DNA from: Hausera hauseri
Taxonomy: Eukaryota
Assembly (NCBI GenBank): GCA_046269625.1
Contig: JBJURY010000012.1
Span: 196 to 64,000, forward strand
Reading direction: 5' to 3'
Length of the DNA: 63,805 bases
The notes below the pieces were generated by a model. That model was given only the letters and a program-made list of their open reading frames with translations. It did not search any database and was not told where the DNA came from. A program made the translations under genes and the position numbers. Position 1 is the stretch's first letter. Every line of letters starts with the position of its first letter. Shown here piece by piece: positions 1 through 63,805 of this stretch.

Positions 1-67
1 TTCCCCCTAATCTTCTTACTTCTTATATGCTATTCATTACCAATAAACCTTTTCCTAAATAAAAATA

Positions 68-403
68 ATGCTACATGTATGTGTAATAATTTTCAGGAAT
101 AAACAATATACAATAATGAATAATATGTGGACTTTGAATATTAGTAGTTATATGAATAAAAAAAAAATAATAATAAGAAAAGTAATGATTGTAAAATATA
201 ATAACAAGATAATATTCGGAAGACCTTATATTAGTGATATAATGTTAGTATTTGATATTGACGGATACAAGATACGTAAAATACACACAATAAGATTTAA
301 AAAAAGAAAGAGATATATGAAAAATATATACACTAACGAATACATACATCGTTATAGATTAAGAAAAATAATATGGCAAAAAAGAAAGCTGCTGGTAGTC
401 TAA
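68..403 (+). CDS. rplU: 50S ribosomal protein L21
   Basis: N-terminal VIIFRNKQY, IFGRPY and RFKKRKRY motifs; directly upstream of rpmA. Confidence 0.8.
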   Translation: MLHVCVIIFRNKQYTIMNNMWTLNISSYMNKKKIIIRKVMIVKYNNKIIFGRPYISDIMLVFDIDGYKIRKIHTIRFKKRKRYMKNIYTNEYIHRYRLRKIIWQKRKLLVV

Positions 404-627
404 GAAATGGAAGAGATTCCAGATCAAAACGTTTAGGTTTGAAAATATATGGAGGTGAGTATGTTAAGAAAGGTAATATAATAATAAGACAACAAGGTAA
501 TAAATATTATAGTGGTATTAATACTACTATTGGGAAGGACTTTACTATACTAACCAGAATAAATGGTATTGTTTACTATACAAAAAAAAATAACAAGAGT
601 TTTGTTAATGTAAAAGACTTGTTTTGA
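373..627 (+). CDS. rpmA: 50S ribosomal protein L27
   Basis: MAKKKAAGSLRNGRDSRSKRLG signature. Confidence 0.97.
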   Translation: MAKKKAAGSLRNGRDSRSKRLGLKIYGGEYVKKGNIIIRQQGNKYYSGINTTIGKDFTILTRINGIVYYTKKNNKSFVNVKDLF

Positions 628-1048
628 TATACTCAATAGAATATAAGTAACCTTTATAATTAAAGCCACTGATTATTGCAGTGGCATATCTAGAAAATAT
701 TGACCTTGTCCTAAACTCTTCCTTTCTACTAAATATATTAGATATATGTACCTCTATATAAGGTATCTTAACTGCCAGTAAAGCATCCAATATACAATAA
801 CTACTATATGTTAATGCTGCAGGATTAATAATGAAATAGTCAATAGTTTTATAACTCTTATGTATCTTATTTATTATTTTATACTCCGAATTACTCTGAT
901 AAGTATTTATTTTTATTTCTTTATCTTTTCTATATTCCTTTTTTATTTCTTTTATTATATCTTTCAAAGACTTTTTACCGTATATCATTCTTTCTCTTAC
1001 ACCTAACATATTTAAATTAGGTCCATTTATTATTAATATTTTTTTCAT
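605..1048 (-). CDS. aroQ: Type II 3-dehydroquinate dehydratase
   Basis: INGPNLNMLGVRE, INPAALT, IEVHISN; true start moved to ATG at 1048 (MKKILII). Confidence 0.95.
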   Translation of the reverse strand: MKKILIINGPNLNMLGVRERMIYGKKSLKDIIKEIKKEYRKDKEIKINTYQSNSEYKIINKIHKSYKTIDYFIINPAALTYSSYCILDALLAVKIPYIEVHISNIFSRKEEFRTRSIFSRYATAIISGFNYKGYLYSIEYIKTSLLH

Positions 1049-1781
1049 GATTAAATTAGGTATTGTAGGGAATCCAATTTCCCATTCTAGATCAAACATA
1101 GTATATTATTATTTTTTTAGTTATTTAGAAATTAATTATATATTTTATAGAGTTAAAATAAAAGAAGATAGATTTTATAAGTCTTTGATTTCTATATTTA
1201 AAAAAAATATTAGTAGACTAAATATTACTATCCCATTTAAAAAAACTGTTTTTAATCTGTGTAATTTTATTGGAAGAAAATATTATAAAGTTAGAGTATT
1301 GAATTTAGTTTTTGTTAAGTTTAATATAATTATTGGAAATAATACGGATATGAAAGGATTTATAAAATCTTTTAAGTTACCTTTATCCTATAAAATTCTA
1401 GTAGTAGGATTTGGAGGGGTAGCTTATATAATTATTAATTATATAATTAATATTTTAGGTCTTAATTGTTTTGTTTGGAATAGAACCAATGATAAGATAC
1501 CAAAGTTTTTAAATGGTATATGTTTATTAAAGTCTTTAAATGGGAAGTATGATATAATAATTAATTGCACTCCTTCTACATTGTTTGGATATTTCCCTCT
1601 AAAATATATCAGAATTAGTACGTATGGATATTTTTATGATATAAATTATACCAAATGTTATTATTTCAATCATGATATAAATTTTATCAATGGTATAAAT
1701 ATGCTATACATACAAGCGATTTATTCTTTTAAAATATTTTTTAAAGATGAGTATAAAAAAAGAAGCAATAAAATTTCATAG
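1047..1781 (+). CDS. aroE: Shikimate dehydrogenase
   Basis: GNPISHSRS, NITIPFK, GNNTD, GFGGVA. Confidence 0.9.
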   Translation: MIKLGIVGNPISHSRSNIVYYYFFSYLEINYIFYRVKIKEDRFYKSLISIFKKNISRLNITIPFKKTVFNLCNFIGRKYYKVRVLNLVFVKFNIIIGNNTDMKGFIKSFKLPLSYKILVVGFGGVAYIIINYIINILGLNCFVWNRTNDKIPKFLNGICLLKSLNGKYDIIINCTPSTLFGYFPLKYIRISTYGYFYDINYTKCYYFNHDINFINGINMLYIQAIYSFKIFFKDEYKKRSNKIS

Positions 1782-2973
1782 TAAAGGTAAACCTGGTAAG
1801 TTAGAGATAAAGTTAATTAAGAATATAATTAACAAGAAAGATCTATCATTGGCTTATTCACCCGGTGTTGCGGAGGTATGTAAGAGAATATGTAAACATA
1901 AAGATAATGTATTTAAGTTAACTAATAAATCTAATTTGGTTGGTGTTATTACAAATGGTACTGCAGTTTTGGGGTTAGGTAATATAGGTGCTTTAGCTTC
2001 AAAACCAGTTATGGAAGGTAAAGCTGTTTTATTTAAAAGATTCGCAAATATTGATTCTTATGATATTGAAATAAATGAATATAATCCAGATAATATAATT
2101 AAAATAATTAAGGCTTTAGAACCAACCTTTGGTGGGATTAATATTGAGGATATTAAAGCACCTGAATGTTTTGATATAGAAACTAAATGTATTAAGTTAC
2201 TTAATATTCCTGTTTTCCATGATGATCAACATGGGACAGCAATTGTTGTTTGTGCTGGTATAATAAATTCAATCATACTTAATAATAAGGTATTAAAGAA
2301 AATAAAGGTGTTATTTATAGGTGCTGGTGCTGCTGCTATCTCAACTGCCAATTTACTGATTAGTATAGGTGTGAAAAAGAAAAATATTACTATGTATGAT
2401 AAGGATGGGGTATTATATAAAGGAAGGACAAAAAATATTAATAAATATAATAAAAAGTTTTTAATAAATACAAAAGAAAGGAAGCTAAAAGATATATTAA
2501 TTGGTAAAGATATATTAATTGGATTATCTGTTGGTAATATTTTAAAAGGTAAATATTTATTAGGAATGAATAGAAATCCTATAATATTTGTTCTGGCTAA
2601 TCCTATCCCGGAAATTTATCCTGATGAGATAGTTAGATATAGGAAAGATTGCATTATAGCAACTGGTAGAAGCGATTACAATAATCAAATAAATAATTTA
2701 CTTTGTTTCCCTTATATTTTTAGAGTGTTATTGGATTCCGGAGTAACTTATATTAGCACTGCTTTAAAAGTACAGATGGCTAAAATATTAGCTGGGTTTT
2801 CTAGAAAATATTCTATTTTTAATAAGAATAATATTATTACAACTGTTTTTAATCCTAAGTTATTTCAAGTAGTATCTTACAGATTAATGAAATTTATCAA
2901 AGAAAATAATATGACCAATAGGAATATTGACTTGTTAAAATATAAGATTTATTTAAAAAAGATGAATGTTTAG
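1747..2973 (+). CDS. maeB: NADP-dependent malic enzyme (malic enzyme domain only)
   Basis: [42 protein letters not shown]. Confidence 0.92.
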
Positions 2974-3619
2974 ATTACACCTATCTGGTATAGGTAATAT
3001 GAATAGAACAGTTTATATATATTTCTACAAGTATTTTATAAAGTATAGATATAATCTTTATATTATAAACAGTAATTATAATGTGAATAATTATTTTATA
3101 GATTTCAGTTATTGTAGTTATTCTTTTAGGATAATTAAGATTGCATTGCTATTAAAGAGTAATGTTATCTTAGGTACTACTGGATTTAATAGTATAAAGA
3201 TATTTAAAAGAGTAGGAAAAAAAATAGTTATATTTCATAGTAATAATTTTAATTTGTATTATATATATTTTATAAAAGTAATAGGATATATTAAATATTT
3301 ATTTAGGAGATTTGACTTTGAGATAATTGAAAAACATCATAGAACAAAAGAAGATATTATTTCGGGGAGTTCTCAATATATTGTTGATTTATTTAATAAT
3401 ATAAAAGTAAACTATATAAGGATTGGTAATATCCCTGGTAGTCATAAATTATTGTTTGCTTATAAATATGATTCTTTATCTTTTTCTCATACTACTTTAA
3501 GTAAAGAAATATACTGTAAAAATATATTAAATATATTGGTTTATTTAATGCATGTATTTGATAACGGGTTTTATAAGTTTATAATATTATCTAAAAATAT
3601 AGGAAATATTTGTGTATGA
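2966..3619 (+). CDS. dapB: 4-hydroxy-tetrahydrodipicolinate reductase (divergent)
   Basis: IDFS, ILGTTGF, IIEKHHRTKED.SG, RIGNIPGSH. Confidence 0.85.
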   Translation: MFRLHLSGIGNMNRTVYIYFYKYFIKYRYNLYIINSNYNVNNYFIDFSYCSYSFRIIKIALLLKSNVILGTTGFNSIKIFKRVGKKIVIFHSNNFNLYYIYFIKVIGYIKYLFRRFDFEIIEKHHRTKEDIISGSSQYIVDLFNNIKVNYIRIGNIPGSHKLLFAYKYDSLSFSHTTLSKEIYCKNILNILVYLMHVFDNGFYKFIILSKNIGNICV

Positions 3620-3766
3620 TCTTAAATAGTAGGTTTTCTTTATATGTAATTAGTTATTCCTTTAAATATTTATTTGTTTTGTACATTAATAAGTTATAAT
3701 AATACTATTGATGTTATGGTATGAAATACTCCCTTTATCAGTGTTAAGGGTATTAATTATAATAAT

Positions 3767-4495
3767 ATGTTTACTAAAGAATTAAAAGATAACAAAGTTT
3801 ATATGCAAAATAGTTCTTATTATATAAAGTTATATGTCTACAGAATTGAGAAATATTATATTAGATATATTGTATTAAATTTCCATATATTAGATAGGAC
3901 TGATCTTTTAAAGGTGATTAAAAAAATGATTAATATTACTAAAAATATTATATATCATATAACTATTTATAATAATAAATTATTAACAAAAATATTATAT
4001 TATATTAAATGTATAATAAATAATAAGATTGTAATATTTTTGTTTTGTAAATATGATCATTTATTATATAATAAACTTAGGAAGAAATATTATTTTTTGA
4101 GTACTCTGAATATATCTTTAGATAAGATATGTAAATTGTTTTCTATATATAATTATTCATTAAAAAATATTCTATATTATTTTTTTTATAAAGATAAGAT
4201 AGAATTTGAAAAGCGATTATTATTTTTTATATATTTTAATAAATGTCCAGTTAGAAAATTTTATATATATTATTTTTTTGATAAGTTTTGTATTAGTAAT
4301 AATAATTTTCTTAATATATTTGTTTTATTTAATAAGTTAGTAACAAAACAAATTCATTATAGTAAATTTGTTTATTTTATTAATTCTATTTTAAAGCTTA
4401 GTAATAATCTTAAATATATGCTAAAGAGTAATAATAATATTCTTATAGATTATGTTTATATAAATGTATTGATATGTTTAAAAAAATATATGTGA
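3767..4495 (+). CDS. Highly divergent protein, possibly DNA polymerase III delta (HolA)
   Basis: Long ORF coupled to mnmA; assignment rests only on size and the dapB...holA order seen in Burkholderiales; no motif confirmed. Confidence 0.3.
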   Translation: MFTKELKDNKVYMQNSSYYIKLYVYRIEKYYIRYIVLNFHILDRTDLLKVIKKMINITKNIIYHITIYNNKLLTKILYYIKCIINNKIVIFLFCKYDHLLYNKLRKKYYFLSTLNISLDKICKLFSIYNYSLKNILYYFFYKDKIEFEKRLLFFIYFNKCPVRKFYIYYFFDKFCISNNNFLNIFVLFNKLVTKQIHYSKFVYFINSILKLSNNLKYMLKSNNNILIDYVYINVLICLKKYM

Positions 4496-5457
4496 TAATA
4501 TCTGGTGGTATAGATTCTAGTTTTTCTTCATTATTATTAAGAAAGATGGGGTTTTATACATATCTTTTATATATAAAGATATGGAAAGATAGAAAATGTA
4601 CACATACAAATAATATTATTAATATAGTTTATATAGCTAATATATTAAAAACAGGTTTTGATATACTAGATTTAAATAAAAGTTATAAAAATAATGTTTA
4701 TAGATCTTTTAAGAATAAGGTAAGAGAGAATAAATCCCCTTCAATAGATATAAGATGTAATAAATTAATTAAGTTTGGTAAAATATTTAAGCTTACAAAT
4801 AATATATTGAAATTAACTTCAGGACATTATTGTGGAATGTATAAAAATAAATCTATGTATTATTTAATAAATCCTCTGGATAATTTAAAGGATCAGATAT
4901 ATTTTTTAGTAAGATTAAAAACAAAAGTATTATCTTATTTGTTTTTCCCTATTGGGATGTTTTTTAAAAAGGAGATTAGATATATTGCTAGGTTTATGAA
5001 CTTCATTAATTTTGATAGATTAAGTACTAAAGGTATATGTTTTTTAGAGAAAAAAAAGTTTAAAATATTTTTAATTAATAAGATAATTAGAAGAAGAAAA
5101 TATATCAATTTATTTGGTTTAGCTGAAAGATATAAATATAATATGTATGTATATAAGAAATCAGTTTATTCAAATAGGATTTATTTAGTTTTTAGTAACG
5201 ATAATACTTTACTATATACTAAACTATTATATCTATCAAATTATTTGTTTTTTTTCCCCCTTTCTTTATTAAAAGATTATTATATTATAAAAAGTAATCT
5301 TGGAGAAAGATATATATGTCGTTTATCCTTTGTAAATAAATATATTATAAAGATATATTTATATTATCCTATTAAGAAAATTACATTCGGACAACAATTA
5401 TTAATATTCTGTGATAATATTCTTTATGGATCTGGTGTAGTATATAATATTATTTAA
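4474..5457 (+). CDS. mnmA: tRNA 2-thiouridylase
   Basis: SGGIDSS PP-loop, CNKLIKFG, SGHY, KDQIYFL, STKGICF. Confidence 0.92.
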   Translation: MFKKIYVIISGGIDSSFSSLLLRKMGFYTYLLYIKIWKDRKCTHTNNIINIVYIANILKTGFDILDLNKSYKNNVYRSFKNKVRENKSPSIDIRCNKLIKFGKIFKLTNNILKLTSGHYCGMYKNKSMYYLINPLDNLKDQIYFLVRLKTKVLSYLFFPIGMFFKKEIRYIARFMNFINFDRLSTKGICFLEKKKFKIFLINKIIRRRKYINLFGLAERYKYNMYVYKKSVYSNRIYLVFSNDNTLLYTKLLYLSNYLFFFPLSLLKDYYIIKSNLGERYICRLSFVNKYIIKIYLYYPIKKITFGQQLLIFCDNILYGSGVVYNII

Positions 5458-6421
5458 ATGATTTATTTATCTTTTTTAGTAACTTAATTGTTTGTATAAT
5501 CCCTATACAAGGATCAGTTATACTGGTATTGTGGTTTATATTATTAGTGATTACTTGATTGCCAGGATTAATAAATGATTCTATTAGTAGCCCTGATAAT
5601 CTAATATTATTTAATTGTTTACATAAATACTTTATTATTTTAATTTGTTTATTAATGTTTTTTTTACTATTGCCATGTCCTGTATCAATAAATATATTAC
5701 TAGGAATATTATGTTTTTTACATTGTTTTCTATTTTGTTCAATATCTTCTCTGAAATAATTTACTTTACAATTACCTCTTAGTATAATAAAACAGTTTTT
5801 ATTTCCTTTGCTTCTTTTATATTCAATTTTGTTTTTTTTAATGCTTATAAAATAATGTTTTTCTCTAGATGATATAACTGAATTAATTGCACATATTGTA
5901 TCTCCTGATGTATTATTCTTATAACCTATAGGGTATGATAAATCCGAAACTATTTCTCTATGTGGTTGTGATTCTACTGTTCTTGCTCCTATTATTCCTA
6001 TGGATATATATTTTCTTATAATATGATATATAATATTATTGTTTAAAAATTCTGTTGCTATTGCTATGTTCATTGAACATATTTCTTTCAATACTTTAAT
6101 AGAATATTTTATTCCTAAATTAATATTATTGTTTCCGTTAATTTCTGGATCATATATATATCCTTTCCATCCTATTGTTGTTCTAGGTTTTTCTAGAAAT
6201 ATTCTTAGTACTATTAATATGTTTTCTAGCTTTTTTGTATATCTTTTTATTATACGTGCGTAATTTATAATACTATTGTAGTTACTTACTGAACATGGTC
6301 CTATTATTATTATAATCTTATCATTATTTTTTATACTATATATTATCTTCTTTCTATTATTTTTAACTATTTTTTTATGTTTTCTACTTATTTTAAATTT
6401 ATTATTTAATTTTATTTTCAT
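5450..6421 (-). CDS. aroG: Class I DAHP synthase
   Basis: IIGPCS, EKPRTTIGWKG, IGARTVESQPHRE, SITDPCIG; start moved to ATG 6421. Confidence 0.92.
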   Translation of the reverse strand: MKIKLNNKFKISRKHKKIVKNNRKKIIYSIKNNDKIIIIIGPCSVSNYNSIINYARIIKRYTKKLENILIVLRIFLEKPRTTIGWKGYIYDPEINGNNNINLGIKYSIKVLKEICSMNIAIATEFLNNNIIYHIIRKYISIGIIGARTVESQPHREIVSDLSYPIGYKNNTSGDTICAINSVISSREKHYFISIKKNKIEYKRSKGNKNCFIILRGNCKVNYFREDIEQNRKQCKKHNIPSNIFIDTGHGNSKKNINKQIKIIKYLCKQLNNIRLSGLLIESFINPGNQVITNNINHNTSITDPCIGIIQTIKLLKKINKSFK

Positions 6422-6428
6422 TTTAAAA

Positions 6429-6920
6429 ATGATAGAAATAATTAGAAAGTTAATCGGTAAAATACAAATTAATAAGGTTCGTTTAGTTAATAGGGAGAGA
6501 TATTTAAAGTTCTTAGAAAAGAAATATTTCATTCTTTTTAAAAAGTACAAGTATATTCAGTTTAGATATTGTAACATAGAAAATACTACTTATGATAATA
6601 GTAGTATTTTAAGTAGTCTTTTGGATATAATGGATGGTTTAGAGAATACTATTAATCTATGGAATAATGAGTTTAAGAAAACCAAGGAAGGTATTAAAAT
6701 AATTTTGAAACTTTTAAGGAGTTTATTTAAAAAAAATAATGTTAAACAAATTATACCTAAGAAATTTGATGATTTTAATCCTTATTATCATCAAGCTATT
6801 ATCAATATTAATAAACCCTACAGATCAAATTTAATATTTAATGTTTTACAGAAAGGATATATAGTAAATGGTAAAGTAATTAGACCTGCACTTGTTAGTG
6901 TAACAAAATTTAGTAAATGA
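6429..6920 (+). CDS. grpE: Nucleotide exchange factor GrpE
   Basis: [28 protein letters not shown]; upstream of dnaK. Confidence 0.93.
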
Positions 6921-8725
6921 AAAGAATAATAGGAATAGATTTAGGTACAACAAACTCATGTGTTGCTATTATGGAAAATGATAAAGTTAAAGTGATAGAA
7001 AATTCTGAAGGTAGTAGAACTACACCTTCTGTTGTAGCTTATTTAGAGAATAATGAAATTTTAGTTGGTGTACCCGCAAGAAGGCAATCGGTTACTAATC
7101 CTGAAAATACATTATATTCAATAAAAAGATTTATTGGAAGGAAATATTCTGAGTTAGATACAATAAAAGATATTAAGTCTACACCTTATAAATTATTTGA
7201 ACATAAGAATGGAGATATATGGATAAGGGTTAATAATAAAGAGATTGCACCACCTCAGGTTTCTTCTGAAATATTGAAAAAGATGAAAGTAACCGCTGAG
7301 GATTATATTGGTAATGAAATAAGTAATGCAGTTATTACTGTTCCTGCATATTTTAATGATTCTCAAAGACAAGCTACCAAAGATGCAGGTTTAATAGCAG
7401 GATTAAATATTGAAAGAATAATAAATGAACCTACAGCTGCAGCTTTGGCTTTTGGTTTGGATAAAAAATATAGTAGTGATAAAAAAATAATTATATATGA
7501 TTTAGGAGGAGGTACATTTGATGTTTCAATAATAGAAATAGCAATGATTGATAATGAGAAACAATTTGAAGTTTTAGCTACTAATGGAGATACATTATTA
7601 GGTGGGGAGGATTTTGATAGAAAAGTACTAGATTATATATTAGATAATTATAAGTTGAATTCAGGTATAGATTTAAGTAATGATATTTTTGCTATTCAAA
7701 GAATAAGAGAAGCTGCTGAAAGAGTAAAGATAGAACTCTCAACATTAAAAGAAACTGAAATAAATTTACCTTATATTACTTCTATTCATTCTATACCTAA
7801 GCATTTGAATCTTAAGATTAATAGAGCAAAGCTAGAGTCTTTAGTGGATGGTTTAGTGAATAAAACAATTATACCTTGTAAGGTAGCTTTGTCAGATTCT
7901 AATATTTCTAAAGATGATATAGATGAAGTTATATTAGTAGGTGGTATGACTAGAATGCCTAAGATACAAGGTAAAGTAGAAGAATTTTTTAATAAGAAAC
8001 CTAGAAAGGATATAAATCCTGATGAGGCTGTAGCTATAGGTGCAGCTATACAAGCTCAAGTTTTGAGTGGAAAAAAGAAAGATATTCTTTTATTAGATGT
8101 TATCCCATTATCTCTCGGAATAGAAACATTAGGTGGAGTTATGACAAAAATGATAAATAAGAATACTACTATACCTACTAAATATTCTCAAATCTTTTCA
8201 ACTGCTGAAGATAATCAGCCTGCTGTAAATATAAAGGTTTATCAAGGGGAACGTGAAATATGTTCTAATAATAAATTGTTAGGTGAATTTAGTCTAACTG
8301 GTATTAATCCTAGTCCTAGAGGTGTACCTCAAATAGAAGTAACATTTGATGTCGATTCTAATGGTATTTTAAATGTATCAGCTAGAGATAAGTCAACAGG
8401 TAAAGAAAATAAGATTATTATAAAAGCAAGTTCTGGTTTATCTAAAGAAGAAATAGAGAAGATGATATTTGATGCTAAAGAAAATTCTAAGAAAGATATA
8501 GAAACCAAGAAAATAATTGAAGTTAAAAATGACTGTGAAACAGATATATATAATATAGAAACGAAATTAAAAGATAAAAATACAGTTTTAGGTTCAGATA
8601 AAAGAAAAGAATTAGAGGACAGATGCAATGAATTAAAGGAATTTATAAAAAATAATAATGATATAGAACAAATAAAAGATAAGAAAGATAAATTAGATAA
8701 ATTATTTAAAGAGGTTATAAAATAA
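6917..8725 (+). CDS. dnaK: Chaperone DnaK
   Basis: [36 protein letters not shown]. Confidence 0.99.
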
Positions 8726-8726
8726 T

Positions 8727-9716
8727 ATGAAGAATTACTATAAAATATTAGGTGTATCAGAGAATGCATCTCAGGAAGAAATAAAAAAAGCATATAAAAG
8801 GTTAGCAATGAAATATCATCCTGATAGAAATATAGGGAAGATAAATACCCAAGAAAAGTTTAAAGAAATAAAGGAAGCATATGAGTATTTAGTAGGTAAA
8901 AGAAATAATGATAATGATTATAATGAATATAATGAATTTTCAGATATTAATGGTTTTAATGATATTTTTAATGATTTATTTGATGATGAGGAGATTAGAT
9001 TTAATAATACTAAGTTTAATAAAAAAAAAAACCTTGATATATTTTTAAAGGTCAAGGTATCATTAAAGGATATACTTACAGGAATAAAAAAAAATATATC
9101 TGTTTTAAAATGGGTTGAATGTAATGAGTGTTTGGGTAAGAAATATAAAAGAGGATTTAAACCTGAAAAATGTGTAGTTTGTAATGGTACTGGATGTATA
9201 AGAAATATAAAGGACTTTTTTAGCTTACAGACCACATGTAGTACATGTAGAGGTACTGGAGAAATAATATATGAATATTGTAATGTTTGTAGAGGTATAG
9301 GAAAGATTAAAAGAAAAGAAAAAATAGTGATAAGTATTCCAAAAGGATTATCAAACGGTGACAAAATAAAAATAACAGGTAAAGGTAATATTGATAAGCA
9401 AACTGGTATTCATGGTAATTTAATAATTCAAATTGATATAAAAAACAATAATAAGTATAAAAGAATAAATGATGATATTTATTATAGTGAGGATATTTTT
9501 TTTACAAAGGTATTAACTGGTTTAAGAATAAAGGTAAATAGTTTAGATTGTTATTTTTATTTTGATTTACCTTGCTGTAATAGTAAACAATTAATCTTTA
9601 AAAATAAGGGATTTAATAGAGGTAGTTTAATATTAACCATAAATATAATTCTTCCAAAAAAAATTAATAATATTCAAAGAATATTACTTGAGAGATTAAA
9701 TAATAGTTTTAAATAA
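8727..9716 (+). CDS. dnaJ: Chaperone DnaJ
   Basis: J domain HPD and four CxxCxG repeats. Confidence 0.97.
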
Positions 9717-10263
9717 TTACCCAATTGTTTTTTTTACTAATATTATATAATTTTGTATTAGGATTTATTATTATTTTATTTCTTATATTCTTTAATAAAT
9801 ATATATCATTTATTGAATCTGTAAAGAAAAAAGCGGCGCTAATATTTTTATATTTAATTAGGTTATTGAATTTATTTCTTTTATAGTTATTTAATATAAT
9901 ATTTTTTCCTTTTGTTACAGTAGAAAATATTTTATCTATGTTTAGTATTTTTTTTACCATATTAACAATAGTATAGTTACTAGATGTAGATATAATTATA
10001 TGTTTTTTTTTATTCTTTAGTTTATTAATTATTAATATTATTTTTTTATTAATTGATTTAAGAAATATTCTATATATAAATTTCTTTATAATATTTTTAT
10101 ATTTATATATTTTTTTAATATAATATATATATTTTTGTAGTTTGGTTTTTTTTTTAATTAAGTTATTATATAATTTATTATATTTTTTACCAAAAAATAT
10201 TCTATATATATAGTATTCACAATCTATTCTTATTATAGTTTTATCTAAATCAAATATAAACAT
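9709..10263 (-). CDS. HAD-IB family phosphatase (candidate histidinol-phosphatase or SerB-like)
   Basis: FDLDKT motif I, ISTS motif II, FTDSIND motif IV. Confidence 0.75.
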
Positions 10264-10267
10264 TTAT

Positions 10268-11353
10268 ATGTCTAAGTTATTTTTTTTTAGTATAAAATGC
10301 TTTATATTATTAAATAATATAAGGTTTATAGATATTATTGGTAAGTTTAATAATAAGGAATTAGTGATTAAGAAAAAAAATAATAAACTTTTTTTTTTCT
10401 CTAATGGTCAAGAGATTCAGAATTATAGTAGGATTATTATTAATAGTAGTAGTATAGATTTTCTAATTAAGTTTGAATATATTAAATTAGTTAATTATCT
10501 TTGTATACTAAAGCCTAATGATAGTATTAGAATTAGTATTAAAGATACTAGAATATATTTTAGTAATAAGAATACTATTTTGTCCTTAAATTTTATTGAG
10601 AATAATGATATTAATAAATGTTTTTTGATTGAAAAAAATATTTATCTTATAGTTTTTAATATAATTACGAACTATAAATATTTAAAATTTTTATTTGTAA
10701 TAAAAAGAAAAGGTGATTTAATATTTAAGATTAGTTTGAACAAGTTAGTATTAATTACATTTGATGAATATAGAATTATTAAATTAGTATTAGGTATTAA
10801 TACTAATAATAAAATTAAGAAAAAATTTTTAATCAATAAGGAATTTATTAGAACTTTATTAAAGCTTGATATAAATGAAAAAACTATATTTAAGATTAAA
10901 AAAAATAAACTATTTATATATGTAAATAAATACAAGATATTAGGTTTTTATATAAAAGAATCTATAAAATCTGATTTAAATATTAAGTATAATATTATAT
11001 TACCTAACAAGGTATTTATTAAAAAATACTCTTTTATTGAGTCTATAAAGAAATTAAGTATAGCATTTAATAAATCAATTGATTGGTTAAGGATATCGAT
11101 AAGAGGGAATATTATATTCTTTAGATATAAAAATTTTGATAATGAAGGTGTTAGAAATTATATTAGCTTAAGTAATCCACTATGTTGTTCAATTAGTTTA
11201 AATATAAATTATAGTTATTTAAAAGAATTTTTATTATTGAAAAATAATTTTAATAATATTACTCTTTATTTTAAAGATAATAAAGGTATAATAAAATTAA
11301 TATATAGTGAATTTAAATATATTGAATATTATATAATGCCAATCTATTTCTAA
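10268..11353 (+). CDS. dnaN: DNA polymerase III beta clamp (divergent)
   Basis: 361 aa, TFDEYRI (ATDGHRL-like), INYSYLKEFL, C-terminal YYIMP. Confidence 0.8.
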   Translation: MSKLFFFSIKCFILLNNIRFIDIIGKFNNKELVIKKKNNKLFFFSNGQEIQNYSRIIINSSSIDFLIKFEYIKLVNYLCILKPNDSIRISIKDTRIYFSNKNTILSLNFIENNDINKCFLIEKNIYLIVFNIITNYKYLKFLFVIKRKGDLIFKISLNKLVLITFDEYRIIKLVLGINTNNKIKKKFLINKEFIRTLLKLDINEKTIFKIKKNKLFIYVNKYKILGFYIKESIKSDLNIKYNIILPNKVFIKKYSFIESIKKLSIAFNKSIDWLRISIRGNIIFFRYKNFDNEGVRNYISLSNPLCCSISLNINYSYLKEFLLLKNNFNNITLYFKDNKGIIKLIYSEFKYIEYYIMPIYF

Positions 11354-11357
11354 CTTT

Positions 11358-12530
11358 TTATTTTAATATTATTAGATTTTCTTTCCATATATTTTTCTCT
11401 ATCTTAAAAGTAAGAATTTTATTTATTTTAATTATTTTATTTATTTTTATAAAACCATATGTTTTATTTTTAAATTTTATTATATATATATTTTTTATCC
11501 TTATTATTACTCTACCTATAATATTTTTTACATTATTTTCTTTCCAAGGATTAGTAATACAATCCTTATAACTAAATTTTATTTTTCTTATATTTCTAAA
11601 ATCTATTGGTTTAGCATATAAATATTTTCTTCTTTTTAAAAAACTTTTTATATTAATTATATTACTTATCCATGAAAAATCATTTGAATATATTACACCA
11701 TATATATTTGTATTATATTTTATTAAAATATATTTTCTTAATATCTTTAGTATTATAACTCTTATTGCTTTATATTTGATTCTTTTTTTTAAATCTAATA
11801 AATCAAAGAAATGTTTTGAACCCAATGAAATTTTTTTATTTATTCTATTAATTCTTAATATTTTTATTTTTATTTTTTGTCCAACTCTTAGGATTTCCAA
11901 TGGATGTTTTATAATTTTATTACAAATATTTGTTTTATGTAATAATCCGGTTATATTATATTTTAATTTTATAAATGCACCATAATTAGTTATATTTTTT
12001 ACTATGCCGTAAGTTTTTTTTTTAATATTATCAGTTAAGTAATTGAAATATCTTATTTTTTTTTCTATTAGATATTTTTTTCTTGATAATACTATATTAT
12101 TTTTCTCAAATTTTATTATTTTAAATTTAAATATTTTATTTATTAATTTTTTACTATTTATAGGTTTTAGATCTATTAAGGAACCCGGTAAGAAACATTT
12201 AATATTATTAACAGATACAATCATTCCTCCTTTTATTCTTATTAATATTTTCCCTTTAATATTTTTATTTTTATTGAATACTTTTTTTATAATTTTTAAC
12301 GTTCTTTTTTTTATATAACTATTTACAGATAATTCCGTTGTACCTTTTGAGTATCCTGTTTTTATTATCTTTGCAAAAATATATTTTTTATTTCTAATTA
12401 ATATATTATTTTTTATTGTTGCTATCGATTTCAATTTCGTATCTACTAATATTTTATTATTTATTCTTATTATTTTATTTGATCTAATTATATCACCTTT
12501 TTTATAATTAAGTAATTTTATTATATTCAT
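11358..12530 (-). CDS. rpsA: 30S ribosomal protein S1 (shortened)
   Basis: FLPGSLID, NNIVLSRK, GIVKNITNYGAF; follows aroA. Confidence 0.9.
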   Translation of the reverse strand: MNIIKLLNYKKGDIIRSNKIIRINNKILVDTKLKSIATIKNNILIRNKKYIFAKIIKTGYSKGTTELSVNSYIKKRTLKIIKKVFNKNKNIKGKILIRIKGGMIVSVNNIKCFLPGSLIDLKPINSKKLINKIFKFKIIKFEKNNIVLSRKKYLIEKKIRYFNYLTDNIKKKTYGIVKNITNYGAFIKLKYNITGLLHKTNICNKIIKHPLEILRVGQKIKIKILRINRINKKISLGSKHFFDLLDLKKRIKYKAIRVIILKILRKYILIKYNTNIYGVIYSNDFSWISNIINIKSFLKRRKYLYAKPIDFRNIRKIKFSYKDCITNPWKENNVKNIIGRVIIRIKNIYIIKFKNKTYGFIKINKIIKINKILTFKIEKNIWKENLIILK

Positions 12531-13837
12531 TTTTTAATTATTTTAAAAAAGTTAGGGAATGTTTTTCTAACACATTTTGGATTAGTTATACTAATATTTT
12601 TATTATAAATAAATAACATTGAGAAGCACATAGCTATTCTATGATCGTTATAAGTGTTTATTATTATATTTGTTCTTATTTTATTATATTTTATATATAT
12701 CCAATTTCTTTTATAGTATACTATCCCTCCTAATTTTTTGATTTCATTTGATATAGATTTTATTCTGTTTGTTTCTTTAAAATTCCAACTCCTTATATTA
12801 AATAACTTTATATTTTTAATATTAAAAAATGTTAATATTGAAAATATCATACTTGTATCTGGAATATTTAAGCAATTTATTGTCAAACTTTTTATACTAT
12901 AATTTTTATATGTAATATTTAGTTTTTTCTTTCTTATCTTATATTTTAATCCTAATCTTTTAAATATATTTATTATATTAATATCATACTGTAAATAATT
13001 ATATTCTATATTCTTGATAATAGTATTTTTTTTCTTTAAATACGATAATATTAAAAAATAAGATAGTGAAGATATATCTGTTTCTGTTTTAATATATCTA
13101 TTGAGTTTATTACTAGCTAATGTATTAACAAAAATTGTTTGTTTGTTAGTATTTTTATATTTAATAAATATTTTAAATAGCTTTAATATTTTTAAAGTTA
13201 GTTTTATATATGAAAACGAACTTATATCATATGTTTGTATATATACTTTTTTTTTTACAAATATATAAATTAGTAAACAAGATGTTATAAACTGTCCAGA
13301 AATCCCTCCATATATATTAATATTATTTTTAATTTTTCTAAACTGTTTCTTTAATAGTAAAGGTATAAACCCTTTATTTTTTAAATAAATAATTTTGATA
13401 TTATTATTTGTAAAAATATCTACTAATATTTTTATAGTTCTTTTTTTCATATTTTTATTACCATCAATAATTATATTTATATTACTTATAATACTTAAGA
13501 TTATAATCATTGGTCTTAATACTGTTCCTGCATTTTCAAAGTAATAATAATTACTATTTATTTCCATTTGTTTTTTTATAATAAGAATTTTTTTATTTTT
13601 AGTTTTGAATTTTAATCCTAATTTATTGGTATTTATTAACATATATTTAATATCGTTTATACTAATATAATTATCAATAATTATAATTTGTTTTACATTT
13701 AATAATAAGTATATTAATAGAAGGATTCTATTTAAATAACTTTTAGAACCTGGTATATTATTTGTATCTATTATATTATTTTTTTTATATAAATTAATTT
13801 TTAATATATTCATATAATTATTTATTATATATAACAC
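12527..13837 (-). CDS. aroA: EPSP synthase
   Basis: PGSKSYLNR, NAGTVLRP, SGQF, KETNRI, NDHRIAM, KTFPNFF. Confidence 0.95.
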   Translation of the reverse strand: MLYIINNYMNILKINLYKKNNIIDTNNIPGSKSYLNRILLLIYLLLNVKQIIIIDNYISINDIKYMLINTNKLGLKFKTKNKKILIIKKQMEINSNYYYFENAGTVLRPMIIILSIISNINIIIDGNKNMKKRTIKILVDIFTNNNIKIIYLKNKGFIPLLLKKQFRKIKNNINIYGGISGQFITSCLLIYIFVKKKVYIQTYDISSFSYIKLTLKILKLFKIFIKYKNTNKQTIFVNTLASNKLNRYIKTETDISSLSYFLILSYLKKKNTIIKNIEYNYLQYDINIINIFKRLGLKYKIRKKKLNITYKNYSIKSLTINCLNIPDTSMIFSILTFFNIKNIKLFNIRSWNFKETNRIKSISNEIKKLGGIVYYKRNWIYIKYNKIRTNIIINTYNDHRIAMCFSMLFIYNKNISITNPKCVRKTFPNFFKIIKK

Positions 13838-15311
13838 AATTTGTTGATAATAGCATTAATGATAATAGAATGGAATTTTTTAAAGAACTTTTTAATATTT
13901 CAGCGGAATCTATAATACCCACCTTATATAAGTTACAATATTTATTTGTATTTAAATCATATCCATAACCAAATTTCATATTTTTTATATTAGATAATAT
14001 AAATCCAGGATTTATATTTCCATTCTTCATTATTTGAATCAAAGGTGTTTGCATTGCTTCAAACATAATTTTCATACCAGAAATTTCTTTACTATTAAAT
14101 TTAATTTTCTGTTTTATTAGATTAATTATTTTTATTAACACTGTTCCCCCTCCAGGTATTATACCTTTTGATATAGCAAATTTAGTAGCATTTAAAGCAT
14201 TTTTTATTCTATATTTCTTTTCATTTTTTTCTATATCTGAACTTCCTCCTATTCTAATAATACCTATTTTTTTTTCTAATTTAGATATCCTATATACTAT
14301 ATTATTTTTTACTAATTTTGAATTATCTATTTTTTTAATAAACAAAAATGTTTTATTTTTATATATTTCTACCTTTTTAATCTTTTTTAATATATTAGCA
14401 TTTATATCAGATTTGTTAATTCTTTTTTTAAATATTTTACCATTAGTTATAAAAGCAATATCATTTAATAGATATTTATATCTAAAATTTATTTTTATTA
14501 ATACTACATTTATTATATTCTTTATATAATTTATTATCAAAGTATCTAATGTGTTTTTATCGATATCATTACATATTATAAATAATGATTTTTTTATTTT
14601 TGTTATCTTATTTAATACTATTAGTATATCCTTTATACTAGATATTTTAGAGTCATATAATAAAATATATGGATTATATAATATAATTATTTTATTTGAT
14701 ACAATAGTATAACATGTATCATATCCTTTATTAATTTGTAATACTTTTTTTATTATTAGTTTATCTTTTAATGAGTTACTTTTTTTTATTATTATATTAC
14801 CTTCCTTTTTTGTATTTTTTATTGCTTTCAATATTATATTACCAATATTTTTATCATTTGATGCTATTGTCGCAATCTGTAATATCTGCTTATATGTAGT
14901 TAATTTTTTATGGTATTTTTTTATGTATTTTAGTGTTTTATTTAATGTTTTTATAATACCTTTTTTAATATTTTCAAAGCTTTCCCCTAAATTTATATAT
15001 TTAATACTTTCAGTAATTATTTTTTGCGCTATTACTAAAGCAGTTGTTGTACCATCACCTACTTCATTATTTGTTTTTAGTGCTATATTTTTAATTATTT
15101 TTGCAATAAAATTATTTAGTTTATTTTTCAATATTATATTTTTTACCACTGTAACTCCGTCTTTTGTAATAATTATTCTTTTAGTTTTTTCTATCAGTAT
15201 ATTTATTCCTTTTGGTCCTAAAGTTTTTTTTACAGGATTTATTAATTTATTTACGCTTTTTATTATATTTTTTCTATATTTATTATTATATAATATTTTC
15301 TTTGTTATCAT
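13818..15311 (-). CDS. groL: Chaperonin GroEL (strongly diverged)
   Basis: TLGPKG, ITKDGVTV, GDGTTTA, GIIPGGG; downstream of groES. Confidence 0.92.
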   Translation of the reverse strand: MITKKILYNNKYRKNIIKSVNKLINPVKKTLGPKGINILIEKTKRIIITKDGVTVVKNIILKNKLNNFIAKIIKNIALKTNNEVGDGTTTALVIAQKIITESIKYINLGESFENIKKGIIKTLNKTLKYIKKYHKKLTTYKQILQIATIASNDKNIGNIILKAIKNTKKEGNIIIKKSNSLKDKLIIKKVLQINKGYDTCYTIVSNKIIILYNPYILLYDSKISSIKDILIVLNKITKIKKSLFIICNDIDKNTLDTLIINYIKNIINVVLIKINFRYKYLLNDIAFITNGKIFKKRINKSDINANILKKIKKVEIYKNKTFLFIKKIDNSKLVKNNIVYRISKLEKKIGIIRIGGSSDIEKNEKKYRIKNALNATKFAISKGIIPGGGTVLIKIINLIKQKIKFNSKEISGMKIMFEAMQTPLIQIMKNGNINPGFILSNIKNMKFGYGYDLNTNKYCNLYKVGIIDSAEILKSSLKNSILLSLMLLSTNCVIYNK

Positions 15312-15565
15312 CTTCTTAATATAAAAATTATATCATTATATTTCAAATATGTATATTTTTTATTTTGTAAATAGAAACTATTACCTGAATATACATTATA
15401 TACTATATTATCACCTTTTTTTATATTTTTCAAATTTTTTGATTTATATATCACCTTCCCAATTTGTATTTTTTCTCTATTATTATTTATTAATAAATCC
15501 GTTTTATTTATTTGTGGTTTTTTATTTCTTATTATTAAATAATTATTTAATGGTATTAATTTCAT
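15308..15565 (-). CDS. groS: Co-chaperonin GroES
   Basis: MKLIPLNNYLII, IKKGDNIVY, DII; 85 aa, upstream of groL. Confidence 0.85.
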   Translation of the reverse strand: MKLIPLNNYLIIRNKKPQINKTDLLINNNREKIQIGKVIYKSKNLKNIKKGDNIVYNVYSGNSFYLQNKKYTYLKYNDIIFILRR

Positions 15566-15567
15566 AT

Positions 15568-17325
15568 TTAAAAGTTTTTTTTAATATAATTAAATATATT
15601 TAGTATTTCATAGGGGGTATGTCCTGGTATTTTATAGATATCGTTTAAAATTCTAGGTTTGAATCTATTGATATTTTTTAATGTTCTTTTTGATATATTG
15701 ATATTTTTATAATTAATATTATTTGGTATATATAATTTTTTATCTATTTTTTTAAATGCTTTTATATTTCTTTTAATATAATCTTTATATATTATACTAG
15801 AATCTACTAAATTAGATAATAAAAATATATTATATTTGTTTCCCTTATATATGTTTATAAAACTATATTTTTTATTTTTTATTCCTAGATATATTATTTT
15901 ATTTTTTTTTAATTTAATAATTTCCTTTTTTAAGTAATTTATTTTTTTCTTAATTTGTATTGCTATTCTTTTATATCTTTTAATTTTTTTTACAGCATTA
16001 TATATTCTTATATCACAATTATCTTCTCTTAGTATCAGATTATTTTTATTTCTACTTGTAAATATTCTATAAGGTTCTGTTACACCATTTGAAACTATAT
16101 CATTTATTAATGTAGTTATATAACTAATTCTAGAATCTAATATAATATTTTTTTTAGTAATTTTATTATATATATTTATTCCAACTATAATACCTTGTGC
16201 AGCTGCTTCCTCATAACCTGAGGTACCATTTATTTGTCCAGCTAAATATAATCCTTTTATATTTTTACTTTCCATTTTTTTATTTAGATATTTGGGATTA
16301 AAATATCCATATTCTATTATATAACCCGGTTTAATTATTTTAGCTTTTTCCAAACCTTTTATATGATTAATTATTTTTTGTTGTTTATATTTTGTATAGC
16401 TCATTGGTATCCCATTTGGATAAATGATATTATTTGTTATACTTTCTTTTTCTAATATTATTCTGTGTTCTTTAATATTACTAAACTTACTGATCTTATC
16501 TTCCAGTGATATACAATGTTTTGGTCCTTTACTATTTATTTTACCTGAGTATATTATAGAATTCTTTATATTTTTAATAACGATATTATGGACTTTATAA
16601 TTTGTTTTGGTTATGTAACAAGGAATCTCTTTTATATTATTATAATATTTATTAGAAATAGAAAAAGGAAAAATATCATATTCATAATTTATTTTTTTTA
16701 ACTTATTAAAGTTTATAGTATTAGCATCTAATCTAGGTGGTGTTCCTGTTCTAAACCTACCGTATCCAGGTAATATTTCCTTAAGTTGATTAGCTAAATA
16801 TATATTATTATTCTTATTGTTATTTTGTATTATATTACCATATATTATTTTATATTCAAGAAAAGTTCCACTTGCTAACACTATATTATCAGCAAAGTAT
16901 TTATTATTGTTTTCAGTTATAACACCTTTTACATTATTATTTTCAATTAATATTTTTATTACTTTATTTTCAATAATAATAAGATTTTTGTAATTTTTTA
17001 GTTTATTTATTATAAATTTACTATATAATACCTTATCTATTTGATATCTTGTTGCTCTAACAGCTAAACCTTTTGATCTATTTAATATATTTGCTCCAAT
17101 ATTATTTTTATCAGCTGCTTTCCCCATTATTCCACCCAATATATCTAATTCTCTCACTAATATACTTTTTCCAATCCCTCCTATTGAAGGATTACAGTTC
17201 ATTATACCAATATTTGATATCCTGTCAGTGATTAATATAACTTTTAAATTAAATTTAGCTGATATATTTGCTGCTTCTATTCCTGCATGTCCTCCTCCAA
17301 TTATTATTATATCATATTTCATCAT
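15568..17325 (-). CDS. mnmG: tRNA uridine-34 modification enzyme MnmG/GidA
   Basis: GGGHAGIEAA, CNPSIGGIGK, TGTPPR, AGQINGTSGYEEAAAQG. Confidence 0.97.
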   Translation of the reverse strand: MMKYDIIIIGGGHAGIEAANISAKFNLKVILITDRISNIGIMNCNPSIGGIGKSILVRELDILGGIMGKAADKNNIGANILNRSKGLAVRATRYQIDKVLYSKFIINKLKNYKNLIIIENKVIKILIENNNVKGVITENNNKYFADNIVLASGTFLEYKIIYGNIIQNNNKNNNIYLANQLKEILPGYGRFRTGTPPRLDANTINFNKLKKINYEYDIFPFSISNKYYNNIKEIPCYITKTNYKVHNIVIKNIKNSIIYSGKINSKGPKHCISLEDKISKFSNIKEHRIILEKESITNNIIYPNGIPMSYTKYKQQKIINHIKGLEKAKIIKPGYIIEYGYFNPKYLNKKMESKNIKGLYLAGQINGTSGYEEAAAQGIIVGINIYNKITKKNIILDSRISYITTLINDIVSNGVTEPYRIFTSRNKNNLILREDNCDIRIYNAVKKIKRYKRIAIQIKKKINYLKKEIIKLKKNKIIYLGIKNKKYSFINIYKGNKYNIFLLSNLVDSSIIYKDYIKRNIKAFKKIDKKLYIPNNINYKNINISKRTLKNINRFKPRILNDIYKIPGHTPYEILNIFNYIKKNF

Positions 17326-18554
17326 TATTTACCAATACAAAAGTTTTTAAATATCTTATCTAAATATTTATTGTTATTAATACTACCTAAGCTAATTAAT
17401 TTAAGACATCTATTTAATAAATTTTTACTTATATAATAATCTATATTTATTATTTTAGTTACTTTATATAGGATTTTAATTAGTTTTTTAAATATATATT
17501 TAAACCCATTTACTTTATTATAATCATATATGTTTTTTATTTTGCTTTTTATTATTCTTATCAACCTATTAAAACCAATGTTGTTTTTATTAGATATACA
17601 TATATTATTTATATAACTTTTTTTTTTAATTCTATCTATTTTTGTTAATACATTTATTTTATTAATATTTAGTAATAACTTTTCAAGACTTGCATTTTTG
17701 TAATTTATACCGTATAATCTTATTACAAGATCAGAATTCTTAATTAGTTTTATTGTCTTTCTTATTCCCATTTGTTCTATTTTATTTTTAGTCTTTCTTA
17801 TTCCCGGAGTATCATAAATTTCAATACTAATATTATTTAATTTTATTCTTTTGTATGTGATATTATTTGTTGTACCTTTTATTTTTGATATTATTGAATA
17901 CCTTTTTTTTATTATCTTATTAAAAAGTGTTGATTTACCTACATTACATTCTCCAGTAATTATTATTTTTACTGTTTTTTTCTTGATATATTTTTTACAT
18001 AATTTTATTAGCTTAAAAAGCTTCTTTTTAATTATACTATTTCCTATTTTATCTAATAATATTTTAGCTTCTATAACAATAATAATATTTATTATTTTTT
18101 CTTTTATTTGTTTAAAAATATTTTCTAAATTATTATTAGATACGTTATTTATTTTATATATATCTAATAAATTTATTTTGTTATTTAAGAATCCTCGTTT
18201 TGTGAATTCTCCTGGTTTAGAATATTTTGTATTAATTATTTTTAATTTATTTTTAATTAACTTCAATATATTTTTTAATAAATATATATTACCATTAATA
18301 TATATTTCTATTATTGTTTCACCATTAAATGAATTAGGGGAAGGAAATAAACAAACTATACCTTTTTCTAATATAGTATTTTTGTTATATATTTTTATAT
18401 TTGTCATATATCTAGGAAAAAGGTAATCTTTTTTAAATATTCTATTTAATATTAATCTTAAATATTTATCTTTTTCTCCTAATGATATTCTTATACCTCC
18501 AATAGCATGATTTTTATCTAAACTAGTAAATACATTTATAATTGGGTTTATCAT
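17325..18554 (-). CDS. mnmE: tRNA modification GTPase MnmE
   Basis: SPNSFNGE, PGEFTKRGFLN, GECNVGKSTL, GTT, DTPG, FCIGK end; start moved to ATG 18554. Confidence 0.95.
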   Translation of the reverse strand: MINPIINVFTSLDKNHAIGGIRISLGEKDKYLRLILNRIFKKDYLFPRYMTNIKIYNKNTILEKGIVCLFPSPNSFNGETIIEIYINGNIYLLKNILKLIKNKLKIINTKYSKPGEFTKRGFLNNKINLLDIYKINNVSNNNLENIFKQIKEKIINIIIVIEAKILLDKIGNSIIKKKLFKLIKLCKKYIKKKTVKIIITGECNVGKSTLFNKIIKKRYSIISKIKGTTNNITYKRIKLNNISIEIYDTPGIRKTKNKIEQMGIRKTIKLIKNSDLVIRLYGINYKNASLEKLLLNINKINVLTKIDRIKKKSYINNICISNKNNIGFNRLIRIIKSKIKNIYDYNKVNGFKYIFKKLIKILYKVTKIINIDYYISKNLLNRCLKLISLGSINNNKYLDKIFKNFCIGK

Positions 18555-19722
18555 GATAGTTACTCGTTTTGCCCCTAATTCCAAAGGGGGTTTACATATT
18601 GGAAATTTTAAAATAATAGTTATTTTATGGTATATAGTATATAGATATAAAGGTTTATTTATTATAAGAGTAGATAATATAAACAAAGAAAATTTTTATA
18701 ATCAAGATAGGATATTAAAGATATTAAGGATAATGAAGATAAATTTTTCTCTTCTAATTAATCAGAATTTAAGAAAGTCAATATATATTAAGTTTGCAAT
18801 TAAATTACTAGATAATAATAAGGTATATTATAAGAATAATATTATGTTTTTTAAATATAGGAAGAATTATATAGGGAGATTTTATGATATAAGAAAAGGT
18901 TTTATTTATAATAAAAATTATTTATATGATTTTGCTATACTAAATAAATATAATAAACCTACATATAATTTTTCTTCTGCTATTGATGATTATTTATTTG
19001 GAGTAAATTTTATAGCAAGGGGGAGTGAACATTTAGAAAATACCTTTAAACAATTATCTATATTTAGAGCTATTTGTAATAGAAAACTACCTGTTTTTTT
19101 TCATATTTCAATATTATTAAATAAAAAAAAGGAGAAAATTTCTAAAAGGAAAGATAATAGATATAAGATCTTTTTTTTATTAAAAAAAGGCATTTTTAGA
19201 AGAACTTTATTTTTTAATATAATAAATATTAGTTTTAATATAAAGAGAGATATATTTTTATACCCCTTTTTTAAAAAGGGGATATCAATCAAGGATATTA
19301 ATTCCCCCATTAAAATTTATAATTTTAATGATATTTTTATTTTAAATAAAATTTTTATTAGAAAAATGAAATTAAAGTATCTTTTTAAAACAACTGGGAT
19401 TATTTTTTTATTTCTAAAATATTTTATTAATCGAGTAGTAATATTAAGTCAACTTAAAGAGTTATCAGTGTATTATTTAAATAAATTTAATATCTTTATC
19501 AAGAGAAATTATTTTTTTTTTATTTTTATTAATTACAATCTTAGAATAAATATAATAAATAAGTTAATAAATATTAGTAACATAAAATTTAATCATAACT
19601 ATAATTTATACCGTATCATGTATAATGAATGTAATATTTTCAAAGTTACTAACCCTCCTATTAATATTATAATCAAATCTAATCTATTAAAAATTATTAC
19701 CTTAAATAAATTGTCCTTTTAA
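18553..19722 (+). CDS. gltX: Glutamate--tRNA ligase
   Basis: VTRFAPN, LHIGN, PTYNF, RGSEHL, KISKR. Confidence 0.9.
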   Translation: MIVTRFAPNSKGGLHIGNFKIIVILWYIVYRYKGLFIIRVDNINKENFYNQDRILKILRIMKINFSLLINQNLRKSIYIKFAIKLLDNNKVYYKNNIMFFKYRKNYIGRFYDIRKGFIYNKNYLYDFAILNKYNKPTYNFSSAIDDYLFGVNFIARGSEHLENTFKQLSIFRAICNRKLPVFFHISILLNKKKEKISKRKDNRYKIFFLLKKGIFRRTLFFNIINISFNIKRDIFLYPFFKKGISIKDINSPIKIYNFNDIFILNKIFIRKMKLKYLFKTTGIIFLFLKYFINRVVILSQLKELSVYYLNKFNIFIKRNYFFFIFINYNLRINIINKLINISNIKFNHNYNLYRIMYNECNIFKVTNPPINIIIKSNLLKIITLNKLSF

Positions 19723-19783
19723 TCTAATGGTAAGATCTTACTCTTTCACAGTAAATATATGGGTTCAATTCCCTTATAGGATG
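19713..19783 (+). tRNA. tRNA-Glu(UUC)
   Basis: Cloverleaf; TTACT-CT TTC AC-AGTAA; GGG TTCAATT CCC. Confidence 0.9.
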
Positions 19784-19785
19784 AG

Positions 19786-19856
19786 GGAATAATATTTTAA
19801 TGGAAGAAATTTGGTTTGTCATGTCAATAGTACGAGTTCAATTCTCGTTTATTTCA
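19786..19856 (+). tRNA. tRNA-Asp(GUC)
   Basis: TTGGT-TT GTC AT-GTCAA; ACGAG TTCAATT CTCGT; GGAATAA/TTATTTC acceptor. Confidence 0.85.
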
Positions 19857-20003
19857 TTCTTTCTTATCTATATATATTAATTTATATAATTTATTTTTAT
19901 ATATTATTTTTTTTCCACTTCTTAATGTGGTTCTGGTTATAAAAAAATTATCTTTTCTTCTTTCTTTAAACAGTGTTAAATATGTTTTTATATTATTTTT
20001 CAT
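19854..20003 (-). CDS. rpmE: 50S ribosomal protein L31 type B, C-terminally truncated (49 aa; not in ORF track)
   Basis: Manual translation MKNNIKTYLTLFKERRKDNFFITRTTLRSGKKIIYKNKLYKLIYIDKKE resembles FITRST...I...GK.YPL of L31B. Confidence 0.65.
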   Translation of the reverse strand: MKNNIKTYLTLFKERRKDNFFITRTTLRSGKKIIYKNKLYKLIYIDKKE

Positions 20004-20454
20004 GATGCTTTATAATATTATTATATTAGTAAGTGATAAATTATTATGTATTATAAGATTTCTAAAGTATTTAATTAAACAAATAAAAAATATTACAAAA
20101 ATAATTAGTATTGAAAACTGGGGTATAAAAAGATTATGTTATAGTATTAATAATATAACTAATGCGGTTTTTATATTACTAAAGGTAAGATCTATTAATA
20201 ATATTAGTAGATTATTAAATAATTTTAAATGTATTATAAGATATTTAATAGTAAATAATTTTAAAGACATTATATTTAGAAATATAATAATATTGAATAA
20301 ATATTTAGATAAAAATTATAATATATTACCTAGAAAATTAACTGGTTTGACTAAAAAATATCAGAAAATAGTTACTAGAGATATAAAAATAGCTAGATTT
20401 ATATCATTACTTCCGTATATTAAAAGAAATATATATAGTAAATATAAAAGATAA
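20002..20454 (+). CDS. rpsF-rpsR: Fused ribosomal proteins S6-S18
   Basis: S6 motifs ENWGIKRLCYSI and IIRYLIV followed in frame by S18 ILPRKLTG...QK...IKIARFISLLPY; start moved to ATG 20002. Confidence 0.88.
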   Translation: MMLYNIIILVSDKLLCIIRFLKYLIKQIKNITKIISIENWGIKRLCYSINNITNAVFILLKVRSINNISRLLNNFKCIIRYLIVNNFKDIIFRNIIILNKYLDKNYNILPRKLTGLTKKYQKIVTRDIKIARFISLLPYIKRNIYSKYKR

Positions 20455-20541
20455 TTATATAATTTTGCATTATATTTCTAATTAAGTAAATATAATAATA
20501 TTTTATTGTATCTAATATAAGTTTTTAAATTGAATAATAAT

Positions 20542-20559
20542 AAGAAGAAGAAGAAGAAG
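20542..20559 (+). repeat. (AAG)6 microsatellite
   Basis: aagaagaagaagaagaag between rpsR and thrC. Confidence 0.9.
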
Positions 20560-20604
20560 ATTAAAATTTATTTTTTTAAAAAAGTATTTAATATTAATAG
20601 TATA

Positions 20605-21915
20605 ATGAAATATATATCTACAAAAGAAAAAACTAAGTTAAATTTTATTAAAGTGATCCTTAATACAATCGGAAGAAAAAAAGGTTTATTTATCCCTAAT
20701 GTAAATATTAAAATAAGAATAAAGAAGTTAATATTAAAGCTTAGAGATAAAGAATTTAGTTACTATGTGACTTATATATTATCTAAGTATATGACAAAGA
20801 AAGAATTTATTAAGATGGATATTAAAAATATTGTTAGTGAGTCTTTTAAAAATATAAAAGGATTTAATATAAAAAAATTAAATTTTTTAGATAAGTATAT
20901 TTATTTGTTTAAGTTATCTGAAGGGAATACTAAATCATTTAAGGATATTTCAATGCCATTAATTGTTAATATAATTAATAAATTATATAATAATAAAACT
21001 AATTTTATCTGTGCTACATCCGGAGATACTGGATCTGCTTGTGAGGATGTTTTTATTAATAAAAAAAATTCATCTGTATTTGTTTTTTCTCCTTTTAAAA
21101 GAATTAGTATATATCAACAATATCAGATGTTTAAGAATTATAATAATAATATTTTTAATATATCGATTATTGGCAACTTTAATCATTGTCAAACTATATT
21201 AAAGGATAGTTTAGTAAAATTTAATTTAAATACTTTAAACTCTATAAATTGGTTAAGAATAATAGTTCAAATTTCTTATTATTTATTTCTTTATATACTA
21301 TTATATTCTAATAATATAGTAAAAGATATAAGTATATATATTCCTACAGGGAACTTTGGTAATGTTTATTCTGCTTATATCTCAAAGATTATTGGTATTC
21401 CTTTTGATAAAATAATTTTCTCTACAAATGAAAATAGTTATTTAGTTGATATATTTAATTTAAAAAATAATAAAGAAAATATAAGATATACAAATTCCCC
21501 AAGTATGGATATAACGATTCCTTCTAATTTTGAAAGATATATATATAATGAATTTAATAATAATTTAAGTAAATATATAAAAAAGAATACCAAAATACTA
21601 TTCAATAAAAAAATAATTTTGAAAGGTAATTCTACAAATAAAAAGTACAGAGCTAAGGCTATTATAAATATATTTAAGTTAAATAATATATATATAGATA
21701 CTCATACAGCTAATGCAATAAATTCTTCTAGGTTTTTTAAATCTAGAAATAAAATAATTCTAGAAACTGCTAAACCGATTAAAGTAATTGATTCAATAAA
21801 TAATATAATTAACATAAGAATTAAAAAGATAATATTAAAAAAAAAATATTATTTGTTTATTAGAAAAGATAAAAATAAAATTTATGCGTTTTTAAATATA
21901 AATATTATTAGATAA
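20605..21915 (+). CDS. thrC: Threonine synthase
   Basis: MKYIST start, TKSFKD, ATSGDTGSA, NSINWLRI, PTGNFGN, SPSMDI..PSNFER. Confidence 0.95.
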   Translation: MKYISTKEKTKLNFIKVILNTIGRKKGLFIPNVNIKIRIKKLILKLRDKEFSYYVTYILSKYMTKKEFIKMDIKNIVSESFKNIKGFNIKKLNFLDKYIYLFKLSEGNTKSFKDISMPLIVNIINKLYNNKTNFICATSGDTGSACEDVFINKKNSSVFVFSPFKRISIYQQYQMFKNYNNNIFNISIIGNFNHCQTILKDSLVKFNLNTLNSINWLRIIVQISYYLFLYILLYSNNIVKDISIYIPTGNFGNVYSAYISKIIGIPFDKIIFSTNENSYLVDIFNLKNNKENIRYTNSPSMDITIPSNFERYIYNEFNNNLSKYIKKNTKILFNKKIILKGNSTNKKYRAKAIINIFKLNNIYIDTHTANAINSSRFFKSRNKIILETAKPIKVIDSINNIINIRIKKIILKKKYYLFIRKDKNKIYAFLNINIIR

Positions 21916-22934
21916 TATATTAAAGTATATATTTTTTAATATAAATATATCCTTTACATTTATTCTTTCATTAATATTATGAATATATTTGTTTATATGT
22001 CCTAATTCAATTATATTACGACAAAATTTAAATATTATTCTTCCTTCTGATGTTCCACCGAAATTATTTATTTTTATGTATTTATTTATATATCTATTAA
22101 ACTTACAAAAGTAAGGTTTAGAATTTTGTATAATTTTTGTTTTTGCTATTTTATATACAGAATTTATTTTATTAATTATACTTTTTATATTTTCTTTATA
22201 AAGATATCTGATATTTATATTTACTATTACATTATTTGATATAATATTATAAGTTTTATTTTTTGTATAAATATTTGTAATAATTATTTTTGTATTGGGT
22301 TTTTTTTTAATATATAAATATTTATTTACGTATCTTATAGTTTTAAGTATAGCATTTTTATTGTTTTGTAAATATGCTGTATGCATCTGTTTACCTTTAA
22401 ATATTATTTTTAGATTTAATGAACCCCTTCTTCCTGTTCTTATTCTATCTCCTAATATATTTTTTGAACTTGGTTCTCCTACTATACAGTTATTTATATT
22501 TACTTTTTTTTTTATAAATATTTCTTTCATAAACTTTATACCGTATGAATATTTTTCCTCATCACCTGTACATATAATGCAAATATTTTTTATATTTATA
22601 TTTTTAAGAATATAATATTCTATTCCTTTTATAAAACATATTAATCCTCCTTTCATATCTGAAATACCTAATCCAATTAATTTTTTTTTAGTTATAAATA
22701 GTTTTAAACCATTAATTATCCAATTTGTTTGTTTGACAGTATCTATATGACTTAAGTATAATAAATCTATATTATATAATTTATAATTATTAAAAAATAA
22801 ATAGTTCGTTTTTTTTTAATAGTATATTTATAACTAAAAAATCCTTTTTTTTTAAATATATTTTTTAATGATATGATTTTCTTATTATATTTATAAGTAT
22901 TTAAACTAATAAACCTATTTAATATATTAATCAT
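21892..22934 (-). CDS. dapE: Succinyl-diaminopimelate desuccinylase, split by a frameshift at an A9 tract (22809-22817)
   Basis: SHIDTV, GLGISDMKGG, TGDEE, VGEPS, GRRGS, GGTSEGR; ATG 22934 overlaps the dapD stop but is out of frame by 1 nt. Confidence 0.85.
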
Positions 22935-23712
22935 TTCTTAATAATCTATTAGGTAATATTTTTTTTCTTGTTGATTTATTAACTTTTTTAATTATTATAG
23001 CAGAATATATAGAATATTTATTATAATTTAATGTACCTGATATTATTACTGAATTTCTTGGTACTATTCCTTTATATATTTTATTATTTTTTAAATCATA
23101 TATCTTAGTACTCTTACTCAAAAATACCCCCATTGCAATAACTGTGTTTTTTTTTATTATTACACCTTCAGCTATTTCACATCTAGCACCTATAAAACAA
23201 TTTTTTTCTATAATAACTGGATTATTTTGTATAGGTTCCAATACTCCTCCAATACCACATCCTCCACTTATATGTATATTTTTACCAATATAAGCGCAAC
23301 TACCTATAGTTGTCCATGTATCAATAAGAGTATTTCTTCCTATATAAGCTCCTATATTAATAAATGAAGGCATTATTATAACATTTTCTGATATAAATGC
23401 ACCGTATCTAATAATTGCACCTGGTACTATCCTTATTTTATTCTTTTTAAAATCATTCTTTTTATATTTTATAAATTTATTTTCTATTTTATCATAATAT
23501 TTAGTAAATATACCATTAATTAATTTATTTCTTTTTATTCTATAATATAATATTATAGCTCTTTTAATCCATATATTTACTACCCATCTTTTCTTTGTTT
23601 TTTTAACTATTTTTATTTTTCCTTTATCAAGTTTATTTATTACTTTTGTAATAATTTTTATTCCCTTTTTATTTATATTACCTTTCCAAATTTTTAATAT
23701 ATTTTTTTTCAT
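22927..23712 (-). CDS. dapD: Tetrahydrodipicolinate N-succinyltransferase
   Basis: YYDKI, RIVPGA, MPSFINIGAY, HISGG.GIGGVLEP. Confidence 0.97.
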   Translation of the reverse strand: MKKNILKIWKGNINKKGIKIITKVINKLDKGKIKIVKKTKKRWVVNIWIKRAIILYYRIKRNKLINGIFTKYYDKIENKFIKYKKNDFKKNKIRIVPGAIIRYGAFISENVIIMPSFINIGAYIGRNTLIDTWTTIGSCAYIGKNIHISGGCGIGGVLEPIQNNPVIIEKNCFIGARCEIAEGVIIKKNTVIAMGVFLSKSTKIYDLKNNKIYKGIVPRNSVIISGTLNYNKYSIYSAIIIKKVNKSTRKKILPNRLLRND

Positions 23713-23858
23713 AGTATATTATAATAGTGTAAAAATTAATAATCATCTTTTAAATTATGTTGTATATTATCTTTATTATTTATATTATATCTCCTTTTAT
23801 TCTTTAAATAGAAATTTTCTATATAAAAAATGTATTGTATATATTTTATTAATTAATT

Positions 23859-24380
23859 ATGAAAATAAAAATAAAGAAGATGTTAAAATATAATATGCAT
23901 TTAAGTCATTATAAAAGATATAGAAAACCTAGTATTGAAAAATATATATATTGTGATTTTAACGGGATTGGTATAATAAATTTAATTACAATAGTAAAAA
24001 AGATATATGATTTAGTTAAATATATTAAAAGAAAAAAGATTAGAAGAAAAGAAATAATAATTATATGTATTAAAAAAAATATTAGGGAGGTATTAGAACT
24101 ATTTTTAGTGAATAAATCTAATATATTAGTATGTAAAAGATGGATGGGTGGATCAGTAACTAATAAACTATATAATAAAATAACTAATATAAGATTAATA
24201 TTCATTATTGATTCGGTTTATCATCGTAATATTTTAAGTGAAATAAATCATATTCAAATAGATAGTATTTGCTTAAGTGATCTAAAAAAAGAAGATTCAA
24301 AGTTTTTTATTCCTATGAATGATGATTCTGTAAACTCTGTATTATATTTTTTTAAAATATTATTTAAAATTTTGATATGA
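23859..24380 (+). CDS. rpsB: 30S ribosomal protein S2 (short)
   Basis: MHLSH, GIINL, RWMGGSVTN, IPMNDDS. Confidence 0.9.
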   Translation: MKIKIKKMLKYNMHLSHYKRYRKPSIEKYIYCDFNGIGIINLITIVKKIYDLVKYIKRKKIRRKEIIIICIKKNIREVLELFLVNKSNILVCKRWMGGSVTNKLYNKITNIRLIFIIDSVYHRNILSEINHIQIDSICLSDLKKEDSKFFIPMNDDSVNSVLYFFKILFKILI

Positions 24381-24877
24381 TTATACGTTTCTTTAAATAT
24401 ATAAATAATAAGAAAACAAAATGTTCTTTAGTTAAAATATTTTATAATAGTAATCTAAAAAATAATAATTGTTTTTTAAACTTAATTAATAAATCAATTA
24501 AAAGTATTATTATATCGCATAATAAAATAGATGTAATAAATATAATTAATAATTTTATAAAAAGGTATTATTTATATTTCAATAAAAAAATAATAGTTAA
24601 AAAGGTTATTCTAATAAAAACTAGATATAAAATAGATATTTTTAACTATTCTATATTTATAATATTAATTGTTGTGAATGATTCTGGTATCAATAAAATA
24701 GGATTTTTAAGAAATAGAATTATTTATTATATATATAAGAATAGTTTTAAAAAATCAAGGATTAATATAAGTGGTTTCTTAAATTCTTCTTTTAAGTGTA
24801 ATAATAATATAAAGATAGTTAAAGATTATCTTAAGTACAATAATATTATATTAAAGTATTTCTTTTTTTTAAATTAG
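24377..24877 (+). CDS. tsf: Probable elongation factor Ts, highly eroded
   Basis: Position in the rpsB-tsf-(pyrH)-frr order; weak C-terminal FLNSSF..NNN.KIVKDYL similarity. Confidence 0.45.
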   Translation: MIIRFFKYINNKKTKCSLVKIFYNSNLKNNNCFLNLINKSIKSIIISHNKIDVINIINNFIKRYYLYFNKKIIVKKVILIKTRYKIDIFNYSIFIILIVVNDSGINKIGFLRNRIIYYIYKNSFKKSRINISGFLNSSFKCNNNIKIVKDYLKYNNIILKYFFFLN

Positions 24878-25363
24878 ATGAATACAAATAATATAATTGA
24901 TAAATTTATTGCTTCTTTGGATATGAATAATTTTTTAAGTAAGATAAATAGGATAAAGAATATGTCCTATCTTGACACAAGTTTTTTTCAATATATTAAA
25001 GCTTATAATTATTATTTAAGAGATTATTCTTATATATATAAATATAAAAATTATATACTATTTAAACCTTTTGATATAAAATATCTTAAAATAATAGGAA
25101 CTGCGTTAAGTAATAATAATATAGTTAAAAATTATAGTTTTAAAATAAAAAAAAATATTCTGTTTTTACAAAATAAATATTTAGATAAGAATAGTAAAAA
25201 AAATATAATTAAATATGAAATAAATATATATAAAATAAAATTAAAAACAATGAGAGAAAAATTATTTAAAAAATATAGTTATAATAAAAATATATTATAT
25301 ATAAAAAATAATATTGATTATAAATATAAGGAATTAATAAAAAAACTAAATTTATTATATTAG
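24878..25363 (+). CDS. frr: Probable ribosome recycling factor, eroded
   Basis: LFKPFDIK motif, size and position. Confidence 0.55.
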   Translation: MNTNNIIDKFIASLDMNNFLSKINRIKNMSYLDTSFFQYIKAYNYYLRDYSYIYKYKNYILFKPFDIKYLKIIGTALSNNNIVKNYSFKIKKNILFLQNKYLDKNSKKNIIKYEINIYKIKLKTMREKLFKKYSYNKNILYIKNNIDYKYKELIKKLNLLY

Positions 25364-25366
25364 ATA

Positions 25367-25437
25367 TCAAAAAGATAGGAATTAAACCTATAGTATCTAC
25401 ACCCAAAATAGATATGTTATCATTACATTACTTCTTG
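25367..25437 (-). tRNA. tRNA-Pro(UGG)
   Basis: C1-G72, A73; TCTAT-TT TGG GT-GTAGA; degenerate T-loop TTTAATT. Confidence 0.8.
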
Positions 25438-25454
25438 TTTTTTTTACATTATGA

Positions 25455-25526
25455 TGTAAGATAGAGCAGTAGCAGCTCATCGGGCTCATAATCCGAAGGT
25501 CATAGGTTCAAATCCTATTCTTATAA
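25455..25526 (+). tRNA. Initiator tRNA-fMet(CAU)
   Basis: TCGGG-CT CAT AA-TCCGA AGGTC and GAGC/GCTC D-stem, typical of initiator tRNA. Confidence 0.9.
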
Positions 25527-25528
25527 GA

Positions 25529-25599
25529 CTCTTTATAGTTTAAAGGAAGAACACAGGTCTTCTAAATCTGATATCAAGGTTCAAGTCCTTGTAGAGAGA
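25529..25599 (+). tRNA. tRNA-Arg(UCU)
   Basis: CAGGT-CT TCT AA-ATCTG; CAAGG TTCAAGT CCTTG. Confidence 0.9.
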
Positions 25600-25604
25600 A
25601 TATA

Positions 25605-26645
25605 ATGACCGGAAACAGTTTAGGTGACTTATTTAGAATTACTACTTTTGGAGAATCTCATGGTAAATTAATTGGTTGTATTATCGATGGTTGTCCTTCA
25701 GGTATTAAAATTAATATAAAAGATATGCAAGGATATATTAATACTAGAAGACCAGGTATAAATAAATTTGTTACTCAAAGAAAGGAATTAGATAAAATAA
25801 ATATAGTTTCAGGTATTTTAAATAATGTTACTACGGGTACACCTATATCTATTATAGTATTTAATAGAGATTATAAAAGTAAAGATTATAATAATTTAAT
25901 AAATATATTTAGACCCGGTCATGCTGATTATACCTATTTTAAAAAATTTAATATAAGAGACTATAGAGGTGGAGGAAGGTCATCAGCACGAACAACTGTA
26001 TCAATTGTAATTGCCGGTTATATAGCTAAGAAACTTCTTAAAGAATTATTTAATATAAATATATTTAGTTATATTTATAGTATAGGAAAATTTAATATAC
26101 AATTAAAAGGTAATCTTATTGATTTTTATAATAAAAATAATTATTATTTAAAAAAGTATTTAAATTATATTAGAAAATCCGGTAATTCTGTAGGAGCATC
26201 TATTTGTATAAATATAAATGGTATATTCCCAGGGATAGGTGAACCAATATTCGATAAGTTGGATGTTAAATTATCCCAATCACTAATTGGAATAAATGCG
26301 GTAAAAGGTATTGAAATTGGTAATGGAATAAATTCTTCTAAATCTTATGGTATAGATTTTAATGACGAAATATATAATAAGGGGTTTAAAAAAGATAATT
26401 CAGGTGGTATATTAGGGGGTATTTCCAATGGTCAAGATATAAATTTTAAGATACATATTAAACCTACTTCTAGTATTATAAGAGAACAAAACACTGTAAC
26501 AAAAAATATTCATCAAAAAAAAATAAAGGTAATTGGTAGACATGATCCATGTGTAGGATTAAGAGCTTGCTCTATATTAGAATCAATTACATCAATTGTT
26601 CTAATTGATTTAATACTAAAACACAAAGCCAGATTATTTATATAG
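25605..26645 (+). CDS. aroC: Chorismate synthase
   Basis: TTFGESHG, RPGHAD, RGGGRSSAR, GRHDPCV. Confidence 0.98.
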   Translation: MTGNSLGDLFRITTFGESHGKLIGCIIDGCPSGIKINIKDMQGYINTRRPGINKFVTQRKELDKINIVSGILNNVTTGTPISIIVFNRDYKSKDYNNLINIFRPGHADYTYFKKFNIRDYRGGGRSSARTTVSIVIAGYIAKKLLKELFNINIFSYIYSIGKFNIQLKGNLIDFYNKNNYYLKKYLNYIRKSGNSVGASICININGIFPGIGEPIFDKLDVKLSQSLIGINAVKGIEIGNGINSSKSYGIDFNDEIYNKGFKKDNSGGILGGISNGQDINFKIHIKPTSSIIREQNTVTKNIHQKKIKVIGRHDPCVGLRACSILESITSIVLIDLILKHKARLFI

Positions 26646-26714
26646 ATTTGTATCTTAATGGTAAAGTATTACTTTAACACAGTAATTTAATCGGTTCAAT
26701 TCCGTTCAAATCTA
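26644..26714 (+). tRNA. tRNA-Val with AAC anticodon
   Basis: AGATTTG/CAAATCT acceptor; TTACT-TT AAC AC-AGTAA; CGG TTCAATT CCG. Confidence 0.85.
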
Positions 26715-26721
26715 AATAACT

Positions 26722-27156
26722 TTGAAAATAAAACTACTAGATGAAAATAAAAATTATTTAGGTGAATATAAATATTCGGAAGCTATATTATTATCTAAAG
26801 AAAAGAATTTAGATTTAATTAAGGTTAATAATAATGTCTATATGTTTGGTAATATTAAAAAATATTCTTTTGATATAAGAAAGAGAAGAAGAATAAAAAA
26901 AAAGAAAGATAAGATATTAAAGTTTAACTCTAATATATCTAATCAGGATATATTTATTAAGATTAGGAAAATTATAGAATTTATAAAAAAGAAATATATA
27001 ATAAAAATAATGTATATTAATAGGGCGTACAAAATAAATTCGGAATATTCTACTAGATTCTTTAAGAAATTATTAGTAAATCTTAGGGATTATAATTTTA
27101 ATAAAAATATTCAAATAATAAATAATATTTATACAATGTTTATAATACCTAAATGA
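26722..27156 (+). CDS. infC: Translation initiation factor IF-3
   Basis: IKLLDEN...LG...EA...LDLI; heads infC-rpmI-rplT. Confidence 0.85.
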   Translation: MKIKLLDENKNYLGEYKYSEAILLSKEKNLDLIKVNNNVYMFGNIKKYSFDIRKRRRIKKKKDKILKFNSNISNQDIFIKIRKIIEFIKKKYIIKIMYINRAYKINSEYSTRFFKKLLVNLRDYNFNKNIQIINNIYTMFIIPK

Positions 27157-27284
27157 AAAACAAAATAAATAAAAGTATTCTAAAAAGAATTAGAATAAAA
27201 AAAGGAATTATAAAAATAAATTTAAAAGGTAAAAAGAAATATCTATTATACTATGACAAGATCAAAAAAAAGTACAAAATCTAG
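27153..27284 (+). CDS. rpmI: 50S ribosomal protein L35, short (43 aa; not in ORF track)
   Basis: MKNKINKSILKRIRIKKGIIK...; ATGA-coupled to infC and upstream of rplT. Confidence 0.75.
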   Translation: MKNKINKSILKRIRIKKGIIKINLKGKKKYLLYYDKIKKKYKI

Positions 27285-27600
27285 AAATAGGAAATTTTTA
27301 AAATATACAAAAGGATTTTTAAATAGAAGAAAAAATGTTTATAAAATAGCTAAACAAGCTTATAAAAGAAGTTTATATTATAGATATTTAGGGTTTAAAA
27401 AAAAAAAGAGATATATGAAAAGGATTTGGATAGAATATTTAAATAAGCAACTAAATATATTAGGAACTAAATATAATCATTTTATATACTTAACAAAAAA
27501 TAAAATAATTCTGGATAAAAATATTCTATATATTATTAGTAAAATAACACCTTTATTATTTAAAAAGTATATATATTTTATTTTAGATAAAGGTTGTTAG
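27253..27600 (+). CDS. rplT: 50S ribosomal protein L20
   Basis: MTR, KGF, YKIAKQA, KKR.MKRIWI. Confidence 0.92.
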   Translation: MTRSKKSTKSRNRKFLKYTKGFLNRRKNVYKIAKQAYKRSLYYRYLGFKKKKRYMKRIWIEYLNKQLNILGTKYNHFIYLTKNKIILDKNILYIISKITPLLFKKYIYFILDKGC

Positions 27601-27663
27601 CTCAGTTGGTAGAGCAATGGACTTTTAATCCATTGGTCATGTGTTCAATTCACATATAACTTA
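27591..27663 (+). tRNA. tRNA-Lys(UUU)
   Basis: ATGGA-CT TTT AA-TCCAT; canonical D and T arms. Confidence 0.95.
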
Positions 27664-27669
27664 AGTGTT

Positions 27670-28545
27670 TTATATTAATAATAATTTTATTAATGCAGTT
27701 TGCACATATATTTTATTATATGCGCATTTCCATACCATACTTTTAGGATTATTTATTACTCCTTTTTCTATTTCTTTACCTCTATATGCTGGTAAACAGT
27801 GAAAAAATACTGCTTTTTTATTCATCTTGGTTATCATTTTCTTTTTTATTTGAAAATATTTTTTATATAAACCAATATCTGTCTTTTTATCCCCCATACT
27901 TTTCCACGTATCTGTTATTAAGATATCTATTTTTTTTATAGATATTGTTTTTGTTTTAATATTATAAAAATATATATTATCTTTATACTTACTTTTGTAT
28001 TTATTTTTTATTTTTTCTGTTGTATAAATAAATAGTTTAAATTTAAATATATTTATTATTTTACACCATGAATGTATTATATTATTCCATAAACCTACCC
28101 AATATATTTTTTTATTTTTTATACTTTGATAGTTTTCAATATATGTAAAGATATCATTAACTACCTGACAAGGATGTTCTTTTATACTTAATGCATTTAT
28201 TATTGGAACTTTTGAATAAATACTAATCTTTTTAATTAAACTATGTTTTTTTTCTCTAATTATAATAATATCAAAATAGTTTGATAAATATTTTATAGCA
28301 TCTTTTATAGATTCACCTCTTTTAATTTGCAATTCTTTTTGATTTATATATATTACTTTTCCTCCTGATTTTTCTATACCTACCTGAAATGCTATTCTTG
28401 TTCTTGTAGAAGGTAGATTAAAGATAAGTAGAATTCTTTTCCCTTTTAGAATATTATTATTTTTATTATACTTAATATATAGAAATAGTTTATATAATTT
28501 AATATATTGTTTTTTATTAAGATCATTACATGATATAAACTTCAT
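27670..28545 (-). CDS. argF: Ornithine carbamoyltransferase
   Basis: PSTRTR, RGESIKD, INAL...HPCQ, TDTW.SMG, HCLPAYRG. Confidence 0.95.
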   Translation of the reverse strand: MKFISCNDLNKKQYIKLYKLFLYIKYNKNNNILKGKRILLIFNLPSTRTRIAFQVGIEKSGGKVIYINQKELQIKRGESIKDAIKYLSNYFDIIIIREKKHSLIKKISIYSKVPIINALSIKEHPCQVVNDIFTYIENYQSIKNKKIYWVGLWNNIIHSWCKIINIFKFKLFIYTTEKIKNKYKSKYKDNIYFYNIKTKTISIKKIDILITDTWKSMGDKKTDIGLYKKYFQIKKKMITKMNKKAVFFHCLPAYRGKEIEKGVINNPKSMVWKCAYNKIYVQTALIKLLLI

Positions 28546-28553
28546 TTACTCTA

Positions 28554-28625
28554 GATAAAATATAGGAATCGAACCTATTTAATTAAAACCACAACTTAAC
28601 TCTTTACCATTAAGATAATTTTATC
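28554..28625 (-). tRNA. tRNA-His(GUG)
   Basis: TT GTG GT loop; encoded G-1:C73 pair. Confidence 0.88.
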
Positions 28626-28695
28626 TGTCATATATAGGACTTGAACCTATATTAACTGATTACAAATCAATTACTTTGCTTTAAGTTAAAATGAC
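28626..28695 (-). tRNA. tRNA-Thr(UGU)
   Basis: ATTGA-TT TGT AA-TCAGT; ATAGG TTCAAGT CCTAT. Confidence 0.88.
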
Positions 28696-28964
28696 TATAA
28701 TCTTTTTTTGAATTCCTTTTTTATTTCTTTTAATTTTATATTTGTAATACTTAATAATAATAAACTATGAAATAATAGATCACAGAATTCATGTATTATA
28801 TTCTTTTTATTATATTCTTTTTTGAGTTCATTAACAAATTCAAATGCCTCCTCCATTATTTTTCTTTTTATATTATTTTTATTACCTAATTTTTTAATCA
28901 CATAACTATTTAAATATTTTTTTCTTTTATTAATCTTATTGTAAATTCTTTTTAATATTTTCAT
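28695..28964 (-). CDS. hisE: Phosphoribosyl-ATP pyrophosphohydrolase
   Basis: NSY, KIMEEAFE, EFCDLLFH. Confidence 0.9.
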   Translation of the reverse strand: MKILKRIYNKINKRKKYLNSYVIKKLGNKNNIKRKIMEEAFEFVNELKKEYNKKNIIHEFCDLLFHSLLLLSITNIKLKEIKKEFKKRL

Positions 28965-29251
28965 AGGTATTTAAAAAAACATGTTCTTATATTATAGTGA
29001 CAACTATAACCAAATTGCTTAACAAATATTAAAATATTATCATTATCACAATCAAAAAATATTTTTCTAACCAATTGAAAATTACCACTTGTACTGCCTT
29101 TTATCCATTCCATTTTTCTACTTCTAGAAAAATAAATACATATTCCATAATTTAATGTTTTTTTAAATGTTTTTTTACTCATCCAAGCTATAAATAATAT
29201 TTTTCTATTAAGTATATTTACTGTTATTACAGGTATTAATTTTATTTTCAT
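28961..29251 (-). CDS. hisI: Phosphoribosyl-AMP cyclohydrolase
   Basis: YFSRSR...WIKGSTSGNFQ, DCDND, SCH...TCF. Confidence 0.95.
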   Translation of the reverse strand: MKIKLIPVITVNILNRKILFIAWMSKKTFKKTLNYGICIYFSRSRKMEWIKGSTSGNFQLVRKIFFDCDNDNILIFVKQFGYSCHYNIRTCFFKYL

Positions 29252-29991
29252 AATCTAATTCTTATTTTATTATTATACAATATAGTTTTTATATTTTTTA
29301 TATTAGTTTTATTTTTATGTAATATACTGGCAATTAATCCACCATCTAAATTATATTCTTTAAATATTTTTAGTATAGTACTTGTATCCCCTCCTCCTGA
29401 TATAATTAATTGATTATTTATTTTTCTAATAATTTTTTTAATTAGTTTTATATTATATCCTAAACACTTACCATCGTTTTCTATACATGTTATAAGCAAT
29501 TCACCTGAATGATTAATAAATTTATTAATCCAGTTTATTATATTATATTTTGTTCTTTTTTTCCCTCCATTTAGATATACATACCAATCGTTTTTATATT
29601 TTTTTACATCAATCGAAATAACAACAGACTGTTTACCATATTTATTTACTATCTTTTTTAAAAGATTTCTATTATAATAAAGTGTACTATTTAATACAAT
29701 TCTATCAGTTCCATTCCTAAACATTTTATTTACATCCTTTATTGTATTTATATTCCCTCCCGAAGTTATAGGAATAAATATATCTTTAGAAATATTTTTT
29801 ATAAGCTTAGAAAATAAAGATATAGGTTGCTTATTAATATTTAATATAACTATTTCATCTATCCCTTCTTTATAATATTTCTTTGTAAAATATTTAGGTT
29901 CTCCTAGGTTAATTAAATTTATAAATTTTGTTCCTTTAACCAATTTATTATTTAAGATATCTAAACAAGCAATTATTCTTTTACTTATCAT
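29248..29991 (-). CDS. hisF: Imidazole glycerol phosphate synthase cyclase subunit
   Basis: KRIIACLD, VKGTKF, GELLIT.I..DG...GY. Confidence 0.95.
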   Translation of the reverse strand: MISKRIIACLDILNNKLVKGTKFINLINLGEPKYFTKKYYKEGIDEIVILNINKQPISLFSKLIKNISKDIFIPITSGGNINTIKDVNKMFRNGTDRIVLNSTLYYNRNLLKKIVNKYGKQSVVISIDVKKYKNDWYVYLNGGKKRTKYNIINWINKFINHSGELLITCIENDGKCLGYNIKLIKKIIRKINNQLIISGGGDTSTILKIFKEYNLDGGLIASILHKNKTNIKNIKTILYNNKIRIRL

Positions 29992-30715
29992 TAAATTTAA
30001 TTATTTTATCTATATTTTTTTTATTATTAAATAAATATTTTCCACAAATTATACCTTTTATATTTTTAAAATTCTTCTTAATATTATAAGCTTGTTTAAT
30101 TGAAGAAAAACCTCCAGAGATAAGTATTTCTTTATCTTTATATTTATTTATTTTTTTAATATTATTTAAATTTAATCCTTTTAATGTACCATCATTATTA
30201 ATATCGGTTAATATAATATTTTTAATACCAATTTTATTTATATAACTTATAGCTTTATCAATAGTTAAATCTATTTTTTCTTTCCATCCTTTTATTCTAA
30301 TTGTTTTCTTATAATCTATACTAATAAATATATATTTTGCAAATGGTTTTATTTTCTTTAGATCAATTGTTTTATTAAATATACATGTACTTAGTATTAT
30401 ATATGAAGCACCTTTATTTAAATAGTATTTTATAGATTCTATATCTCTTATTCCTCCTCCTATTCTTATCAATATATTTTGATTTTTATGTTTATTTTTA
30501 TATTTCAGTATCTTATTTATAATTTTATTATTTATTTTGGTTTCTATTAAGGGTTTATTTAGATCTATAATATTAAATTCCCTAATTCCTTTTTTAACCA
30601 GTTCTATAAAATATTTATATGGATCTTTATTATAAGTTTTTATATCTTTATATTCCCCTTTTATTAGTCTTACTAATTTTTTATTAAATATATCTAACGC
30701 TATTATTATTTTCAT
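29981..30715 (-). CDS. hisA: ProFAR isomerase
   Basis: LVRL.KG, GGGIRD, TDINNDGTLKG, SGG. Confidence 0.93.
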   Translation of the reverse strand: MKIIIALDIFNKKLVRLIKGEYKDIKTYNKDPYKYFIELVKKGIREFNIIDLNKPLIETKINNKIINKILKYKNKHKNQNILIRIGGGIRDIESIKYYLNKGASYIILSTCIFNKTIDLKKIKPFAKYIFISIDYKKTIRIKGWKEKIDLTIDKAISYINKIGIKNIILTDINNDGTLKGLNLNNIKKINKYKDKEILISGGFSSIKQAYNIKKNFKNIKGIICGKYLFNNKKNIDKIIKFNDK

Positions 30716-31323
30716 ATATAATTTATAAAATTTCTTATTAAATTTAATCCTATTGACCCACTTATTTCAGGGTGAAACTGAACTAAAAAAATATTATTTA
30801 ATATATAAAAAGAAGAAAAATAAATATTATGAAAGGTTCTGCCAAAACTATTTATATTATAATTTAAATAATAACTATTGGAAAAAAATAAGTAATTTTT
30901 ATTATTATCTGTAATTTTGTAAATAGTATGTTTATAATTTAAATATACTTTATTCCATCCAATATGCGGTAGTTTTATATTTATTTTCTTTAAGTAATTT
31001 ATTTTACCTTTAATAATACCTAATCCATTAAATCCTCCTTCTTTATTTTCTCCAAATAAGATTTGTTCACCTAAACATATTCCTAAAAAATATTTGGTTT
31101 TTATTATTATTCTTAACGATAGTAAAAAATCATTACTTATAAGATTCTTATAGTAGTTATTAATAGCACCTTGTCCTGGAAATATTATCTTATCACATTT
31201 ATTTATTTTTTGAATATTATTAACAATAATAATATTATTATTATTATTGTTATTAATATTATTTATAGCCTTAATTAAAGAATATATATTCCCTACTCCT
31301 AAATATATTATTCCTATAATCAT
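30712..31323 (-). CDS. hisH: Imidazole glycerol phosphate synthase glutaminase subunit
   Basis: PGQG, LGICLG.Q, LPHIGWN, QFHPE. Confidence 0.95.
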   Translation of the reverse strand: MIIGIIYLGVGNIYSLIKAINNINNNNNNNIIIVNNIQKINKCDKIIFPGQGAINNYYKNLISNDFLLSLRIIIKTKYFLGICLGEQILFGENKEGGFNGLGIIKGKINYLKKINIKLPHIGWNKVYLNYKHTIYKITDNNKNYLFFSNSYYLNYNINSFGRTFHNIYFSSFYILNNIFLVQFHPEISGSIGLNLIRNFINYI

Positions 31324-31874
31324 TTTGTTGTTATAAAATTAGTTCTTATAAATAATGATTTCTTTATTATTAAACCTAGACATTTAAAAATACTTTCTAA
31401 TATATGATGTGTATTAATTCCCAAAGTATCTATATGTATTGTACATTTACAATTCTCACAAAATGCTTTAATAAATTCATAAATTATATTTTTATCGAAT
31501 CTTGTTATATTTTCTTTTAAATATACGTTATAATTTAAATAAGACCTCTTAGATATATCAAATACTATTCTAGTTAATGCTTCATCCATTGGTATAAAAG
31601 AATAATTAAAACGTTTGAAATTCTTATTCCTGTAAATAATTAGAAATATTTTCCCTAATGATATACCTATATCCTCTATTATATGATGTATATCCACTTT
31701 TATATCACCTCTTGCCTTTAAATATATACCTATACCTGAGTGTTTAAACATTTGTTCCAACATATGATTAAAAAAATTTATTTTAGTATCAATAATAACT
31801 TTTTCTTTTAGAAAAGAAATAATAATAACAATATTAGTCTCTTTTGTTTTTCTTTTAATTAATATTTTATTCAT
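31320..31874 (-). CDS. hisB: Imidazoleglycerol-phosphate dehydratase (monofunctional)
   Basis: RKTKET, FFNHML, DIHHIIED, PMDEAL, NTHHILE; no phosphatase domain. Confidence 0.95.
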   Translation of the reverse strand: MNKILIKRKTKETNIVIIISFLKEKVIIDTKINFFNHMLEQMFKHSGIGIYLKARGDIKVDIHHIIEDIGISLGKIFLIIYRNKNFKRFNYSFIPMDEALTRIVFDISKRSYLNYNVYLKENITRFDKNIIYEFIKAFCENCKCTIHIDTLGINTHHILESIFKCLGLIIKKSLFIRTNFITTK

Positions 31875-32902
31875 ATTCTTTTAAATATATTAATTAGTTT
31901 AGTATTTTCTAGTTTATTACCAATCGTTATTCTTAATAATATATCTTTTATAATCTTTATAATTATTTTATTATTATATAATATTTTATAAATTTCAGTA
32001 GGATTCTTTGTTTTTATTATATAAAAATTACATTTACTTTTATATATTTTAATTTTTTTCTTTATAAAAAACTTATATAATATTTTTCTTTCTTTAATAA
32101 TTTTGTTTATTATTAATATGATTTTTTTTTTATATTTATTTAAGTTTTTTATAATATTAATATTTAATATACTTATATTGAATGGAGGTTTACACTTATC
32201 AATGTAATTAATAATCTTTTTATTTCCTATTAAATAACCGAATCTAATACCCGCAAAACCAATCTTTGATAGTGTTCTTATTATAATCACATTAGGACAT
32301 TTAAGTATATAATTAATATAACTAAATTTTGAGTAGTAATAATATGTTTCATCTATTATAAATAGACATTTCGGATATTTTAGTATCTTTTTTATTAATT
32401 TATTATTTAATAGATTCCCAGTTGGGTTGTTTGGATTACATATAAAGAATATACTTAAGGATTTTATATTATTTTTTATTTTGTTTATTATTTTATTATC
32501 AATATTAAATTTTTTATTTAAAATAAAAGGAATTTTTTTTTTATTATAAGTTATACAATATCTTTCATACATACTAAAGCTCGGTTTAAAATATCCAATT
32601 CTTTTTTTTGATAATAATATTAATATTAATATTAATTCATCAGCACCATTACCAAACGTAAGCTTTAGTTTTTTATTTATTTTATCAAACTTATATATTG
32701 ATTTCTTTGCATAATCTAAATCTTTTTCAGATGGATATTTATTAATTAGTATTACTTTATTTAATAAATTAATTTTTATATTATATGATATTTCCATAAT
32801 ATCTAACTTTATATATCTATTATTAAATAGATTTTTTATATATTTTAAAATAGATACATTATTAAAAAAATAATTACTTATATCAAACTTTTGTAATGCC
32901 AT
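31871..32902 (-). CDS. hisC: Histidinol-phosphate aminotransferase
   Basis: GNGADELI, PNNPTG, IDETY, RTLSK.GFAGIRFGY; start uncertain. Confidence 0.93.
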   Translation of the reverse strand: MALQKFDISNYFFNNVSILKYIKNLFNNRYIKLDIMEISYNIKINLLNKVILINKYPSEKDLDYAKKSIYKFDKINKKLKLTFGNGADELILILILLSKKRIGYFKPSFSMYERYCITYNKKKIPFILNKKFNIDNKIINKIKNNIKSLSIFFICNPNNPTGNLLNNKLIKKILKYPKCLFIIDETYYYYSKFSYINYILKCPNVIIIRTLSKIGFAGIRFGYLIGNKKIINYIDKCKPPFNISILNINIIKNLNKYKKKIILIINKIIKERKILYKFFIKKKIKIYKSKCNFYIIKTKNPTEIYKILYNNKIIIKIIKDILLRITIGNKLENTKLINIFKRI

Positions 32903-32945
32903 TTTAGTTTTTCTATCTTAGCCATATTTTTAGTTAATACTTTTA

Positions 32946-32979
<34 letters not shown>

Positions 32980-34119
32980 TTTAATAATATTTGACCATTT
33001 TATATAATCATATATACTAAGAGGAGATGAAAATCTTGCTGTAAAATTAGTAGGTAATACATGATTTATTCCTGCTGAATAATCTCCAAAAGTTTCTTTT
33101 GAGGACTTACCTAGAAAAATTGTTCCATAGTTCTTTAAGTGTTTTAAATATTTAAATGGTTTTTTTAATATTAATTCTAAATGCTCAGGAGATATTGTAT
33201 TCGATACTTTTATAGCCTGTTTTATATTCTTTACAATAATAAATACAATATTTTTTATAGATCTTTTTAAGATTTTATTATTTAATTTTATTTTATTAAG
33301 ATAATTTTTTAGTTCTTTTATATACTCTATATTATTACAACAAATATATCCTATTGAATTCTGATCATGTTCTAATTGCGCTAATATATCTTTAGATATA
33401 TTTTTTTTACTACAATATTTATCACAAATTATTAGTATTTCAGTTGGACCTGCAATAGAATCAATACCTATTTTTCCAAATAGAATTCTTTTTGATTTAC
33501 TTACATATATATTTCCTGGTCCAACTATTTTATCTACTTTATTAACATATTTTGTACCATAAGCTAACGCTGCAATAGCTTGTACTCCTCCAATATTATA
33601 TATTTTATTTATATTAAGCAGTTTTGCTGAAAAGAAAAGAGGTAAGTTTTTATTATTATTTACTGCAGGTGTAGATATAACTAGAGTATTTACTTTTGCT
33701 ATTCTAGCAGGTATTCCACACATTAATACAGAAGATGGATAAATAGTATTTCCACCAGGGATATACATCCCGACTTTTTTTATCGGAGTATATTTTTGCC
33801 CCAATATATCAAAATATTTATCTTTATAATAGAAACATCTAATATTTTTTTTTTGTATTCTATGAAACTTATATATTCTATTATAACATTCTAATATAGT
33901 GTTTTTTACTTTTATATTTATCTTTTTAAAATTAAAATTTTTTATGATTATATTTTTTTTATTTAGATTTCTATTTTCAAATTTCTTTGTCCATTTAAAT
34001 ACTGCTTTATCCTTATTTTTTTTAATATCTTTTATAATATTTAATATATTTTTTAAGTTATATTTTTTTTTATTATTTAATATACTTTTTATATCTTTTA
34101 TATTATATATTATTTTCAT
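32878..34119 (-). CDS. hisD: Histidinol dehydrogenase
   Basis: YIPGG, GGVQAIAALAYGT, IVGPGN, AGPTE, GDYSAGINHVLPT. Confidence 0.97.
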
Positions 34120-34700
34120 TATATTAAAAAATATTTAATTAAGATTATTACTTTTTTTAGTTTTTTTGTTTTTTTATTAAAAATTAAAATAGGATTTATA
34201 TTATTTATTATTATTTTTTTTTCATATAAATTATTTTTTAATATCGTTTTCCCAGAACATACTATATCAAATATATTATTAAATTTTTCCAATAATAATC
34301 CTACTTCTAATGTCCCATGTAAATATATTATATTTTTATACTTTGGTATTTTATTTTTTAAAATATTTATATATTTAGTCGCAATAATATTACTATCACT
34401 ATTACTTTTTCTACTAATAATAGACAATCTACATCTAAAATCATATAAATCTATATATTTATATATGGAGGAATCATATGATTCCTCCATATATATATCT
34501 TTACCAATGATAGCAATATCATTAATATTATTTTTTATATAATATAATATATCATATACTTTAATCGGTATTATTTTTATAGAATATATTATAGTATTTA
34601 TTATTATTTTTCTATCAATATCTTTATTTATTAACCCTCTAGATACTATTTTTTTTTTTATTATATTAAATATTCTTCCTTTAGCAATAAATATATTCAT
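34119..34700 (-). CDS. hisG: ATP phosphoribosyltransferase, short form
   Basis: AKGRI, IIGKD, IATKY, LHGTLE, DIVCSGKT; 193 aa. Confidence 0.92.
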   Translation of the reverse strand: MNIFIAKGRIFNIIKKKIVSRGLINKDIDRKIIINTIIYSIKIIPIKVYDILYYIKNNINDIAIIGKDIYMEESYDSSIYKYIDLYDFRCRLSIISRKSNSDSNIIATKYINILKNKIPKYKNIIYLHGTLEVGLLLEKFNNIFDIVCSGKTILKNNLYEKKIIINNINPILIFNKKTKKLKKVIILIKYFLI

Positions 34701-34704
34701 ATTA

Positions 34705-34777
34705 AATAACTAACAAGATTCGAACTTGTAACATCTAATTCGTATTTAGAAAACTTTTTCCATTAAGCTATAGTTAT
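34705..34777 (-). tRNA. tRNA-Arg(ACG)
   Basis: TCTAA-AT ACG AA-TTAGA; ACAAG TTCGAAT CTTGT. Confidence 0.87.
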
Positions 34778-34784
34778 TTAGCTA

Positions 34785-34875
34785 GAAGATATGACAGAGA
34801 GGTTTAATGTATTTGACTTGAATTCAAACATTGATTTTTTTTTTTCAATCATAGGTTCAAATCCTATTATCTTTT
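34785..34875 (+). tRNA. tRNA-Ser(UGA)
   Basis: TTTGA-CT TGA AT-TCAAA; long variable arm TTGA-polyT-TCAA. Confidence 0.87.
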
Positions 34876-34952
34876 GCTCGAGTGGTGAAAAAATGGTAGA
34901 CACGAAAGACTCAAAACTTTTTTATTTGTTGGTTCAATCCCGACCTTGAGTA
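34876..34952 (+). tRNA. tRNA-Leu(CAA), short variable region
   Basis: GCTCGAG TG GTG...GGTAGA CAC Leu-type D arm; CT CAA AA loop; A73. Confidence 0.8.
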
Positions 34953-36019
34953 TCGAGAATTATCTCGATAAATAAACAAATTAAATTATTATAATCATAT
35001 AATAAATTATTATAATATATTGATTCTTTTAATATTTTTTTCCTTATATAAAATAATTTAGTTAAAGAATATTTTTTAGTTAGTGTATTAAATTTATTTA
35101 TATTATTATAAATATAATATTTTATTGAATATTTCTTAAAACACTTTAAAAATATTATCTTATTTAGATAATATAATAAATCATCTACTATATTTTTTAT
35201 TAGATATTTTCTTTTTAATATATTTATTAATTTAAATATCTTTTTTATTCTATTATTTATAAAATACATAAATAAATTAAAGAAATAATTATCATCTACT
35301 TTATTAAGTAATATATTTATATATTTTATATTTATATTGTTATTTGATATAGATCTAGCAGATTCTAGAATATTTATAGAATCTCTTATACTACCTAATG
35401 AGTTTTCTGCTATTAAATATAAGGAATTATTATTATATTTTATATTTTCATTTTTGCTTATTAATTTTAAATTATTATAAATACCTTTTATTGTTATATT
35501 TCTAAAATTAAATAATATACATCTAGATATTATTGGAGAAGGTATTTTATTTAACTTAGTAGTTATTAAAAAAAAAATAATATATTTATAAGGATTTTCC
35601 AATATATGGAGTAATGAATTTATAGCTTGTTTGGAAAGCATATGTGCTTCATCTATACAAAATATTTTATATTTTCCAAAGGTAGGATAATATCTAGTTG
35701 ATTTTATTATTTTTTTTATATCTTTTACTTTTCTATTAAGACTTGCATTAATTTCTAAATAATCAAAATAACTTTTCGAGTTAAAATACAAACAATTTTT
35801 ACATTTATTACAAAAATTTATTCCTTTAGCTTGAAAACAATTTAATAATTTTGAATATAATCTAGAAAAACTAGTTTTTCCAACTCCTTTATTCCCATAT
35901 AATATATATGAAACAGGGATATTATTATTTATTATAAAATATTTAATAGACCTTATTAAATGTTTTTGTTCAATAAAATCTTTAAAAGTTTTGGGTTTGT
36001 ATTTATTATATATATTCAT
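34934..36019 (-). CDS. dnaX: DNA polymerase III subunit gamma/tau (gamma-length)
   Basis: KYKPKTF, GVGKT, C..C..C, IDEAHMLS, SRC, GSIRD. Confidence 0.95.
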   Translation of the reverse strand: MNIYNKYKPKTFKDFIEQKHLIRSIKYFIINNNIPVSYILYGNKGVGKTSFSRLYSKLLNCFQAKGINFCNKCKNCLYFNSKSYFDYLEINASLNRKVKDIKKIIKSTRYYPTFGKYKIFCIDEAHMLSKQAINSLLHILENPYKYIIFFLITTKLNKIPSPIISRCILFNFRNITIKGIYNNLKLISKNENIKYNNNSLYLIAENSLGSIRDSINILESARSISNNNINIKYINILLNKVDDNYFFNLFMYFINNRIKKIFKLINILKRKYLIKNIVDDLLYYLNKIIFLKCFKKYSIKYYIYNNINKFNTLTKKYSLTKLFYIRKKILKESIYYNNLLYDYNNLICLFIEIILDTQGRD

Positions 36020-36548
36020 ATATTTTTTTCTTATATTGTAATAATAATTTTATATTGCATTTATATTTATATTTATTTATATAACAATCTATTTTTTTTA
36101 AAATATTATTAATGGTTTTAATATTATTAATGGTTTTAATATTATATCTTATATTTAGATTATTTTTTATACTAAAAGGAAAGAATGAATATCTTAATAA
36201 AGGTTCTTTATAACATTTATTTATTATAAAATTACATAATAATTTTCTAGAATATTTATTTATATTAAAAGTAAATATAAAAATCTTTATTTTTCCAATA
36301 TATTTATATAAATTATCTAAGTGATTCTCATAGTAGTATTCTATTATAATTATATTATTATATATATTAATAAAAGAAGATATATTTATTTTTTTTATAG
36401 TTGATATTATAAATATCTTTGAATATATTTCTTTAATAATCTTATTAATTTTCTTATTATTATTTATAATAATAAAATTATTATTATATAATAATAATTT
36501 TATTATTATATTTTTTAAACAATGGATACATCTATATAATATATTCAT
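36006..36548 (-). CDS. Highly divergent protein, possibly a DNA polymerase III delta-prime (HolB) remnant
   Basis: N-terminal CxxC, KIFII segment, coupled to dnaX; weak. Confidence 0.3.
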   Translation of the reverse strand: MNILYRCIHCLKNIIIKLLLYNNNFIIINNNKKINKIIKEIYSKIFIISTIKKINISSFINIYNNIIIIEYYYENHLDNLYKYIGKIKIFIFTFNINKYSRKLLCNFIINKCYKEPLLRYSFFPFSIKNNLNIRYNIKTINNIKTINNILKKIDCYINKYKYKCNIKLLLQYKKKIYEYI

Positions 36549-36621
36549 TAGGTGATGGAAGAATTGAACTTACGACATTTGCTTTGTAAAAACAATACTC
36601 TAACCACTGAGTTAAACACCT
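36549..36621 (-). tRNA. tRNA-Val(UAC)
   Basis: TTGTT-TT TAC AA-AGCAA; ACTC AGTGGTTA GAGT D arm. Confidence 0.88.
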
Positions 36622-37790
36622 CCCTTACACATTACTTTTGGTAATGTTTTCATCTTAATACTTTTTTTAGTAACTATTATCTTTATTTTTCTATTTATAC
36701 TAGGTAATTTATACATAATATTATTAAAATATCTATCAAATATATATTTTAATCCTCTAGCACCTAGTCTTAATCTATATGCTACCTTTGCTGTATAACT
36801 AATAGCTCTTCTTTCTATTTTTAATTTTATATTATCATAACTTAATAATTTTTTATATTGCCTTATTAATGAATTTCTAGGTTTATATAGAATTTTTTTT
36901 AAATTATTAATACTTAGTATATCTAAAACTGTTATTATTGATATTCTACCAACAAATTCAGGTATAAGACCGAACTTAATTAAGTCTTTAGGATGTATTA
37001 AATTATATTCTATCTTTTTAAGTTTTATAAATCCTAAATTATAGGATTCTAAGCTTTTAAATAATCCATTAAATGCTCCTCCTAATATAAATAATATATT
37101 TGTTGTATCTACTTGTAAATATTCTTGTCCTGGATATTTTCTCCCCCCTTTAGGGGGGATATTAGCAACTGTTCCTTCTATTATTTTCAATAGACCTTGT
37201 TGTACACCTTCACCAGAAACATCTCTTGTAGAAGAATAACCATCAGTTTTTTTTGCTATTTTATCTATTTCATCTATATAAATAATCCCTCTTTGAGCTT
37301 TAGTAATATCAAAATCACAACTTTGTAATAATCTATATATTATATTTTCAACATCTTCGCCTACATATCCCGCTTCAGTTAATGAAGTTGCATCTGATAT
37401 ACAAAAGGGTACTTTTAAAATTCTAGATAATGTTTTAGCTAATAATGTTTTTCCTGTTCCTGTTTGCCCTATCATTAATATATTACTTTTATCAATCCGG
37501 ATTCTATTATTTAATAGTTCTATTCTTTTATAATGATTATAAACGGAAACTGCCAATATTTTTTTTGTTTCCTTTTGTCCTATTATATATTTATCTAATT
37601 CGATTTTTAATTGTATAGGTGTTGGTAATCTATTATTTTTTATTTTATTATTCCTTAATTCAATATCTTCATTAATTATTTTATTACATAAATTAATACA
37701 AAAGTCACATATTAAAACTTTATATCCAATCACTATTTTGTTACTTTCTAATTTATTTTTACCACAAAAAGAACAAATAAATTTTATCAT
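36612..37790 (-). CDS. clpX: ATP-dependent Clp protease ATPase ClpX
   Basis: CSFCGK, KSNIL.IG.TG.GKT, EAGYVGEDVE, RDVSGEGVQQ. Confidence 0.98.
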   Translation of the reverse strand: MIKFICSFCGKNKLESNKIVIGYKVLICDFCINLCNKIINEDIELRNNKIKNNRLPTPIQLKIELDKYIIGQKETKKILAVSVYNHYKRIELLNNRIRIDKSNILMIGQTGTGKTLLAKTLSRILKVPFCISDATSLTEAGYVGEDVENIIYRLLQSCDFDITKAQRGIIYIDEIDKIAKKTDGYSSTRDVSGEGVQQGLLKIIEGTVANIPPKGGRKYPGQEYLQVDTTNILFILGGAFNGLFKSLESYNLGFIKLKKIEYNLIHPKDLIKFGLIPEFVGRISIITVLDILSINNLKKILYKPRNSLIRQYKKLLSYDNIKLKIERRAISYTAKVAYRLRLGARGLKYIFDRYFNNIMYKLPSINRKIKIIVTKKSIKMKTLPKVMCKGGV

Positions 37791-37792
37791 TA

Positions 37793-38347
37793 TTATATTA
37801 TTTTATCAATAATACCATATTTTATAGCTTTTTTAGCAGACATAAATTTATCTCTTTCAATATCTTTATAAATCCTTTTATATTTTTTTCCAGTTAACTT
37901 AGATAATATTTTTATAATCTTTCTTTTATTATGGAGGATTTCATTAGTATATATCTTCATATCTGAAGCCTGTCCTTCATATCCTCCTAGAGGTTGGTGA
38001 ATCATTATTCTTGAATTTTTTAATGCATACCTTTTACCTTTTTCTCCTGATGCTAATAGAAATGCACCCATACTAGATGCAGAACCTAAACATATAGTAC
38101 ATACATTTGGTTTAATAAATTTTATAGTATCGTATATTGCTAATCCTTCAGTTATTACTCCTCCTGGACTATTAATATATATTGTTATATCTTTATATTT
38201 ATCTATGCTTTCTAAATATAATAATTGAGATATTATTAAACTAGATAAATTATTATTAATAACCCCCCATATAAATATTATTCTTTCTTTTAATAATCTT
38301 GAAAAAATATCAATTGAGTAATTATTTTCAGTAACTATAGGAATCAT
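37793..38347 (-). CDS. clpP: Clp protease proteolytic subunit
   Basis: DIFSRLLKERIIF, YINSPGG, ASSMGAFLL, MIHQP. Confidence 0.98.
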   Translation of the reverse strand: MIPIVTENNYSIDIFSRLLKERIIFIWGVINNNLSSLIISQLLYLESIDKYKDITIYINSPGGVITEGLAIYDTIKFIKPNVCTICLGSASSMGAFLLASGEKGKRYALKNSRIMIHQPLGGYEGQASDMKIYTNEILHNKRKIIKILSKLTGKKYKRIYKDIERDKFMSAKKAIKYGIIDKII

Positions 38348-41300
38348 AAATTATATATATTTAAGTTATATAAGTTTTTAATACTTAATATAATTGATTT
38401 AATTGAACTTAAAGTAGTATAAATTGGTATATTATAATCCTTTAATAATATTCTGATTTTTTTTAATATATAGTTATTTATGGAGTCAGGATATATCAAA
38501 GCATATAATATTTTATTATAAAAAATTATTCTATTAATATCTTTTATACTTACAAACAATATATTTTTATAAAATATATTGTTTAAATTATTATATAAAT
38601 ATATATAGAGGTTATTATATAAGTAATATAATATATTATCCATTAATATATTATATTTATAAGATATTAATATAATAGTATTTTTATAATAAAATTTATA
38701 TTCTAGAGATAGTTGAGTCTTAATATAAGCAATATATTTTTTTTTGGAAATATTCATAACCTCTCCTGTAGATTTCATTTCAGGACCTAGAATAGTATCA
38801 CAATTATTAAACTTGATAAAAGAAAAACTTGATTCTTTAAAACCAAATAATTTCCTTTTTATAATAATTTTATTAATATACCTTTTAATTTTATTATAAC
38901 TAACCTTTAATGATAACTTAACTAAACTAATCTTAAAATATTTTGTTAAAAAAGGTATTGTTCTAGAAGCTCTTAAATTCATTTCAATAATATATATAGA
39001 ACTATTTTTTATTAATAATTGTAAATTAAAAATACCTATTATATTAAATACTTTTGATATCTTATATATAATTTTTGATATTTTTATATAATGTTTTTTG
39101 AAATAAAATGAAGTTGAAATAAAACTAGAAGAATCACCAGAATGAATACCCGCAGGTTCAATATGTTGACTTATAAAAGTAATATATACATTATTGCTAT
39201 TAGTTATGACATCTAAATCAAACTCTATAGATTTATTTATAAATTCATCTATTAATATTGGATATGTTATAGAATTATTACTAATAGAAGATATAATATT
39301 TTTGTATTCAGAATATTTTCTTATAATCCTCATATTCCCTCCTCCTAATACATAAGAGGGTCTTATTATAATTGGTAAACTAATATTTTTTATTAATCTA
39401 AACAATTCATTATTATTATTTACTACAACATTAACTGGAGTTTTTATCATTAATTTCTCTAATATTTGACTAAATCTTTTTCTATCTTCTGAGATATTAA
39501 TGATATCAAGAACACTTCCTAATATATTAATATTTTTAATTTTATTAAGTTCATTTAATAGTTTTAATGTAATCTGTCCAGAATATTGAATAATAATATT
39601 TTTTGGTATTTCTAATCTATAAATATTTATAATTTCTTCTATATTAATTGGGACTAGATATAACTTATTAGATATATTATAATCAGTAGATATTGTTACG
39701 GGATTGCAATTAATTATTATTGATTTCCCTTTATGTTTTTTAATAAAAAGAGTAGCATGAGTACAACAATAGTCAAATTCCATTCCTTGTCCTATTCTAT
39801 TTGGACCACTACCTATTATAATACTATTATTTTCTCTTAATCTAAAGGATTCATTAAAATTATAATAGTTAGAATATAAATAATTTATATTACTATTAAA
39901 TTCACCTGAACAACCATCTATCTTAAAATAACTTGGATATATATTATAAAAACATCTTATCTTAAATAATTCTATTATTGAAATCTTTAATATATCAGAA
40001 ATAAAAGTATCTAAAAATCCTTGTTTTTTTATAATTATAATAAAGTTTTTATTATTTATTTTATTTCTAAATTTTAATAATTCATTTCCCTGTTCTATTA
40101 ATTTATTAATTTTATTTAAAAACCAAAAATTTATATTGGATTTATTAACAATATATGTTACATTAATCCCGCTTCTGAATGTATCATAAACATTATTAAT
40201 TCTATTAGAATGCCCATATTTAATTCTTTTTAAAAAATTATATTTGTCAAATAAATTACTTTTTATTCCTGGTGAATTAGTTTTTAATCCACCGGTTGAC
40301 TTTAACAAAGATTCCCTAAAATTTCCTCCTATTCCCATTGATTCACCAATAGATTTCATTTGTATATCTAGATTGATAAATCTATTATTAAAGAATTTAT
40401 TGTTTGAAAATTTAGGTACTTTTGTTACAATGTAATCCACCGCAGGTTCATAACCTGCGGTGGAATCATTAATTTTATTATATATATTTAATATATTTAT
40501 TCCAATGGATAATTGTGTAGAAACTCTTGCTATAGGATAGCCGGTAATTTTAGATGCTAATGCAGATGATCTAGAAACCCTTGAATTTATTTCAATAATA
40601 TAAAAATTATTATTATATTGATTAATAGCAAACTGTATATTTACTGCTGAATTATTTATTTCTAATATATCAACTATTTTAAAACAAACCTTTCTTAGCT
40701 TTTGATATTCATTATTTGTTAAAGATATAGAAGGACATATACATATTGAATCTCCTGTATGTATTCCTACTGGATCAATATTTTCTATAATACAAATTAA
40801 TAGTTTATTTTTATTATTTTTTATTATCTCAAATTCGAATTCTTTATACCCGTAAATAGATTGTTCAATAATTATTTCATTTATTTTCGATAATCTTAAT
40901 CCTAATTTTACAGTATTTATAAAATCCTTTATATTACTTACAGTTCCTCCTCCTAATCCCCCAAGGGTATAGGAGGGTCTTATATTTAATTGATTAATAT
41001 TTCTTTTAATAAATTTTCTTCTTATTTTTAAAGCATTAAATAAATTATTAGATGGAAAAGCTAATACTATAGGAAATTTACCTGTAATTATTTTATTAAA
41101 TCTACTTCTACTCTCTGAATTTATTATCGAATTTATTTTAGTACCTATTATTTTTATATTGTACTTTTCTATTATTTTATTTTCATATAATTCTAATATT
41201 AAATTTAATGAAGTTTGACCTCCCATATTAGATACAATAAAATTTGGTTTCTCTTTCTTTATAATTAAACACACACTAATAAAATTTATAGGTTCAATAT

Positions 41301-41475
41301 ATACTTTACATCCCAAATATCTATCAGTCATTAATGTAGCTGGATTACTATTTATAATAATAACTTTATATTTATTTTCTATTAATAATTTACTAGCTTG
41401 AACTCCTGAATAGTCGAATTCACATCCTTGTCCTATTAATATAGGACCTGAACCTATTAAAATTATTTTATTCAT
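38344..41475 (-). CDS. carB: Carbamoyl-phosphate synthase large chain
   Basis: GSGPILIGQGCEFDYSG, RPSYTLGG, GSGPNRIGQG.EFDY, LGPEMKSTGEVM. Confidence 0.97.
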   Translation of the reverse strand: MNKIILIGSGPILIGQGCEFDYSGVQASKLLIENKYKVIIINSNPATLMTDRYLGCKVYIEPINFISVCLIIKKEKPNFIVSNMGGQTSLNLILELYENKIIEKYNIKIIGTKINSIINSESRSRFNKIITGKFPIVLAFPSNNLFNALKIRRKFIKRNINQLNIRPSYTLGGLGGGTVSNIKDFINTVKLGLRLSKINEIIIEQSIYGYKEFEFEIIKNNKNKLLICIIENIDPVGIHTGDSICICPSISLTNNEYQKLRKVCFKIVDILEINNSAVNIQFAINQYNNNFYIIEINSRVSRSSALASKITGYPIARVSTQLSIGINILNIYNKINDSTAGYEPAVDYIVTKVPKFSNNKFFNNRFINLDIQMKSIGESMGIGGNFRESLLKSTGGLKTNSPGIKSNLFDKYNFLKRIKYGHSNRINNVYDTFRSGINVTYIVNKSNINFWFLNKINKLIEQGNELLKFRNKINNKNFIIIIKKQGFLDTFISDILKISIIELFKIRCFYNIYPSYFKIDGCSGEFNSNINYLYSNYYNFNESFRLRENNSIIIGSGPNRIGQGMEFDYCCTHATLFIKKHKGKSIIINCNPVTISTDYNISNKLYLVPINIEEIINIYRLEIPKNIIIQYSGQITLKLLNELNKIKNINILGSVLDIINISEDRKRFSQILEKLMIKTPVNVVVNNNNELFRLIKNISLPIIIRPSYVLGGGNMRIIRKYSEYKNIISSISNNSITYPILIDEFINKSIEFDLDVITNSNNVYITFISQHIEPAGIHSGDSSSFISTSFYFKKHYIKISKIIYKISKVFNIIGIFNLQLLIKNSSIYIIEMNLRASRTIPFLTKYFKISLVKLSLKVSYNKIKRYINKIIIKRKLFGFKESSFSFIKFNNCDTILGPEMKSTGEVMNISKKKYIAYIKTQLSLEYKFYYKNTIILISYKYNILMDNILYYLYNNLYIYLYNNLNNIFYKNILFVSIKDINRIIFYNKILYALIYPDSINNYILKKIRILLKDYNIPIYTTLSSIKSIILSIKNLYNLNIYNL

Positions 41476-42520
41476 TAAATAAATTAAGAAAATTCCTAAA
41501 TATATTTATATTACTAGGTCCAGGCCCTCCTTCAGGATGTCCTTGCATACTTATAATAAAAGTATTATAATTAATATATCCTTGAATAGAATTATCAAAC
41601 TTAGAGTAAATAAACCTTTTATTATTTCCAATTACTTTATAATCGTGATTCTGAGAAGATATATAAATATTATTGTTATATATTATCGGATGATTAATAC
41701 CATGATGTCCAATACCCATTTCTTTTATTTTATAACCTAAAAAATTTAATATTATCTGATGACCTAAACAAATTCCTAATATAGGAATTTGTTTATAATA
41801 TTTAAAAAATATATTTTTTAGATAATTATAATTTCTGGGATCTCCAGGTCCACTGGAGAATAATAATGCAAAAATATTATAAAAAACATTATTAATAAAA
41901 TAATAAGAATTAGTTATTATTAAAAAATAGCTTTTAGATAATTTTCTTAATATATTAAACTTTAAACCTAAATCCAATACTAATATTTTTTTTATAAACT
42001 TAATATTATAAAAATAATTTAAATAATCTGTTTTATTCCATAAATAAATATTATTATTTTTTATTACAATATTTTTATTACTAGGGATACAATTAGATAA
42101 ATTGAATTTATTATAATATATGGATATTTTATTCCTTATTTTTATATTATATACTATACCTCTTATATCAATATTATAAATAACCGAAAAATTATTTACC
42201 TTAATAAACCTAAAAAAATTTATTTTACACCTACAATTTGATGAAAAGAAAGTTATATTTCTAACAAGTAATATACTTAACCATATCCTATCCGATTCTG
42301 AATCAAAAAAGTTAATACCTGTATTACCAATATAAGGAGTTGTCAATACAACAATCTTATTTAAATAACTAGGATCCGTAATAACTTCCTCATATCCTAT
42401 ATTAGATGTATTAAATATAATATTACCTGAAAAATTTTTATTAATTCCAAAATAATCCCCTTTGAATATTATATTTTTATCAAATATTAAAAATACTTTT
42501 TTTCTTTTTTTAAAATACAT
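41468..42520 (-). CDS. carA: Carbamoyl-phosphate synthase small chain
   Basis: GYEEVITDPSY, SGPGDP, GICLGHQ, GHHGINHP, QGHPE. Confidence 0.97.
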   Translation of the reverse strand: MYFKKRKKVFLIFDKNIIFKGDYFGINKNFSGNIIFNTSNIGYEEVITDPSYLNKIVVLTTPYIGNTGINFFDSESDRIWLSILLVRNITFFSSNCRCKINFFRFIKVNNFSVIYNIDIRGIVYNIKIRNKISIYYNKFNLSNCIPSNKNIVIKNNNIYLWNKTDYLNYFYNIKFIKKILVLDLGLKFNILRKLSKSYFLIITNSYYFINNVFYNIFALLFSSGPGDPRNYNYLKNIFFKYYKQIPILGICLGHQIILNFLGYKIKEMGIGHHGINHPIIYNNNIYISSQNHDYKVIGNNKRFIYSKFDNSIQGYINYNTFIISMQGHPEGGPGPSNINIFRNFLNLFNE

Positions 42521-43182
42521 TGATAAGGATTATTTCGTTAGATACAGAAACTACTGGATTATCAGTAAGAAACGGTGATAGAATAATAGAAATAGGATGT
42601 GTAGAAATTATAAATAATGAAATAAAAAATAAATACCAGAGATATTTTAAGGTAAATAAAAGGATTTCTTATAGCGCTTATAAGGTACATGGTATAAATA
42701 ATTATTTTTTAAAAGATAAAAAAATATTTAGATATTATTACAAAGACATTATCAACTTTATTAAAAACTCTACTATTATATCCCATAATGCTAGCTTTGA
42801 TATAAAGTTTCTAAAAAATGAATTTAATATTATTAATAAGAATTTCCCAAATAATAAATTTATTGATACATTAGAACTAGCAAGAAAAAAATTTCCAGGA
42901 AAAAAAAATAATTTAAGATCATTATTAAAAAGATTTAATATAAAAGATACTAGAAAACAACATAGTGCTATAAATGATGCATTAAATCTTGCAAAAGTAT
43001 TTATATTAATGAATATAAAAAAAAATAAAATAAGTAATAATAATAATAATAATAATATAAAGAATACAAATAAAATAAAAGATCTTATAAAAGTAAAGAA
43101 TAGATCCCATAAAATAATTATGCTTAGTAATAAGTATATAAGTATAGATAAAAAATTTATAGAAAAAGTAGAAATATCTTAA
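42520..43182 (+). CDS. dnaQ: DNA polymerase III epsilon (proofreading exonuclease)
   Basis: LDTETTG, HNASFD, DTL, HSAINDA; TTG start. Confidence 0.95.
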   Translation: MIRIISLDTETTGLSVRNGDRIIEIGCVEIINNEIKNKYQRYFKVNKRISYSAYKVHGINNYFLKDKKIFRYYYKDIINFIKNSTIISHNASFDIKFLKNEFNIINKNFPNNKFIDTLELARKKFPGKKNNLRSLLKRFNIKDTRKQHSAINDALNLAKVFILMNIKKNKISNNNNNNNIKNTNKIKDLIKVKNRSHKIIMLSNKYISIDKKFIEKVEIS

Positions 43183-43238
43183 TGGTAAAGTATAATCTTG
43201 CCAAGATTATAATATGAGTTCAATCCTCATTTTTTACT
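43168..43238 (+). tRNA. tRNA-Gly(GCC)
   Basis: TAATC-TT GCC AA-GATTA; U73. Confidence 0.9.
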
Positions 43239-43308
43239 AGTAGGATAATATAAAGAAATATTTTAGTTTGCAAAACTAAATATATCGGTTCAAATCCGAT
43301 TCTTACTT
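43239..43308 (+). tRNA. tRNA-Cys(GCA)
   Basis: TTAGT-TT GCA AA-ACTAA; U73. Confidence 0.9.
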
Positions 43309-43309
43309 A

Positions 43310-43447
43310 TTAAAATTTAGAATATATTTTTCTAGTATAATGTAATACTGTTATAATATTATTTTTATTAAATATAGGTATATTAATAGTTTTTATATAT
43401 TTTTTATTTCTTTTAGAGTATGTTTTCCTTTTTTTTTGAACACCCAT
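43310..43447 (-). CDS. rpmF: 50S ribosomal protein L32 (45 aa; not in ORF track)
   Basis: Manual translation MGVQKKRKTYSKRNKK...VLHY matches the MAVQ..K.S.SKR pattern. Confidence 0.8.
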   Translation of the reverse strand: MGVQKKRKTYSKRNKKYIKTINIPIFNKNNIITVLHYTRKIYSKF

Positions 43448-43459
43448 AATATTATTATA

Positions 43460-43532
43460 TTTTTAATAGCTCAGTTGGTAGAGCAATGGACTGAAGATCC
43501 ATGTGTCCTTAGTTCAATTCTAAGTTAAAAAG
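43460..43532 (+). tRNA. tRNA-Phe(GAA)
   Basis: ATGGA-CT GAA GA-TCCAT; acceptor stem entirely A-U. Confidence 0.92.
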
Positions 43533-43701
43533 AGTACTTTATATATTTTATGTCAGTATTAAAAATAATAACAACAATATCATTATTAATTTTTAACTTA
43601 ACTTTTAATATAGTTAATAAACCTTTATTTTTATAAGCTAGCAGAACACCTGTTAGCCATCCTTTATTATGTATATTAACCTTAATTTTTCTTTTTAACA
43701 T
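43525..43701 (-). CDS. rplS: 50S ribosomal protein L19, minimal (58 aa; not in ORF track)
   Basis: LTGVLLAYKNKGLLTILKVK...VVIIF resembles FEGVVIA.RNRGL...FTVRK...VER.F; follows rpsP. Confidence 0.7.
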   Translation of the reverse strand: MLKRKIKVNIHNKGWLTGVLLAYKNKGLLTILKVKLKINNDIVVIIFNTDIKYIKYSF

Positions 43702-43897
43702 TTTTAATAATCTTCAAAATAGAACTAGAAAACTTTATACTACTATTATTTATTCCATCAAGATTAATATTGCTATCTTTAGTTAAAGAATTAAAATAAC
43801 CTAATTTAATTTTTCTTCTCTGAGTAACTAAATAAATTCTAAAAAATTTATTAGACTTCTTCCCCCATCTAATTAACCTTACTCTCATAACTTTCAA
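43682..43897 (-). CDS. rpsP: 30S ribosomal protein S16
   Basis: VRLIRWGKKSNKFFRI, LGYFN. Confidence 0.85.
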   Translation of the reverse strand: MKVMRVRLIRWGKKSNKFFRIYLVTQRRKIKLGYFNSLTKDSNINLDGINNSSIKFSSSILKIIKNVKKKN

Positions 43898-44591
43898 AAA
43901 AATTCAAAATACTATAAATTTTTTTACCGGACAACAATTCCACTAACTTTGTACCAAAGGCAATTCGAATGTTTTTTTTCATAAAATAAAAAATATTAAT
44001 AATTTTCCTAAAACCAAAACCTAATATAATATTAGAAAAACCTAAACTAATAATATTTAATAAACTAAAAATAATTGAATTAGGATAATACTTTTTATTA
44101 CTACCAGTTATACCAATATAAGAAGTAAAATAAATTATATTATCTCTATTAATTAAACCGATGTTTTTTTTTAGAATATAATAACTATTATAATATAAAA
44201 CAGGAATAAAATAAATAACATCAATATGATTAGCAAATAAATAATCATTTAAAGAAATAACATAAAATAACGGGATATCATATACAATAATAGCTTTAAT
44301 ACCAAACAAAATAAATTTTCTTATAATATAAAAAAAATTATTATGTATATAATTAAAATTACAAACAAAAATAAAAAATAAATGTCTCCTAAAAAGAAAT
44401 AAAAGATTTAAATAATCATAACTATAACTAATATTACAAGCGGTACTTATAATACCTCTGTCTACAAAAGTACATTCAGATGTAGTAATTTCTATCATAT
44501 TAATATTTTTTAACATAAATAAATTAAGAACCTTATATAAAAAATATATATTAGGGTAACCTAAAACTAAAAAAGGAACAATATTAAACAC
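43869..44591 (-). CDS. trpA: Tryptophan synthase alpha chain (diverged)
   Basis: VPFLVLGYP, IIVYDIP, YFTSYIGITG, GFG; follows trpB. Confidence 0.85.
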   Translation of the reverse strand: MFNIVPFLVLGYPNIYFLYKVLNLFMLKNINMIEITTSECTFVDRGIISTACNISYSYDYLNLLFLFRRHLFFIFVCNFNYIHNNFFYIIRKFILFGIKAIIVYDIPLFYVISLNDYLFANHIDVIYFIPVLYYNSYYILKKNIGLINRDNIIYFTSYIGITGSNKKYYPNSIIFSLLNIISLGFSNIILGFGFRKIINIFYFMKKNIRIAFGTKLVELLSGKKIYSILNFFESYESKVN

Positions 44592-45723
44592 TTATATCCT
44601 TATCACCCCTGCCGGAAAAATTAACAAGTATAATATACTTATATTTATTATATTTAATAGCTAACTTAAATGCATAATATAAAGCATGGGATGTTTCTAA
44701 AGAAGGAATAATACCTTCAAGCCTAGAACATACATTAAACGCTCTAATTGCATTTAAATCTGTAACATACTTATAATTAACTAATCCTTTATATTTAAGA
44801 AAAGAATGTTCAGGACCTACTCCAGGATAATTCAATCCTGAAGAAATAGAATAGGAAGACTTTACACAATATGTTTTACAGCCGTGTAAAATATTCACTT
44901 TTCCAAACGTTAAAGCAGAGGAATTATTAAATTTATTCTTACCACCAGCTTCAATACCAATCAATTTAACTTTTATTTTTCTAACCAAATATTCATAAAA
45001 TATCCCAATTGCGTTTGAACCTCCACCAACACAAGCAATAATATAATCGGGATTTCGTCCCATAACACTTTTCTGAGATAAACACTCCTTACCAATTATA
45101 CTCTGAAAATTTCTAACAATCAAAGGATAAGGATGAGGACCAACTACACTACCTAATAAATAATAGGAAATATTAATATTATCACACCAATATTTAATTG
45201 CTCTATCAATAGCAGAATTTAAAGTTGAATTTTTACCTTTAATAATAATTAAAATACTTCCTAAACATAAAATTTTATTCACATTATCCATTTGCTTAAC
45301 ATAATCTCTAAAACCAATAAAAATTTTACAAACAAAATTAAATTTAGCACAACCGGCAGCAACTGCATAACCATGTTGCCCAGCACCTGTTTCAGCTATA
45401 ACTTCCTTCTTATTCAAAATTTTAGCTAAAAAAAGTTGTCCAATAACATTATTAATTTTATGAGAACCTGTATAATTTAAATCTTCTCTTTTAAAAAAAA
45501 TGTTACAGTTTCCAAATCTTAAACTTAGATTTCTTGCATAATACAAAGGGGTAGGTCTATCAGAATAACTAATTAACAAATTATAATAATATATTTTATA
45601 TTTTTTTAAAAAGAAATAATATTTTTCTTTTAAATAATTAAGTTCATTAAAAATAATATTAGAAACAAACTGACCTCCAAACTTACCAAAAAAACCATAT
45701 TTGTCAGGATAAATATAATTCAT
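44584..45723 (-). CDS. trpB: Tryptophan synthase beta chain
   Basis: KREDLNYTGSHKINN, AETGAGQHG, GGGSNAIG, SGRGDKD. Confidence 0.98.
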   Translation of the reverse strand: MNYIYPDKYGFFGKFGGQFVSNIIFNELNYLKEKYYFFLKKYKIYYYNLLISYSDRPTPLYYARNLSLRFGNCNIFFKREDLNYTGSHKINNVIGQLFLAKILNKKEVIAETGAGQHGYAVAAGCAKFNFVCKIFIGFRDYVKQMDNVNKILCLGSILIIIKGKNSTLNSAIDRAIKYWCDNINISYYLLGSVVGPHPYPLIVRNFQSIIGKECLSQKSVMGRNPDYIIACVGGGSNAIGIFYEYLVRKIKVKLIGIEAGGKNKFNNSSALTFGKVNILHGCKTYCVKSSYSISSGLNYPGVGPEHSFLKYKGLVNYKYVTDLNAIRAFNVCSRLEGIIPSLETSHALYYAFKLAIKYNKYKYIILVNFSGRGDKDISV

Positions 45724-46309
45724 TCTTCTTTAACAAAAGAAGAAAAATATTTTTTTTTACTTTCCTATTTCTTTTCTCAATACCGGACGATAAATCGAAA
45801 GATTTTCTATAAAAAAAATATTTTTCTAAAAAATTTAAAAAATTTAAACCACCTGATAAAAAATATATTTTATTAAGATTTAAAATAACAAAATAATGTT
45901 CAAAACCAATACCACCCCAATTAAATAATTTATATTCAAAAACTGGAATACTAACACATTTAATACTTTCCAAATAACACAAATATACTAAAATAATATT
46001 AAAATTCAACATAATAATTTTCAAAAATCTTTTACATAATAATCTTGAAAAAAAAGTACATATAATATTCTCCTCTACTGAGTGGAATTGGATAATACTT
46101 AGAAAAAAAATATTACTAAATAAAAAATACAATAATATTTCTATAACAACACCAATATAAATGCATTCATAAAGAAGATTATTGATACTAAAAAATCTTT
46201 TGCAAATAAACAATATTAAACCTAACAAAACAATATTAAAAAATTTAAACAAAAAAGAATCTACAATTCTTCTTAAACTACAAAACTTAATTGTATTCAA
46301 TATACTCAA
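45704..46309 (-). CDS. trpF: Phosphoribosylanthranilate isomerase (highly diverged)
   Basis: IKFCSL, IQFH, GGIG, LSGGLN, DLSSGIE. Confidence 0.82.
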   Translation of the reverse strand: MSILNTIKFCSLRRIVDSFLFKFFNIVLLGLILFICKRFFSINNLLYECIYIGVVIEILLYFLFSNIFFLSIIQFHSVEENIICTFFSRLLCKRFLKIIMLNFNIILVYLCYLESIKCVSIPVFEYKLFNWGGIGFEHYFVILNLNKIYFLSGGLNFLNFLEKYFFYRKSFDLSSGIEKRNRKVKKNIFLLLLKKNELYLS

Positions 46310-47351
46310 CTAATAATAATAAAAACTTTAACATAGGATAAACAGTTCCCCATAACAATTGATCAGCAATAACAAATATAGAAAACTTATTTTTAGAAAC
46401 TTTTTTAATTCTACTTATAACTATAAAACCATTACCTGAAATCTTTATAGGATCTGCAAAATTCAAAGTATCACGAAAACTATTATTTAATAATATTAAA
46501 TCTGAATGATAAGTAGATAAAACTCTCTTAATATAAGTCAAGGAAATTGGACTATCTAAAGTAATTAATAAAGATAAGGAATGACATCTAATACTATTCA
46601 CTCTAATACAAGTACTATAAACATTTATTTTATTATAATACACACACAAAATCTTATTAACTTCGAATTCCCCTTTATCTTCCTCTTCTGAACTAATTTT
46701 ATCACCCCCTCCAATCCAGGGGATTAAAGAATAAAAAATATCTCTATAGATAAATTTATATCTATAAAATCTCCTAAAAATACTATTTATACCGAAATTA
46801 GATATTTTTTTAACATTATTCAAAAAAAAATAGGAACTATCAAGTAATTCAAAGAATGAATTTATACCAGCTCCCGAAATAGATTGATAAGTAGAACAAG
46901 TAATACTTTTAATATATCTTCTATTTAATATCCCTCCTAAAGCCATCAACATGATATTAACAGTGCAATTTCCTCCAGAAAAAAATCTAATACCTTTTTT
47001 TAAATATTCTAATACTTTATCCTTATTAATAGTATCTAAAAATATAAACGAATAATCCTTTTTTCTAAGAAATGACGATGCATCTATTATATATCCTTTC
47101 CAATAACTATAATATAAATAATAAAAAATCTTTTTTACTAAACAACTATCAGAACAAAATATCAATATATCACACTTTAGAATATTATCAAAATCACTAA
47201 CATGAAAAACTCGATTAAAATCTACAAAATTATAATTCTCTGAAAAATAAACAAAAGGTTTATTAAGAACTTCATACATTTTAAAATTATTAAGTAAAAT
47301 ACTACCTACTAATCCCCTCCAACCAAAAAAACCTATTCTTTTAATATTCAT
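46287..47351 (-). CDS. asd: Aspartate-semialdehyde dehydrogenase
   Basis: GWRGLVGS, IDASS.LR, GGNCTV, TYQ.ISGAG, LIPWI, DQLLWG. Confidence 0.95.
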   Translation of the reverse strand: MNIKRIGFFGWRGLVGSILLNNFKMYEVLNKPFVYFSENYNFVDFNRVFHVSDFDNILKCDILIFCSDSCLVKKIFYYLYYSYWKGYIIDASSFLRKKDYSFIFLDTINKDKVLEYLKKGIRFFSGGNCTVNIMLMALGGILNRRYIKSITCSTYQSISGAGINSFFELLDSSYFFLNNVKKISNFGINSIFRRFYRYKFIYRDIFYSLIPWIGGGDKISSEEEDKGEFEVNKILCVYYNKINVYSTCIRVNSIRCHSLSLLITLDSPISLTYIKRVLSTYHSDLILLNNSFRDTLNFADPIKISGNGFIVISRIKKVSKNKFSIFVIADQLLWGTVYPMLKFLLLLVEYIEYN

Positions 47352-48148
47352 ACAATAAAATAAATATAATCAAATAATACATCTAAAATTATATCACTAT
47401 TAAATAAATAAAAATGGAATTTTATAATATTCTCAGAAAATAATCTTGAAAATAAAAAATTAATAATTTCAAAAGAAAAAATAAAACAATTTCTGAACAC
47501 AATCATTTTTAGATAAAACCAACTAGGAAAATCAATACTAAATCTTTTAATAATTGATTTTAAACCATGAAAATTAGAAACACAAGCTAAACCTGGTAAT
47601 AAATTATTTCTATTAACTAAATAACAAAATTCCTTAATAATGTTAAAATAAGAATCAATGTTATAAAATAACTGAGTTATAAAAAAACTGGACATCAAAT
47701 ATTTTTTTTTCTTTAACAAACCCAAACTATATACATAATCTGTTTTATTATATCCTTCAGGATATAGTGAAACACCAATCCTAATCTTAGATCCAAAATA
47801 CTTCTTTAAAAAAATAATTAAATCAGTAGAATAATCAAAATAACTTAAATATTTTTCTTCACCAAAAATAATAACAAAATTATAAATAAAATTATTTATA
47901 TAAACTCTAATTACATTAAATATGTCAATATAACTAATACCCACACAAGGAATATGGGGAAAAATACTAAAGCCTATCTTACTAACAAACAACACAGTTT
48001 TAATAGTATTAAAATAATTTAATAAATTAAAAGTAATACTAACAAAACTAGGAACCAAAAAAAAAAGCTTATAACAAATCCTAAAAATAATAAACTTACT
48101 AATATAAGTCCTATAAGGAAAAAATTCAAAAGAAAAACAAAGATTCAT
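47348..48148 (-). CDS. metF: 5,10-methylenetetrahydrofolate reductase
   Basis: FSFEFFP, PSFVSIT, YPE, ITQLFY, FHFYLFN. Confidence 0.9.
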   Translation of the reverse strand: MNLCFSFEFFPYRTYISKFIIFRICYKLFFLVPSFVSITFNLLNYFNTIKTVLFVSKIGFSIFPHIPCVGISYIDIFNVIRVYINNFIYNFVIIFGEEKYLSYFDYSTDLIIFLKKYFGSKIRIGVSLYPEGYNKTDYVYSLGLLKKKKYLMSSFFITQLFYNIDSYFNIIKEFCYLVNRNNLLPGLACVSNFHGLKSIIKRFSIDFPSWFYLKMIVFRNCFIFSFEIINFLFSRLFSENIIKFHFYLFNSDIILDVLFDYIYFIV

Positions 48149-48233
48149 AAGAGAAAAAGGGATTCGAACCCTTGATGAATATTTTCATAAATGATTTCTA
48201 ATCAAACGACTTAGACCACTCATCCATTTCTCA
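48149..48233 (-). tRNA. tRNA-Ser with AGA anticodon
   Basis: Ser-type D arm GAT GAGTGGTCTAA GTC; TGA-TT AGA AA-TCA; long variable arm ATGAA..TTCAT; AAGGG TTCGAAT CCCTT. Confidence 0.82.
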
Positions 48234-48234
48234 A

Positions 48235-48307
48235 TACGAGAAAAAGGACTTGAACCTTTAAAATATAGATCCTAAATCTACCATGTCTACCATTTCATCA
48301 CTCTCGA
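48235..48307 (-). tRNA. tRNA-Leu(UAG), short variable region
   Basis: ATG AAATGGTAGA CAT D arm; GTAGA-TT TAG GA-TCTAT; 5-nt variable loop; A73. Confidence 0.85.
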
Positions 48308-51277
48308 CCTATATCTAAACTTAGGAGAATAATTATCAATATATCTTTTAATAAAAAAAATTCTAGTAACAAAAAAAAATTTTTTAACAAAATAAAAAAC
48401 ATAAACTATATCATCTGTAATTACTTTAATATTTTTAAATTTAAATAAAATAAAAGTCTTAATATGATTTTCCCCTTTCAGAATAATACTAAAATAATTA
48501 CTAAATTCCTTGACAGAAATAACAATTCCATAAAAAACAGGACTAAAAAAAATATCAAATCTTTTAAATAAAATAAGAGGATTAATAGAAAAAAAGAAAC
48601 CTAACAATTTTTTTTCCATAATTAAATAACAATATTTATTTAATCTACAAGTACAAATAAGATTAGCATCATCAACAAATTGTTCTAACTTATTAAAATA
48701 TTTATCTAATTCAAAAAACAATTTTTCTTTGCACTTTGTTAAATTATTAAATGCGCCCAAAAATATTAAAGATTTAATAACTCTATAATTAACAAGTCTT
48801 TTATTAATTCTCAGGTAAAAATCTCTAAAATTATAAAATTTTCTAATCTGTCTTGCCCTTAAAATTTCATTAAAAGAAGATATTCCTAAACCTTTTATAA
48901 CATTAAAACCAAAAATAATACAATTCTTACTCAATATAAAAAAATTATAATAAGATAAATTAATCTCTACAGATAAAACTAACACCTTCTTTCTTCTAGA
49001 TTCATTAATTAACCCTTCAATTTTAATAGGATTATTATAATAACAATTAATACAATTAACAATAAAACAAGTAAAAAAATTATACTTTAGCCAAAGCATA
49101 TAATAAGTAATTAAAGAATAAGAGGTGGCGTGTGATTTATTGAAACTATAACCAATAGATTTAGATAAAAGATTAAAAATTAAAATAGATTTATTTTTAC
49201 TAAACACATTACATGATAAGAAATACTTTTTTTCTAAAGTAATATATAATTCACTACCTTTAGCTAAATTTTTTCTAAATCTATCAGCTCTATTATAACT
49301 ATAATTAAATATCTTCTTTAATATTTCTAACACTTGTTCCTGATAAATAATAATACCATTAGTATCATTCAAAATATAATCAATACCTTTATCATTAAAA
49401 TCAGATACTAATACCTTTTTTCTTTTCCTTAAAATATATTCACTAATTAGATTAATAGGACCTGGACGATATAAAGATATTATATCAACTATATCTTTAA
49501 AACAATTTATATTAATTCTATAAAGTAACCTTTTCAAACCTGTACCTTCTAATTGAAATATTCCACAAGTATAACCTGTATTTATTAAAGAATACATACC
49601 TCTACTATTTAAAGGTAATTCAAAAAAATTTGCATTAATATTACTTTTTTTCTTAATAATGTATATAAGAGATAAAGCAGTTAAACCTAACAAATCTATT
49701 TTTATTATCTTTAATTTTTCTATATCTTGTTTATCATATTGAGTAACAAAAATATTATTTTTTCTAATATAAAACAGTGGTAAAAAATTTTTTCCTTCTA
49801 AAATAACAATACCAGCTGCATGTATACCTATATTTTTAACTAAACCTTCAACTTTTAGCGCACAAGAAAGAATCTTCTTTGACAAATTATTATTTAAAAA
49901 ACTAATATCTCTATTATTACTTAGAATATTTGATATACTTTTATCATTTTTATTATAATCAGAAAAATAAGTTGATAAATTATCAACATAATTATATCTG
50001 ATGCCTAATATCCTTCCAGTATCCCTTATAGAAGACTTAGGTGAAAATCTATTATAAGTAACTATATTAACTACTTTATTAATTCTAAAACTATCCTTAA
50101 CATATTTAACTACCTTATCTCTACTAAACTGACAAATATCAATATCAAAATCTGGATAGGTATCCATTTCAAAATTAAGAAATCTTTCAAATATAAGTTT
50201 ATAACTAATAGGATCAACTTGAGTGATCCTTAAAATATAAGATATTAAAGAACTAGAACAAGAACCCCTACCTGGACCTATTTGAATATCATTAAATCTA
50301 GACCAACATAATATTTTGTAAACTATTAAAAAATATTTAGAATAATTCATTAAAAAAATAACTTTTAATTCACTAAGTAATCTAATATAATAAATAAAAA
50401 AATTATATTTAAAAAATTTTCTAAACCTATAACTTAGAATGCTAAAAAGTTTAAAATCTAAATTTGTAATTCTTGAATTTACTTTTAAATCAAAAATATT
50501 AAAATTACACTTTATACTTAAATTTTTTAAATTTAATAAAGTAAAAGGAATATCAGAAAAAACAGAAATAAATTTCTTTTTTGAAATAAAAGAAAAATTA
50601 TCAAAAAAAGATCTTAAAAAACTACATTCACTAATATACTTCTTATTAAGAATACAATATTTATAAATATAACTATAAAAATCGAAACGATCTACAAATC
50701 TAACAATACAAGTTGCGACCATTGGAATACCTAATAAATAAGATAAAATAATAAATCTATCAGTAAAATAATAAGATATCTTTGTATTTCTTTGTGCTTC
50801 AAAATAAAAGAATTTCAATTTATTTATTAAACTTAAAACTATACATTTTATAATAAAATTACTCTTATAAATAATATTTTTTAGTATACCACTATCAGAA
50901 CCGGATAAAAAAAATATCCCTTTTACATTACTACTATTAAACCACTTAAATTTAAAAATAAGTACATTTTTTTTTGAATAATATTCCCAAGACTTATTTA
51001 ATATTCTACACAAATTCCTATAACCAATTTTATTCTTAACATACAAAGTAATATTACCGTTAATAATATAATTATAATATAAAAATATCTCACAACCAAT
51101 AATAGGTTTAATATTATATTTAATACAAGTAATAAAAAATTTAATAGCACCAGAAATACTAAAATAATCAACTAAAGTACAATACTTTTGTCCATCTTTC
51201 TTAACCACTTTCAAAAGTTTTTCAAAATTAATAACTCCAAATTTAAGATTGTATTCAGAACAAACTTTATAATTCAT
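48287..51277 (-). CDS. dnaE: DNA polymerase III alpha subunit
   Basis: KPIIGCE, GPGRGS, FERFLN, PDFDID, HAAG, KIDLLGL, FQLE, YSFNKSHA. Confidence 0.97.
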   Translation of the reverse strand: MNYKVCSEYNLKFGVINFEKLLKVVKKDGQKYCTLVDYFSISGAIKFFITCIKYNIKPIIGCEIFLYYNYIINGNITLYVKNKIGYRNLCRILNKSWEYYSKKNVLIFKFKWFNSSNVKGIFFLSGSDSGILKNIIYKSNFIIKCIVLSLINKLKFFYFEAQRNTKISYYFTDRFIILSYLLGIPMVATCIVRFVDRFDFYSYIYKYCILNKKYISECSFLRSFFDNFSFISKKKFISVFSDIPFTLLNLKNLSIKCNFNIFDLKVNSRITNLDFKLFSILSYRFRKFFKYNFFIYYIRLLSELKVIFLMNYSKYFLIVYKILCWSRFNDIQIGPGRGSCSSSLISYILRITQVDPISYKLIFERFLNFEMDTYPDFDIDICQFSRDKVVKYVKDSFRINKVVNIVTYNRFSPKSSIRDTGRILGIRYNYVDNLSTYFSDYNKNDKSISNILSNNRDISFLNNNLSKKILSCALKVEGLVKNIGIHAAGIVILEGKNFLPLFYIRKNNIFVTQYDKQDIEKLKIIKIDLLGLTALSLIYIIKKKSNINANFFELPLNSRGMYSLINTGYTCGIFQLEGTGLKRLLYRININCFKDIVDIISLYRPGPINLISEYILRKRKKVLVSDFNDKGIDYILNDTNGIIIYQEQVLEILKKIFNYSYNRADRFRKNLAKGSELYITLEKKYFLSCNVFSKNKSILIFNLLSKSIGYSFNKSHATSYSLITYYMLWLKYNFFTCFIVNCINCYYNNPIKIEGLINESRRKKVLVLSVEINLSYYNFFILSKNCIIFGFNVIKGLGISSFNEILRARQIRKFYNFRDFYLRINKRLVNYRVIKSLIFLGAFNNLTKCKEKLFFELDKYFNKLEQFVDDANLICTCRLNKYCYLIMEKKLLGFFFSINPLILFKRFDIFFSPVFYGIVISVKEFSNYFSIILKGENHIKTFILFKFKNIKVITDDIVYVFYFVKKFFFVTRIFFIKRYIDNYSPKFRYRSRVMKW

Positions 51278-51278
51278 A

Positions 51279-51491
51279 TAGGCCGTAATGGATTTGAACC
51301 AATGACCTAAGGATTATGCAAAAGGACTATTTCATAATATTAAAAATATTTTTCCCGTATAGTCTCTACACAATGAATATATAAATATATAAAATTAGCA
51401 CGAAATACGTTAGCTCCTTCGATTTAGAGAAAATTTACTTCAATAAGTAACCCAATAAAGTCCATTGCTCTACCAACTGAGCTAACGGCCT
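51279..51491 (-). tRNA. tRNA-Ile2(CAU), ileX-like, interrupted by an intron (exons 51491-51459 and 51318-51279)
   Basis: Joined exons give AGGCCGT TA GCTC AGTTGGTA GAGC A ATGGA CT|CAT AA TCCTT AGGTC ATTGG TTCAAAT CCATT ACGGCCT A; position downstream of rpoD matches ileX. Confidence 0.85.
51319..51458 (-). ncRNA. Group I intron, 140 nt
   Basis: Exon ends in U and intron ends in G; R element GTAGAGACTATA, S element ATGAAATAGTCC; P1, P2, P3, P4, P7 and P8 pairings visible. Confidence 0.88.
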
Positions 51492-52756
51492 TAAAAATAA
51501 AAATTTAAAAAAAAAGACCTACTAGGATGCTTTAACTTATTTAAAACCTTAAACTCTATTTGTCTAATTCTTTCCCTAGTTACATTAAATATTCTACCTA
51601 TATTCTCCAAAGTATATTTCTTACAATTTTTATTTAAACCGTAACGCATTCTAACTATCTTTTCCTCCTTTTTTCCTAAAGAGGAAAGAATACTATTAAG
51701 TTTAACTCTTAAATCAAAATAATATTCTTCTCTATCTAAAACACAATCATTATTACCATAACTCACATCTCCAAAACTAGCAATATGTTCTTCTAGAGAT
51801 GTTGGGTTTCCAATATTTTCCAAGACGTATTTCAACTTACAAGCTCTACCAACATCTTTATATCCTATTTTTCCGCGTTTGTCAAGTCTGTCTCCTTTTA
51901 TATAAGAAATATATTCCAAAACATGTACAGGTATATGAATAATCTTATATTTATAAGAAATATATCTAGTAACAGCTTGTATAATCCACCAAGTAGCATA
52001 GGTAGAAAATCTAAAACCTTTAGAATAACTAAACTTATCAACAGCCTTTATTAACCCTAAATAACCTTCTTGTAATAAGTCAGGAAACAAACTATTTAAA
52101 TTAGAATATCTTTTAATTATGGAAACTATCAATCTATAATTGGATTTAACTATTACTTTTTTTAATAATTTATAAAAAACTTTTCTTCTAACTAAAGCAA
52201 TATAATCTTTTTTAAAATTAAATATATTAATTTTATTCAAAATTAAAAAAAGTAAATTCTTATAGAAATATAAAAGATAATATCTAGAAGAAAAAATAAA
52301 AAAAGATAAAAAAAGAAAATTAACATTATAAATATTTAACAAATTAAACTTAAATTTTAAATCATAAAAATTAACCATACCTTTTAAAATAATAGTCTCA
52401 TTATAGAAAAAATTAATAAAATAATTAAAATATTTATCAAAAAACTCTAATATTAAATATTTAATATTAATAATATTTATTATTTTAAAAAAAAAAATTA
52501 TATTTTTAATCCTATAAATATTATTAATAATATTATTAATAATATAATTGAATATACCTAACAAATAAATAATATCAATATTTTTAATGTTCATACTAAT
52601 AAAATACTTTTTTAAATAAATATACGATAATATTTTCTTTTTCATTTTTATAACTAGAAAATCATATTTTAAATATAGTAAAATTATTCTATCAATATTA
52701 TAATCAAAAAGCTTAGTAATATTATTTTTCTCACCTCTATTTAATAAATTTTTCAT
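51491..52756 (-). CDS. rpoD: RNA polymerase sigma factor RpoD
   Basis: DLLQEG.LGL.KAVDKF, FSTYATWWI.QA, TLE.IG..FNVTRERIRQIE, KLKHPSRS. Confidence 0.97.
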   Translation of the reverse strand: MKNLLNRGEKNNITKLFDYNIDRIILLYLKYDFLVIKMKKKILSYIYLKKYFISMNIKNIDIIYLLGIFNYIINNIINNIYRIKNIIFFFKIINIINIKYLILEFFDKYFNYFINFFYNETIILKGMVNFYDLKFKFNLLNIYNVNFLFLSFFIFSSRYYLLYFYKNLLFLILNKINIFNFKKDYIALVRRKVFYKLLKKVIVKSNYRLIVSIIKRYSNLNSLFPDLLQEGYLGLIKAVDKFSYSKGFRFSTYATWWIIQAVTRYISYKYKIIHIPVHVLEYISYIKGDRLDKRGKIGYKDVGRACKLKYVLENIGNPTSLEEHIASFGDVSYGNNDCVLDREEYYFDLRVKLNSILSSLGKKEEKIVRMRYGLNKNCKKYTLENIGRIFNVTRERIRQIEFKVLNKLKHPSRSFFLNFYF

Positions 52757-52757
52757 G

Positions 52758-53681
52758 TTAATTAAAATTAATTCTTAATAAATATTCTATTCTAAATAAA
52801 TTTATTTTGTTAAATAAATAAAAATAATTACAAAAAAAATATTTTTTAAAATAACGTTTAAAAGTAAAACAATTATTTATTAAAATATATTCTTCTAAAG
52901 TAATACTACTATTTATTTTATTAAAAAATAAATGTATATCTTTACTAATTAAGGAACTGGGGTCGCTAGTATGTAAAAAAATAAAATGGATATAATATTT
53001 TTTTTTTAAAAGATACCTATAATATTTAATAACAATATTTCTATAGGATAATTTACCGGGATCATCGCCATCAAATAAAAAAAAAATATTATCACTAAAA
53101 CCAAGAATACGTTTTAACTGTAAAAAACTCAGAAAACATCCTAATATAGAAACAACGTTTTTAATACCTATTTTAAACATACTTAATAAATCAAAACATC
53201 CTTCAACAACATATAAATATTTTTTTTTAATAATACTTTTAATATTATCATAAATATAATATAAATAATTTAACTTATTAAAATAAAAATTACTTTTAGT
53301 AAAAACATATCTTAATTTAGAATTTTTATATATCGATCTACCTATAAATCCTATAATATTATTATTACTAAACAATGGTATTACTAACTTATTGGACAGT
53401 AAAAATAAATTTCCTAACTTACTAAAATGTATTAAATGTTTCATATTATCAACATATTTATTTTTAAAAATACTAATATTAAATCCATTACAATAACCTA
53501 GGGAAAACTTTTTTATAATATAATAAAAACATAAACCTCTATTATGTAAAAACAATAAAGCGTCGCAACTATTAAACAACCTACAAAAAAATATATTATT
53601 TAGTTTTCTATTTACAGACAATATTTTTCTCTTTCTTTTATACTTATAAAAAATTTTTTTATAACCATACCATTTCATCAT
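52758..53681 (-). CDS. dnaG: DNA primase (catalytic core only)
   Basis: LHNRGL, FSLGY, IIGFIGR, VVEGCFD, FDGDDPG, DP; upstream of rpoD. Confidence 0.9.
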   Translation of the reverse strand: MMKWYGYKKIFYKYKRKRKILSVNRKLNNIFFCRLFNSCDALLFLHNRGLCFYYIIKKFSLGYCNGFNISIFKNKYVDNMKHLIHFSKLGNLFLLSNKLVIPLFSNNNIIGFIGRSIYKNSKLRYVFTKSNFYFNKLNYLYYIYDNIKSIIKKKYLYVVEGCFDLLSMFKIGIKNVVSILGCFLSFLQLKRILGFSDNIFFLFDGDDPGKLSYRNIVIKYYRYLLKKKYYIHFIFLHTSDPSSLISKDIHLFFNKINSSITLEEYILINNCFTFKRYFKKYFFCNYFYLFNKINLFRIEYLLRINFN

Positions 53682-54163
53682 TGATTTTTTTTATTAAAAG
53701 CTTAAGTTTTATAAAGAATAACCCAGTTATTAAATTTAGTTCTTTAAGAAAAAGAATTATTTTAGAATTAAACAAAATGAACTTGATAAAATTAATTGTA
53801 TATCTTTATCCTATTTATATTATAACTAAAAAAACAAATTATTATACAGATTACAATTATTACAGTTATTATAACAATAAAACAAAATATAATAATATAA
53901 AATTATTTGATAAAAATTCTAGTAATATTTTAACTACCTTATATAAGGTTAGTATTATTAAACAAAATAGTTTTATTTGTAATATTACTTTTTATAATAG
54001 TATTACCACTCATATACTAAATAGATGTATTATAAGATATTTTAATATGGACATTAATACTAATATCCATATAATCAATTTAGGTTATTTCACAATAACT
54101 AGTATTAAAAACAATTATATTAATATAGAAGAAATAATAAGGTTTAAAAAAGTAAAGATATAA
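53681..54163 (+). CDS. Hypothetical protein (unrecognisable)
   Basis: 160-aa ORF filling the gap in an otherwise fully packed genome; no motif recognised. Confidence 0.5.
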   Translation: MIFFIKSLSFIKNNPVIKFSSLRKRIILELNKMNLIKLIVYLYPIYIITKKTNYYTDYNYYSYYNNKTKYNNIKLFDKNSSNILTTLYKVSIIKQNSFICNITFYNSITTHILNRCIIRYFNMDINTNIHIINLGYFTITSIKNNYINIEEIIRFKKVKI

Positions 54164-54315
54164 GATGGATTAAGTTATATCACTCTTAAATTATTTTTTT
54201 TTATTATTATGCTTTGCTTATAGCGTCTCAAGCCATAACCTACTTAATTTATTAGTTACCTAAAAACTTATTAAAGTCTTTTAATTTCCAGACTTTCCTA
54301 TTTAATTACTTATGA
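54150..54315 (-). ncRNA. rnpB: Probable miniaturised RNase P RNA
   Basis: TAGGAAAGTCTGGA (CR-I-like, 54300-54287), AAGCAAAGCATAATA (54219-54205), ACTTAATCCATCTTAT (CR-V-like, 54175-54160); P4 pairing possible; ends approximate. Confidence 0.7.
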
Positions 54316-55724
54316 AGAGATGGTCGTTAAGATTTAAAAAATCTACCTTAAATATAACTAAGAAATATACTTGTTCAATTAATAATGATATAAATCTATT
54401 TTATCAAGATATTAAATGTACTAAAATACATTGTTATATGTTATTCAAGATAGGAATACTAAATAAATCGGAATTAATAATAATAATAAAAGGTTTATAT
54501 ATAATAAAAAAAAAATTTAATTATAGTAAATTTATATTTAGCTATAATTTTGAAGATATTCATTTAAATATAGAAAATATCCTTATTAAGTTAATTGGTA
54601 ATACTGCTAAAAAAATAAGAACCGCACGGTCAAGAAATGACCAAATAGCAACTGATATAAAAATATGGATTAAAAAAAAAATGTTAAATATTATAAGATA
54701 TCTATTAATATTTATAAATAAAATAATTAGAATATCTTATTTAAATTATAAAACAATAATACCTGGTTATACTCATATGCAAATCGCTCAACCTATTTCA
54801 TTGGGTCATTATTTTATGTGTTATTTTAGTATGTTTTATAGGGATTTAATTAAATTAATTTATTTTAAAAAGAATTTCAATAGTTCTCCATTAGGAAGTT
54901 GTGCTTTAGCAGGTTCTAATATAAGAATAAATCAGAGTTATACATCTAATAAATTAAATTTTAAAAACTATTATATTAATTCAATAGATGGAGTTTCTGA
55001 TCGTGATTATATTTTGGATTTCTTATATATTAATTCTTTAATTATGTTACATATCTCGAAAATTTCAGAGGATATAATTATATGGATGAATACTTTTTAT
55101 GATTTTATAGATTTGCCAGATGAATTTTGTACTGGTTCTTCTATAATGCCACAGAAGAAAAACCCGGATATACCAGAAGTTTCTAGAGCTAGAACAAATA
55201 AAGTTATAGGGGGGTTATTTATAGTTTTTAATATTATTAAAAACATCCCCCTTGCATATAATAAAGATATGCAAGAAGATAAAAATGATATATTTAACTC
55301 TTATAATATAACTAAAGAAACAATAATAATATTTTCAAGAATACTTTTAAAAATAAAATTTAATAAAATGAAAATGTTAAGTTCATTAAAAAATTCTTTT
55401 TCAACTGCTACTGATATTGCAGATTATTTGGTTAGTAAAGGAATAAATTTTAAAGATTCACATAGTCTAGTTTCTAAATTAGTTTTATATTGTATAAATA
55501 AAAATATATATTTTCATAATTTAAAAAAAAAAGATTTATTTAGATTATCTAATAATATTACTAAAAAGATAAATATTAATAAATTTAAAAAAATAATTAA
55601 TATTAACTATTCAGTTAGAAATAAAAAAGGAGAGAATAGTACTAGATTCAGTAATGTTTTAAATCAGATTAAGATAGCTAAAAGAAAAATAAAAAATATT
55701 TTAACAAAGAATAATGATATTTAA
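54312..55724 (+). CDS. argH: Argininosuccinate lyase
   Basis: EDIH, RSRNDQ, PGYTHMQIAQP, TGSSIMPQKKNPD, AYNKDMQEDK. Confidence 0.97.
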   Translation: MKRWSLRFKKSTLNITKKYTCSINNDINLFYQDIKCTKIHCYMLFKIGILNKSELIIIIKGLYIIKKKFNYSKFIFSYNFEDIHLNIENILIKLIGNTAKKIRTARSRNDQIATDIKIWIKKKMLNIIRYLLIFINKIIRISYLNYKTIIPGYTHMQIAQPISLGHYFMCYFSMFYRDLIKLIYFKKNFNSSPLGSCALAGSNIRINQSYTSNKLNFKNYYINSIDGVSDRDYILDFLYINSLIMLHISKISEDIIIWMNTFYDFIDLPDEFCTGSSIMPQKKNPDIPEVSRARTNKVIGGLFIVFNIIKNIPLAYNKDMQEDKNDIFNSYNITKETIIIFSRILLKIKFNKMKMLSSLKNSFSTATDIADYLVSKGINFKDSHSLVSKLVLYCINKNIYFHNLKKKDLFRLSNNITKKININKFKKIININYSVRNKKGENSTRFSNVLNQIKIAKRKIKNILTKNNDI

Positions 55725-56982
55725 AAAGATAAAAAACGATATTAAATTAATAGAATTAGCTGAAAGGATATTTAAAAAAAAATATTTTATTTATTTACTT
55801 AATTACAATATTATATCATATCTAGCTATTAATATTATAAATAAAAACAATATATATATAAAAAAGGAAAACAATATAAAGGATTTTTTTTATTTTGAAA
55901 AATTTATAAAGAAAAAATATAAGAAAAAATTTGGAATATTAAATTTTAATTTATTCTATTTATTATATTATAATAATAATAATAATAATAATAAAACAAG
56001 TATTTTATTTTTTGAATATGATATATTATTTATAAAAAACAATATTACAAATGAAATTATTATTTGTATCGATTTTAAATTAAAAAAAGCATTAAAAATA
56101 ATTAAAAAAATAATTAAAATATTAAATATAAAGGATCGATCTAAATATATAGAAAATTTAAATATTTCTATTAATAAAATAAAACCAGATTTTTTAGATT
56201 ATATTAGATTATTTAAAAGAATTAAAAAAAAAATATTCAATGGGAAAATTATGCAGTTGCAATTAAGTAGAAAAATTACCTTTAATATAAACAAAAAAAC
56301 CTCTTTATTATCTATATATAAAAAATTATTATCTAAGAATTCTAGCAGTCTTTTCTTTTATACAAAAAGATTATTATTATTTTCTTTTTCACCTGAATAT
56401 TTAGTTATAGGAAACAATAATAATATAAAAACATCTCCAATAGCAGGAACTATAAATAGAGGAATAAATATAGTTTGTGATAAGATATTAGAAAAAAGAC
56501 TTATTAATGATAAAAAAGAATTATCTGAACATCTAATGCTTATTGATTTATCAAGAAACGATTTAAATTCTATTAATTTAAATAATACTATTTGGGTTAA
56601 TGAAATATTTAAAATAAATAAATTTAATTATATACAACATATTACTTCTAAAATATATTGTTATTTTAGAAATAAATTTTATATAAAAATAATAAGACAA
56701 ATGAATCCAGCGGGTACATTAAGTGGAACCCCAAAAATAGAAGCACTAAATTTATTATATAGATATGAAAAATATAGAAATATTTTTGGGGGTAATTTTG
56801 GAATTTTATCATATAATAAAATATTTCTTATGATATCTATAAGGATTTTGGTATATAAGAGTATATATAATTTTTACACCCAATCTGCCTCTGGTATAGT
56901 AAAATCATCATGTTTTTTATATGAATGGAATGAGTTAAATAATAAATTAAATTTTTTTAAATATGATATTATTAATAGATAA
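55714..56982 (+). CDS. trpE: Anthranilate synthase component I
   Basis: SPE, PIAGT..RG, KELSEHLMLIDL.RND, PAGTLSGTPK. Confidence 0.92.
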   Translation: MIFKKIKNDIKLIELAERIFKKKYFIYLLNYNIISYLAINIINKNNIYIKKENNIKDFFYFEKFIKKKYKKKFGILNFNLFYLLYYNNNNNNNKTSILFFEYDILFIKNNITNEIIICIDFKLKKALKIIKKIIKILNIKDRSKYIENLNISINKIKPDFLDYIRLFKRIKKKIFNGKIMQLQLSRKITFNINKKTSLLSIYKKLLSKNSSSLFFYTKRLLLFSFSPEYLVIGNNNNIKTSPIAGTINRGINIVCDKILEKRLINDKKELSEHLMLIDLSRNDLNSINLNNTIWVNEIFKINKFNYIQHITSKIYCYFRNKFYIKIIRQMNPAGTLSGTPKIEALNLLYRYEKYRNIFGGNFGILSYNKIFLMISIRILVYKSIYNFYTQSASGIVKSSCFLYEWNELNNKLNFFKYDIINR

Positions 56983-57547
56983 TAAGGATTCTTCGATATT
57001 TAATTTAGCTAAAATATTTATTAAAAATAAATTTAATATTAAAATCTGTAATAATAATTTAAAAGAAAAATATATAAGTGACAATCAAGCTATAATAGAA
57101 CTTATTTGCATATCAGCAGGACCAAAAAGTGTAAATAACTCAGGTAATATATTTAATATATTAAAAAAGTTTTATAAACAAATTCCTATATTAGGAATTT
57201 GTTTAGGTCATCAGATAATCTCTGTTTTTTTTGGGGGAAGGATTGTAAACTCCTTCTCACCAAAACATGGTGAGATAGAAATTATAAAATTAAAAAAACA
57301 TAGTTTATTTAATAATATACCAAAGGTTATAAAAGTGGTTAGATATAATTCATTAATTGTAGAAAAGAAAAGTTTACCAAAATGTTTTAAAGTATTAAGC
57401 TGTTGTATAAAAGAAGAAGAAATAATGATAATTATTCATAAGAAATATCTAATAGTTGGATTGCAATTTCATCCTGAATCAATATTAACTTTATTTGGTG
57501 AAAAAATAATAGTAAATTTTCTAAAAAAATGTATAAAGAAAGAATAG
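56963..57547 (+). CDS. trpG: Anthranilate synthase component II
   Basis: MILLIDN.DS, ISAGP, LGICLGHQ, RYNSL, QFHPES. Confidence 0.95.
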   Translation: MILLIDNKDSSIFNLAKIFIKNKFNIKICNNNLKEKYISDNQAIIELICISAGPKSVNNSGNIFNILKKFYKQIPILGICLGHQIISVFFGGRIVNSFSPKHGEIEIIKLKKHSLFNNIPKVIKVVRYNSLIVEKKSLPKCFKVLSCCIKEEEIMIIIHKKYLIVGLQFHPESILTLFGEKIIVNFLKKCIKKE

Positions 57548-58491
57548 AAAAAATAATAGTTAAAATATTAAATAATAAATATTTGTTATTATTTATATCG
57601 AAAATAAGAAATATAAAAAAATTTCTATGGTTATTTATAAAATATTTTTATTATAAGGTAAGTTCAAAAATATTATTTAATAATAATGAAATCTTTTATA
57701 CAGGTACAGGAGGTGATAATAAAAACGATTTTAATATTTCAACAACTGTTAGTTTAATATTATCCTTGAATGGAATTAAAATAGTAAAATTAGGAAGTAA
57801 AAAAAGAACAAGTAAATCAGGTAGTATAGATTTATTTAACCTCTATTATAAAAATTATAATAATAAAAATTATAATAATAAATATAAATTATTTAAAAAA
57901 TCTAATATAATAATATTTACTATAAAGGATATATTACCATTAAATAGTATATATAATAATCTAAATACTATAAGAAAGGAATTGCAATGTAGTACTATAC
58001 TGAATTATATTTTCCCATTATTGAATGTTTTTGGGATAAGAAAGCATATTTTAGGTATTAATAATCCTAGCTTAGGTAAATATGTTTGTAAGATTATGAT
58101 TAGATTAGGAATAAAAGAAGGAATTGTTATATCTAGTATGGATAATTCTGATGAACTTTCTATATTTAATAATAATATAATATATAGATTTAAAAATAAT
58201 AAAGTTTATAAACTTATATTAAGTGCTAAATATTTTAATTTAGATTTACCTAATAGATATATTAAGTATATTAAAATAAATAGTATAAATGATTCTAAAA
58301 ATATTATATTAAATGCGTTGAAAAAAATAAATATACCTGCTTTAAATACAATAATTTTAAACCTAAGTTGTATAATAAATTTTATAACAAACAAAAAGTA
58401 TTGTAAGTGTATTAATAAAGCTATTGATTATATAAATAATAATAAAGTAATTAATTTTTTTTTAAATGATAAAGGAAATAATAAAGAATAA
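57529..58491 (+). CDS. trpD: Anthranilate phosphoribosyltransferase
   Basis: GTGGD, FNISTT, SKSGSID, IRKEL, PLLN, DELS. Confidence 0.92.
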   Translation: MYKERIEKIIVKILNNKYLLLFISKIRNIKKFLWLFIKYFYYKVSSKILFNNNEIFYTGTGGDNKNDFNISTTVSLILSLNGIKIVKLGSKKRTSKSGSIDLFNLYYKNYNNKNYNNKYKLFKKSNIIIFTIKDILPLNSIYNNLNTIRKELQCSTILNYIFPLLNVFGIRKHILGINNPSLGKYVCKIMIRLGIKEGIVISSMDNSDELSIFNNNIIYRFKNNKVYKLILSAKYFNLDLPNRYIKYIKINSINDSKNIILNALKKINIPALNTIILNLSCIINFITNKKYCKCINKAIDYINNNKVINFFLNDKGNNKE

Positions 58492-59209
58492 AATAGGTGA
58501 AATAAAAAATAGTATGTTAAAATTATCTAGATATAGATTAAATGAAATAGAAAAGAAAATAAAAACAAAATTTTGTTTTTATAAAGGTATAATAGGTGAA
58601 TTGAAATACTTCACTCCGGTAAAAGGTAATTTATGTAGTAGTATTACATTTAATAGATTACCTGTTATTTATAATAATAAAGATATTAAGTTTTTTTCAG
58701 TTTTAACGGATAAGATATATTTTGGAGGGGAAAATAATTATATTACTATTATAAAAAATAAATGGGAATATATATATATATTAAGAAAAGATTTTATAAT
58801 AAATACTTATCAAATCCTAGAATCTAAAGTATTAGGAATTAATTTTATTTTATTAATTATCAAAATATTAAGTACTAAATTATTAACAATACTAGTTAAT
58901 GGTGCGTATAAATATAATATAAATATAATATTAGAATTAACAAATTATAAGGATATTCTAAGATCAATAAGAATAATAAAAAATAATAAACAAATATTTA
59001 TTATTTTAGGTTTTAATAATAGGAATTTGAAATATTTTAATTTTAATAAAGGTAAAATTTATAATTTAATTATAAAAAATCAATTATTATTATATAAATA
59101 CAATATAGCAATTGAATCTGGTATAAATAAAAATAATTTAAATAGGTATTTAAAAATTAATATTAATTATTTTTTAATAGGAGAATACTTAATTAAATGT
59201 TCTATTTAA
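58466..59209 (+). CDS. trpC: Indole-3-glycerol phosphate synthase
   Basis: IIGELK..TP.KG, SVLTD..YFGG, LRKDFI, GFNNRNL, ESGI, LIGE. Confidence 0.92.
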
Positions 59210-59895
59210 GGATTAAAAAATGTGAAGGAGGAATAGAAAGTTGTTTATTTCTAAAAGATATGTTTGAAATGTATATAAAATATTTAAATAGAAATAAAAT
59301 AATATATAATATAATAAATATACAAAAAAATAAAAATATAATATATGAAACTGTAATATTAATTATTAATATAAAAGATATTAAATTTCTTAGATATGAG
59401 GTAGGGATTCATAGGGTGCAAAGAGTACCTAAGACGGAAAAGTTTAATAGAATCCATACATCAATAGTATCAGTCGATATAATTAATAGAATCCCTACAA
59501 AAGATACTATTATAATTAATAAAAAAGATATTATTATAGAAACATTTAAATCCTCTGGAGCAGGAGGACAACATATTAATAAAACTAACTCAGCGGTAAG
59601 AATAAAACATTTACCTACTGGTTTAAAGGTAGAATGTCAGAAAGAAAGATCACAGTTCTTAAATAAAAAAGAAGGATTGAAAATATTGGAGAATAAAATA
59701 ATATATGAAGAACATAAAAGAATTATAGAAAATAAGAAAAGATATAATAAATCCATTAAAGTAAATACTAATAGATCAAATAAAATTAGAACCTATAATT
59801 TTAAGAAAGGAATAGTAATAGATCATATAAATAATAAAAAATATCCGTTAGAAAAAATATTATCAGGTCAATTAGAATTAATATATAAAAATTAA
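59197..59895 (+). CDS. prfA: Peptide chain release factor 1, N-terminally truncated
   Basis: [10 protein letters not shown] (PxT), [24 protein letters not shown]. Confidence 0.93.
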
Positions 59896-61013
59896 ATAAA
59901 TAATATTTTTTTCAATTCTCTTTTAATAATTTTTCTATTTTCTATACCAATATAGAATCTTATTATATTTACTTTTTTATTATTATATATAAAGTTTTTG
60001 TATAAAGATACCAAACTAATATTTCCTCCCCAACTTAAACCTAATTTAAATAGATTAGATCTATTTATAATATTAAAATTAATATTTTTTTTTAATATAA
60101 TAGAAAATAAACTGGAAGTTTTTTTATAAAAAAACTTCCTCCAATTTTTATCTTTATTTAAACCTGGAAATAGTATTTTTTTTATTACAGTTCTTTTATT
60201 CTTTAAAGTATATACTAACCATTTTATTAATTTTATAGTTTTATTATAATGTATTTTATATCTAATATATATCGTTGATATACTTCTTAATATATAATAA
60301 CAATCTTCATTTGATATACCTATACCCGTATATTTTCTAGTCAATAATAATCTTTTATATAATTGTTTATTTTTAACAATAATTGCCCCCATTAATAAAT
60401 CATTGCATCCACTGTAATATTTAGTTAAAGCAATAAATGATATATCAAAGCCTTGGGTTAATGGACGATAATAAACACTTGAATAATATGAATTATCAGC
60501 TATCAATATAGATCTTTTTAAATAAGATAGCTTAATCAAATATTTTATATTAGGAAATTTAAAGGTAATAGAGGTAGGTATTTCAGCAAATATTATCTTT
60601 ATATTTTTATACTTAATCTTTTTATATATCTTTTTATATTCCCAACTATAGTTATAAAAGTAAACGTTAATATTATATTTCTTTTTCATCCATAATACAC
60701 ATCTTTTATTTGGATAATAAATATTATAAGGTAATAATATACCATCGTATTCCTTTAAAAAAGTTAGATATATATTATATATACAAGATAGTCCAGAAGG
60801 ATATAATAAAGTATATTTCCCTCCTTCTAATAATGATATTATTTTTTCTAATAACTCACTAATTTTAGTTCCATCTAAACCATAATTCTTTTTATTATTA
60901 AAATAATCATTAATGTTATTAAATATAATAGTAGAAGCTTTTGTTATTGGATAATTACAATATATATTATTTTTCGTTATTATATTTAATATTTTATGTA
61001 TTAGATATTTCAT
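59892..61013 (-). CDS. metC: Cystathionine beta-lyase
   Basis: ASTIIF, YGLDGT, LEGG, PSGL, ALTKY.SG.ND.LMG, LGLSWGG..SL. Confidence 0.9.
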
Positions 61014-61018
61014 ATCTT

Positions 61019-61660
61019 TTATTTAATATATATTTTTTTTCTAAAATTAAATATTTTATATATATATATAAAATAATAATTCGGGATAGAATAAAATGTT
61101 TTTTTTTCTTTTAATTGGAAATTTAATTTCCAATTATGAAGATGATTAATGTAATATATACTTTTTATTTTTATAATATAAGTATTTTTCAAATATGTAA
61201 TTAATTTAATTTGATGAGTATAACCTGTTAGTATTTTAAATAAACATAGTTTTATATTGTTTCTAATATCTAGTTTCAATATTATTGATTCAGAATACCT
61301 TGTTTTATTAGAATAGGGTGATTTTATTTTTTGTATTATTATTTTATTGCTTTTAATTTTATTTATTAAAAAACAAATATATTTTTTATTAATAGTTTTT
61401 AATAGATAATTATTTCTTAATTTATTATATTTACTAAATGATATCTTAATAATTCCTAATATATCATAATCTAATCTATTTAATAAATAGACATTTATTT
61501 TATTGTAAAAACTTAATATTATATTAAATAAATTATTTTTTCTATTGTTTTTTATTATAGGATTATAATAGTTTTTATTTATTATAGTATAATACTTACA
61601 TAAATATATTATATAAATAGGAGGCTTATTTTTTAATATATTATTAAAAATAAATCTCAT
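61019..61660 (-). CDS. RluA/C/D family pseudouridine synthase (eroded)
   Basis: NRLDYDILG (HRLD.DTSG-like), TGYTHQIK, LH. Confidence 0.75.
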   Translation of the reverse strand: MRFIFNNILKNKPPIYIIYLCKYYTIINKNYYNPIIKNNRKNNLFNIILSFYNKINVYLLNRLDYDILGIIKISFSKYNKLRNNYLLKTINKKYICFLINKIKSNKIIIQKIKSPYSNKTRYSESIILKLDIRNNIKLCLFKILTGYTHQIKLITYLKNTYIIKIKSIYYINHLHNWKLNFQLKEKKTFYSIPNYYFIYIYKIFNFRKKIYIK

Positions 61661-61683
61661 TGATGATTATAATTATTAATTAC

Positions 61684-63805
61684 TTACTTATTTAATTCTT
61701 TTCTTATTTTTAAGATAGAAATAGAAATGTTTCTGATATTTTCTTTTACTTCCTTCCAGTTCCTTGTTTTTAATCCACAATCCGGATTTATCCATATATT
61801 ACTATAGTTTATTTTTCTAACCAAATATTTTAAAATATTATAGTAGTAATTTTTACTATTGATATTCAAAGAATGTACATCATATATCCCTATACCATAT
61901 TCCATTTTTATATTTAATCCAGATAATATTTTTATTATATTTTTAATATTTTTAGAAGCTTCAATAGATATTACATCTATACCTAAATTATATATTTTTT
62001 TTATTATTGATTTATTAATTTTACTATAACATATATGAGAATGTATTTGAAAATTCTTATTAAAACCATAATGTATTAATCTAAAAGCAATCTTAGTCCA
62101 TTTAAAATATTTTATTTTTTTACTTAATGATTCTGGAATTCCTTCTTGATAACCAGGTTCATCAATTTGTATTATCTTTATATCATTATATATAAATTCT
62201 TTAATATATTTTCTTAAACTAAAAGCTATCTGATAAGCTATTTTATTTATCTTTAAGTCATTTCTTAAGAAAGACCATTTTATAATAGTAATAGGTCCAG
62301 TAATAATTGCCTTTACTAAACTATTAGATTTTTTTATCGTAAAATATATTAAATTGAATATATGTTTATTTTTTATACTAATATCCCCAAATATTATTGG
62401 AGGTTTAATATATCTGGTACCATAACTTTGTACCCAACCATTTCTAGTAATAAAACAACCATTCATTGATCTACAAAAATATTCTACCATATCAGTTCTT
62501 TCGTATTCACCATGTACTAATATATCTATATTATTATTTTTTTGAAATAATATAAGTTTATTTATTTTATTTAATAAAATATTTTTATAATTAGTGAAAC
62601 TTAATTGATTTTTTTTAAATTTACTTCTACATATTCTTAATGCTTTTGTTTGGGGGAAAGAACCAATTGTTGTAAAAGGTAATATTGGTAATTTAAATTT
62701 ATTATAATTATTATAATAATGTTTATAATTTTTAATTAATTCTATTATTTTATTATTGATTTTTCTTCTTATATCTTTATAATAAAAAGATTTATTATTA
62801 ATAATATTATTAATTATTGTTTTATTTTTTTTATATATATTATAACATAAATTTATTCCGTATATTAATATATTTTTTATTTCATTTATTTCAATTACCT
62901 TTTCTAAAGAAAAAGTTAACCAATATTTTATCATTGATTCTTTTTCCTTATTTAAACTATAAGGAATAAACATTAAGGAATTATCAAATGAAATAAATAT
63001 ATTTTTTATTTTAATGGGGATTATTCTATTAATTATATCCTTATAATTACTTCTCCATATATTATTAGCTTTTATTATACCTAATGATATTCTTTTACAA
63101 TTGTATCTTTCGAATACCAGTATATCTTTTATTAAATATATATCAAAATGATAAATAAAGAAATTTAATCCTTTTAATATTCTCAAGTTATTTATATTAG
63201 CATTGGAATATAATATTAATATTGTTTTTATATTTTTAAAACTTAATAACGATTTATAGATACAATAAAATAAATTGATATCATTATATTTTTTTATATT
63301 ATAAGATTCCTCAAATTGTAACCAATTTATATATTTATATTTTTTAAAAATTTTATTTATTAATAAATAATATCTTCTAACAATTAAATTTAAAATTTTT
63401 CTATTTAAGTTAATTTTAATATTACATAATTTTAAGAAAGTATATGGTCCTATTATAGTATACTTATAGTTTTTTTTATTATTCTTATAATTTTTTAATA
63501 ATTCTATTTCATATAATAAGAAGTCCGTATTATATTTTTTATTAAATATACTATTATCTATTTCAGGAGTTAAATAATGGTAGTTAGTATTATACCATTT
63601 ATACATATTTAATGTTTTTTTATTATTATAACCTTTAGAAATCTTAAAAAAATCAATAAATGTTAAGTACCTGTTTTTTTTTAAAAACCTTTTTGGTAAG
63701 AAACCTAATAAAAACATTGTTATATAAATCCTATCATAATAGTTAAAAAACCCAATAGTAATAATATCTAATTTATTTTGTATATATATATTATACAATA
63801 TTATT
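61684..63805 (-). CDS. metE: Cobalamin-independent methionine synthase (5' end beyond the window)
   Basis: KWYNTNYHY, TTIGSFPQT, LVHGE.ER.DMVEYF, WVQSYG, HSHICY, WINPDCGLKTR; frame open to the window edge. Confidence 0.96.
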   Translation of the reverse strand, partial: IILYNIYIQNKLDIITIGFFNYYDRIYITMFLLGFLPKRFLKKNRYLTFIDFFKISKGYNNKKTLNMYKWYNTNYHYLTPEIDNSIFNKKYNTDFLLYEIELLKNYKNNKKNYKYTIIGPYTFLKLCNIKINLNRKILNLIVRRYYLLINKIFKKYKYINWLQFEESYNIKKYNDINLFYCIYKSLLSFKNIKTILILYSNANINNLRILKGLNFFIYHFDIYLIKDILVFERYNCKRISLGIIKANNIWRSNYKDIINRIIPIKIKNIFISFDNSLMFIPYSLNKEKESMIKYWLTFSLEKVIEINEIKNILIYGINLCYNIYKKNKTIINNIINNKSFYYKDIRRKINNKIIELIKNYKHYYNNYNKFKLPILPFTTIGSFPQTKALRICRSKFKKNQLSFTNYKNILLNKINKLILFQKNNNIDILVHGEYERTDMVEYFCRSMNGCFITRNGWVQSYGTRYIKPPIIFGDISIKNKHIFNLIYFTIKKSNSLVKAIITGPITIIKWSFLRNDLKINKIAYQIAFSLRKYIKEFIYNDIKIIQIDEPGYQEGIPESLSKKIKYFKWTKIAFRLIHYGFNKNFQIHSHICYSKINKSIIKKIYNLGIDVISIEASKNIKNIIKILSGLNIKMEYGIGIYDVHSLNINSKNYYYNILKYLVRKINYSNIWINPDCGLKTRNWKEVKENIRNISISILKIRKELNK

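Follow-up and report, generated by a model that had tools for sequence, protein, structure and literature searches.

A strongly reduced IC3-type group I intron predicted in the tRNA-Ile2(CAU) gene of a Candidatus Vidania genome

Group I introns in tRNA genes are textbook ribozymes, and the 205-nt intron of Azoarcus is their usual minimal model. In the Hausera hauseri assembly, a tRNA(CAU) gene is divided by an insert of 140 nt, which raises the questions of whether this insert is a group I intron, which tRNA it interrupts, and whether an RNA of this size should still be spliced. The window that we analysed is a stretch of 63,805 nucleotides, equal to bases 196-64000 of contig C12, from an assembly of 868 Mb in 909,086 contigs. 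The whole contig has 107,996 bp with a G+C content of 20.1% and zero N, and carries an rRNA operon at its end. Its end falls within the 23S rRNA gene, so the contig may lack a small piece of the genome.

The genome was placed through DnaE (48287..51277, minus strand; NCBIfam), which is shortened here to 996 aa. In an exhaustive HMMER search, the closest protein was DnaE of Candidatus Vidania fulgoroideorum with 47% identity, followed by matches of 38-41%; the DnaE proteins of Zinderia and Nasuia were among the next matches, and the public Vidania genomes in the list measure 104-136 kb. Since the nearest DnaE matches are those of Vidania, we assigned the contig to this lineage, and a coherent Vidania gene order runs along it. 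A homologue search with the RpoD protein retrieved distant sigma factors only, and no Vidania. Judged by these gene comparisons, C12 is Candidatus Vidania, a planthopper nutritional symbiont derived from betaproteobacteria with a genome of ~108 kb.

When introns were allowed, ARAGORN placed on the complement strand a tRNA(cat) that folds into a normal cloverleaf of 73 nt once an intron of 140 nt is removed, the insertion lying at position 33-34 (ggact-Intron-cataa). On the minus strand of the window, the 5' exon (A1-U33) occupies 51459..51491, the intron, which follows U33 and has G as its last base, 51319..51458, and the 3' exon (C34 to A73), beginning with the anticodon CAU, 51279..51318. 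The sequence-only reading had proposed exactly such a split, between U33 and CAU by a 140-nt insert ending in G, and both ARAGORN and direct reading of the letters agree with it to the base. The split gene went undetected by default ARAGORN and by the Rfam tRNA scan. Within the insert lies the 12-mer GTAGAGACTATA, which occurs a single time in the window.

A CAU anticodon can belong to an initiator, an elongator tRNA-Met or tRNA-Ile2, and these are told apart by bases outside the anticodon: G3/C70, C4-G69 and C5-G68 discriminate Ile2 from Met and fMet, and A11-U24 and G12-C23 mark fMet (Silva et al. 2006, PMC1635315). As read from the sequence and by ARAGORN, the acceptor stem of the split tRNA comprises A1 G2 G3 C4 C5 G6 U7 and A66 C67 G68 G69 C70 C71 U72, with GCUC/GAGC as D stem. 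By the published criteria (PMC1635315), G3-C70 rules out both Met and fMet, Ile2 typically shows C4-G69 and C5-G68, and A11-U24 is lacking. The neighbourhood points the same way. E. coli K-12 has the order rpsU-dnaG-rpoD-mug-ileX, and C12 matches it with dnaG (52758-53681), rpoD (51491..52756, minus strand) and the tRNA(CAU) gene directly downstream of rpoD, both protein genes being identified with NCBIfam. Over the aligned parts of both exons, the tRNA is also ~80% identical to E. coli ileX. The acceptor-stem discriminators and the rpoD-ileX synteny thus uphold the earlier naming of the host, and on these sequence criteria the split tRNA is tRNA-Ile2(CAU), present in a single copy on the contig.

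The gene is wedged between its neighbours. Position A1 is the final base of the rpoD stop codon, the dnaE ATG follows 2 nt after A73, with dnaE directly downstream, and CCA is not encoded. Given this extreme packing (window 51275-51493), we propose that the tRNA-Ile2 gene is transcribed together with dnaG, rpoD and dnaE, and the pre-tRNA would therefore have to be cut from a dnaG-rpoD-tRNA-dnaE transcript.

Demand for this tRNA should be high. Counted over 85 long ORFs, AUA ranks third among the codons with 94 per 1000, which bears out the earlier impression that ATA codons abound, and UUA ranks fifth with 64 per 1000. An intact tilS is found on the contig, scoring 142.7 bits on TIGR02432 where the cut-off is 93.6, and ileS is also present. 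To our knowledge, TilS has no substrate other than tRNA-Ile2. In a whole-contig ARAGORN scan, the sole other CAU tRNA (25455..25526, plus strand) was of the initiator (fMet) type, as marked by A11-U24, G12-C23 and G29G30G31/U39C40C41, so that no alternative AUA reader is seen on the contig. A low-score ARAGORN 'tRNA-Ile(aat)' was rejected as an AUA reader, being located inside an ORF and having no Rfam support. The same whole-contig scan of the 108 kb yielded no tRNA-Ala and no elongator tRNA-Met, and metG had no match of its own on the contig, just a cross-hit on the ileS frame. The earlier suggestion that splicing would be essential holds up as probable. It is favoured by the sole AUA reader on the contig, the common codon and the retention of tilS and ileS; it is weakened by the missing tRNA-Ala, elongator tRNA-Met and metG, which make import of translation parts plausible and keep the essentiality argument from being watertight.

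Turning to the nature of the insert, we compared the 501-nt neighbourhood with 4,227 Rfam families. The top family was Intron_gpI (RF00028) with 15.9 bits and an E value of 0.13, and its alignment covers P3, the P7 strands AGACUA and UAGUC, and P8. The group I assignment made earlier thus found its family as the best match, but with a score that lies far under the RF00028 gathering score of 50, a shortfall explained by the deletions affecting P5, P8 and P9.

The contig holds a second intron of the same design. ARAGORN with introns allowed located a tRNA-Leu(UAA) gene with a 144-nt group I intron at C12:71378-71601 (= L002:7378-7601, intron L002:7413-7556). It lies 20 kb from the CAU intron, at the classical U34/A35 site and with the classical UUUGAGUGC guide, and the two reduced introns thereby sit in the tRNAs for AUA and UUA, which are among the most-used codons. 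Both carry UGUGUAGAGACUAUA..GGAAAA..GA(A/U)AUAGUCC, and the strings TGTGTAGAGACTATA and ATAGTCC are the same in both and in the wider family described below. Their guides track their exons, with GGUU/GACU in the CAU intron and GAGU/ACUU in the Leu intron, each at the canonical guide position. The Leu intron has neither P8 nor P9, its 3' tail AGAUAG resembles the canonical AGA...UAAG minus the stem-loops, and it gave no RF00028 match at E values up to 10. The two Vidania introns are nearest each other, at 66% identity over shared columns, but shared A+T drift confounds this value, so we draw no inference as to whether one descended from the other.

From both introns we built a 21-nt core pattern and scanned it over public metagenome contigs, where it hit at least 120 loci. 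Among the matches listed, ARAGORN set the boundaries of 33 distinct tRNA introns, which are 181-360 nt long and hosted by tRNAs for Leu(UAA), Leu(CAA), Arg(UCU, UCG, CCU), fMet, Asn, Asp, Thr, Ser, Gln, Glu and Ile(UAU). The RF00028 gathering score was passed by 13 of 19 tested loci (54-86 bits), and compensatory changes are abundant in P2, P3, P4, P6 and P8 of the metagenomic tRNA introns. A covariance model, R1, was trained on 19 metagenomic introns only, with the Vidania sequences left out. On the Vidania contig, R1 gave two matches only, the CAU intron with 45.8 bits (E 2.7e-10, covering 16-161 of the 206 model positions) and the Leu intron with 47 bits, scores that are partly circular because the 19 training introns had been selected with 21 Vidania-derived bases. 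Over the whole 868-Mb assembly, the model returned the same two introns and nothing else. Outside the search-pattern columns, the CAU intron matches 17 of 28 family-conserved positions, and the misses fall mostly in the deleted P5 and P9. Short local R1 matches at the metagenome loci L055, L076, L100, L019 and L074 belong to larger introns whose P9 regions are divergent, mostly outside tRNA genes, and were rejected as additional mini-introns.

Against this family, the anatomy of the CAU intron can be followed element by element along the minus strand. The sequence-only reading had drawn P1, P2, P3, P4, P7 with its bulged A, and P8, and a pairing script found standard pairs only in all of these helices. 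The guide region (51449..51458) forms P1, in which intron GGUU (7-10) faces exon G30-A31-C32-U33, with U33.G7 at the splice site followed by C32-G8, A31-U9 and G30.U10. According to the script, this P1 of 4 bp keeps the distance from the 5' end found in canonical relatives, whose P1 has 3-5 bp. In the same region, intron 1-6, UUAU(U)G, is able to pair with the 3' exon CAUAA as a possible P10, read from the sequence. The P2 hairpin ACUU-AUUG-AAGU (intron 11-14/19-22; 51437..51448; script) can be extended to 9-24 (51450-51435), and its L2 loop, AUUG, is of non-GNRA type, where canonical relatives have GAAA or GUAA. P3 joins the 5' strand UUUUCUC (intron 26-32; 51427..51433) to the 3' strand GGGAAAA (intron 103-109; 51356-51350), as found by script and R1; R1 aligned it with zero non-standard pairs, and P3 covaries strongly among the metagenomic family.

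Script and R1 likewise agree on P4, CGAAG/UUUCG (intron 38-42/54-58; 51401..51421), which encloses an 11-nt remnant of J4/5-P5-J5/4 with 2 possible P5 pairs. Two P4 pairs are double-changed relative to the family consensus, from G-C to A-U and from U-A to A-U, with pairing kept. The conserved GCUAA leader precedes P6, UAAU/AUUG (intron 62-65/85-88), and P6a, AUAUA/UAUAU (intron 69-73/78-82), both drawn by script within 51371..51397. J6/7, the P7 5' strand G(A)GACUA and J7/3 (51357..51370) are the same as the family core UGUGUAGAGACUAUAC; this P7 strand holds the bulged A together with the G-C pair of the guanosine pocket. P7 itself pairs G93(A94)G95-A99 with U130-C135. Family identity extends to UGUGUAGAGACUA and GAAAUAGUCC and to A35, U37, C38, G39, A44, C57, G58, C61 and A63. 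P8 is reduced to a mini-hairpin of 5 bp, AUAUU-UUU-AAUAU (intron 110-114/118-122; 51337..51349; script and R1); in the joint alignment, the P8 hairpins of canonical relatives are much larger.

The 3' part, assigned by joint alignment and R1 (51319..51336), consists of J8/7 UAUGAAA, the P7 3' strand UAGUCC, a UUUU linker and the terminal G140. P9.0/P9 is absent from the CAU intron, which after P7 has just UUUU and the terminal G; in the joint alignment, canonical relatives continue after UAGUCC with 28-66 nt, typically 45-60 nt, of P9.0/P9 stem and GAAA-capped hairpin. The earlier reading had already noted a missing P9 and a vestigial P5, and the sequence, the joint alignment and the end of the R1 match at position 161 of 206 confirm both. 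As the GNRA loop of P2, nearly all of P5, and P9 are lost, both known IC3 docking contacts, the tetraloop-receptor pairs L2-P8 and L9-P5, are missing from the CAU intron, along with both GNRA tetraloops. Taken together, the anatomy, the top Rfam family, the sister intron and the metagenomic relatives support what was first proposed by eye, and by these comparisons the insert is a genuine, strongly reduced homologue of IC3-type group I introns.

We next consider how this intron relates to known ones. The Azoarcus tRNA-Ile(CAU) intron is an IC3 intron of 205 nt with P2-P9 and P9.0 (PMC13168695). Its 5' exon runs up to and includes the anticodon CAU (PMC2241849), which puts the insertion after position 36 and agrees with the sequence-only reading. 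Both systems have a tRNA-Ile(CAU) host, betaproteobacterial descent and a compact IC3 intron in the anticodon loop, and the core string GUGUAGAGACUA...AUAGUCC of the canonical relatives is the IC3 core. In contrast to the 205-nt Azoarcus intron after the anticodon, the Vidania intron comprises 140 nt, stands before the anticodon at U33/C34, lacks P9/P9.0 and GNRA loops and keeps only a remnant of P5. Reviews place bacterial tRNA group I introns only in cyanobacteria, alpha- and betaproteobacteria (PMC4033280; PMC3984707). Canonical tRNA introns and the Vidania pair share the core, the length and position of P1, the J3/4-P4 string AAUxCG, GCUAA before P6, and J8/7. Whereas the canonical relatives listed span 181-360 nt with P5, a large P8 and P9 hairpins of 45-60 nt, the Vidania introns have 140 and 144 nt.

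The insertion site has precedents in a different tRNA. A group I intron type in the initiator tRNA-fMet(CAU) is described from cyanobacteria, and two of the metagenomic introns, L012 (217 nt) and L126 (219 nt), interrupt initiator tRNA-fMet(CAU) at U33/C34, so that the site as such is not new. These introns share with the Vidania intron the same site and the same guide design, UUUG|GGCU versus UUAUUG|GGUU, and the change from exon G31 in L012 and L126, where the guide GGCU faces exon GGCU, to A31 in Vidania is matched by a change from C to U in the guide. The hosts of L012 and L126, however, are initiators with a 1-72 mismatch and an A11-U24 D stem, and their introns are full-sized with P9, whereas the Vidania host is Ile2. 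It is the U33/C34 insertion in an Ile2 tRNA that is new.

The size claim needs a narrower wording. Degenerate group I introns of 56-81 nt, keeping only P1, P7 and P10, are known from fungal SSU rDNA (Phialophora, Arthonia, Porpidia; PMC3160393). They resemble the 140-nt Vidania intron in being natural group I introns with far fewer than 200 nt, but are nuclear IC1 derivatives without P3-P6 and P8, while the Vidania intron is bacterial and has the whole P3-P7 and P4-P6 core. The earlier proposal that this may be among the smallest natural group I ribozymes therefore holds for introns with the full P3-P7/P4-P6 core, given relatives listed at 181 nt or more and Azoarcus at 205, but not for group I introns at large, given the fungal 56-81 nt (PMC3160393). 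Within our searches, the Vidania pair are the smallest bacterial group I introns with a complete core. A literature search retrieved no paper that connects Vidania, Nasuia or Zinderia with group I introns, and as far as the literature searched extends, no nutritional symbiont of an insect had been noted to carry such introns before.

Stability calculations do not by themselves recover the group I fold. For the CAU intron, the nested group I helices amount to -4.5 kcal/mol versus -20.4 for the minimum free energy (MFE) structure, plain MFE folding did not return the group I fold, and the sequence is no more stable than its shuffles (z = -0.09). The MFE structure of the Leu intron contains P2, P3, P4 and P5. 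With P9/P9.0, nearly all of P5 and both GNRA tetraloops lost, and with helices that are A-U-rich, we judge it somewhat likelier that folding of the CAU intron in the cell needs general RNA chaperones, or some other protein of symbiont or host, than that it is fully autonomous. The stronger proposal, that the 140-nt RNA and its 144-nt sister without P8 are autonomous ribozymes, self-splicing without P9/P9.0, with almost no P5 and with no tetraloop-receptor contacts, appears rather doubtful to us.

We predict from the sequence that the group I pathway most likely removes the CAU intron in vivo, yielding the only AUA-reading tRNA, and we hold this outcome, in which we infer both the splicing and its catalysis by RNA, to be quite probable. 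Along this route, the guide GGUU would form P1 with exon G30-U33 and so place the U33.G7 wobble at the splice site, and an external guanosine, bound at the P7 pair G95-C134 beside the bulged A94, would attack after U33. The terminal G140 would next occupy the guanosine pocket, UUAU(U)G would hold the 3' exon CAUAA in P10, and U33 would be joined to C34. TilS would then turn C34 into lysidine, and IleRS would charge the tRNA for AUA.

A weak group I fold energy and an Rfam score under threshold are also what one might see if the intron had become too reduced to splice, leaving tRNA-Ile2 as a pseudogene and AUA to be read by an imported host tRNA or otherwise; tRNA-Ala, elongator tRNA-Met and metG are already gone, so some import is plausible. 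We nevertheless regard such decay as improbable. The catalytic core has stayed letter-perfect despite 20% G+C and a fast-evolving genome, the guides match their exons, and both exons form an intact cloverleaf. The intact tilS and the rank of AUA as third commonest codon also argue against a dead gene, as does the same reduction in tRNA-Leu(UAA), the reader of the fifth commonest codon.

The loss of peripheral elements and the low predicted stability would equally suit an insert excised by a protein endonuclease and ligase, of host or symbiont origin, with the group I-like core acting only as a folding scaffold, and nutritional symbionts do receive host proteins. However, we know of no bacterial protein-only tRNA splicing pathway. 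The features that have been kept, namely the U.G wobble, the terminal G, the bulged-A guanosine pocket, J8/7 and J6/7, suit ribozyme chemistry and are not those of a bulge-helix-bulge substrate, which makes protein excision very unlikely. As to a chance likeness or an assembly artefact, with unrelated tRNA halves joined or junk inserted, nothing specific speaks for it, although the assembly is highly fragmented (909,086 contigs). This idea is effectively refuted by a 108-kb contig without N and with coherent Vidania gene order, by halves that make one cloverleaf, by the R1 match (E 2.7e-10, partly circular as explained above), and by the intron of the same design in a second tRNA.

The locus has a wider bearing. 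In this symbiont, the IC3 scaffold has been cut naturally to 140 and 144 nt with an unchanged catalytic core, providing a ready-made deletion series that bears on the role of the periphery and on the smallest working group I fold. This genome, among the smallest cellular ones, retains both introns, in tRNAs that read the codons ranking third and fifth in its usage; either ribozymes have been trapped there and become essential, or RNA folding has passed to proteins of host or symbiont, as it has in organelles. Should the 140-nt intron prove autonomous, no self-sufficient group I ribozyme with a complete core would be smaller, and essential tRNAs in a genome of 108 kb would have kept two selfish-looking introns for as long as this ancient symbiosis has lasted. 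There is also a consequence for annotation. Published Vidania annotations report 24-25 tRNAs, determined by tRNAscan-SE (PMC10333215). Because intron-blind tRNA finders miss both split genes, these counts of 24-25 may be too low, and where Ile2 or Leu(UAA) tRNAs seem to be 'missing' from tiny genomes, split genes may likewise lie hidden.

The searches yielded several further observations. Dense arrays of 10-25 tRNA genes on the metagenome contigs L116, L043, L053, L041 and L040 include tRNAs split by IC3 introns, and Ser(UGA) and a tRNA with a UCA anticodon are further IC3-split hosts among the metagenome matches listed. The metagenomic IC3 host tRNAs listed far exceed the four classical cases. 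In the assembly itself, at least 24 further RF00028 matches exceed the gathering score, with 52-117 bits and lengths of 240-330 nt, mostly on short contigs (for example C333269, C8468 and C47010); these presumably stem from fungal, plastid or other non-insect DNA. A public metagenome-assembled genome of Flavobacteriaceae, CBDCKV010000001.1, measures 108,882 bp, has a Flavobacteria S16 leader and encodes a DnaE 27% identical to that of C12; a search of public genome contigs with the C12 DnaE retrieved this locus and no other. It appears to be another extremely reduced symbiont, unrelated to C12, and the contig may represent its entire genome. Finally, four tRNAs of C12 have A34 anticodons, Val-AAC (window 26643-26715), Ser-AGA (48149-48233), Arg-ACG (34704-34778) and Thr-AGU (L004:6828-6901), a wobble set that is eukaryote-like and unusual for a bacterium.

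Follow-up and report, generated by a model that had tools for sequence, protein, structure and literature searches.

We identified a 148-nt non-coding spacer in the genome of a planthopper symbiont that may encode, on its minus strand, a real miniature RNase P RNA gene (rnpB) of a kind reduced to helices P1 and P4; judging from its sequence, we consider this reading evenly poised between right and wrong. Almost all organisms have RNase P, yet software has failed to detect either its RNA or its protein component in several of the smallest bacterial genomes, and the candidate described here is a possible much-shrunken rnpB in a bacterial group in which none has been found so far. All coordinates refer to the window, that is, the whole 63,805-nt stretch of DNA that we analysed.

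Genomic context of the candidate spacer

The window comprises bases 196–64000 of contig JBJURY010000012.1 (hereafter C12; 107,996 bp, 20% GC), which is part of an insect assembly of 868 Mb in 909,086 contigs. The ArgH protein encoded beside the spacer shares 53% identity with its counterpart in Candidatus Vidania fulgoroideorum and approximately 40% with everything else. Because of this difference, C12 is, as judged by protein similarity, the near-complete genome of a Vidania-like betaproteobacterial planthopper symbiont. The contig ends in a 16S-tRNA-23S operon and stops at the final bases of the 23S gene, where attempted extension returned low-complexity matches only. Since, in addition, 5S rRNA was not found anywhere on C12 by Rfam scans, a short segment of the genome circle beyond the contig may be missing.

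The genes neighbouring the candidate locus are dnaE, rpoD, dnaG, argH, trpE, trpG, and trpD. The start of dnaG is at 53681 on the minus strand, and argH begins with an ATG at 54312 on the plus strand. A protein search for dnaG did not find a homologue, and dnaG is missing from most published Vidania genomes (PMC8406288 Table S4). The interval between dnaG and argH is partly coding: ORF160, an orphan frame of 160 codons, occupies 53681–54163 on the plus strand (stop codon 54161–54163) and bounds the putative RNA on its 3′ side while lying outside it. ORF160 has the periodicity of coding DNA (A at first positions, 0.63; T at third positions, 0.53), and at a stop-codon frequency of approximately 10% it is very unlikely to be open by chance. 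No homologue or family was found for it in Pfam, NCBIfam, the PDB, a protein search, or the Atlas. We considered whether ORF160 might be a hidden RnpA and rejected this identity, as the RnpA profile scored -2.2 bits and the database searches were blank.

The initial annotation had described the gap upstream of argH as richer in GC than its surroundings. The composition holds, at 23.6% GC compared with 10–19% for AT-rich spacers elsewhere on C12, but the boundaries needed correction, as the true non-coding gap is 54164–54311. This spacer has stop codons in all six frames. It corresponds to the body of the proposed RNA, which would read on the minus strand between ORF160 and argH and would reach about 160 nt once the 3′ strand of a P1-like helix is included. 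Besides A/T runs, the spacer contains no repeats and is unique. It is also free of differences in the assembled contigs of public runs (the locus is present in nine, none of them recorded as RNA, and the spacer is covered by run X9 only). On the minus strand G outnumbers C (23 versus 12), as is typical of the sense strands of this genome. Because the candidate RNA is antisense to the spacer between two co-directional plus-strand genes, it would require its own promoter; promoter-like sites in the spacer showed no enrichment over shuffles.

RNase P-like motifs at the two ends of the spacer

In all RNase P RNAs, the P4/CR-I region with its bulged U makes up the catalytic core, where metal is bound. 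All of the motif letters quoted in the initial annotation (AGGAAAGUCUGGA, AAGCAAAGCAUAAUA, and ACUUAAUCCAUCUUAU) are present on the minus strand. The CR-I-like motif, AGGAAAGUCUGGA (54287–54299), consists of the J3/4 purines and the P4 5′ strand AAG-U-CUGGA, with U54292 as the bulge. The CR-V-like motif, ACUUAAUCCAUCUUAU (54160–54175), contains the P4 3′ strand UCCAUCUU at 54169–54162. The span from CR-I to CR-V, previously put at about 140 nt, is 140 nt by coordinates. As the CR-I-like motif begins 12 nt from the argH start codon and the CR-V-like motif overlaps the ORF160 stop codon on the opposite strand, the candidate spans the spacer from end to end.

We compared both motifs with a reference set of 31 rnpB sequences, 30 from Pseudomonadota and one from the assembly. 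The CR-I-like motif matches the consensus of this set, GAGGAAAGUCCGGGC, and the RF00010 family pattern for CR-I (GAGGAAAGUCC) has its counterpart in UAGGAAAGUCU at 54300–54290. The core of the motif, GGAAAGUC, is the sole copy in the 107,996-bp contig, and GGAAAGTC occurs a single time over both strands of C12 (216 kb), at the candidate site. The CR-V-like motif agrees at 11/16 positions with the proteobacterial ACAGAACCCGGCUUAY and at 12/16 with the AT-rich Bacteroidota-type rnpB on L001. Set against the family pattern ACAGAAnCCGGCUUA, its ACUUAAUCCAUCUUA aligns gap-free at 11 of 15–16 positions, with AC..AA and CUUA kept. Across the gap-free alignment of CR-I and CR-V to the 31-rnpB consensus, AGGAAAGU, the bulged U, AC..AA, and CUUA are all retained; one P4 pair is altered on both sides (C-G to U-A); and eight G/C positions are preserved across CR-I, P4, and CR-V.

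The number of places where the P4 5′ strand could find a partner depends on the pairing rules. A lenient test that accepted G·U pairs gave four candidate 3′ strands inside 450 nt, of which three were weak and rich in U. When only Watson-Crick pairs were counted, with at least 7/8 matches followed by an A, there were 8 partners genome-wide, and 0.014 would be expected within 390 nt. Further 3′ partners with one non-pair, at 54020, 53966, and 53885, would suit a longer rnpB that overlaps its neighbours, in which P1–P3 would be antisense to the argH start and the true P4 3′ strand antisense to ORF160. Overlaps are common in tiny genomes, and ORF160 is without a homologue. We nevertheless consider such a longer gene very improbable: the extra partners are U-rich and dependent on G·U pairs, ORF160 combines clear coding periodicity with an open frame of 160 codons, the N-terminus of argH aligns to ArgH profiles from residue 1, and Rfam is blank throughout 53900–54600.

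We scored CR-I/P4/CR-V pairs across the genome with a log-odds model derived from the rnpB set, in which GAGGAAAGU, ACAGAA, and CUUA were fixed and five P4 pairs were left free; the model was built from the bacterial consensus, but it was written after the candidate was known. The candidate aligns to it gap-free and ranks first outside rRNA, at 25.9–26.2 bits, with the runner-up at 22–23 bits. The motif pair alone is not significant genome-wide, because 10.7% of 150 first-order Markov-shuffled genomes attain the candidate score somewhere. It acquires significance only when its non-coding location is added to the score. The candidate lies wholly in the 4.2% of C12 that is outside ORFs and known RNAs, a figure that is an upper bound for non-coding DNA, as some coding stretches escaped the crude gene calling. 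The joint chance of score and location is about 0.003–0.005, and somewhat higher when the post hoc writing of the model is allowed for.

These results can also be read as a coincidence, in which RNase P-like letters arose by chance, the spacer serves another function (a promoter, leader, or intercistronic structure of argH-trpEGD, or an unrelated small RNA), and the enzyme for tRNA 5′ ends is encoded elsewhere. We regard this as the main rival reading, although on balance doubtful. An equally good CR-I/P4/CR-V pair in 11% of random genomes and the presence of plus-strand genes on both flanks of the spacer speak for a coincidence. Against it, the best match is placed within the 4% of the genome that is non-coding and occupies a single spacer from one end to the other. 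Nor does a promoter-type function suit the composition, as the other promoter-type spacers on C12 have 10–13% GC, not 24%.

The middle motif, AAGCAAAGCAUAAUA (54219–54205), had been read as CR-IV, and this assignment did not survive. The letters match the consensus GGAGCAAGACCAAAUAGG at 10/17 positions in a gap-free alignment, which amounts to approximately -2 bits under the scoring used for the candidate and is not significant. They fall inside one of the internal hairpins (hairpin B, below), and in the predicted fold their AAGC pairs locally, not as P5.

Predicted structure of the candidate RNA

The P4 strand AAG(U)CUGGA can pair as the initial annotation had described, with a bulged U and one mismatch. 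The proposed pairs are A54295-U54162, A54294-U54163, and G54293-C54164, then the U54292 bulge and the C54291·U54165 mismatch, followed by U54290-A54166, G54289-C54167, G54288-C54168, and A54287-U54169, which gives seven Watson-Crick pairs in total. The C·U mismatch sits at a normally near-invariant pair beside the bulged U. Outside P4, the minus-strand segment AAGUAA (54306–54311) pairs with UUACUU (54150–54155), which is antisense to the last ORF160 codons, in both the minimum free energy (MFE) fold and the P4-constrained fold. The resulting 6-bp P1-like helix would close the RNA ends. At -10.8 kcal/mol, the end-to-end duplex is more stable than 98% of genomic segment pairs with the same spacing, but more stable than only 89% of shuffles.

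The 117 nt between the two P4 strands are predicted to form three small AU-rich hairpins on the minus strand and hold no specificity domain with CR-II/CR-III (P7–P14). Hairpin A (54262–54281) pairs AAAGACUU with AAGUUUUU and includes one G·U pair. Hairpin B (54206–54248) is the most G+C-rich part, with a stem UAUGGC/GCUAUA and a loop UUGAGAC at 54238–54218. Hairpin C (54172–54185) is small and weak; it lies just upstream of CR-V, in the position of P18, and appears in the P4-constrained fold only. P2, P3, P15, and the S-domain are absent. With P1 enclosing P4, a length of about 162 nt, 24% GC, and no S-domain, the predicted fold has the features of the minimal mitochondrial type, which is A/U-rich and about 150 nt long.

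The minus strand folds at -25.3 kcal/mol (z = -0.87), which is better by 7.7 kcal/mol than the plus strand (-17.6 kcal/mol, z = +0.50), and one G·U pair in hairpin B becomes a C·A mismatch on the plus strand. A G-rich minus strand that folds better, with G·U pairs that turn into C·A mismatches on the opposite strand, argues against a chance resemblance. The same region, however, contains a hairpin that favours it: a perfect 7-bp stem, AAAGUCU-(10 nt)-AGACUUU (54273–54296), which can form on either strand and lies 15 nt upstream of the argH start. This competing hairpin would sequester the P4 5′ strand and appears both in the centroid structure of the minus strand and in the plus-strand fold. 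Furthermore, the thermodynamic optimum at -25.3 kcal/mol is better by 3.9 kcal/mol than the P4 register (-21.4 kcal/mol). In the optimum fold, AUAGGA/UCUUAU and UGGA/UCCA are paired and AAGUC is bulged. On these predicted energies, the alternative optimum register and the competing hairpin weaken the P4 model.

The mismatch in P4 is also what might be seen in a decayed, non-working remnant of rnpB, that is, a pseudogene with true CR-I and CR-V homologues in an organism whose RNase P activity comes from the host or another source. We consider this improbable. Decay would be consistent with a non-pair at a conserved P4 position beside the bulged U, the disappearance of all other RNase P elements, the absence of rnpA and rpmH, and a weak structure signal. 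In a genome of 20% GC and 4% non-coding DNA, on the other hand, a dead 148-nt segment would be expected to be deleted or to have approximately 10% GC. Moreover, the eight G/C positions survive, and they include the two-sided change that keeps its pair. With the nearest sequenced Vidania at only 53% identity in ArgH, the lineage is old, and there would have been time enough for a relic to disappear. We return below to the preferred reading of a working miniature rnpB.

RNase P models, other rnpB genes, and protein partners

An Infernal search with RF00010, which the initial annotation had proposed as a check, found no match at E ≤ 10 in 53900–54600 or in 54120–54345, none at E ≤ 1 window-wide, and none at the gathering threshold (100 bits) in the whole window. 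When all 4227 Rfam families were run on 54120–54345 (226 nt) at E ≤ 10, the matches listed included none to an RNase P family; the RNase P models covered were types A and B, archaeal, nuclear, type T (RF02357), and Plasmodium. An nhmmer profile of the 31 rnpB sequences did not find a specificity domain and returned nothing at the candidate site. Of the catalytic-domain-only RNase P RNA first suggested, the CR-I- and CR-V/P4-like signature is present and unique in the genome, but the CR-IV match is not significant and no RNase P model recognizes the locus at E ≤ 10.

Blank covariance models and a blank nhmmer profile are in line with chance letters. The failed type A and type T tests nevertheless carry limited weight, because to our knowledge Rfam has no family for the mitochondrial RNAs that keep only P1 and P4. 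Two further reasons apply: published tools lean largely on the specificity domain (PMC2996960), and the rnpB of Hodgkinia cicadicola was missed by annotation software, P Finder, and Bcheck (PMC6581868, PMC7191817). They also temper what is known of the sister symbionts. For Nasuia, Zinderia, and four genomes of Vidania, software and curators alike came up with no rnpB, and the published gene tables of the four Vidania genomes list neither rnpA nor rnpB (PMC7191817; PMC8406288 Table S4). This pattern would suit an RNase P-like sequence that is accidental, but the tools that failed on these symbionts are the ones that rely largely on the S-domain (PMC2996960) and that also missed the real Hodgkinia gene (PMC6581868, PMC7191817).

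Rfam scans of the window and of the rest of the contig found no other rnpB on C12. A full-length rnpB elsewhere in the genome had been named as evidence that would speak against the candidate; the only one in the assembly (172 bits, 320 nt) is on the 627-bp contig C564165, is of Bacteroidota type, and does not bear on the symbiont contig. With CCGGA/UCCGG as its P4, it resembles the rnpB of the Bacteroidota genome used for comparison and differs from 30/30 Pseudomonadota rnpB sequences, whose P4 is CCGGG/CCCGG or CCGAG/CUCGG. Its flank has 25% GC and is without an ORF, and the only contig that overlaps it has 32% GC and is ORF-poor. Based on the Bacteroidota-type P4, the separate contig, and the unlike flank and neighbour, we rejected this gene as Vidania's own. 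It most likely belongs to a Bacteroidota co-symbiont (Sulcia-like).

The suggested search for rnpA also came back empty on C12: there was no PF00825 match, and a maximum-sensitivity hmmsearch of 718 ORFs of at least 40 aa had a best E of 1.2. L34 (rpmH), Ffh, and SmpB were likewise not found on this contig. SRP RNA, tmRNA, and 5S rRNA were considered as identities for the spacer and rejected, as no model matched; SRP RNA and tmRNA are unlikely because their partners Ffh and SmpB are absent from C12.

The window contains 17 tRNA genes, in which encoded CCA is absent. Many of these genes are separated by 0–2 nt or share a single base with the next (for example Thr/His, Glu/Asp, Met/Arg, Gly/Cys, and Leu/Ser), and an endonuclease must therefore cut the tRNA 5′ ends.

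Discussion

We propose that the candidate would be a drastically reduced descendant of bacterial rnpB, approximately 160 nt long and transcribed from the minus strand. A P1-like terminal helix would join the two ends of the RNA. The RNA would keep the purines of CR-I and a P4 helix that includes the bulged U, and it would have lost the whole specificity domain and P2/P3, so that three small AU-rich hairpins remain between the P4 strands. In a 108-kb genome, such an RNA would remove 5′ leaders and cut densely spaced tRNA genes apart from one another. Its protein partner would come from outside the symbiont genome, as in organelles; an external protein would be needed because there is no rnpA and because yeast mitochondrial RNAs that are equally reduced are inactive alone. 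More tentatively, and with a confidence somewhat below even, we suggest that the Vidania RNA may be the smallest bacterial RNase P RNA yet, at about 160 nt with P1, P4, and three stubs, and that it may work with no bacterial subunit and a host protein only.

The closest analogue, by published description, appears to be the RNase P RNA encoded in the mitochondria of budding yeasts and of Smittium (rnpB/RPM1; approximately 150 nt in Saccharomycopsis fibuligera) (PMC3790967). The shortest of the yeast mitochondrial RNAs measure about 150 nt and retain P1, CR-I, and CR-V only, and such minimal forms are inactive without an imported protein (PMC3790967). Like these RNAs, the candidate would have P1 and P4 only, is AU-rich, lacks an S-domain, and has no cognate bacterial protein gene in the same genome. 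The yeast and Smittium RNAs, however, are organellar and have a proven transcript, genetics, and a nuclear protein, Rpm2, whereas the candidate is bacterial, carries a P4 mismatch, and is a prediction from sequence. The initial annotation had instead pointed to the shortened type T RNAs of Pyrobaculum (RF02357). This comparison turned out to be loose, and the yeast mitochondrial form is nearer. Type T and the candidate share the loss of most of the specificity domain and the keeping of a catalytic core, but type T is archaeal and has a full catalytic domain (P1–P5, P15, approximately 200 nt), and RF02357 gave no match to the candidate at E ≤ 10.

Among bacteria, the 144-kb genome of Hodgkinia is without rnpA, and its tRNA 5′ ends are correctly processed; a cryptic rnpB of 347 nt was revealed there by small-RNA reads (PMC6581868). 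Both cases involve a tiny insect-endosymbiont genome without rnpA and a gene missed by software. The Hodgkinia RNA, in contrast, is near full length and supported by small-RNA data, while the candidate is less than half its size and was recognized through its sequence. In a comparison with bacterial type A RNAs (RF00010) that includes the reduced form of Mycoplasma fermentans, the candidate has in common AGGAAAGUC, the predicted bulged U of P4, and the CR-V letters AC..AA...CUUAU, in the order and register of the 31 sequences. Unlike type A, it is without P2, P3, P5–P18, CR-II/III, and RnpA, and it measures approximately 160 nt as opposed to 312–419 nt in the sequences compared.

For the smallest bacterial genomes in which software finds no RNase P, the authors of P Finder asked whether a novel RNase P RNA is concealed there or whether these bacteria manage with none (PMC7191817). 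If our reading is true, and the RNA is conserved and expressed, it would answer this for one lineage, give a direct lead on how tRNA maturation proceeds in the tiniest symbionts, and lower the minimum size recorded for a bacterial RNase P RNA. The end state would be one that yeast mitochondria also reached independently. The 'RNase P-less' Nasuia, Zinderia, Carsonella, and Tremblaya may then hide similar mini-genes, for which the search pattern would be GGAAAGUC, an interval of 100–150 nt, and a complementary strand ending in CUUA, within a GC-enriched spacer. Finally, a miniature rnpB of this kind would point to protein cofactors supplied by the host, a hallmark of organelle-like integration.

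The full-length rnpB gene lies on a separate contig

The sole full-length RNase P RNA gene (rnpB) of the assembly (GCA_046269625.1) is of Bacteroidota type and occupies positions 308-627 (minus strand, 320 nt, 38% GC) of contig C564165, which spans only 627 bp. It probably originates from a Sulcia-like co-symbiont. A single contig, L133, overlaps C564165; it has 32% GC and is insect-like in appearance. We found no ORF in the 307-nt flank of this rnpB. We note that a non-coding flank is odd for a genome as dense as that of a Sulcia-like co-symbiont.

Neighborhood of the candidate miniature rnpB

The orphan ORF160, which adjoins the spacer carrying the putative miniature rnpB, comprises 160 codons on the plus strand (53681-54163) and shows clear coding periodicity. 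No relatives were found in Pfam, NCBIfam, PDB, Atlas or sequence databases. We rejected ORF160 as RnpA, the protein partner of bacterial RNase P, whose profile scored -2.2 bits against it. At positions 52800-53699, three public sequencing runs (X1-X3) whose labels name different organisms and different studies all contain the same 10,169-nt contig, which ends at 53699 and has a depth of 14-24x. These identical contigs look like library carry-over, or repeated deposition of a single data set, rather than independent occurrences. Depth at the locus in another run, X9, was approximately 6,500x.

Completeness of the symbiont contig and its tRNA genes

Even with permissive thresholds, we found no 5S rRNA gene on the entire 108-kb symbiont contig (the window plus the outside pieces L006-L011). 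The last base of the contig corresponds to position 2923 of the 2925 in the 23S model. A short segment of the circle may be missing; alternatively, Rfam may fail to recognize a strongly diverged 5S gene. The largest stretch left uncovered after crude ORF calling is 646 nt long (18% GC; 42716-43361 of the contig, 42521-43166 of the window), sits directly upstream of a tRNA-Gly/Cys pair, and contains no Rfam match.

A weak additional tRNA call on the plus strand at 34876-34952 (Rfam, 37.8 bits), immediately following tRNA-Ser(UGA), was absent from the ARAGORN output. None of the 17 tRNA genes in the window (19712-48307) encodes the 3' CCA, and in several pairs the genes are separated by 0-2 nt or share one base (43239). 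Hence, 5' maturation, 3' maturation and CCA addition need activities that are not obviously encoded here.
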